Source: a virus (taxonomy: Duplodnaviria > Caudoviricetes). From it: 29,999 nt of DNA. The notes beneath the pieces were generated by a model. That model had not been told where the DNA came from and searched no databases. It was given only the letters and a program-made list of their open reading frames with translations. Shown here in pieces: positions 1-29,999 of the stretch. The stretch lies in IMG/VR virus record IMGVR_UViG_3300021433_000016, positions 1 to 29,999 of that record; one strand, written 5' to 3'. Numbering within the stretch: position 1 is the first letter of the stretch; each line of letters begins with the position of its first letter. A program made the position numbers and the translations under genes.

Positions 1-27
1 AGCGGTGAAACGAAACGGGAGGGCGTG

Positions 28-795
28 ATGGCCACAAAAGAGACGCTGTTTGAGGGCGAAGTGGTGCCAACGGAGGGCAAGCAGGAATCGCGGGCCTTGG
101 TTGCTAACAACCCATATTTGGGCATGGTAGAGCGTTGGGGGCAAGACCCTAACTTCGACGTGGCGAAGATGCGGGCCATGATGGACATGGCGAAGGAGTG
201 GCAGGCAGAGCAGGCAAGGTTGGCTTTTGCCGTCGCCAAGAACCACTTCAAGAGGAATCTTCCGACCATCGAAAAGACGAAGCCAATCGTTATTTCCCGA
301 GAGGCGAACGCGAAACCCGCTTACTATTACGCGCCCCTGGATGAGGTCTGCGAAAAGATCATCCCAGCCCTGAACGCTGTTGGGATTGAGCATTGCTGGT
401 CAACCACTTATGAAGGAGAGTGGATGGTGGTGACCTGCACCTTGACCCATGAACTTGGGCACAAGGAAAGCACGTCCATGCGGGGGTGTGCCGATAAGAC
501 AGGCTCCAAGAATGCGATTCAGGCTGAGGGGAGCACGCTTTCCTATTTGGAACGGTATACCCTCTGCTCAATCTGCGGAATCGCCATCAAGGGGCTCGAC
601 ACGGACGGGGCGGTTGGTTCGGTGGGGGAACAATGGTTGAAAGATCAGATTGACGAAATTGGGCGCTGCGAAACGTCCTCAGGGCTGACGAATGCCTACA
701 AAAAGGCCGCTGCGGAAGCTCTGAATGCGCGGGACATGAATGCCTACCACAAGTTGCAATCGGCTTACGGTGCCAGAAAGCAGGCAATCGCTTGA
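28..795 (+). CDS. erf: ERF-family single-strand annealing protein (phage recombinase)
   Basis: ERF signature 'KNAIQAEGSTLSYLERYTLCSICGI...DTDG', preceded by 'YYYAPLDEV' and 'VTCTLTHELGHKES'. GGAGG at 18-22 favours ATG 28 over GTG 25. Confidence 0.9.
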   Translation: MATKETLFEGEVVPTEGKQESRALVANNPYLGMVERWGQDPNFDVAKMRAMMDMAKEWQAEQARLAFAVAKNHFKRNLPTIEKTKPIVISREANAKPAYYYAPLDEVCEKIIPALNAVGIEHCWSTTYEGEWMVVTCTLTHELGHKESTSMRGCADKTGSKNAIQAEGSTLSYLERYTLCSICGIAIKGLDTDGAVGSVGEQWLKDQIDEIGRCETSSGLTNAYKKAAAEALNARDMNAYHKLQSAYGARKQAIA

Positions 796-1496
796 TTATT
801 GAGGGGCTTGTCCAGCAAACGCCAGAGTGGTTAATGCAGCGAATCGGGATGTGTACGGCATCCCGAGTGAAGGACGTTATGAAGCGCCTGCAACGTGCCA
901 GCGGTGGCCGAAAAAAGGGGGACTACGCCCAGCCGCACTACAACTATCTGAAAGAGTTGGTGATAGAGCGGCTTACTGGGCGGGCGCAAGACCACAACAT
1001 TGGCAACCTGCAAGCGGTAGAGTGGGGAATCGAAAACGAGCCTGTGGCGCGGGGATATTATGAGATCGCTACCGACCAGAAGTGTACCCCCATCGGCTTC
1101 GCCATGCACCCCAGCATTGAGTGGTTCGGTGCATCTCCCGATTCACTTGTAGGCGAAGACGGGCTCATCGAGATTAAGTGTCTGGCCTCTGACAACCACC
1201 TCGACATTTTGGAATCGGGCGAGATACCCGAAGAGCACGTGCCTCAATTGTTGGCTGAGATGGCTTGCGCGGAACGGCAGTGGGCAGACTTCATCGCCTT
1301 CGATCCCCGCTTCCCGCCCGAGCACCGCCTATTCATTAAGCGCCTTCATCGGAACGAAGAACTCGACCATACTATCGGCATGATGGAAGACGAGGTGCGC
1401 TCGTTCCTTGCCGAAGTGGATGCGAAACTCAAGGCGTTGACCAAGAGCGTGCCGATACAGAACGAGGCCGCAAGCTACAGTTCGATAGTCCCGTAA
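792..1496 (+). CDS. YqaJ-like / lambda-exonuclease family 5'-3' exonuclease
   Basis: Motifs 'QQTPEWLMQRIGMCTASR', 'WGIENEPVAR', 'GASPDSLVGEDGLIEIKC' (PD-(D/E)xK) and 'QWADFIAFDPRFP'. TTG start overlaps the ERF stop. Confidence 0.93.
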   Translation: MIIEGLVQQTPEWLMQRIGMCTASRVKDVMKRLQRASGGRKKGDYAQPHYNYLKELVIERLTGRAQDHNIGNLQAVEWGIENEPVARGYYEIATDQKCTPIGFAMHPSIEWFGASPDSLVGEDGLIEIKCLASDNHLDILESGEIPEEHVPQLLAEMACAERQWADFIAFDPRFPPEHRLFIKRLHRNEELDHTIGMMEDEVRSFLAEVDAKLKALTKSVPIQNEAASYSSIVP

Positions 1497-1506
1497 GGAG
1501 GGCAGC

Positions 1507-3159
1507 ATGGCTCATATTGTAATTGGCGATGCGGGAAGCAAGCACGTCAGCATTGATCTGGATACGTTGCTGCGGACTCGTATGCTCTTGCAGGCCAATT
1601 CGGGCAAGGGAAAGTCTTGGCTCCTTCGTCGGTTGGCGGAGCAGATGTTTGGGAAGGTGCAAGTCATCATCATTGATCCAGAAGGTGAGTTCGCCACACT
1701 GCGGGAAAAGTTCGACTATGTTCTGGTCGGCAAGGGCGGCGAGACTGCCGCGCATCCTCGTATCGCGGCGTTGACGGCGCAACGCTTGTTGGAACTTAGA
1801 GCTTGTGCGGTTTGTGACTTGTACGAGATGAAGCCGAGCGAACGACATTCCTACGTGAAGAACTTCTTAGAGGCGTTGATTGATGCCCCCAAGACGCTGT
1901 GGCACCCGCTGGTGGTGATTGTGGATGAGGCGCACGTTTACTGCCCTGAGAAGGGGGCGGGAGAATCTGAGGCGTCGGATGCGATGATCGGGATGGCAAC
2001 GCGAGGAAGAAAGCGTGGCTACTGTCTCGTGGCAGCTACGCAGCGATTGGGTAAATTCCGCAAGGATGCCGCGTCTGAACTCTTGAACGTTGGCATCGGC
2101 GGCACGTTCATTGATATCGACCGAAAGCGCGCCGCTGACGCGCTGGGAGTTTACGGCAACGAAGTGCACCCCTTCTTCGATGAAATCAGGATGTTGGAGA
2201 AAGGCAAGTTTTACTTTCTAGGCCCTGCGATTTCTACAGAACGAGTGCTAGTTACCGTAGGGCCGATCCAGACTACGCATCCCGAGGCTGGGAGTTCCAA
2301 GCACGCTGGCGAACCGCCTCCTACCCCGGAGAAGATTAAGGCTCTGCTGCCCAGTCTGGCTGATCTACCGAAAGAAGCGGAGGAAAAAGCCAAGAGCATC
2401 GCTGATCTGCAAAGACAAGTGCGCGAACTTAAGGGGGAATTGTCCAAACGCCCCACCGAAGTGAAGCAGGTTGTTGAGGAAAGGCGCGTAGAGGTTCCAA
2501 TGTTACAGCCTGAGCAGATTGCCGCGCTGGGTGAGTCGGTAAAAGAGCTTAAGCAGGCTGCGGGAGTAATTGAAGCAGCATTGGCAAGCGTGCGCCGAAT
2601 GCCCGTCGCCGCACTCCCGCCACGCGTGGTTCCGACTCCGGCTCCGCGAACCCGCGCGGTTGTCGCTTCATCAAACGGTGATTTGACTGGCCCAGAAACC
2701 AAAATTCTCAAGGCATTAGCCGAGCTTCTTTCTATCGGGAAGGAAACTCCGCCAAAGAACATGGTGGCTGCGTGGGCTGGGTACTCCCCCGTGGGCGGGG
2801 CCTTCGGTAATCCAATGGGAGCATTGCGAACCAAGGGCTACATCGACTATCCACAACCGGGAACTGTTGTGTTAACGGACGCAGGTCAAGAGGCAATCGG
2901 CACATTAGACCCGCCAGATCAGGACGAAATTTGGCGGCGGATCGAAAGCAGTTGCACAGGCCCAGAACAGAAGATTCTGCGGGCGCTAATCGACAACGCA
3001 GGGCAAGAGGAGATCGCCAAAGCGGACCTTGCGGAGAAAGCTGGCTACTCGCCTATCGGTGGGGCGTTTGGTAATCCCGTAGGCGCGCTCCGCACCAAGG
3101 GACTGTTGGATTATCCGCGCACCGGATTTGTAAAAGCAGCAGATTGGATATTCTTTTAA
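1507..3159 (+). CDS. HerA/FtsK-like (DUF87) P-loop ATPase with coiled coil and two tandem C-terminal winged-helix-like repeats
   Basis: Walker A 'ANSGKGKS', 'IIIDPEGEF', Walker B 'VIVDEAH', HerA-type 'RGRKRG...VAATQR'. Strong RBS AAGGAGG immediately upstream. Confidence 0.85.
   Translation: MAHIVIGDAGSKHVSIDLDTLLRTRMLLQANSGKGKSWLLRRLAEQMFGKVQVIIIDPEGEFATLREKFDYVLVGKGGETAAHPRIAALTAQRLLELRACAVCDLYEMKPSERHSYVKNFLEALIDAPKTLWHPLVVIVDEAHVYCPEKGAGESEASDAMIGMATRGRKRGYCLVAATQRLGKFRKDAASELLNVGIGGTFIDIDRKRAADALGVYGNEVHPFFDEIRMLEKGKFYFLGPAISTERVLVTVGPIQTTHPEAGSSKHAGEPPPTPEKIKALLPSLADLPKEAEEKAKSIADLQRQVRELKGELSKRPTEVKQVVEERRVEVPMLQPEQIAALGESVKELKQAAGVIEAALASVRRMPVAALPPRVVPTPAPRTRAVVASSNGDLTGPETKILKALAELLSIGKETPPKNMVAAWAGYSPVGGAFGNPMGALRTKGYIDYPQPGTVVLTDAGQEAIGTLDPPDQDEIWRRIESSCTGPEQKILRALIDNAGQEEIAKADLAEKAGYSPIGGAFGNPVGALRTKGLLDYPRTGFVKAADWIFF
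2683..3156 (+). repeat. Intragenic tandem duplication (270-nt / 90-aa period) in the ATPase C-terminus
   Basis: 'LTGPETKILKAL...AGYSPVGGAFGNPMGALRTKGYIDYP' (from 2683) versus 'CTGPEQKILRAL...AGYSPIGGAFGNPVGALRTKGLLDYP' (from 2953). Confidence 0.9.
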
Positions 3160-3171
3160 GGGAGGGGCAGC

Positions 3172-3402
3172 ATGGCAGAAAAGACGCACGGAGTATCGCT
3201 AGAAGTCGAGCAAACGAAGAAAACCAAGGCTGTGGCGGAGGTCTACAGCGCAACGTTCCGCAGACCAACGGCAGGTGTGAAGATTGAATTCGAGACCCGC
3301 ACGCTGCGTTTCAAGGCCGCATCCTGGTCCCGTGCTCTGGCCACGGCAAACCTTCAGTTGCTGCCGGGAGAGCGGCTGTTCGCGCTGGAGTTGGCAGAGT
3401 GA
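3172..3402 (+). CDS. hypothetical protein
   Basis: RBS GGGAGG upstream; packed in the operon after the ATPase. Confidence 0.7.
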   Translation: MAEKTHGVSLEVEQTKKTKAVAEVYSATFRRPTAGVKIEFETRTLRFKAASWSRALATANLQLLPGERLFALELAE

Positions 3403-3406
3403 AACC

Positions 3407-3622
3407 ATGAGAAAACAATTTGAACTCGCGGATCAGAGCAGTTGCCTCAACCGGGCCCAGAACAACGAAATGTTATTTGTCCTTCGGGGCCATGACTGTT
3501 GTGCCCCTGAAACGATTCGGGAATGGTGTTGGAAACGCATTCTTCGCGGCAATAACAAGTTGGAGGACAAACAGATTCAAGAGGCTCTGGCCGCTGCCGA
3601 CATCATGGAACGTGAACGCTAG
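3407..3622 (+). CDS. conserved phage hypothetical protein
   Basis: 'SCLNRAQNNEMLFVLRGHDCCAPETIREW' resembles a recurring small phage protein (E-x-x-FVLR-x-x-D-x-x-AP). ATG at 3407 follows the previous stop. Confidence 0.7.
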   Translation: MRKQFELADQSSCLNRAQNNEMLFVLRGHDCCAPETIREWCWKRILRGNNKLEDKQIQEALAAADIMERER

Positions 3623-3661
3623 GGTTCCGAGTGAATACGGAACCTGCCTTGTAAAAATAGT

Positions 3662-3691
3662 TTGACTTTGGACTGCGGTTTTGGTTATGCT
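3662..3691 (+). promoter_or_regulatory. sigma70-type promoter
   Basis: TTGACT (3662-3667), 18-nt spacer, TATGCT (3686-3691). Preceded by the hairpin GGTTCCG/CGGAACC just after the 3622 stop. Confidence 0.6.
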
Positions 3692-3796
3692 TATGGCGCG
3701 AGACAATTTGGAGCGGGTGGCCCGTTGGTTTAATCCTTCGCCGGGTCACCAACACCACCCAATCCTTCTCGTGAACGACCCGGCGAATGCAAGACC

Positions 3797-4136
3797 ATTC
3801 TCAAAACAATTCGAGTTTGACCTCATGCGCTGGGATACCTACGTCTGTCTCCCTCGTTTGAGGGCGGTTGCTTCGCGGCACAGCTTGCTACCGGGAAAAA
3901 ACGGGCCGCTGCTATACGTAAACTCCGCCAAGGTCGGAGAAGAGAAGGTAAGGCTCGGTGAGGGAGCAATGGGCTGGTGCCGAAAGGATAAACTCCAGCG
4001 ATTCCGCTTTTACCTCCCACGCTATTTGGCAGCTTACCCGGTACCTGCCTTCTCAAGACGAACTGACAGACATGACTGTGTAATGGGGCTGGACTCCTAA
4101 AGCCAATACTAGAAGCGGTGTCTCTAAAATGAGAAT
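3797..4136 (+). ncRNA. candidate large structured RNA upstream of the replication genes
   Basis: At least 9 nested helices found by eye, e.g. 3813-3830/4078-4096, 3843-3849/4065-4071, 3889-3895/4037-4043. Many G-U pairs and an apical CC-GAAA-GG. Confidence 0.6.
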
Positions 4137-4389
4137 TTACAGCGAAGTTGAATTAAATCTTCCCCCGAAATGGTTCACTGGCAAAGAATGGGACGACGGA
4201 ACAGCGGAGTGTTTCCACCAGCAGGAATACAAGGCGGCGACGGAAAAGGCGCACTCGCTGAGAAAACAAGCGCACTCACACAAAAGCGCCCACAAGTTAC
4301 AGCAGAAGAATTTTGAGAGATTGGCGTTCGATGACAATAAAGGTCTATCGCCGATGGAAATTTGTCGCCGCGCCATGAGGAAACTATGA
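4129..4389 (+). CDS. hypothetical protein
   Basis: Stop overlaps the next start (ATGA); basic C-terminal half. Confidence 0.55.
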   Translation: MRIYSEVELNLPPKWFTGKEWDDGTAECFHQQEYKAATEKAHSLRKQAHSHKSAHKLQQKNFERLAFDDNKGLSPMEICRRAMRKL

Positions 4390-4844
4390 GCCTCGAATCC
4401 GACTTAATCACGATTTACGATGCCTACCCCCGAAAGGTCGCCCGTCGTGCAGCACTCCTTGAAATAGAACGCGCCCTCAGACGTTTAGTGGCGGGCGAGA
4501 CAGGCCCTCGAATGACGCATAATGAAGCCGTGACCGGATTGTTGCAGGCCACAGCGTTATTCGCTAGAAGTCCTGCAGGACAGAGAAAGCACTTCACTCC
4601 TCATCCTACCTCTTGGTATCACCAAAGCCGCTACCTCGATTCGCCGGGAGAATGGTTCCATGATGACAAGCCCAAAACCTTCGCAGAGCTTAACGACAGT
4701 GCAACCGATGCGGCCTTTGCCAGAGCAAGACAGAATCGATGCGGCGCTCCGGCAAATGGCGATACGATTAGACCGAGTTTTAACCGAGCCAATCATCAAC
4801 CAGTGGCACAGCGATCTCTCCCGAGTTCCCATAGCGGGGATTGA
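4386..4844 (+). CDS. phage replication initiator-like protein (C-terminal-type domain only)
   Basis: 'IYDAYPRKVARRAA' and 'FTPHPTSWYHQSRYLD' match the YPRK...(F/Y)xPHPxTWLNxxRWxD motif of phage replisome organisers. GAGG RBS. Confidence 0.7.
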   Translation: MSLESDLITIYDAYPRKVARRAALLEIERALRRLVAGETGPRMTHNEAVTGLLQATALFARSPAGQRKHFTPHPTSWYHQSRYLDSPGEWFHDDKPKTFAELNDSATDAAFARARQNRCGAPANGDTIRPSFNRANHQPVAQRSLPSSHSGD

Positions 4845-5130
4845 GTATGCGGCAGACTGGTGCGGACGGAACCTGAAGCGCTGGCCCAAGTTGAGCGAGT
4901 TCTTTGAGGCCGTAAACGCCTGGATGGGGCAATGCGAACAGAGTGCAGGTCCAGCGGTGCCAAGCCGTGAGGAAATCGCTAGACGGCGAGATGAGTTTCA
5001 GGCCTGGTATCGTGACCCCGAAGCTGCTCCGTTCCGGGCTATGGTTGCAGAACTCGACAAGAAGATGCTGGCAGGTAGGCCCAGACTTTATACGCAAGAA
5101 GAGCTGGAGCGGTTTCGGAGGAAGAAGTGA
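4660..5130 (+). CDS. putative helicase loader / lambda-P-like replication protein
   Basis: Overlaps the initiator gene. 'W..DL...P...IEYA...KRWPKLSEF' resembles the loader/inhibitor F/W-P-x-x-x-E motif. Partly a positional inference. Confidence 0.5.
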   Translation: MMTSPKPSQSLTTVQPMRPLPEQDRIDAALRQMAIRLDRVLTEPIINQWHSDLSRVPIAGIEYAADWCGRNLKRWPKLSEFFEAVNAWMGQCEQSAGPAVPSREEIARRRDEFQAWYRDPEAAPFRAMVAELDKKMLAGRPRLYTQEELERFRRKK

Positions 5131-5360
5131 GCGAACTTGTATGGACGCCTCTAAGTCTCAACAAGTATTGGGTAGTTTGGTCGCTGAAAGCGTGGCAAAC
5201 CTCCGACAACGAAAGGGTAGACCCATATGAAAACCCTGCATTTAGTTCCGTCGTTGCCCCGAAAGTGTACCGCTGTCGTGTGGCAAACAAGGCTGGGCAA
5301 GAAGTTTCCAGTTCTCTGCGGGAGAAAGAACTGCGGCGGGCATGGCGAAGGAAAGCGTGA
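5127..5360 (+). CDS. hypothetical protein
   Basis: GTGA overlap with the upstream stop. Confidence 0.5.
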   Translation: MSELVWTPLSLNKYWVVWSLKAWQTSDNERVDPYENPAFSSVVAPKVYRCRVANKAGQEVSSSLREKELRRAWRRKA

Positions 5361-5512
5361 GGAAGCGAGGCTGGCATGATTAGCGGCGGCTGGTACATCG
5401 GGCAGCAGATTGTAGGCGAGCATCCGTGCTCGTTTCCGGGCTGGCGGCATGTACTTCTGAAAGATGAGAATGGCCACGTGGCATGGCGGGACGTGCGCAA
5501 GGAATGGGTAAG

Positions 5513-5671
5513 ATGAAGTTCATCTGCGGCATCCACGAAACAAACAAGAGGGTCGGCGGAGGACCAGCGAAAGAACCGCAGTGCAAGGCAGAGTTCGACA
5601 GTCTTGAAATGCTAATTTGGCATATCGAGAATGAGCACTGGACGGCGCTGGGGCAAGGACGCAGGAAATGA
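5513..5671 (+). CDS. small C2H2-like zinc-binding protein
   Basis: 'KFICG...QCKAEFDSLEMLIWHIENEH' (C-x3-F-x5-L-x2-H-x4-H). Confidence 0.55.
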   Translation: MKFICGIHETNKRVGGGPAKEPQCKAEFDSLEMLIWHIENEHWTALGQGRRK

Positions 5672-5718
5672 AGCCATATTACGGACCTCACGCGGGGATT
5701 ACGATCTACCACGGATGA
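5668..5718 (+). pseudogene. N-terminal remnant of a phage DNA methyltransferase
   Basis: Encodes MKPYYGPHAGITIYHG then TGA. Phage N4/N6 MTases typically begin MKPYY...GITIYHGDC. ATGA coupling to the upstream gene. Confidence 0.6.
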
Positions 5719-5731
5719 AAGGCTCATAAAA

Positions 5732-5968
5732 ATGTTAATTCATGATGGGTTTACAAAAGATGCGGAGTCGGTGGAGGAATCTAAATACAGTCGTAGACTG
5801 TGGATCATTGAATGGAGTTTCACAGGGAAGAATTCCTGGTACCCCGTGCATCGAAAACAATTCTACAGTCGCCACTTAGCCGAAGCATACCCAAAACGGA
5901 GAGGTTTCGACTACAGAATTGTTGAATATACACTTACGGCAATACTCGACTTTTCGGGTCAGCGATGA
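5732..5968 (+). CDS. hypothetical protein
   Basis: ORF in an AT-richer patch; stop overlaps the next start. Confidence 0.5.
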   Translation: MLIHDGFTKDAESVEESKYSRRLWIIEWSFTGKNSWYPVHRKQFYSRHLAEAYPKRRGFDYRIVEYTLTAILDFSGQR

Positions 5969-6171
5969 AGCTCTTTTGCGGCGGCTGCGAGCAGGAGAAG
6001 TTTGCAGGCTTATTCTCCGAGTCGCAGCGTAAATGCAAGCAGGACTCACAAAGGCGTTGTTTACGATGTGTGAGCGAGAGGTCAAGGCAGGCGAGGAGTA
6101 AGGTAAGGCCTGCAAATGTGGGCGAGAGTTGGAGCAACAGCAATCAGTTCTTTTTCGGGAGGGAAAGATGA
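5965..6171 (+). CDS. small Cys4 zinc-binding protein
   Basis: 'CGGCEQEK...FSESQR...RCLRC'; ATGA overlaps at both ends. Confidence 0.6.
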   Translation: MKLFCGGCEQEKFAGLFSESQRKCKQDSQRRCLRCVSERSRQARSKVRPANVGESWSNSNQFFFGRER

Positions 6172-6371
6172 GCGGAATAAGTTTCGAGCGAGTGGGAAAG
6201 TATGTGCGATCCGTCTACAAGCAGGACGACGGGAGGACTATTTTGGCCGACGAATGCCGCTGCATCGTAGACTTTGGCGGTGGTTATTCCGTGGATAATC
6301 GCCGGAGTTTAAGTGTTAAGCGAACGGCAGAGTGCCCTATCGATGAGCATAAAGCGCAAGCCAACTCCTAA
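6168..6371 (+). CDS. hypothetical protein
   Basis: ATGA overlap with GGAGG upstream; 'CRC...CPIDEH'. Confidence 0.55.
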   Translation: MSGISFERVGKYVRSVYKQDDGRTILADECRCIVDFGGGYSVDNRRSLSVKRTAECPIDEHKAQANS

Positions 6372-6768
6372 CCGTGGAGCAGGCACGACCGCGAAGACGA
6401 CGAAGGGTTACCTCCGCGTCACCGCTGGGCCTTGCCGCCATGAGTACGTTCACCGGATCGTTGCCGCTGCAATACTGGGCCGGGAGCTAACGAAAGACGA
6501 GCAGGTCCACCATCGTGACGGCTGCAAGCTAGACCAGCGACACTGGAACCTGCTGATTGTTGGGGAACGTGATCACGGCTGGGTGTCGGCAAAGCAGGCT
6601 TACTACATGCAGAACATCAAAGAAATCGCGGACAAGAAAGAGTGGGACGAGTTCATGGATGAGCAGGCGGCATTGCAAGCGCAGCAGATAGCAGTCGCCA
6701 AGAGTCGCGGCGTGCCGTGGCAAGCGGTTGATGGAGCGCTAGAACAAGCGTGGGAGGTAGAACAATGA
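6343..6768 (+). CDS. HNH endonuclease (HNH_3 type)
   Basis: 'GYLRV...YVHRIVAAAILGRELTKDEQVHHRDGCKLDQRHWNL'. Confidence 0.85.
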   Translation: MSIKRKPTPNRGAGTTAKTTKGYLRVTAGPCRHEYVHRIVAAAILGRELTKDEQVHHRDGCKLDQRHWNLLIVGERDHGWVSAKQAYYMQNIKEIADKKEWDEFMDEQAALQAQQIAVAKSRGVPWQAVDGALEQAWEVEQ

Positions 6769-6998
6769 CCTATGGCACTGGGACCAGAAGTTACAATCGC
6801 TCCACGGAGGCTCGACAAAACAGTCTCGCTCAAAAGGAAGCGACCGCACGATATCTCGCAACCCCTCGGCAAGAAATTCTCTTAGGGCCAGAATGGTTAA
6901 TGTGCCGTTGTGCTGGTCGCAGAGACGCGCATCCGGCGCACGGCATGGCGGAATTCATCAATTTCAGGCCGTGGTATCGGGTTGAGGCAGGAGACTGA
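6765..6998 (+). CDS. hypothetical protein
   Basis: GGAGG RBS and ATGA overlap; 'CRC...HPAH' is a possible metal site. Confidence 0.6.
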   Translation: MTYGTGTRSYNRSTEARQNSLAQKEATARYLATPRQEILLGPEWLMCRCAGRRDAHPAHGMAEFINFRPWYRVEAGD

Positions 6999-7463
6999 AT
7001 GCGAATCAAGAGTAAGAAGCCGATTAAACGCAAGAGCGCACACCAGAAACTTGTTGATGAAGCCGATGCCTGGGCCACAGCCATAGCCTTCAAGATTTAT
7101 GGTGAACGCTGCATCTTGGCCCACATCCCGAACGTGCGGTGCGGAGGAGGGCTGCAAGGTGCCCACATTCTCAGAAAGGGCGGGATGTACGCCTCAATCC
7201 GTTATCACGAAGACAACCGCCTGCCGATCTGCCGCAACCATCACCTGTTTTGGGCGCATCTCTACGAACATGAGTTTTATCAATGGGTTGAAGTGACTTT
7301 TCCCGGCAGGATTGAACGACTGAAACAGATTGCGCGAGAGACATCGGCAAAGTTCGATATGAAGGAACTCATCTGCGTACTAAAGCACGAGTGGAAGAAG
7401 GAACCCGATCCGCCGGGCCGAGAGGTAAAGTACATGCCTATTCCCCCAGAATTGCCTTTCTAG
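6999..7463 (+). CDS. NinG/Rap-like HNH-fold nuclease
   Basis: 'ERCIL...CGGGLQGAHIL...SIRYHEDNRLPICRNHH' matches the NinG-like pattern; located after the replication genes. Confidence 0.7.
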   Translation: MRIKSKKPIKRKSAHQKLVDEADAWATAIAFKIYGERCILAHIPNVRCGGGLQGAHILRKGGMYASIRYHEDNRLPICRNHHLFWAHLYEHEFYQWVEVTFPGRIERLKQIARETSAKFDMKELICVLKHEWKKEPDPPGREVKYMPIPPELPF

Positions 7464-7654
7464 CGCGAAGCCAGCACGACGGCCTTGGCAATCGCTACAA
7501 TGGCCTGTCCGAGGGCGGAAATGGGGTTTGCAGCGATAATTCTGAAAGATGCGTGGTCGGGGCCATTGTTTTCCAGCAGCCTCCTAAGCCTCATAGTGGC
7601 GGAATCGAGCAAGACGCGCTCTTTCGGGTAGCGGAAGTCTAGGCGGGGAGTCAT
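7460..7654 (-). CDS. hypothetical protein (last of the leftward cluster)
   Basis: Start overlaps the upstream minus-strand stop; converges on the NinG-like stop (shared CTAG). Confidence 0.45.
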   Translation of the reverse strand: MTPRLDFRYPKERVLLDSATMRLRRLLENNGPDHASFRIIAANPISALGQAIVAIAKAVVLASR

Positions 7655-7854
7655 CGGCGACACACTTTATCCCAATCGGCCTGCGAAAGTCCTTCGGCAC
7701 GAACGCGAATCTTGCCAGAGGTAACAGGGCATCTCGGCGATATTCGGGTATGAGAATCAATAATTGCTCTGGCCCCGCTGTAAACGTCTATGTCCTTGCG
7801 CATTCTAGTTCTTCCGATAGAGTTGCACGCTTCACAAAACCATTCTTGCGTCAT
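7651..7854 (-). CDS. hypothetical protein with CxxC...H...C
   Basis: 'MTQEWFCEACNS...SHTRISPRCP'. Confidence 0.55.
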   Translation of the reverse strand: MTQEWFCEACNSIGRTRMRKDIDVYSGARAIIDSHTRISPRCPVTSGKIRVRAEGLSQADWDKVCRR

Positions 7855-7855
7855 T

Positions 7856-8140
7856 TCAGTTCCAATCCCTTTGCAGCACTTCCAGGTACTGCAAAATAAC
7901 GGCATCGAGTTCCATGTCAGATTCCAGCGGTTCTTGCGGTACGGCCCTCAGGGCTTGCTGCCACGAATAAGCGGAGGCATCCGAAACTGCGCTTACTATC
8001 ATGCACATGGCATAGCCTCGGGCCTCGTCAAGTGGCGTGAGTTCGGAGGGGAAGAAATGGGCGATCACAGATGCCTCCCTAATCCCAAGATGTACAGCAC
8101 CACCAGAGCCCACAGAATAAGCAGGGCGCGAATCGGCCAC
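7856..8140 (-). CDS. hypothetical protein
   Basis: Abuts the next gene in the leftward chain. Confidence 0.45.
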   Translation of the reverse strand: MADSRPAYSVGSGGAVHLGIREASVIAHFFPSELTPLDEARGYAMCMIVSAVSDASAYSWQQALRAVPQEPLESDMELDAVILQYLEVLQRDWN

Positions 8141-8433
8141 GACAATGGGTCAGTGCGCCTCACCTTTGAATTCCGCCCCAAGGCCAAGTCCAAGCGTGAG
8201 TCGGGCAACAAAATGAGTTGGGTCGAATTCCGCTCTCGTAATGCTTGATCTGATCCCTTCTTTCCATTGCACGAATCGCTCTATTGACGCAGCGCTTACC
8301 GACATTGACGGCTAGTTTAGAAGAAACAATGGCGATGCAGCGGTCCTTGTCGGGGATTCTCACCATAGCCAATAGAGCCTCGCCCAGCAGTAAAGCACAA
8401 TCAGGGCAATGAGAAGTGGTGCGCCCCAGCCCT

Positions 8434-8565
8434 TCATCGCAGCCACTCCCAAACAATCGCTGCGCACGCGGCCCAGCAGAAGAGGCTAAAGGCCAAACAC
8501 TTCAAGCCGTAGGCGTTGAAGGCGATGACTCGGGGCTCAGGCTTTGGTTCCCAGGTTAGGCTCAT
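8434..8565 (-). CDS. small membrane protein
   Basis: Hydrophobic 'CLAFSLFCWAACAAIVWEWL'; ATGA overlap. Confidence 0.55.
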   Translation of the reverse strand: MSLTWEPKPEPRVIAFNAYGLKCLAFSLFCWAACAAIVWEWLR

Positions 8566-8774
8566 GGCTGCACCCATTTCTGTATAGGCATGGGCACTTC
8601 CATGAGTGCTTCTACATAAGCCCTCCCTTTTGCCGTGGTGATCCAATTGCCCGCCGAGGTTTTTTGTATCATTCCATCGCGCTCCAGTTCTTCTAGCGTA
8701 GTCGATGAAATGTCCGGCTTTGGAATTGTATGGGCGTCAATAATTGCCCGAATGTAGTACGGTGCAATGCTCAT
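8562..8774 (-). CDS. small winged-helix-like protein
   Basis: 'LEELERDGMIQ...WITTAKGRAYVEAL'; GGAGG RBS. Confidence 0.55.
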   Translation of the reverse strand: MSIAPYYIRAIIDAHTIPKPDISSTTLEELERDGMIQKTSAGNWITTAKGRAYVEALMEVPMPIQKWVQP

Positions 8775-8959
8775 GCCTCCCCCTTTTCTTCCCACTGCTC
8801 CTTAAAGTCTGCGATGGCTTCCTGCTCGGTTGCGCCAAAGCCGATAATCCCGCCCGGTTCTTCGCCGTCGCTCGGTTCGTAGGTGTCATCGTCGTAGGCG
8901 CACCAATCGAATTCGCGAATAGGAATAGCGGGATAGACGTGCTCAGTAACAATTTTCAT
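8771..8959 (-). CDS. conserved acidic phage hypothetical protein
   Basis: 'MKIVTEHVYPAIPIREFDWCAYDDDTY...IGFGATEQEAIAD' is a recurring small phage family; ATGA overlaps. Confidence 0.7.
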   Translation of the reverse strand: MKIVTEHVYPAIPIREFDWCAYDDDTYEPSDGEEPGGIIGFGATEQEAIADFKEQWEEKGEA

Positions 8960-9264
8960 GCCTTCCCCTTTCTTGCCGCCATCTCGGCATCGGACCTCAA
9001 TTCGTGCACGCGGTTTCCATGCCAATCTCTATCCCCCGGCCAATCGCTATGAAATACATATTTGTCTAGTACTGCAAGGAGTTCTTCCTTGTGAATGGGG
9101 CAATCCACGATATTGTCAACGGGAATAGCCTTTGTAGCGGCACGGCATTGGTCGGGAAGATCGTTCAAAACAAGCGGCGTCATGCAAATAGATTCGCCCT
9201 CGTGGACCGCGACGAACATCGTAGACATTCGATCGTTGCATTCAATAATGATGAAGCGCTTCAT
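8956..9264 (-). CDS. hypothetical protein
   Basis: GGGAG RBS; coupled to its neighbours. Confidence 0.55.
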   Translation of the reverse strand: MKRFIIIECNDRMSTMFVAVHEGESICMTPLVLNDLPDQCRAATKAIPVDNIVDCPIHKEELLAVLDKYVFHSDWPGDRDWHGNRVHELRSDAEMAARKGKA

Positions 9265-9415
9265 TTTCAATTCTCCCTCGGCTGGCAACGATTGACCAGC
9301 CATGAATCCAGGCCTTCCCGCAAAACGCGCTTGTTGCGATCTTCCGGCGTCTCAACGAGCGTCTTAACCACGGCGTCCCGCGCGATCTTATGAACTTCGT
9401 TGGTTTCTGTGCTCA

Positions 9416-9601
9416 TTAGGCGTCCTTCACTTGTCTGACATGCTTATTAAATCCAGCTCGTAGCTTGGCAGCACGCACCATTGCATTCGTGGCTGGAGAA
9501 TAGAAATTCCATTTGCCGCAAGAGCATTCCGAATGATGGTAGCCTTGTCGTTTCGCCGCATCTAAGTAAAAGTCGATTCGCCTATGTTCCGATTCGATCA
9601 T
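9416..9601 (-). CDS. hypothetical protein (CSCG...H motif)
   Basis: 'SECSCGKW...FNKHV'; ATGA overlap. Confidence 0.6.
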   Translation of the reverse strand: MIESEHRRIDFYLDAAKRQGYHHSECSCGKWNFYSPATNAMVRAAKLRAGFNKHVRQVKDA

Positions 9602-9816
9602 AATCCCTTCGCTTTCTTGAGTGCGGCCTCAGCTAACGCTATTGCTTTACGGGCTTGACATCCGGGGCAATCGTCGCCGTGTCCCATCCGGCATTTTGGA
9701 TAATCGAGCAGCGGCAATGCGGCTTCGAGTGCGGCGTAGAGTTCTGGAAAAGTCTTTTCATAATGCTCAAGTCGCGGCCGTTCGCGGTTCAATGCACGAA
9801 TTCTTGCTTGCGTCAT
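9598..9816 (-). CDS. hypothetical phage protein
   Basis: 'PELYAALEAAL...AEAALKKAKG' is typical of small phage early proteins; GAGG RBS. Confidence 0.65.
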   Translation of the reverse strand: MTQARIRALNRERPRLEHYEKTFPELYAALEAALPLLDYPKCRMGHGDDCPGCQARKAIALAEAALKKAKGL

Positions 9817-10049
9817 TTTGTTTCCTCTCCTTGTGGCGCGGAGCCGTGAGCTACACGGCGCTGTATAAACGTCCAAAACTCCCCTTTGCACGCCCTGCAC
9901 AAATCCCTTTCCGTGGTTGAAGGGATGCTATTCTCAATGAATGGGCGCTCGTAGTACGAGATGGCAAGCCAATCGTGAGGCAGGAGGCGAATGTTACCCT
10001 CTAGTGTGGTTCGCGATCCGCAGCGATCACAGCGGCGCTCAGTGCTCAT
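9813..10049 (-). CDS. small Cys4 zinc-binding phage protein
   Basis: 'CDRCG...DLCRAC'. Confidence 0.65.
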   Translation of the reverse strand: MSTERRCDRCGSRTTLEGNIRLLPHDWLAISYYERPFIENSIPSTTERDLCRACKGEFWTFIQRRVAHGSAPQGEETK

Positions 10050-10172
10050 AACTGTGTTTTCCTTTCGTCCCCCAACCGTCCAGCCTTTCAATCTCTTCGA
10101 CTCGACTAGTGTTTACGGCTTTTCGCTCAATCGAGCAACTGCGTCATTTTTCATCCCCTCCCGAGTGTGTCT

Positions 10173-10355
10173 CTACGGCAAGGTCATGCGCGTTTTCCAC
10201 CAAACCGAGTATTCGGCACACCATTCAGCGATGTCCTCGTAGCTGTTGAAGTGTTCTGGCAACTGAGGCGCATTTAGTAGCTTTTGCCGAGTGCGATCAT
10301 ATTGCTCATCATCCTTGATCTGCTTGGTGATCATCCAGTCTTCAAATGTGGTCAT
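10173..10355 (-). CDS. hypothetical protein
   Basis: ATG at 10355 overlaps the stop of a small upstream membrane ORF. Confidence 0.5.
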   Translation of the reverse strand: MTTFEDWMITKQIKDDEQYDRTRQKLLNAPQLPEHFNSYEDIAEWCAEYSVWWKTRMTLP

Positions 10356-10438
10356 TTCACGCCTCGCAGCCAAACCAACGTAAACGCAATACCGAATAAG
10401 AACGCCACAAACTGCCATGTTTCACAACTCACGAACAT
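10352..10438 (-). CDS. 28-aa membrane peptide (below the ORF-track cutoff)
   Basis: MFVSCETWQFVAFLFGIAFTLVWLRGVK; AGGGAG RBS; ATGA coupling. Confidence 0.5.
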   Translation of the reverse strand: MFVSCETWQFVAFLFGIAFTLVWLRGVK

Positions 10439-10569
10439 TCTCCCTCTGGATCGTCGAGGTCATTTTCGCCTGATCCGAACGTGCCGCTCTTTGTGGGATA
10501 CATACCCAATGCGTTACGCATACTTCGACGCGCCGACGCTCCGCACGCGCGGAGACGCACGTACAGAGC

Positions 10570-10773
10570 CTATTGGAAACGGGCGTCACCCATCTCCTTC
10601 AATTGCGCCCGCAATTCTGGCGACTCGAAAAGAATCGAGCATCCACACCTAAATTCTGGGCAGTCCCACCAAGCGCCGCACCATCGTGTCTCAGGCGATT
10701 GACGGTCAAGCGGACGTGGAACCATTCCAACGTTGTGAGAGGGGCAGTGGACTGCTACAAGGGCGGTTTCCAT
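10570..10773 (-). CDS. small Cys/His metal-binding protein
   Basis: 'HCPSH...WCGAWWDCPEFRCGCS'. Confidence 0.55.
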   Translation of the reverse strand: METALVAVHCPSHNVGMVPRPLDRQSPETRWCGAWWDCPEFRCGCSILFESPELRAQLKEMGDARFQ

Positions 10774-10776
10774 CGC

Positions 10777-10962
10777 TCACCGCCCCACTCTCTGGATGCT
10801 GTCGAGTCGCAGCGTGTCGATAATGTCGGCAACGGCTATCTGATCGGCAACTTGCTGGATGCTAAATACCTCGTGGGAATTAAACGGATCGTGCCGCGCA
10901 ATCATCGCGCACATTGCACCGTCATGCCCAATCGCTCGATAATCTTCAGTTCTTTGCGTCAT
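10777..10962 (-). CDS. hypothetical protein
   Basis: GGGAGG RBS before ATG 10962. Confidence 0.55.
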   Translation of the reverse strand: MTQRTEDYRAIGHDGAMCAMIARHDPFNSHEVFSIQQVADQIAVADIIDTLRLDSIQRVGR

Positions 10963-10987
10963 TTTTGCCTCCCGAGTGTGACGCGTC

Positions 10988-11374
10988 CTAACAAGATACC
11001 AGCGCAGTACCTTTGGGCCGCCGATTTTTAGCCTGATCCATCCATGAAGCCCAGCGGCAATTGGATGGCTCGTAATTTCCATCATTGTCGATGCGCTCCA
11101 AAGTGAATCCTTTCGGCTTTGGTCCCATATCTTCCCGGAATGCGTCAAAGGACTTTAGCCATCTTTCGCAAACCGTAATTCCCCGCGCTCCATAATATTT
11201 GTAACCACGATTGCGCGGATTGTAGCAGCGACCCTTCATATCTTTCCAAGTCGAGTACAAAGGCACCCCTTGGATCGTGTCGATTTGCTTTCTGGTACAA
11301 GGTTTGCAGCGTAGCCATCTCTTGGCGTTTTGATACGTCTCAGTAGAGCCACAATGTTTGCAAACCCAAACCAT
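10988..11374 (-). CDS. HNH-like endonuclease with N-terminal CxxC...CxxC
   Basis: '[15 protein letters not shown]...[12 protein letters not shown]...[19 protein letters not shown]'. Start set at ATG 11374 from the adjacent promoter. Confidence 0.85.
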
Positions 11375-11380
11375 GCGAAG

Positions 11381-11409
11381 AATATACACAATTCCCCCAA
11401 AACGTGCAA
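11381..11409 (-). promoter_or_regulatory. leftward sigma70 promoter giving a leaderless mRNA
   Basis: Minus strand reads TTGCAC, 17 nt ending TGTG, TATATT, 6 nt, ATG. Confidence 0.75.
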
Positions 11410-11459
11410 GCACTATCTTCGTCTTGTTTTCAACGAGTTGCGCTGTGGATATTTTTGCC

Positions 11460-11489
11460 TTGCACGAATTGTGCGGAATGTGATACGGT
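11460..11489 (+). promoter_or_regulatory. rightward sigma70 promoter
   Basis: TTGCAC, 18 nt, TACGGT with a TG extension. Confidence 0.5.
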
Positions 11490-11496
11490 ATTTTCA

Positions 11497-11738
11497 TCGG
11501 CGGGAACGTCGAGAGACATTCCACAAACAGAGCGGCCTGTAAGACTGAGGAGAAACTGACGGACATTTCGCACCCGAGGCGGCTGAGAGTAAAGGGTGCC
11601 GACACGGATTCGAAAGGGGCTGTGGCCTTGAATCCGGCGAAACGGGAATTCAAGTCTCAGGCGGTTCTCCAGAGGATAGGCCAATCGCACACAGCGCAAG
11701 GTCCAGCGAGGATCACACCGCAGCATTCTCGCTGGTTT
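11497..11738 (+). ncRNA. candidate multi-stem ncRNA / structured leader
   Basis: GAGA-tetraloop hairpin 11503-11522; nested stems 11534-40/11676-82, 11549-54/11665-70, 11570-75/11594-99, 11605-13/11628-36; 11-bp terminal hairpin 11703-11735 followed by TTT. Confidence 0.6.
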
Positions 11739-11745
11739 GACTGCT

Positions 11746-11928
11746 ATGTACCACAAAACACCAGACGGCTATCTCAAATGCGAATGTGGGCATAAGTGGT
11801 TTCCGCGCAAGAACGCGCCTGAGCCTAAACGCTGCCGCAAATGTGGCGCACCCGCAACGATCAGCAAGCGAGAAAAAGCTGGTAACCCTAACTGGACAAA
11901 GCCTTTGCACTCGGCGGCTGTCGTTTAA
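11746..11928 (+). CDS. small zinc-ribbon protein
   Basis: 'KCECGHKWFPRKNAPEPKRCRKCG'. Confidence 0.7.
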   Translation: MYHKTPDGYLKCECGHKWFPRKNAPEPKRCRKCGAPATISKREKAGNPNWTKPLHSAAVV

Positions 11929-11954
11929 TTGGACAAGAGCTTATGAACAAGTGG

Positions 11955-12129
11955 CGCAAGCCGCAAAGGCTGTGTAGGCAGGGAAACCGAGCCTATCATG
12001 GTGAGCCTTAAACAAATGCCTACCATCCGGTGCGCGACCGTAGCGCGGAAAGCAGGCGACGGGTTGTATCCACGGGGGACAAAGCCCTAGTACCGGAGGC
12101 TCACCATTCCAAATTTTGCGGTCTCTGCG
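11955..12129 (+). ncRNA. candidate multi-stem ncRNA
   Basis: Perfect ATGGTGAGCCT/AGGCTCACCAT (11998-12008/12097-12107); 12026-33/12090-97; 11960-68/12114-22; GG-GAAA-CC hairpin. Confidence 0.5.
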
Positions 12130-12377
12130 GTGAAAACGGCATTCAGGAGTTAGCTTTTCCGGCATGGAGGATTGAGGCGAAAACAGCTGAAGATGCGCAG
12201 AGTATTGAAACGGCTGACGGGTTAAGGAGGTGGTTGCGGTCTCGATCCTGCCCAATCATACGCGCATCGTTGAGACAAGCGGAGTGTATGGGCCTGTCTG
12301 GCGAGGAAACTTATGCGAGACTAGCCTACCATGCGCTCGTTGCATTGGAGAAAATGGGTAATAATATACTCTCCTGA
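12030..12377 (+). CDS. hypothetical protein (start uncertain)
   Basis: The C-terminal 'GLSGEETYARLAYHALVALE' looks like a real phage protein; the 5' part overlaps the structured region. Confidence 0.4.
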   Translation: MRDRSAESRRRVVSTGDKALVPEAHHSKFCGLCGENGIQELAFPAWRIEAKTAEDAQSIETADGLRRWLRSRSCPIIRASLRQAECMGLSGEETYARLAYHALVALEKMGNNILS

Positions 12378-12430
12378 ATGGAGATGAAAATGGAAGATAA
12401 AGAGGCCGTGACATGGCTAACAGTTTGGCT

Positions 12431-12787
12431 TCACTTGGCCGGGGAGAGTTTTTCCAAGATTGTGAGAGTATCCCCGTTTGGGAGAGTGAGGCGCAAGCCA
12501 GACCCGACTGCCGGGTCGGGCGAAACCGTCGCATCTGAGTATTCGCACTTGGAGCTAGTGATCCCAAGGAATGACACATGCGTTAAATTCTCGGATGCGG
12601 GCTTATATAGGGATTCAGTTGTAAAAACTAGCCCAAGGTCGCCTGTAAAACTGTTGGCGAAACCAGTCAGCTTGAGCCGCACAGATTTGTCTGCCGATAC
12701 GAACCAAACGATTACCGGAACATGCTCCGTAACCCATTTGTGCAGCACTAAATCAGCATCGCTTGAAGAAATAATGTTGGCGCTCAT
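12431..12787 (-). CDS. hypothetical protein (isolated reverse-strand gene, moron-like)
   Basis: GAGGG RBS; plausible beta-rich protein. Confidence 0.55.
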   Translation of the reverse strand: MSANIISSSDADLVLHKWVTEHVPVIVWFVSADKSVRLKLTGFANSFTGDLGLVFTTESLYKPASENLTHVSFLGITSSKCEYSDATVSPDPAVGSGLRLTLPNGDTLTILEKLSPAK

Positions 12788-13291
12788 GACGGAATCCCTC
12801 GGGGAGCGAGAGGCGATTCATTGGTGTAAAGAGTTGGGGTTCCTTGCATAGCGGCGCGAATTATACTTTCATTCAGCGCGGCAATTATCGTTTTTGTTTG
12901 ACTCTTGCAAGAAGACTATATGCGGCACCTGAACACTTGTTGCGCCCCTCGGCAATTTTCAAAATAAACTTGCTTTGCAGTCCTCGTCTGTGGTAAATCT
13001 TTGCGTGTAGCCAGCCGGATGGGGCTTGTCGAGTTCTGCATCCGTTCGCAATTCAATGCCTATCTGCGTCTCAAAATGATTGGATTGGAATTAAAAGACG
13101 GGGAACCCGAAACCCTGCGGGACGCAACGCGGGAATTAAGCGACATTATTACCCAGCGTGGGTGGGACCTTAGCGCCTATACCTTCATGGCGCTAAACGT
13201 TTATGACCCTGTTCAAAAGAGAAACGTCAGGCGGCTAGAAGCCACCACGAAGCCATTTCACCACGGCGTTTTGGTATAAACCTCGGAATCC

Positions 13292-13621
13292 ATGACAATA
13301 GGCGTTCTTGAGCATTACCAGTCCCTTTCTGATCAGCCCAAGCATTTTGTGAGCGGCACCAAAGCTCGGCGCTTAGTCAGTAAGTTGTGCGTAGCTGTGA
13401 GACTCGCTAAGGATCGCATCAAGTTGACCGTGGCGCATTCGTGGTCAATCGTGAAGCTCTGGCTGAAAGGGATTGATCCTGAGCGCGAAGCAAGATCGGC
13501 GAAGATGTTGGAGAACGAGCGCATCCAAGCAGCGCAAAGGCTTAAGAATAAGCGCGATAACCCCGAGGGGGCGCAGTTTGGATTCTCGCGGTGGCCTTCA
13601 CCGGATTTGAGGAGCTTATGA
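13292..13621 (+). CDS. hypothetical protein
   Basis: Starts a chain of overlapping ORFs leading to terS. Confidence 0.55.
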   Translation: MTIGVLEHYQSLSDQPKHFVSGTKARRLVSKLCVAVRLAKDRIKLTVAHSWSIVKLWLKGIDPEREARSAKMLENERIQAAQRLKNKRDNPEGAQFGFSRWPSPDLRSL

Positions 13622-13827
13622 GCGATAGCTTCGTGTTTCTGTGTAACGCCTGCAGTAAAAATCAATGCGATTGTATGGTCACTGAGTCTATCCCCGAGCG
13701 GAACATCTGGGCCGGCGACACGTATCATCAACGCTGTGTGCCTTCTGGCGTGAAATTTTGCGCACCAAATCAAGTCATTGCACTCGGAACAACTCAGCAA
13801 GTTTCATCTCACGGAATTATGTTTTGA
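13618..13827 (+). CDS. small Cys-rich hypothetical protein
   Basis: AGGAG RBS and ATGA overlap; 'CNAC...CDC...HQRC'. Confidence 0.55.
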   Translation: MSDSFVFLCNACSKNQCDCMVTESIPERNIWAGDTYHQRCVPSGVKFCAPNQVIALGTTQQVSSHGIMF

Positions 13828-14009
13828 TGCTTACCGCTAAGCCAGTCTGTACCGTGGAAATTCCCGTAGGTTCCTATCTCGGCGAATCATGGACCTTCGT
13901 ATATACGCACATCATGATAGCGGCGGTATTTCGCAACGGGCTTAATTGTTGGTGTATCCCTATTGGTAAACGACCCCTGACTTCCGAAGAGTTTTATGCG
14001 TACCGCTGA
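13827..14009 (+). CDS. hypothetical protein
   Basis: TGATG overlap with the upstream stop. Confidence 0.45.
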   Translation: MLTAKPVCTVEIPVGSYLGESWTFVYTHIMIAAVFRNGLNCWCIPIGKRPLTSEEFYAYR

Positions 14010-14020
14010 CACAATCGCAA

Positions 14021-14563
14021 ATGGCTAAAGCAGAAACAGGTTTCAAGCAGCGGCGGACTCGCTTCGTCAAAGAATACCTGCTCGATCAGAACGCAACTCG
14101 GGCTGCGAAGGAAGCAGGATACAGCGAAAAAACGGCTTATTCTCAAGGGCAAAGGTTGTTGAAGGATGCTGAAATCAGCGCCGCGATTGAATCCGAGAAT
14201 GAGCGCATCAATTCCAAGCTCGATCTTACGCTTGAGCGCGTGCGGCAAGAGATTGCACGACTTTGCTACTACGATCCCCGTAAATACTGGAATCCAGACG
14301 GCTCCGCGAAGCCCTTGACTGAGCTTGACGAGGACTCGGCGCGGGCTATTTCTGGCTTCGAGATGGCAGAACTGTTCTCTGGCAGCGGGGAGGAGCGGGC
14401 GGCGGTCGGGTACATCAAGAAGTTCAAATTGGCCGATAAAACTCGGGCGTTGGAGCTGGCCTCCCGGCATCTCGGGGCCTTGCGTGATCGTGTAGAAGTT
14501 ACAGATACTAACCTGATTCTACAACGGTTAGCTGCTGGCAGGGAGAGAATTGCCCGTTCTTGA
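14021..14563 (+). CDS. terS: terminase small subunit
   Basis: 'RFVKEYLLDQNATRAAKEAGYSEKTAYSQGQRLL...KFKLADKTRALELASRHLG' (Terminase_2 pattern). Confidence 0.93.
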   Translation: MAKAETGFKQRRTRFVKEYLLDQNATRAAKEAGYSEKTAYSQGQRLLKDAEISAAIESENERINSKLDLTLERVRQEIARLCYYDPRKYWNPDGSAKPLTELDEDSARAISGFEMAELFSGSGEERAAVGYIKKFKLADKTRALELASRHLGALRDRVEVTDTNLILQRLAAGRERIARS

Positions 14564-16034
14564 AGTAAGCCCAGATGTGCAAATAGCTGAGTTTTTGGCG
14601 GAGTGCTATGCCGATCCGTTGAGGTATGTCTTGGGGGCATATCCTTGGGGTTTACCGGGCCCCCTCCAGGATGAATTGGGTCCAGATGAAGTCCAGATTG
14701 AGTTCCTGAATTCCCTTGGCGAAGAGGTTCGTAAGCGCAAGTTTGACGGCCGCACGCCTGTAATGCCCATCCAGATGGCTGAATCTTCAGGCCACGGTAC
14801 CGGCAAGAGCGTCCAAGGTGCATGGATAGCGAACTGGATTTCTCAGACTCGGCCAAACAGCATAGGAACTGTAACTGCCGGCACTTTCAAGCAGTTAGAC
14901 GAGAGGACGTGGGCTGCAATTCAGGCATGGACGAAGATGTCGATAGCCGCCCACTGGTTTGACATCCAAGCTGGCGGAATCTACCATAAACAGTTTCCCG
15001 ACACATGGAAGATTCAGGCGCAGACTTCAAAAGAAGAAAATGCGCAAAGCTTTGCAGGTCAACACGCTAGGACTAGCACTTCATGGTATCTGTTTGATGA
15101 GGCATCCGAAGTTCCTGATAAGGTTTTCCACACGGCTTACGGCGGATTGACGGACGGCGAGCCAATGATGTTCGTATGGGGCCAACCAGTCAGGAATACT
15201 GGCGAGTTTTACCGCATCTGCTTCGGCGATCTGGCTCCTCGCTGGAATCATCGTACAGTTGACAGTCGCAAGTCTAGGTTTACCAATAAATCCCTTATCC
15301 AGCAGTGGATTAGCGACTACGGCGAGACATCCGATTTCGTTAAGGTGCGCGTGTTTGGCCTGCCTCCTTCTGCTTCTGAGTTGCAGTACATCGACAAGGC
15401 CCGAGTAGATGCGGCACGAAAACGCAAGCAAGTAGCGATGCCGGATGAGCCGATCATCGCAGGGTTTGACGTTAGTGGTGGAGGTAAGGCTTGGAATGTC
15501 ATACGCTTCCGAAAAGGACTTGATGGAAACCTTACAGACCTTAAGCCAATCCGGATACCCGGAGAGCACGATCCTGACCGAAGTCAACGGGTGGGGTTGT
15601 GCGCAGAGCTGCTTCGAGATCAGAGGCCGGGACATAAGCTAGCCGCGCTGTTCATTGACTCTGCCTTTGGTGCACCTATCGCTGTGAGACTAAAGGCTCT
15701 AGGGTTCACGAATGTATTCGAAGTGAACTTTGGGGCTGCCTCGCCTGATCCGCACTTCCTGAACATGCGCGCCTACATGTACGGCAAGTGTAAGGAATGG
15801 CTAAACTTAGGCGGATTGCCAGATGATGAAAACCTGTGCTCACAACTTTGTCTTCCGGGCTATCACATCAACAATTCCGGCAAGCTTGTGATTGAGTCCA
15901 AGGCCGACATTCAGGCGCGTGGAGAGGCCTCGCCAGACGATGCTGATGCCTTTTGCCTCACATGGGCGCAAACTGTGGCGATTCCTAAGCGAAAGCCGAG
16001 CTATAGCGGAGGCGCGCACACAGCATGGTCATGA
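14550..16034 (+). CDS. terL: terminase large subunit
   Basis: Walker A 'SSGHGTGKS', Walker B 'YLFDEASEV', nuclease 'AGFDVSGGG' and 'SPDDADA'. TTG start overlaps terS. Confidence 0.95.
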   Translation: MPVLEVSPDVQIAEFLAECYADPLRYVLGAYPWGLPGPLQDELGPDEVQIEFLNSLGEEVRKRKFDGRTPVMPIQMAESSGHGTGKSVQGAWIANWISQTRPNSIGTVTAGTFKQLDERTWAAIQAWTKMSIAAHWFDIQAGGIYHKQFPDTWKIQAQTSKEENAQSFAGQHARTSTSWYLFDEASEVPDKVFHTAYGGLTDGEPMMFVWGQPVRNTGEFYRICFGDLAPRWNHRTVDSRKSRFTNKSLIQQWISDYGETSDFVKVRVFGLPPSASELQYIDKARVDAARKRKQVAMPDEPIIAGFDVSGGGKAWNVIRFRKGLDGNLTDLKPIRIPGEHDPDRSQRVGLCAELLRDQRPGHKLAALFIDSAFGAPIAVRLKALGFTNVFEVNFGAASPDPHFLNMRAYMYGKCKEWLNLGGLPDDENLCSQLCLPGYHINNSGKLVIESKADIQARGEASPDDADAFCLTWAQTVAIPKRKPSYSGGAHTAWS

Positions 16035-16114
16035 GCGACTTCTGGAAAGGATTCGTCGTCGGCGCTGGACTGGTCTTAGTGGCAGGGTTTGTGATTTGGA
16101 TGGTGACGGCGTGA
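16031..16114 (+). CDS. 27-aa single-TM peptide
   Basis: MSDFWKGFVVGAGLVLVAGFVIWMVTA; ATGA-coupled to the terL stop. Confidence 0.5.
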   Translation: MSDFWKGFVVGAGLVLVAGFVIWMVTA

Positions 16115-16116
16115 AC

Positions 16117-16153
16117 TTGACTGCAGCAGGTAACCTAGGTAACCTAAGTTACC
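16117..16153 (+). promoter_or_regulatory. promoter with overlapping operator repeats (leaderless transcript)
   Basis: TTGACT, 17 nt, TAACCT, 8 nt, ATG. GGTAACCTA twice (16129-16146) plus inverted AGTTACC (16147-16153). Confidence 0.7.
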
Positions 16154-16495
16154 ATGAACGTAAAAGGGATTCAGGGTGGCTTGCTCAGTCGAGCGAAGGC
16201 AGATGCAATCTTGCGCGGTCAAACTCTTACGGAATGGGTAATGACGGCGATGGAGGCGAGGCTTGAAAAAGCTGACGATAGCGGATTGCGTACTAGCGAA
16301 CCTCGAGAAGTGCTATCAAAATCTGATGAGCGAACCGAACCAGTCGCTCACCGACCTGATGTTACTGGCCGTGATGAAGCGGCAGATTCAGGAACTCCGC
16401 TCTGCCCCGATGACGGAGACCCATTAGTTTGGAACAGAGTTCTAAGTCGATGGATGTGCGCGTGCGGTTACCAAGGAAAAGTCCAAAAGCGTTAG
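16154..16495 (+). CDS. ribbon-helix-helix DNA-binding protein with C-terminal zinc ribbon
   Basis: 'MNVKGI..GLLSRAKADAILRGQTLTEWV..AM' RHH pattern; 'LCPDDG...WMCACGY'. Confidence 0.65.
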   Translation: MNVKGIQGGLLSRAKADAILRGQTLTEWVMTAMEARLEKADDSGLRTSEPREVLSKSDERTEPVAHRPDVTGRDEAADSGTPLCPDDGDPLVWNRVLSRWMCACGYQGKVQKR

Positions 16496-16586
16496 ACTCC
16501 CGCCTTCCGGCCCACTACTCCAAACCTGCAAAACTGAGCGAGGCCCGCACCGAATCGGTTGAGCGCACATGGTCGGAGTCAGACGA

Positions 16587-16844
16587 ATGATTCCCATGAT
16601 GCCCAACATGCCGATGTCCAATGCCTTCGCTCAAGGTATGAGGCCGCAAGCCCCGATCCAAGCACCCTATCTTGGGCCTATGCAACCTCCGCAGACGTTT
16701 GGTGGCCAGCCACCGATGGCACAGCCCGGACAGCCAATTCAGCAGCCCGTTGCACCAATTCAGGGCAGGTTTAACCCTCCGCCGCAACAGGCCGCGAATG
16801 CCTATGCGGGGATGTTTGGTCCGCGACCGCAAATGAGTTTCTAG
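16587..16844 (+). CDS. Pro/Gln/Met-rich low-complexity protein
   Basis: GGAG RBS; stop lies 1 nt before the next start. Confidence 0.55.
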   Translation: MIPMMPNMPMSNAFAQGMRPQAPIQAPYLGPMQPPQTFGGQPPMAQPGQPIQQPVAPIQGRFNPPPQQAANAYAGMFGPRPQMSF

Positions 16845-16845
16845 C

Positions 16846-17049
16846 ATGGCAAAATTAACGAGTGAAGCGCGGAACAATCTCAGTAATTCGGTATTCGCCT
16901 TACCGGGCAGAAGATTTCCGATTCCTGATCGCTCCCATGCCGCCAATGCGAAAGCTAGGGCGACACAAGGCGTCAAGGCAGGAACATTGTCACCTTCTCA
17001 GGCTGCGACCGTTCGACGCAAGGCAAACGCGAAACTTCGCAAAGGATAA
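16846..17049 (+). CDS. DUF6582-like small basic protein
   Basis: 'LTSEARNNLSNSVFALPGRRFPIPDRSHAANAKAR'. Confidence 0.7.
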   Translation: MAKLTSEARNNLSNSVFALPGRRFPIPDRSHAANAKARATQGVKAGTLSPSQAATVRRKANAKLRKG

Positions 17050-17054
17050 ACATC

Positions 17055-17507
17055 ATGGCAGTCAACCCATCCACTCCGCTCAAGAATTTCGGAACTTTCA
17101 CCGCTGCCGCAGCCGCGCAACTACTTGCCTTGTTTGGAACGTATTACTCAACGTTTGCGGCTGGCGTTGTGGCTGGCACCATTCCAGCCAACGTACTGAC
17201 TGGGGCGCTCGACGTGTTCTTGGCGTCTGCGGCTACCACGCCGGGAAATCAGACCACCCGAACTGCCGCGCAGTTGTGGGCCGACGCCGTAGCGCAGTTT
17301 GGAACATTCCTGACGGACCCGGCAATTCAAACCAATGGCCTGCAATACACGCTGTCAATAGCCCAGACGGGCGCGGGGACGTTTACTTTGGTGGGCGGGA
17401 CCGGGGTGACGATTGTAGGGACGGCAACGATTGCCCAGAACGCCATCGCGCAGTATATCGTTAATCTCACACCAAACGCGGCAACCTTTACCTACATCGG
17501 CGTATAG
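17055..17507 (+). CDS. putative virion (head decoration-like) protein
   Basis: Ala/Thr/Gly-rich; 'TRTAAQL...QTGAGTFTLVGGTGVTIVGTATIA' resembles podovirus decoration-like proteins. AAGGA RBS. Confidence 0.55.
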   Translation: MAVNPSTPLKNFGTFTAAAAAQLLALFGTYYSTFAAGVVAGTIPANVLTGALDVFLASAATTPGNQTTRTAAQLWADAVAQFGTFLTDPAIQTNGLQYTLSIAQTGAGTFTLVGGTGVTIVGTATIAQNAIAQYIVNLTPNAATFTYIGV

Positions 17508-17516
17508 GAGGCTTTT

Positions 17517-17822
17517 ATGGCAGGACTGAACATGCGGGCAGAGACGATGGCGAAGTCCAAGAAGCCGAAGAAAGAACTCGATCACATCAAAGTCGCCGAA
17601 GCCGAGAATGGCGGGACGACCGCTTACCACCATCACACTCAAGAATTCGAACACCCTCCCGAAGGCCCGCACATCTTCCCGAAGGGAGAGCCTGTGCCCG
17701 TGCAGGAGGGGCACTTGTTCCACCACCTCGCGCAGCATTTGAACATCCCACACGAAGTTATGGGCAAAGAACATGAAGGGGACGAAGGCGAGATGGAAGA
17801 GGAAGAGATGGAGAAAGAGTGA
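17517..17822 (+). CDS. His-rich protein with acidic tail
   Basis: AGGAGG RBS; numerous His and a Glu-rich C-terminus. Confidence 0.7.
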   Translation: MAGLNMRAETMAKSKKPKKELDHIKVAEAENGGTTAYHHHTQEFEHPPEGPHIFPKGEPVPVQEGHLFHHLAQHLNIPHEVMGKEHEGDEGEMEEEEMEKE

Positions 17823-18079
17823 TGGAACCTCGTGTTGCCGAGATGCTGTCGGATATGGGGGTGTCGCTGATTGACCCGGCTCCGCAATTGGCGGCGATGA
17901 TTAGCTCTCTTACGCAGTTCAAGACTTTGCTACGCTCCAATCCTCCAACGAAGAGGCGGAAGGCATACGAGGCGTTGAGTCCCCATCTTTCCTTTGAGGT
18001 CCCAGCCTACGAATTACTTTGGGAATCGACGCGAAACCGAAAGAAGAGACTAAAGCGCAAAGTGGCCCAATGTGGATGA
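17819..18079 (+). CDS. hypothetical protein
   Basis: Overlapping start and stop with both neighbours. Confidence 0.55.
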   Translation: MMEPRVAEMLSDMGVSLIDPAPQLAAMISSLTQFKTLLRSNPPTKRRKAYEALSPHLSFEVPAYELLWESTRNRKKRLKRKVAQCG

Positions 18080-18260
18080 GCGGCCCGCAAAAGACAAACT
18101 CGATCATGCCAAAGTCGATTACGAATCTCCGTCCCAACACAAAGGTGAGCGCTGTGCCCGTTGCGTGCACTTCATCTTCGGATCGCCGCCGAAATGTCAG
18201 GCCGTGAAGTCGCCGGTAGACTGGGCAGCGTGGTGCAAGTGGTATTCCGCTAGACAATGA
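18072..18260 (+). CDS. HiPIP-like (high-potential [4Fe-4S]) mini-protein without signal peptide
   Basis: Y17...C28-x2-C31-x2-F-x7-C42-x2-V-x8-W-C55-x2-Y, the short-HiPIP pattern. Confidence 0.7.
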   Translation: MDERPAKDKLDHAKVDYESPSQHKGERCARCVHFIFGSPPKCQAVKSPVDWAAWCKWYSARQ

Positions 18261-18478
18261 CTCCGTGGACTCCAGAAGATGGCCCTACCCGGCACACGAA
18301 GAAGGCCAGCACCCCTAAGAAACGCAGGCAATGGGCCGATGTTGCCAATGGAGTCCTAGCAAAGACTGGGAACGAAGGCCGTGCAGTCCGTGAGGCCAAT
18401 GCCGTAGTAGGCCGCAGGCGCAAAGGATCAAAGATCACCACCAAGACATCTGGATACAACTGGCGCGATGGCCGATGA
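18257..18478 (+). CDS. ChaB-like small basic protein
   Basis: 'KRRQWADVANGVLAKTGNEGRAVREANAVV' resembles ChaB helices. Confidence 0.55.
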   Translation: MTPWTPEDGPTRHTKKASTPKKRRQWADVANGVLAKTGNEGRAVREANAVVGRRRKGSKITTKTSGYNWRDGR

Positions 18479-20771
18479 TTACAGTCCCGACGAGCGGGAT
18501 GATGGAGAAGTTACAGAAGATGATGAACTTCTCGAAGAAATTCGCGAGAACTTTGAAACCGCCCATGAATCATTCGAGCCCACGATGGCTGAGGGCGATA
18601 AAGACATTCAGTTCGTTCTGAATGATGGCTGGCCAGAAGCGGAGAAAGCCTTACGTCGCAAATCTGGGTCAGAACGGCCAATGATTTCCTGCGATCAGCT
18701 CAACCAATACACAAATCTAGTGATCAACGAAGTCAGGCAGCATCCGCGCCAGATTAAAGTTTCTCCAGCTGGGTACGGAGCGACGGCGAAGCTCGCAGAG
18801 ATTAGAGAAAACAGATTGAGGGCGATTCAGTACCGCTCCGATGCACAAGCGGCATATCTCACGGCAATGGAGAATGCCTGCCAGAGAAGTTACGGCTATG
18901 CGAGAGTCATTCTTCGATACGTTTCCGAGTCCAGCACGGATCAAGAAATCATCATCCAGCGGATACCAAATCCGAACGCGGTATTGTTCGATCCGGCCTG
19001 CAAGGAGATTGATTGCTCTGACGCCGATTTCTGTTTTGTACTGGAAACCTTCACGAAGAAGGAGTTCAAACGTCGCTGGCCAACAGCAAAGATTACTGAC
19101 TTTGACGCGACATTCTCAACCGATTACCCGTTGTGGATCAAGGACAAGCATATCCAGGTAGCGGAATACTGGAAGGTTCACAAAACACCGGATGTCGTGT
19201 ACGTGATGGATATGGGTGAAGGTCAACAGCGCTCGGAATTAAAGTCGAAACTCGAAGAACGCGGAGGCGGGATAGACGAAACTGGCAAGTTCGTAGTGTA
19301 TCCAGCCACGGATGAGCACGAAGAACTCAAGCGCCCTCTGATCACCCAAAGAGATACGCAGATTTCCAAGATCGTGCAGTACATCACGAATGGCATAGAG
19401 ATTTTGGAGCGCAATGAGTGGATCGGGAAGTGGATTCCGATAGTTCCCTTGTTTGGGAAGGAAGTTTACAGTTCGGATGCTGGGCGGTCGCGCAAAGTCT
19501 TGATGTCTTTGATACGGAATGCCCGTGAACCGCAGATGGCTTTCAACTATTTCATGACGACGGCGCTTGAATCTGTAGGTCAGGTGCCGCGCTCAACCAA
19601 CCAGATTCTCGAAGGCAGCATAGACGGATACGAAAAGGACTGGCAGGAAGCGCACCATATTCCAAAGGCGTGGTTGACTTACAAAGCAGTACAGTTGCCG
19701 GATGGAAGTTACTCAGCCCAACCGCCAACTAAAACCCCATTTGATCCTCCCCTCCAAAACCTGATGATCGGCGTTGAATCGTTTCTTCGGGCCATTCAAT
19801 CTTCTGTGGGAATGTACAACACTTCGGTCGGAAAAACCGATGCGAATGTGCAGTCCGGCGTGGCGATCAAGCAACTTGATGCACAGTCTGATCAAGGAGC
19901 ATTCCACTTCATCGACAACTACAATCATCGCTTCCTTGGAGCTATAGGGCGAATCTGCAACGATCTCATCACGAAGGTGGACGCTGGGCCGCGAGAAGTA
20001 ATGATTCGCACGAAGGACAACAAGGATAAGCTGGTTTGGGTCAACAAGCCGTATGTTGATGATGATGGCACCCAGCAGCATCACGACATGACGCTTGGCG
20101 AGTACGACATCACGATTGGCGTGGAGGCGACGGCGGATTCGCAGAGAGAAGCGGCGAGTGATTTTCTTGAGACGTTTATCTCGGAAATTCCAAATATGGG
20201 CTTCGATCCTGCCACAACCAAGGCCTTACTGGCGCTGTCGATTGAACTGAAGCAACTCGGCCCCATTGCGGAACAGATGGTAAAGATTCTACAGCCGCCG
20301 CAAGGCGATCCAGCACAGATTCAGCAACAGGTACAGCAGTTGCAGGCGCAATTACAGCAACTTCAGACCGAGAATGCAGCTTTGCATGAAGATCGGGCGA
20401 AGCGAGTCCTTGAGCAGCAGACGAAATTGCAGCTTAAGCAGATGGAGATTCAATCTGACGGAGAATCGGACGCCGCCGCCCATGTGAGCGCTCAAAGACT
20501 GGCAGAATTGCAGGTTTGGGCGAAGATCATTGTTGCCGAGATGCAAAAGCAATCACGGTCAACGGATCAGATTGCGGAACAGGATGCCTCGCGGATTGAG
20601 CAAATCATTGGGCAAGCGCACGAAGTTGGATTACAGAAGGATCAGCAGGAACATGAACGGGCTCAGGCGCAGACGGCAGCCGCTAACGCTCAGTTGTCAC
20701 AGGCTTCGGATCAAGCTCAGGAACAGACTTTAGCGGCACAGAATCAGCCGCAACCAGAGGAAAACCAATGA
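18468..20771 (+). CDS. portal protein (P22-like)
   Basis: 767 aa between terL and scaffold; 'RPMISCDQLNQYTNLVINEVRQ', 'WIGKWIPIVPLFG', 'SGVAIKQL', 'GEYDITI'; Gln-rich C-terminal barrel. Confidence 0.92.
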   Translation: MADDYSPDERDDGEVTEDDELLEEIRENFETAHESFEPTMAEGDKDIQFVLNDGWPEAEKALRRKSGSERPMISCDQLNQYTNLVINEVRQHPRQIKVSPAGYGATAKLAEIRENRLRAIQYRSDAQAAYLTAMENACQRSYGYARVILRYVSESSTDQEIIIQRIPNPNAVLFDPACKEIDCSDADFCFVLETFTKKEFKRRWPTAKITDFDATFSTDYPLWIKDKHIQVAEYWKVHKTPDVVYVMDMGEGQQRSELKSKLEERGGGIDETGKFVVYPATDEHEELKRPLITQRDTQISKIVQYITNGIEILERNEWIGKWIPIVPLFGKEVYSSDAGRSRKVLMSLIRNAREPQMAFNYFMTTALESVGQVPRSTNQILEGSIDGYEKDWQEAHHIPKAWLTYKAVQLPDGSYSAQPPTKTPFDPPLQNLMIGVESFLRAIQSSVGMYNTSVGKTDANVQSGVAIKQLDAQSDQGAFHFIDNYNHRFLGAIGRICNDLITKVDAGPREVMIRTKDNKDKLVWVNKPYVDDDGTQQHHDMTLGEYDITIGVEATADSQREAASDFLETFISEIPNMGFDPATTKALLALSIELKQLGPIAEQMVKILQPPQGDPAQIQQQVQQLQAQLQQLQTENAALHEDRAKRVLEQQTKLQLKQMEIQSDGESDAAAHVSAQRLAELQVWAKIIVAEMQKQSRSTDQIAEQDASRIEQIIGQAHEVGLQKDQQEHERAQAQTAAANAQLSQASDQAQEQTLAAQNQPQPEENQ

Positions 20772-20977
20772 AGTATGCCTTTCTTTGCATGTGCTTGCTA
20801 GTGATGCTCGCGTCCTGTTCAAAGCCTCGAATGCACGGGCGTGTACTGGACGATCTGCGAGTAGATTTTGGCGAAGGAGTAAAGGGCACGTGCGTCTTTG
20901 ACAATGAGCCGCATCCTGGCGATGACGTTACTGTTAACGATGACGGCAGATGCCACGCAAGGCCGCAAGGGAAATGA
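20768..20977 (+). CDS. small lipoprotein
   Basis: MK, hydrophobic core, lipobox 'LASC'; GAGG RBS; ATGA overlap with portal. Confidence 0.6.
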   Translation: MKYAFLCMCLLVMLASCSKPRMHGRVLDDLRVDFGEGVKGTCVFDNEPHPGDDVTVNDDGRCHARPQGK

Positions 20978-21136
20978 GAGCGCGTGCGAGGACGTGAATG
21001 GCCATGTCACATTCCTTTGGACTCGGAGCCTCGGGCAGAAGGAAAAACTGTTCTCGCGACTACGTGCGCCGCTGCAACACGAACTGCCTAAATGGTCTCA
21101 CGCGCTCAATACGATTTTAGCACTGAAAGGTAAACA

Positions 21137-22240
21137 ATGATTACCGAAACACCCGCCGTAGAAGTGGCCGCCCCGGCAGCGGTCGAAGAACAGGAAGTAA
21201 GCCTTCAGGAGCGTCTAAACAACGCTACGGAAGAAGAGTACGCAGCATGGGAAAAGGGCGGGGAGTTCCCGCCTATCAAACCGAAGGAAACGCCGAAAAC
21301 GGAGACCCCGGCAGTCTCGAAAGAAGAAACGACATCTTCCGCAGCCAAGGTAGGAGAGACTACTGCCAAGGCTGAAACCGCCCCCGCCACGGAGCCGGGG
21401 AAACCGCAGAAGAAACGAGATGTGGATGGCCGAGTCGCTCAGTTGCTTAAAGAGCGAAAAGAGGCCGAGGAGAAATGGGACGCCCGTTTCAAAGAGCTTG
21501 AATCTCGTCTTGCCAAACCCGCAGAACCTAGCGCAAAGCCCGAGTCGTCCTCGGCAGCGGAAACTAAGGCCACCGATCCCGAGCCGGAACTTGGTGGAAA
21601 TAATCCTAAGACTGGAAAGCCATATCAAAGCGTAGCCGAATGGCAGAAAGAGCATACGGCATGGCTCCGAGCGCAAGTCATGGCGGAAGTCGAAGGAAAA
21701 TTAACCAAGACCGAACAACAGCGCCAGCAGACGGAAGCAGAGCGGTTTCTCAATGAAGGATTGGCAACCAAGTTCGAAGTTGGACGGAAGAAATATCCCG
21801 ATTTCGACAAGGTTGTCAGCAATCCCGATCTGTATCTGCCCCGAGGTTCTGCTGCCGATGTTTTCATCAGGAATTCTGAGAATGCTGCCGAAGTAGCGTA
21901 TTACTTAGGCCAGCATCCCGAAATTCTTGAGGGTTTCTATCATGAACCGCAAGGAAAAGATCGAAAGAAGGGTGAATATGAAAACACCATTCATCCATCC
22001 TTGCAAATGATGGAACTCGCGAGGATCGAAGCGCGATTGACGGGAACAGTCCAAGCAACTCCACCTCCGAAACCTTCTGCCACAACGAAGCCTCTTCCTC
22101 CGCCACCTACAGTGCTCTCGGGAAAGAGTTCGCCATCGGGAGACCCTGCGGATGAAGCTGTTAAAAAACGGTCATTCTCCGACTTTGAAAAGATCGAGAA
22201 TGATCGCGAACGTAAAGCGCGTAGGGCTGGAGTTCGCTGA
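21137..22240 (+). CDS. capsid scaffolding protein
   Basis: Charged, extended protein between portal and coat; 'KYPDFDKVV', 'AEVAYYLGQHPE', 'ELARIEARL'. Confidence 0.8.
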   Translation: MITETPAVEVAAPAAVEEQEVSLQERLNNATEEEYAAWEKGGEFPPIKPKETPKTETPAVSKEETTSSAAKVGETTAKAETAPATEPGKPQKKRDVDGRVAQLLKERKEAEEKWDARFKELESRLAKPAEPSAKPESSSAAETKATDPEPELGGNNPKTGKPYQSVAEWQKEHTAWLRAQVMAEVEGKLTKTEQQRQQTEAERFLNEGLATKFEVGRKKYPDFDKVVSNPDLYLPRGSAADVFIRNSENAAEVAYYLGQHPEILEGFYHEPQGKDRKKGEYENTIHPSLQMMELARIEARLTGTVQATPPPKPSATTKPLPPPPTVLSGKSSPSGDPADEAVKKRSFSDFEKIENDRERKARRAGVR

Positions 22241-22250
22241 AGGATAAACC

Positions 22251-23501
22251 GTGGCAGGTGAAAACGTATTTCAGTTTGTAGATTGGATCGGGTTCGAGAT
22301 GCTGCGCCAACTCAAGAATAAGCTGGTTTGCGGCAAATATGCGAACCACGATTACGAGAAAGGATTCAAAGAAGACTTCGCGGTAGGCGATACCGTGCGC
22401 GTGCCTTTGCCGACTCGCTGGATTGTAACCAAAGGCATGGGTTTTCAGCCTCAGGCCATCACTGAAATGTTTGTGACCATTTCGGTGAATGAGCCGTTCA
22501 ATGTTCATTTTCAATACGATTCCGTGGAAGAAGCGCTCAAGATGGGTAAGGGGCGCGCATATTTCAAGCGGCGTTACCTCGACCCCATCGTTACTCAGTT
22601 GGCGAATTACATTGATACGCGGTTCATCAACTTTGCCACGTTGAACGCTTCGAACATTGTCGGCCAGTTGGGTGTTGATCCCAGCAGCATGACGCCGTTC
22701 ATGCAAGCAAGACAGAGACTGATTGAGCAAGGCACTGATCCTGACGCCGGAGGCCCGTGGGGAATGTTCCACCCGCCTGCGGTATCTACGTCTCTGGTGC
22801 CCGCTTACGCTTCGTATCTGAACCCCACTGGGGAAATCAGCGAACAGTATCGCGATGGGCAGATTGCCAGCCCTCATGCGAATGCGGAATGGCGTGAGTC
22901 TGTAAACCTGACCAGAATAACGGCAGGGACTCAGGCAGGAACCAATACCGTCAACGGAGCCAATCAGCAAGGGTCCCAGTTGACCATTACGGCCACTGCT
23001 GGAGACACCTACGCGGCTGGGGATATTTTCAGCATTGCTGGCGTAAACGCAGTGAACCCGCTCAACCGGAACAACATCTCCTCAACGCCGAAGCAGTTCG
23101 TTGTTTTGACGCCGATCACTTGCGTTGGCGGCGGTGTTGATGTGTTGAATATTTCGCCTCCACTCTTTCCTCCAGGATCGCAGTTCCAGAACGGTGATTC
23201 CGTGCCTTCCTCTGGCGCGGCAATGACTTCGTACCCCGGAACCACGGCTCCGAACGGGAAGACTTCCACTCAAGGCCTGCTGATCGCAAAAGACGCCTTC
23301 GCGCTTGTTGGCGTTCCTCTGGCCAATCCGAAGGCTTGCGAATGGGAGACTCGAGCGGAAGACCCAGACACCAAAATGTCCATTGCGATGTTCAAGATGA
23401 TGGACCCTCAAACTCGGTCATGGATCGTTCGGGCAGACTGTCTCATGGGTTTTGGGGCGCTTCTGCCGGACAATGCCTGCTGCCGAATTGCTTGCGCGTA
23501 A
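22251..23501 (+). CDS. major capsid protein (P22 coat gp5 family)
   Basis: 'VGDTVRVPLP', 'AGDIFSIAGVNAVNP', 'KDAFALVGVPL', 'RADCLMGFGALLP'. GTG start with AAGGA RBS. Confidence 0.92.
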   Translation: MAGENVFQFVDWIGFEMLRQLKNKLVCGKYANHDYEKGFKEDFAVGDTVRVPLPTRWIVTKGMGFQPQAITEMFVTISVNEPFNVHFQYDSVEEALKMGKGRAYFKRRYLDPIVTQLANYIDTRFINFATLNASNIVGQLGVDPSSMTPFMQARQRLIEQGTDPDAGGPWGMFHPPAVSTSLVPAYASYLNPTGEISEQYRDGQIASPHANAEWRESVNLTRITAGTQAGTNTVNGANQQGSQLTITATAGDTYAAGDIFSIAGVNAVNPLNRNNISSTPKQFVVLTPITCVGGGVDVLNISPPLFPPGSQFQNGDSVPSSGAAMTSYPGTTAPNGKTSTQGLLIAKDAFALVGVPLANPKACEWETRAEDPDTKMSIAMFKMMDPQTRSWIVRADCLMGFGALLPDNACCRIACA

Positions 23502-23516
23502 GGGAGAAAACAACCA

Positions 23517-24425
23517 ATGAAAATGCTTAAGAGAATCTTCTCAGTTGCGGTGTTTGCGGCTTTGGCTGTCTCCTCCTTCGCACAGATTCAAGGCGCGCAG
23601 ACTCTTTCCACGACAACTCTTTCAACTGCCATTCCGACCCCGTTGACGTTTGGGATTGGGGGCAGCTCGCCCTACACTTCCAATGTCTGTCTGGCTTCAC
23701 TCACGAATGTCTATGCCACGGTTTCTGTAGGCACGACCCTGTGGGTGGATACGGAAGCGATGGACGTGGTAACTAACTCGATTCCGCCTAGCGGGACGTG
23801 CATCCTCGTACAACGCGGATCACATGGAACCAAAGCGGAAGGTCATGCGTCAGGGAGAACCGTCTTTGTTGGACGCCCAAATCTCTATCAGGGCTTCGAC
23901 GTGGCCGGGACTTGCTGGGCGAATGCCACGGGGAGCGCAACGCTTCCCAGCATCCTTCCGTGGATCAATCTCACGGATGGGAATCGCTACAACTGCAAAT
24001 CTGATGGAAACTGGTACAAGTCTGGCGTAGGTTCAGCCTCTGGGGGCGAACGAAGCACGCCTGCGGCTTTCTGTACTGGGACTGTCGGTTCCGCAGCTAC
24101 CGAATACCTCAATGGCGCGGCCTGCTCTGGCGCATCCACGGCAACTTTTAGTTGGATTGCAACCAGTTCGGGAGAGTTGGCAGACTTGTATGTCAACTCT
24201 TCGGCAGCGGTCGTTGGAGGCACCAGCAAGGATGTACTTACGCTGTACGTTAATGGCAGCGCAACCGCGTTGACTTGTACCATCGCGGCGGCGGGCACGA
24301 CCTGCAGCGATACCACTCACGGGGTAGCAATCGTGGCGGGGAACGTTCTAACCTTCCAGTTCGTGACGGCTACTTCCGATACCGCAGCCAACATCTCGGC
24401 ATCGGTGGCACTGTACGGTCAGTAA
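23517..24425 (+). CDS. Ser/Thr/Gly-rich putative capsid decoration protein with Sec signal peptide
   Basis: 'MKMLKRIFSVAVFAALAVSSFA|Q'; 8 Cys; directly after the coat gene and before a terminator. Confidence 0.7.
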   Translation: MKMLKRIFSVAVFAALAVSSFAQIQGAQTLSTTTLSTAIPTPLTFGIGGSSPYTSNVCLASLTNVYATVSVGTTLWVDTEAMDVVTNSIPPSGTCILVQRGSHGTKAEGHASGRTVFVGRPNLYQGFDVAGTCWANATGSATLPSILPWINLTDGNRYNCKSDGNWYKSGVGSASGGERSTPAAFCTGTVGSAATEYLNGAACSGASTATFSWIATSSGELADLYVNSSAAVVGGTSKDVLTLYVNGSATALTCTIAAAGTTCSDTTHGVAIVAGNVLTFQFVTATSDTAANISASVALYGQ

Positions 24426-24430
24426 ATTCA

Positions 24431-24457
24431 TGGCGGGGCTTCGGCCCCGCTGTTTTT
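24431..24457 (+). terminator. Rho-independent terminator
   Basis: TGGCGGGGC-TTCG-GCCCCGCTG followed by TTTTT. Confidence 0.85.
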
Positions 24458-24467
24458 AAGGAGACCT

Positions 24468-25082
24468 ATGGCAGCACACACATTCAACGCCTCGGAAATC
24501 GAACTTCGTCGAAAGCTTTTGCGCGAAGAACTCGATGCTCTGGAGGCGGAGAAACTCAAGAACCTCGGCAGTATGCAGGTGGTGGACTATCATCATCCTG
24601 AACGAAGTCCGGGATGGCCGATTTACAGACATCAGCCATTTCCGCAAATGCTTTATCACCCCACCATGAAAGATGAGTCAATCGAACAGCGAAGGCTCGG
24701 AATCAGGCGGCGCAATGAAGCGAATCCTCATCTTGCGCCGATGGACATTCCGCCTTCGGAGCCGTTGACTATAAAAGTCGCAGATGAAGCGGCCAAGAAA
24801 CTGGCTTTGGCTGACGGGTACGTGGAGAATCCCCCAACTCGTCAACTGATCGACGCTAAATCTCCGCTGGAAGTCATTGGGAGGGCGGAAACCAATCCGC
24901 TGCTTGCAACACGCACAACTCTTTCTGTCAGCGACATCATCAAACTCAACCTCATGCCGAAAGAAGACCTGCTCAAAGAAGCGCGGGAGACTTACGGCCT
25001 AACCGTGGCAGATGAGGCATCGAAAGTTGAGATCATCACAGCCATTCAGGAAGGAGTGCTCCATGCCGCAAATGCTGCCTGA
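24468..25082 (+). CDS. hypothetical head-associated protein, possible C-terminal HeH/Rho-N-like motif
   Basis: AAGGAG RBS; 'HQPFPQMLYH'; 'LMPKEDLLKEARETYGL...SKVEIITAI'. Confidence 0.65.
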   Translation: MAAHTFNASEIELRRKLLREELDALEAEKLKNLGSMQVVDYHHPERSPGWPIYRHQPFPQMLYHPTMKDESIEQRRLGIRRRNEANPHLAPMDIPPSEPLTIKVADEAAKKLALADGYVENPPTRQLIDAKSPLEVIGRAETNPLLATRTTLSVSDIIKLNLMPKEDLLKEARETYGLTVADEASKVEIITAIQEGVLHAANAA

Positions 25083-25365
25083 TGGCGCAACAATTCTACC
25101 CACCGACATGAGCCGTATCGTCTCCGGTTTGGTGGAGTTGCGTAAAACCAAAAACGCCGGAACTTCGGTGACGGTGAGCGTAAATCTCAAGGTCCACTAC
25201 GAGTATCCCAAGCACGTCACGGTGGACGGGAAACTTTTTACCGTGAACAACGCAATCGAGGAATCGAACGTAATGGCTGGCCGTAAACCGAATCATCGGC
25301 ATCTTCCATTGCCCACGAAAGCCCGATTGGAGTTGATCGGCGCACGCCTGAAGAAGCTGGCCTAA
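25063..25365 (+). CDS. hypothetical protein
   Basis: AAGGAG RBS before ATG 25063; 'EYPKHVTVDG...VNNAIEE'. Confidence 0.6.
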   Translation: MPQMLPDGATILPTDMSRIVSGLVELRKTKNAGTSVTVSVNLKVHYEYPKHVTVDGKLFTVNNAIEESNVMAGRKPNHRHLPLPTKARLELIGARLKKLA

Positions 25366-25368
25366 GCC

Positions 25369-25980
25369 GTGGATTATCACATCTATTTCCACCTTGGCGC
25401 GGATGGCAAACTGGATCAGGCGCTTGAGTTGTTGAACAGAATCATAATCAACGAGGAGAAAATCATGTCTACGCAAGTCACAGCAACACAAGCTCTGGCC
25501 GATCTTACATCTGCGGTAACTTCGCTTCAGGGCAGCACTTCCGAACTCACAACCGCCGATCAAGCGCTTGACGCGGCGATTACAACCCTTTTGGCTGCTC
25601 AAGCCGCTGGAGCAGGGGTATCTCCCGCCGCCGTGGAAGCACTGGTTACTCAGTTGAATACGGCCTCGGCTGCATTAAAGCCTGTCGTTACCGATCTGGC
25701 TACCCAAACTACGAACATCACCGCCGCGACTCCAGCAACCATTACAGTTGCCGTTTCTCCCGCTACGGCTGGCCCTGTGGCTCAGGGATCAACGCAGCAG
25801 TTCACGGCGACAACCAACGATCCCGCTGGGGTTAGCTGGTCGGTAAGTCCTGCGACGGGCGGAACGATCTCCATGACCGGGCTTTACACACCGCCGACGA
25901 CTCCGGGCGGCGCGGCCAGCGTGATCGCAACCAGCATCACCAACACCTCGGTTTTCGGAACCGCTACGGTAACCTACTAG
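25369..25980 (+). CDS. coiled-coil plus C-terminal Ig-like (Big_2-type) domain protein
   Basis: 'VAVSPAT..VAQGSTQQFTAT...VSWSV...GTISMTGLYTPP'. Alternative start ATG 25465 has a GAGGAG RBS. Confidence 0.7.
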   Translation: MDYHIYFHLGADGKLDQALELLNRIIINEEKIMSTQVTATQALADLTSAVTSLQGSTSELTTADQALDAAITTLLAAQAAGAGVSPAAVEALVTQLNTASAALKPVVTDLATQTTNITAATPATITVAVSPATAGPVAQGSTQQFTATTNDPAGVSWSVSPATGGTISMTGLYTPPTTPGGAASVIATSITNTSVFGTATVTY

Positions 25981-26009
25981 CCTTTTCCCCGAATGGCGCA
26001 TTTAGCGCT

Positions 26010-26060
26010 ATGGCCTCAGAAGGGGAGCCGAGCAATCGGAACATCTGAGGCCATTTATTT
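26010..26060 (+). terminator. long hairpin, probable terminator or regulatory stem
   Basis: ATGGCCTCAGA/TCTGAGGCCAT (11 bp) enclosing CCGA-GCAA-TCGG, followed by a T-rich tract. Confidence 0.6.
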
Positions 26061-26063
26061 CTT

Positions 26064-26873
26064 ATGCCCATAACTCCGCCGCTTTCCGAAACCGCGATTG
26101 CTTATAGTTTTGAGGATATTGCCACGGATGCGGCGATTGAAGTGAACATCAGTGCGCCCGGTGAAATCGTTGATCCCGATGTCCTCCAGTGGATTTTCCG
26201 AAAGGGAAACTACATGCTCGACACGTGGGCGACTAGCAAGAAATACGCCTACGCCTCTGTCTTTACCGACTACACCCTTCCGGTAAATCTTCCAGTACAG
26301 CCCGATGGTTCTGCTGCCGCAACCATCGGACCTGCCCCCGGTGCCACGTATTTTGCTACTCAAAGGCCTGTAAAGATCGTGTCGGCCAGCGCGATCATCA
26401 ACAATACTACGCCTCCGGTGCTGGCTCCGATCTCGATAGAGACGAATCAGTGGTGGGCCGGAGTGACTTTGCCCGGTATTTCAAGCATGTACCCGACAAA
26501 CCTGTTCTATAACCCAACATTTCCAAATGGCACATTGTATCTGTGGCCGATTTCAAATACAGCGTTTGGGTTGAGGCTCGAAACTTGGGTGCAGATACTC
26601 CAATTCGACAGCATTACTGATCCAGTGGGAGGGCCGCAATCAAGTACGACAGTTCCGCCCGGTTACCGAGCCGCGATGATGCTGAGTCTGGCCGAAATGC
26701 TTGGCGGAACCCCGTCGCCATCCCTTAGGGCAGATGCGGCAGCGGCTAGGGCAGCAGTGTTTACGAATAACGCAGAGACAGCAAACATCTCAACGCTGGA
26801 TTCTGGAATGCCTGGTACGCAAGAGGGGCGAAGATCGACAACCTTTTCGTATCGCACGCGCACGTGGACGTAA
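26064..26873 (+). CDS. head-to-tail adaptor (P22 gp4-like)
   Basis: 'APGE...NYMLDTW', 'QRPVKIVSA', 'LYLWP', 'VPPGYRAAMMLSLA'; located upstream of the gp10-like gene. Confidence 0.75.
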   Translation: MPITPPLSETAIAYSFEDIATDAAIEVNISAPGEIVDPDVLQWIFRKGNYMLDTWATSKKYAYASVFTDYTLPVNLPVQPDGSAAATIGPAPGATYFATQRPVKIVSASAIINNTTPPVLAPISIETNQWWAGVTLPGISSMYPTNLFYNPTFPNGTLYLWPISNTAFGLRLETWVQILQFDSITDPVGGPQSSTTVPPGYRAAMMLSLAEMLGGTPSPSLRADAAAARAAVFTNNAETANISTLDSGMPGTQEGRRSTTFSYRTRTWT

Positions 26874-27061
26874 AATGCCGAGAGAATCAGTAACACTGGA
26901 AATGAAGCAAATTCGCAACTTTCTCGACGTATCCCTCAGGGCGCATCTAGCGGCCAAGGGTGCGTTGTGTCCTTGCTGCGAACTGCCAAAAGATTTGTGC
27001 CGCTGCATCTCTCGTGAAAATCACATCCGGGTAGCCTTTCAGCCTGCACATCAGAGGGCAA

Positions 27062-27241
27062 ATGGCTGATTTGGTGCTGACCATTAGAGTTCACGATCCT
27101 GATGAGAAGAAAGACCCTAAAATGTCCGCCTGCTGGGTGCGAATCAATCTGGACCGAGCGAACATTGGAACATCGGCAGAGAAACTGGCGGAACAACTCA
27201 CGCCGCATCTCAAAGAGATTAAGAATTTGAGGCTCACGTAG
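27062..27241 (+). CDS. hypothetical protein (59 aa)
   Basis: MADLVLTIRVHDPDEKKDPKMSACWVRINLDR...; GAGGG RBS. Confidence 0.5.
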   Translation: MADLVLTIRVHDPDEKKDPKMSACWVRINLDRANIGTSAEKLAEQLTPHLKEIKNLRLT

Positions 27242-27293
27242 TGCTTGCTTTTTACCGAACTAGACGACCACGATCCAAGGTAGGAGGTTAGTC

Positions 27294-28823
27294 ATCGCCC
27301 GCTTCGGATTCAATTCTGGCGCATATCAATTACAGTCGCCAAACGTTGACAATGAGACCTGCATCAATCGAATCCCGGAAACTCCCGAGACGGCTGGTGC
27401 AAAGTCGGCAATTACGTTGATGCCAAGTCCCGGCCTCGCAACAAAGTACACGCTCCCAGAGTCATCTATCCCTTGGGAATTTCAGGTCAATGGGCGCGGA
27501 TTCGTGGCTGGAGCTAGTTTCTACGAACTTCTGACCAATGGGACCTATACGAACTGGGGAACGCTAAACGTAACGCCTGTTACCCCAACACAAATTTTCT
27601 GCTGCCAGACGCACTTGCTGATTCTGTCGAACGGCGATCTCTTCATCTTTGTGCTCACTGCCTTCACTGACTCAAACGGCGCGAATCATCCTGCGAATAG
27701 CTTCTTGGCCGTGGACATGGCACAATTCAACGGGCCAGTGTTGCAAATCGACTTCTGTGATGGATACTTTTTCGCGGTAATTCAGGACTCGAACACGTTT
27801 CAGGTCTCAAATCTCGAAGACGGCACGACATGGAGCGGGCTGTTTATCTCAACAATCTCTCGCTTTCCTGACAACATCGTGTCCCTGAAATTCGATCACG
27901 ATATCGTTTGGTTTCTCTCCGGGAAGAAGATCATCGGCTATTACGACTGCGGGGCGGGCTATCCGCCATTCATCCCAATCCAGGGGGCCTTCCTCGAAGA
28001 TGGCTGCGCTGCGACGTTCGGGACCGTACAGGCGAACGATACGTTTTGCTGGATTGAGCAGAGTGAGCGCGGCAGCGGCGTGGTGAAGATGATGGGACAG
28101 AATGTCGGAATAAGGATTTCGACTCTGGCAGTCGAGTTTGCCCTGCAATCCTACTCCACCATCGCGGATGCGGTGAGCTATGCGTATGAAGATCAGGGAC
28201 ACAAGTTCCTGATGATCCGCTTTCCAACGGCAAACGAGACATGGTGCTATGACTTCTTTACCTCGTTGTGGCACAAGAGAGCCTTCTGGAATCAGAGGAC
28301 CGGAACGTTCATTGCTCATCGTTCAATGTCGCACATGGAATTTATGGGAATGCATCTCGTTGGCGATCCTCTCTCTGGGAATATCTACGAGATGTCCATC
28401 AACATCTATGAGGACTTCGGTAATCCGCTTATCTGGGAGCGCGGAGGGCCGCAAATCTCGGTAGAGAACAAATGGCTATACCATGACGAAGTAGAATTCG
28501 ACATCCAGATGGGAGTTGGGCCGATTCCTCCGCTGCTGGACGGCAATCAGCCGAGGGCACCGCAGGTCATCCTGTACTGGATCGACCGCCTTACGCAACG
28601 CAGTAACGACTACTATCTATCAATTGGGCAAGCGGGAGTGTCGAATGTTCGCGCGCGAAAGGTCAAGCTTGGCCGTTCTCGAATGCGGCAGTATTTCTTG
28701 AGGGGTAGCGATCCTGTTCCCGTGAGGATATGCGATGCTTTCCTGACGGCAAGGACGGAAGATGGGCAGTACGCCTATAAGCCGGGAGAGCGAATCTCTG
28801 AGCAACTTCGGAAGATCACATAG
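27294..28823 (+). CDS. packaged DNA stabilization / tail hub protein (P22 gp10-like), apparent ATC start
   Basis: 'DGYF', 'PDNIVSL', 'GC.A', 'AYEDQGHKF...FPTANETWCYD...WHKR'. The frame stays open upstream of TTG 27417 to ATC 27294, 6 nt after AGGAGG. Confidence 0.85.
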   Translation: MARFGFNSGAYQLQSPNVDNETCINRIPETPETAGAKSAITLMPSPGLATKYTLPESSIPWEFQVNGRGFVAGASFYELLTNGTYTNWGTLNVTPVTPTQIFCCQTHLLILSNGDLFIFVLTAFTDSNGANHPANSFLAVDMAQFNGPVLQIDFCDGYFFAVIQDSNTFQVSNLEDGTTWSGLFISTISRFPDNIVSLKFDHDIVWFLSGKKIIGYYDCGAGYPPFIPIQGAFLEDGCAATFGTVQANDTFCWIEQSERGSGVVKMMGQNVGIRISTLAVEFALQSYSTIADAVSYAYEDQGHKFLMIRFPTANETWCYDFFTSLWHKRAFWNQRTGTFIAHRSMSHMEFMGMHLVGDPLSGNIYEMSINIYEDFGNPLIWERGGPQISVENKWLYHDEVEFDIQMGVGPIPPLLDGNQPRAPQVILYWIDRLTQRSNDYYLSIGQAGVSNVRARKVKLGRSRMRQYFLRGSDPVPVRICDAFLTARTEDGQYAYKPGERISEQLRKIT

Positions 28824-29164
28824 TGCCCACTACGCAGATAACACGTCGCCCTCCGCCCTTGCGTTTTGCCGATCTTTCCCAGCCCATGCAATTCTGGGAG
28901 TTAGAGACTCAACAATCTGCGCCCCTGAATAAAGTAGATACGTCGAACGGTTCGTATACGGAAGCGCCCCCTGCGGCGGGGCTGGATACCACTACGGGGC
29001 AAACGAACCAGAACCAAGAAATCACCTACATAAAGATTTCGGCAGATGACAATACGTTCACACTTAAGGGTGCGAATCTTCCTCTTGGTCCTTATACTTT
29101 GACGGCGCTAGGAGGCAGCTTCAAAATCAAGTCTGACGGAACGGACTGGTACAAAAGCGCATGA
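28823..29164 (+). CDS. hypothetical tail-associated protein
   Basis: Coupled to the gp10 stop; 'YIKISADDNTFTL...KIKSDGTDWY' beta-rich motif seen in tail proteins. Confidence 0.6.
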   Translation: MPTTQITRRPPPLRFADLSQPMQFWELETQQSAPLNKVDTSNGSYTEAPPAAGLDTTTGQTNQNQEITYIKISADDNTFTLKGANLPLGPYTLTALGGSFKIKSDGTDWYKSA

Positions 29165-29373
29165 TCTTTGAGGAAATTCTTAAACGAGAACTAGGAGATG
29201 GAATCTCGATTGAATCCAAAATCGACGATTCAGCGATTGAGTCGCTCGAATATCTGGCCTTCATCAAAGCGCTTGAAGACGAGTATCGTCTTACTTTGGA
29301 TGAGGTCACGATTCAGCGGTGCGAGACATTCCACGATTTGTATGACCTTATTCGCCTTACGCCATCATGCTAA
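29161..29373 (+). CDS. acyl carrier protein-like
   Basis: 'DDSAIESLEYLAFIKALEDEYRLTLDEVTIQRCETFHDLYDLI' aligns by eye with AcpP '[43 protein letters not shown]'. Ser28 is at the phosphopantetheine site. Confidence 0.75.
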   Translation: MIFEEILKRELGDGISIESKIDDSAIESLEYLAFIKALEDEYRLTLDEVTIQRCETFHDLYDLIRLTPSC

Positions 29374-29822
29374 AGCTTCAAGTCGAGCCCTGGGAAGTTC
29401 TCTGGCGGGACGGCCAAGATATTTTCAGAACTCACTATGACGAACTTGCCCTCCACAAGGAATCTATGCCGTTGGGGCTTGATAACGAGTTATATTCCGA
29501 TCTCCAGACAAAGAATTTCTTGCTCATTGTAACCGCCAGACGGAGTGGGAGGCTCGTCGGCTATTATGTCGGCGTCATCGTCTCGCATCATCCGCACAAC
29601 AAAGACGCTGGCAAGGTTTCCACTACTGATATGTTCTACATTATTCCCAGCGAGCGAAAAGGAGGAGCTGGAGTTAAGCTCTTGAAGTTCGCTGAAGCAG
29701 AATTAAAGGCAAATGGAGTCATTAAAGCGACGATTAGTACAAAGGCGGGATTTGAGAACGGTGAATTGCTAGAAGCTTTGGGTTGGCACAAGTCAGATAT
29801 AGTGAGACAAAAAGTCCTCTAG
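29367..29822 (+). CDS. GNAT-family acyltransferase
   Basis: 'GRLVGY...DMFYIIPSERKGGAGVKLLKFAEAELKANGV...LEALGW' (motif A). Confidence 0.85.
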   Translation: MLKLQVEPWEVLWRDGQDIFRTHYDELALHKESMPLGLDNELYSDLQTKNFLLIVTARRSGRLVGYYVGVIVSHHPHNKDAGKVSTTDMFYIIPSERKGGAGVKLLKFAEAELKANGVIKATISTKAGFENGELLEALGWHKSDIVRQKVL

Positions 29823-29823
29823 T

Positions 29824-29999
29824 ATGTCGATCACTGGTCCTATTCTAGCGGTTGCTGCAATTGGGGCGGCCAGTAGTGTCGCTGGTGGCGTCATGCAAGC
29901 CAATGCTGCGGGGAATGCAGCGCAGGCGCAAGAAACAGCAGCACAGCAGGCGCAGCAACTTGAGCAGCAGAATCAGCAACAAGGGATAAGTTTTCAGCA
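29824..29999 (+). CDS. DNA ejection/pilot protein (P22 gp7-like), 3' truncated by the window
   Basis: MSITGPILAVAAIGAASSVAGGVMQANAAGNAAQAQETAAQQ...: hydrophobic Gly/Ala N-terminus then Ala/Gln-rich, directly after the GNAT. Confidence 0.7.
   Translation, partial: MSITGPILAVAAIGAASSVAGGVMQANAAGNAAQAQETAAQQAQQLEQQNQQQGISFQ

Follow-up and report, generated by a model that had tools for sequence, protein, structure and literature searches.

An acyl carrier protein gene coupled to a GNAT gene before the first ejection gene of a P22-like phage: a plausible acylation system for a virion protein

In podoviruses the IVP-A slot, which lies between the tail-tube or head-closure genes and the first ejection gene, holds a small gene of acetyltransferase fold, represented by T7 gp13, P22 gp14 and the GNAT of cobaviruses (PMC4819975, PMC6775973). 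As published in the available parts of these two papers, the slot has no reported acyl carrier protein (ACP) partner and no reported substrate. The phage described here has a GNAT of the phrog_1249 type in this slot and an ACP gene directly before it. The window, a stretch of 29,999 nucleotides, is half of G001, the complete 61,440-bp record of an uncultured P22-like phage. Profile matches show that the late operon of G001 is P22-like, with terminases, a P22-type portal, scaffold, coat and head-closure genes. Head closure is followed by a gene for a 113-aa protein, then by ACP and GNAT, and finally by genes for ejection-like proteins of 293, 572 and 710 amino acids; of these three, the 293-aa protein alone matches a family (phrog_598). 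The features at the end of the window are:

27417..28823, + strand, head-closure or tail stabilisation protein, P22 gp10-like (phrog_578, E 2e-68)
28823..29164, + strand, conserved small protein of 113 amino acids between head closure and ACP, without family match
29161..29373, + strand, acyl carrier protein of 70 amino acids with Ser28 as predicted phosphopantetheine site (profiles, model, conservation)
29367..29822, + strand, GNAT acyltransferase of 151 amino acids in the IVP-A slot (PF00583, phrog_1249, model)
29824..29999, + strand, 5' portion of the gene for the first ejection protein (gp7/IVP-B-like), with a Met-Ser-Ile start (phrog_598)

The ATG of the ACP gene overlaps the stop codon of the upstream 113-aa gene (ATGA), the GNAT gene overlaps the ACP gene by 7 nt, and a gap of 1 nt separates the GNAT stop from the start of the ejection gene at 29824; the ORF coordinates thus agree with the tight packing of ACP, GNAT and gp7-like genes described in the first-pass annotation. 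The ejection gene runs past the window end and encodes 293 amino acids in L001, and its full-length product matches phrog_598 'DNA ejection' with an E of 8e-18. Homologues of the head-closure protein have an N-terminus that is ca. 40 residues longer than that of the 27417..28823 product, and the true start of this gene is probably further upstream. Judged by its position, the 113-aa protein is possibly a tail plug; its gene is also present in gp14-type relatives that have no ACP. The GNAT occupies the IVP-A position as the slot is defined in PMC4819975, being an acetyltransferase-fold gene after the head-closure gene and directly before an IVP-B/gp7 homologue. The earlier remark that a small GNAT-like gene precedes the internal virion genes of podoviruses is in line with the published slot (PMC4819975, PMC6775973). 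Scans of bacterial genomes revealed no prophage with a window-type GNAT and gave one distant head-closure match only.

Other genes of this phage include, at 25-3159 of the window, consecutive genes for an ERF annealing protein, a YqaJ exonuclease and a 550-aa HerA-like ATPase. The part of G001 outside the window encodes a protein with a Tad2-like (Thoeris anti-defence) domain (L050:3874-4341, PF11195, E 4e-24), a Tlde1-domain lysis candidate (L050:7796-8221), a papain-family protease (L050:10468-11253) and a tail-region protein of 1729 amino acids that begins like a signal peptide and contains Ig/CHB_HEX_C domains (L050:12886-18075).

The ACP fold on which the first-pass annotation had staked its proposal is borne out, and the 70-aa protein is confirmed as a genuine ACP as far as profiles, conservation and a predicted structure can establish this. 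It scores 24.1 bits against PF00550 (cut-off 20.8), and a profile built from 17 ACP homologues matched 117 solved sequences, the best of which are fatty-acid-synthase ACPs (E 8e-13). The AF2 model (pLDDT 82.6) is a four-helix bundle in which Ser28 starts helix II; its Foldseek matches with a named chain are ACPs at a TM of ca. 0.7, with a best E of 0.01 and none below 0.001. Ser28, noted earlier in the motif 'IESL' of an acidic protein (the net charge is indeed -10), and Leu29 are invariant in 19 out of 19 ACPs which are 20-46% identical to the window ACP; invariance at such low identity means that the ACP pattern exceeds chance. An aromatic residue is found at Ser+3 in 18 of these 19 proteins. 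The ACPs of loci L005, L010, L036, L042 and L151 are short (60-77 amino acids) and lack the last six or so residues of helix II.

The ACP is under purifying selection, with dN/dS of ca. 0.07-0.3 in unsaturated pairs; for the two most similar pairs the values are 0.008/0.11 and 0.059/0.68. It diverges fast, with a mean identity of 42% versus 69% for the GNAT. Divergence of the two proteins is out of step, which counts against the reading proposed below: ACP and GNAT identities are 88% and 75% in one pair and 52% and 86% in another. Single-protein searches with the window ACP returned only the phage's own ACP, and ACPs were located via GNAT and head-closure anchors because the ACP alignment is too divergent for a contig scan. 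Against the equivalogs of housekeeping AcpP (TIGR00517, PRK00982) the phage ACPs score 17-36 bits, below the cut-offs of 66-106. The best NCBIfam match of one ACP homologue is PRK08172 (E 1e-9, below its cut-off), which we take to be IacP.

The 151-aa protein scores 28.8 bits against PF00583 (cut-off 20.7) and matches phrog_1249 with an E of 5e-13; its AF2 model (pLDDT 92.4) has the GNAT fold. Its phrog matches are phrog_1249 and phrog_3810 only, phrog_651 (the P22 gp14 type) not being matched, and an hhalign comparison with a gp14-type protein gave 0.2%, without a profile alignment. Structurally it is closest to other phage GNATs, matching those of VpV262 and of roseophage origin (TM 0.75-0.87). 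The 30 Foldseek matches listed are ordinary or unassigned acetyltransferases (AAC(3), GNA1, RimI-like), and none among them is named as a carrier-dependent GNAT or an RTX acyltransferase, Foldseek being the only method by which carrier-dependent GNAT folds were compared.

A survey of related phages, as suggested in the first-pass annotation, finds the ACP syntenic. Of 23 close GNAT loci, a set that includes the phage itself and near-duplicates but not four additional duplicates, 20 have the ACP upstream, with its end at most 180 nt from the GNAT start; in the remaining three the contig holds 51 nt or less upstream. Over 246 loci the ACP profile gave 46 matches, 43 of which adjoin the window GNAT family, the other three being annotated records fetched by an ACP query. 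A head-closure anchor was used to avoid selecting on the GNAT. Among the 32 loci found in this way, nine carry ACP and GNAT (seven plus L011 and L067, the contig of which continues as L004), a gp14-type gene without ACP is present in 11, and in 12 there is another gene or the slot is not reached. Five of seven gp14-type proteins tested match phrog_651 'head morphogenesis', which presumably represents P22 gp14. PF00550 was matched over the cut-off by five of five ACP-type records, and by none of five gp14-type and none of five hydroxylase-type records (see below), several of the records being incomplete. In a tree of the gp7 body, calculated for 30 chosen rows with the N-terminal 45 residues excluded, ACP-type and gp14-type loci are mixed within a single 100/99 clade; four changes of the ACP label are required, at least two of them on starred branches. 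Together, the head-closure anchor and the gp7-body tree indicate that ACP and GNAT are swapped jointly, the structural genes being retained. The linkage extends to GNATs that are only 35-38% identical to the window GNAT, and on a quick tree, a weak method, it occurs in at least two GNAT lineages. The coupling of the two genes is well supported, as they are present or replaced together. In L007 (5469-5963), L034 (1214-1624), L005, L010 and L008, HNH-like or other insertions put 200-700 nt between the GNAT and the ejection gene; ACP and GNAT are still adjacent in these relatives.

This coupling bears on two other views of the ACP: that it acts as a decoy for ACP-binding proteins of the host, an alternative offered in the first-pass annotation, or that it is an auxiliary fatty-acid gene that ended up in the late operon by chance. 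Phage ACPs have been annotated as auxiliary metabolic genes with a function described as unclear (PMC5463345), they also occur outside the ACP-GNAT-ejection context, and the family found here resembles ACPs of the fatty-acid-synthase type. An ACP that stays beside the GNAT over the range of GNAT identity given above and leaves with it is not what such a role predicts. Fast divergence, scores far below the AcpP cut-offs, the Ser+3 aromatic residue and, in several members, the shortened helix II are likewise not what one would expect if the phage imitated a conserved protein of the host. The decoy is therefore weakened, and we regard both it and the auxiliary gene as very unlikely. The cultured-phage ACPs of FL-1, Harreka_1 and P-HM2 do not show the ACP-GNAT-ejection gene order; in Prochlorococcus phage P-HM2 the annotated ACP (L061:5911-6405) lies in the tail module, between baseplate gp5 genes and fibre genes.

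Most GNATs of the window family have no ACP. In 136 GNAT rows the upstream gene is a hydroxylase in 101 (a count that includes two spurious L187 fragments and is inflated, 80 loci having been collected by means of the hydroxylase) and an ACP in 20. It is neither in 12, of which L151 has an ACP on inspection and three belong to oxygenase clusters remote from ejection genes, and the upstream region is cut in three; no row has both. An upstream gene that is hydroxylase, ACP or neither, and never both, suggests that the slot recruits chemistry partners. The hydroxylase is an Asp/Asn beta-hydroxylase (PF05118) whose nearest solved structures are proline cis-4-hydroxylase and AspH. It overlaps the GNAT start in the place of the ACP in L018 (4462-5007) and ca. 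99 further GNAT rows. The arrangement extends over many podophages (211 matches in viral contigs), and the cultured Pseudomonas fluorescens phage PfAn1 has the hydroxylase and GNAT arrangement (L057:3401-3997). In L044-L046 and L162, on contigs of up to 169 kb, members of the window GNAT family are found within cupin/TauD oxygenase clusters, away from ejection genes.

That the partners are a carrier and an enzyme points to chemistry, and so does the GNAT itself: the family invariants include H23, E26, R58, H77, D88, R97 and K126, and the polar residues H23, E26, H77, D88, R97 and K126 are kept across 127 family members with few exceptions. Such conservation argues against the view that the GNAT has no catalytic role and serves the ejection proteins as an assembly chaperone, with the ACP as a structural subunit, an explanation which we consider most improbable even though T7 IVP-A is needed for morphogenesis, is absent from the virion and is replaceable by an unrelated protein in some phages (PMC4819975).

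Known systems suggest what this chemistry could be. In Salmonella SPI-1, IacP is a lone dedicated ACP that binds FabB of the host and acylates SipB, a pore-forming protein (PMC5279801). The phage pair would resemble it as a lone ACP that is linked to an injection device and loaded by the host, with a membrane-inserting component becoming acylated. IacP/SipB is a bacterial system, whereas the window pair is from a phage, and SipB is acylated on Cys without an identified dedicated transferase, whereas the phage ejection proteins are free of Cys and a GNAT accompanies the ACP. GdvG takes the chain carried by an ACP and places it on the N-terminus of a peptide (review PMC9811515), and in the carrier-dependent GNATs SbzI and FeeM the CoA P-loop is replaced (PMC11685415). 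GdvG, SbzI and FeeM share with the window GNAT a GNAT fold that is encoded together with its own carrier, but they belong to biosynthetic clusters with loading enzymes, for which the window phage has no match, and SbzI and FeeM have lost the CoA P-loop that the window GNAT keeps. RTX activators of the HlyC type likewise carry out acyl-ACP-dependent acylation of a pore-forming protein, but with the canonical ACP of the host and on Lys (PMC5279801). The analogy to RTX activators drawn in the earlier annotation fits poorly, the gp7-like protein having neither a conserved Lys nor any Cys; IacP/SipB and GdvG are closer. By analogy, the window pair would work like these two and be a member of neither, given the lack of Cys and the retained P-loop.

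We propose that a dedicated, host-loaded ACP supplies the GNAT, which acylates the N-terminal Ser of the ejection protein and thereby aids outer-membrane entry, and we assign this reading a probability of about 0.5. Host AcpS would add phosphopantetheine to Ser28, and fatty-acid synthase enzymes of the host would load an acyl chain on the phage ACP, as suggested by IacP and FabB. The GNAT would take this chain, presumably a fatty acid, from acyl-ACP and transfer it to the free N-terminal Ser2 of the ejection protein, after predicted removal of Met and before packaging. The acyl group may then extend the hydrophobic N-terminal segment with which the protein would enter the host outer membrane. 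Loading enzymes were not found in the phages: AcpS and ketosynthase gave no match in G001-G005, AMP ligase none in G001-G004 and G006, where hydroxylase was not matched either, and Pfam scans of selected G001 and G002 ORFs showed no lipid enzymes, though very divergent ones could escape. Since IacP is served by host enzymes, this absence weighs less against loading of the ACP.

The intact P-loop of the GNAT speaks against the use of acyl-ACP, because SbzI and FeeM have lost theirs. The segment R97-K-G-G-A-G102 has the canonical CoA-binding form Q/R-x-x-G-x-G/A, and the canonical form is found in 16 of 18 ACP-linked, 25 of 95 hydroxylase-linked and none of eight unlinked GNATs. Of the 16 canonical ACP-linked proteins, all but L011 form one clade, and the loop of two deeply placed ACP-linked members is non-canonical; the signal is therefore partly phylogenetic, as it is mostly the trait of one clade. 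At position 137, near the adenine end of the cleft, a basic residue occurs in 1 of 15 ACP-linked versus 53 of 91 other GNATs, a post hoc comparison. Such a residue presumably has a role with CoA. The restriction of the P-loop trait to one clade and the rarity of a basic residue at position 137 in ACP-linked proteins soften the counter-evidence from the P-loop. The ACP-linked GNATs have a net charge of +0.7 against -1.8 and -0.9, values by which the groups are not clearly separated, and prediction of the GNAT:ACP complex with alignments gave scores of 0.19 and 0.22, the mark being 0.32, which we weigh neither for nor against the pair.

The same observations could mean that the GNAT is an ordinary acyl-CoA (acetyl-CoA) transferase acting on a virion protein, be it the ejection protein or a different one, with the ACP as a bound cofactor, a regulator or an acceptor loaded by the GNAT. 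The canonical P-loop in the clade of the window, the acetyl-CoA enzymes that are the nearest solved folds among the 30 matches listed, the many family members without ACP and the lack of a loading enzyme in the phage all agree with this. It leaves unexplained why a carrier for which the phage encodes no further partner should have an invariant phosphopantetheine Ser, and the P-loop is canonical in only 44 of 127 family members, so that family-wide it is mostly non-canonical; the position 137 comparison also counts against it. We consider this explanation unlikely. Of the acylation system proposed in the first-pass annotation, the coupling of ACP and GNAT thus stands; its use of acyl-ACP, against which the P-loop counts, and the acylation of ejection proteins are steps that we infer.

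Returning to the proposed transfer to the ejection protein, its acceptor group can be narrowed down. The N-terminus of the gp7-like protein is hydrophobic, as described before, with a mean hydropathy of +1.6 for residues 1-24 versus -0.6 for the rest. The 293-, 572- and 710-aa ejection proteins contain no Cys. In an alignment of the 293-aa protein, the only one aligned, K137 is present in 5 of 8 ACP-type rows and K208 is not conserved. A SipB-type Cys acceptor and an RTX-type Lys acceptor in the gp7-like protein were both rejected on these grounds, and with no Cys in the ejection proteins and no conserved Lys in gp7 the alpha-amine remains.

The N-terminus of the ejection protein follows the type of gene in the slot, by patterns that were defined after seeing the same data and with several starts being inferred non-ATG codons: it reads Ser-Ile/Val-x in 10 of 11 ACP-type loci (preceded by Ala in two), Val-Ala-Ala-like in 56 of 61 hydroxylase-type loci, where a leader comes first in some; in all nine gp14-type loci it reads Met-Ser/Gly-Phe/Ala/Val or Met-Pro. 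L039 and L040 have distant gp7 bodies, yet window-type GNATs and N-termini, and L072 and L079 have close gp7 bodies, yet gp14-type genes and Met-Pro starts. The correspondence fits matching of enzyme and substrate; physical linkage accounts for it equally well, because the 5' end of gp7 abuts the GNAT. Leaders of 13-25 residues precede Val-Ala-Ala in the hydroxylase-type loci L121/L183, L128, L136/L192, L184/L188, L214, L021 and L149; they recall the cleaved leader of P22 gp7, which suggests that the mature N-terminus is the conserved feature. Starts of the gp7-like gene with GTG, CTG, TTG or possibly ACG or ATA are seen in L004, L030, L035, L037, L040, L007, L029 and L011. Such apparent non-ATG starts often overlap the GNAT stop, and they may limit the copy number of the gp7-like protein.

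ACP-dependent acylation could also have another acceptor, such as a hydroxyl group of Ser/Thr, a different protein of the virion, or an amino acid, polyamine or similar small molecule packed in the virion. The nearest GNAT folds act on small amines, the hydroxylase partner resembles hydroxylases of free proline and of Asp/Asn, and the homologues in the oxygenase-rich clusters mentioned above lie away from ejection genes. Data on the N-terminus of P22 gp7 point in the same direction and count against the target that we propose: the N-terminal sequence of a gp7 amber fragment in particles was readable, and gp7 without its first 20 residues still gave a burst of ca. 60% (PMC8402733). The slot of P22 holds the other GNAT type (gp14). 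We rate a different acceptor as quite unlikely, since in most loci the gp7-like gene directly follows the GNAT, often with overlapping stop and start, and the N-terminal motif tracks the slot type even against the gp7 body.

A wider interpretation sees in the podophage IVP-A slot a modular cassette for protein lipidation: the GNAT would acylate the first ejection protein at its N-terminus, and an exchangeable partner (the own ACP here, a beta-hydroxylase in the larger sister group) would set the acyl chain. We offer this tentatively and consider it doubtful.

The GNAT slot has been in print since at least 2015; what appears to be new is the link to a dedicated ACP. No relevant report of an ACP-GNAT-ejection link was found in a literature search that covered few subscription journals, and neither 'acetyl' nor 'acyl' occurs in the available text of PMC8954989. 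The ACP and GNAT locus is confirmed as real, conserved and coupled, and an acylation function is plausible. For the slot GNAT, whose substrate and donor are unreported in the available parts of PMC4819975 and PMC6775973, the co-travelling ACP names a candidate donor. If the proposed acylation is true, the phage would encode lipidation of its own DNA-delivery machine, in parallel to IacP and SipB, and some of the phage ACPs now listed as auxiliary metabolic would become virion-maturation factors. Should the lipidation-cassette interpretation hold as well, tailed phages would equip a membrane-entry protein with lipid, much as happens to the translocon of Salmonella, and T7 gp13 and P22 gp14 would gain a biochemical function.
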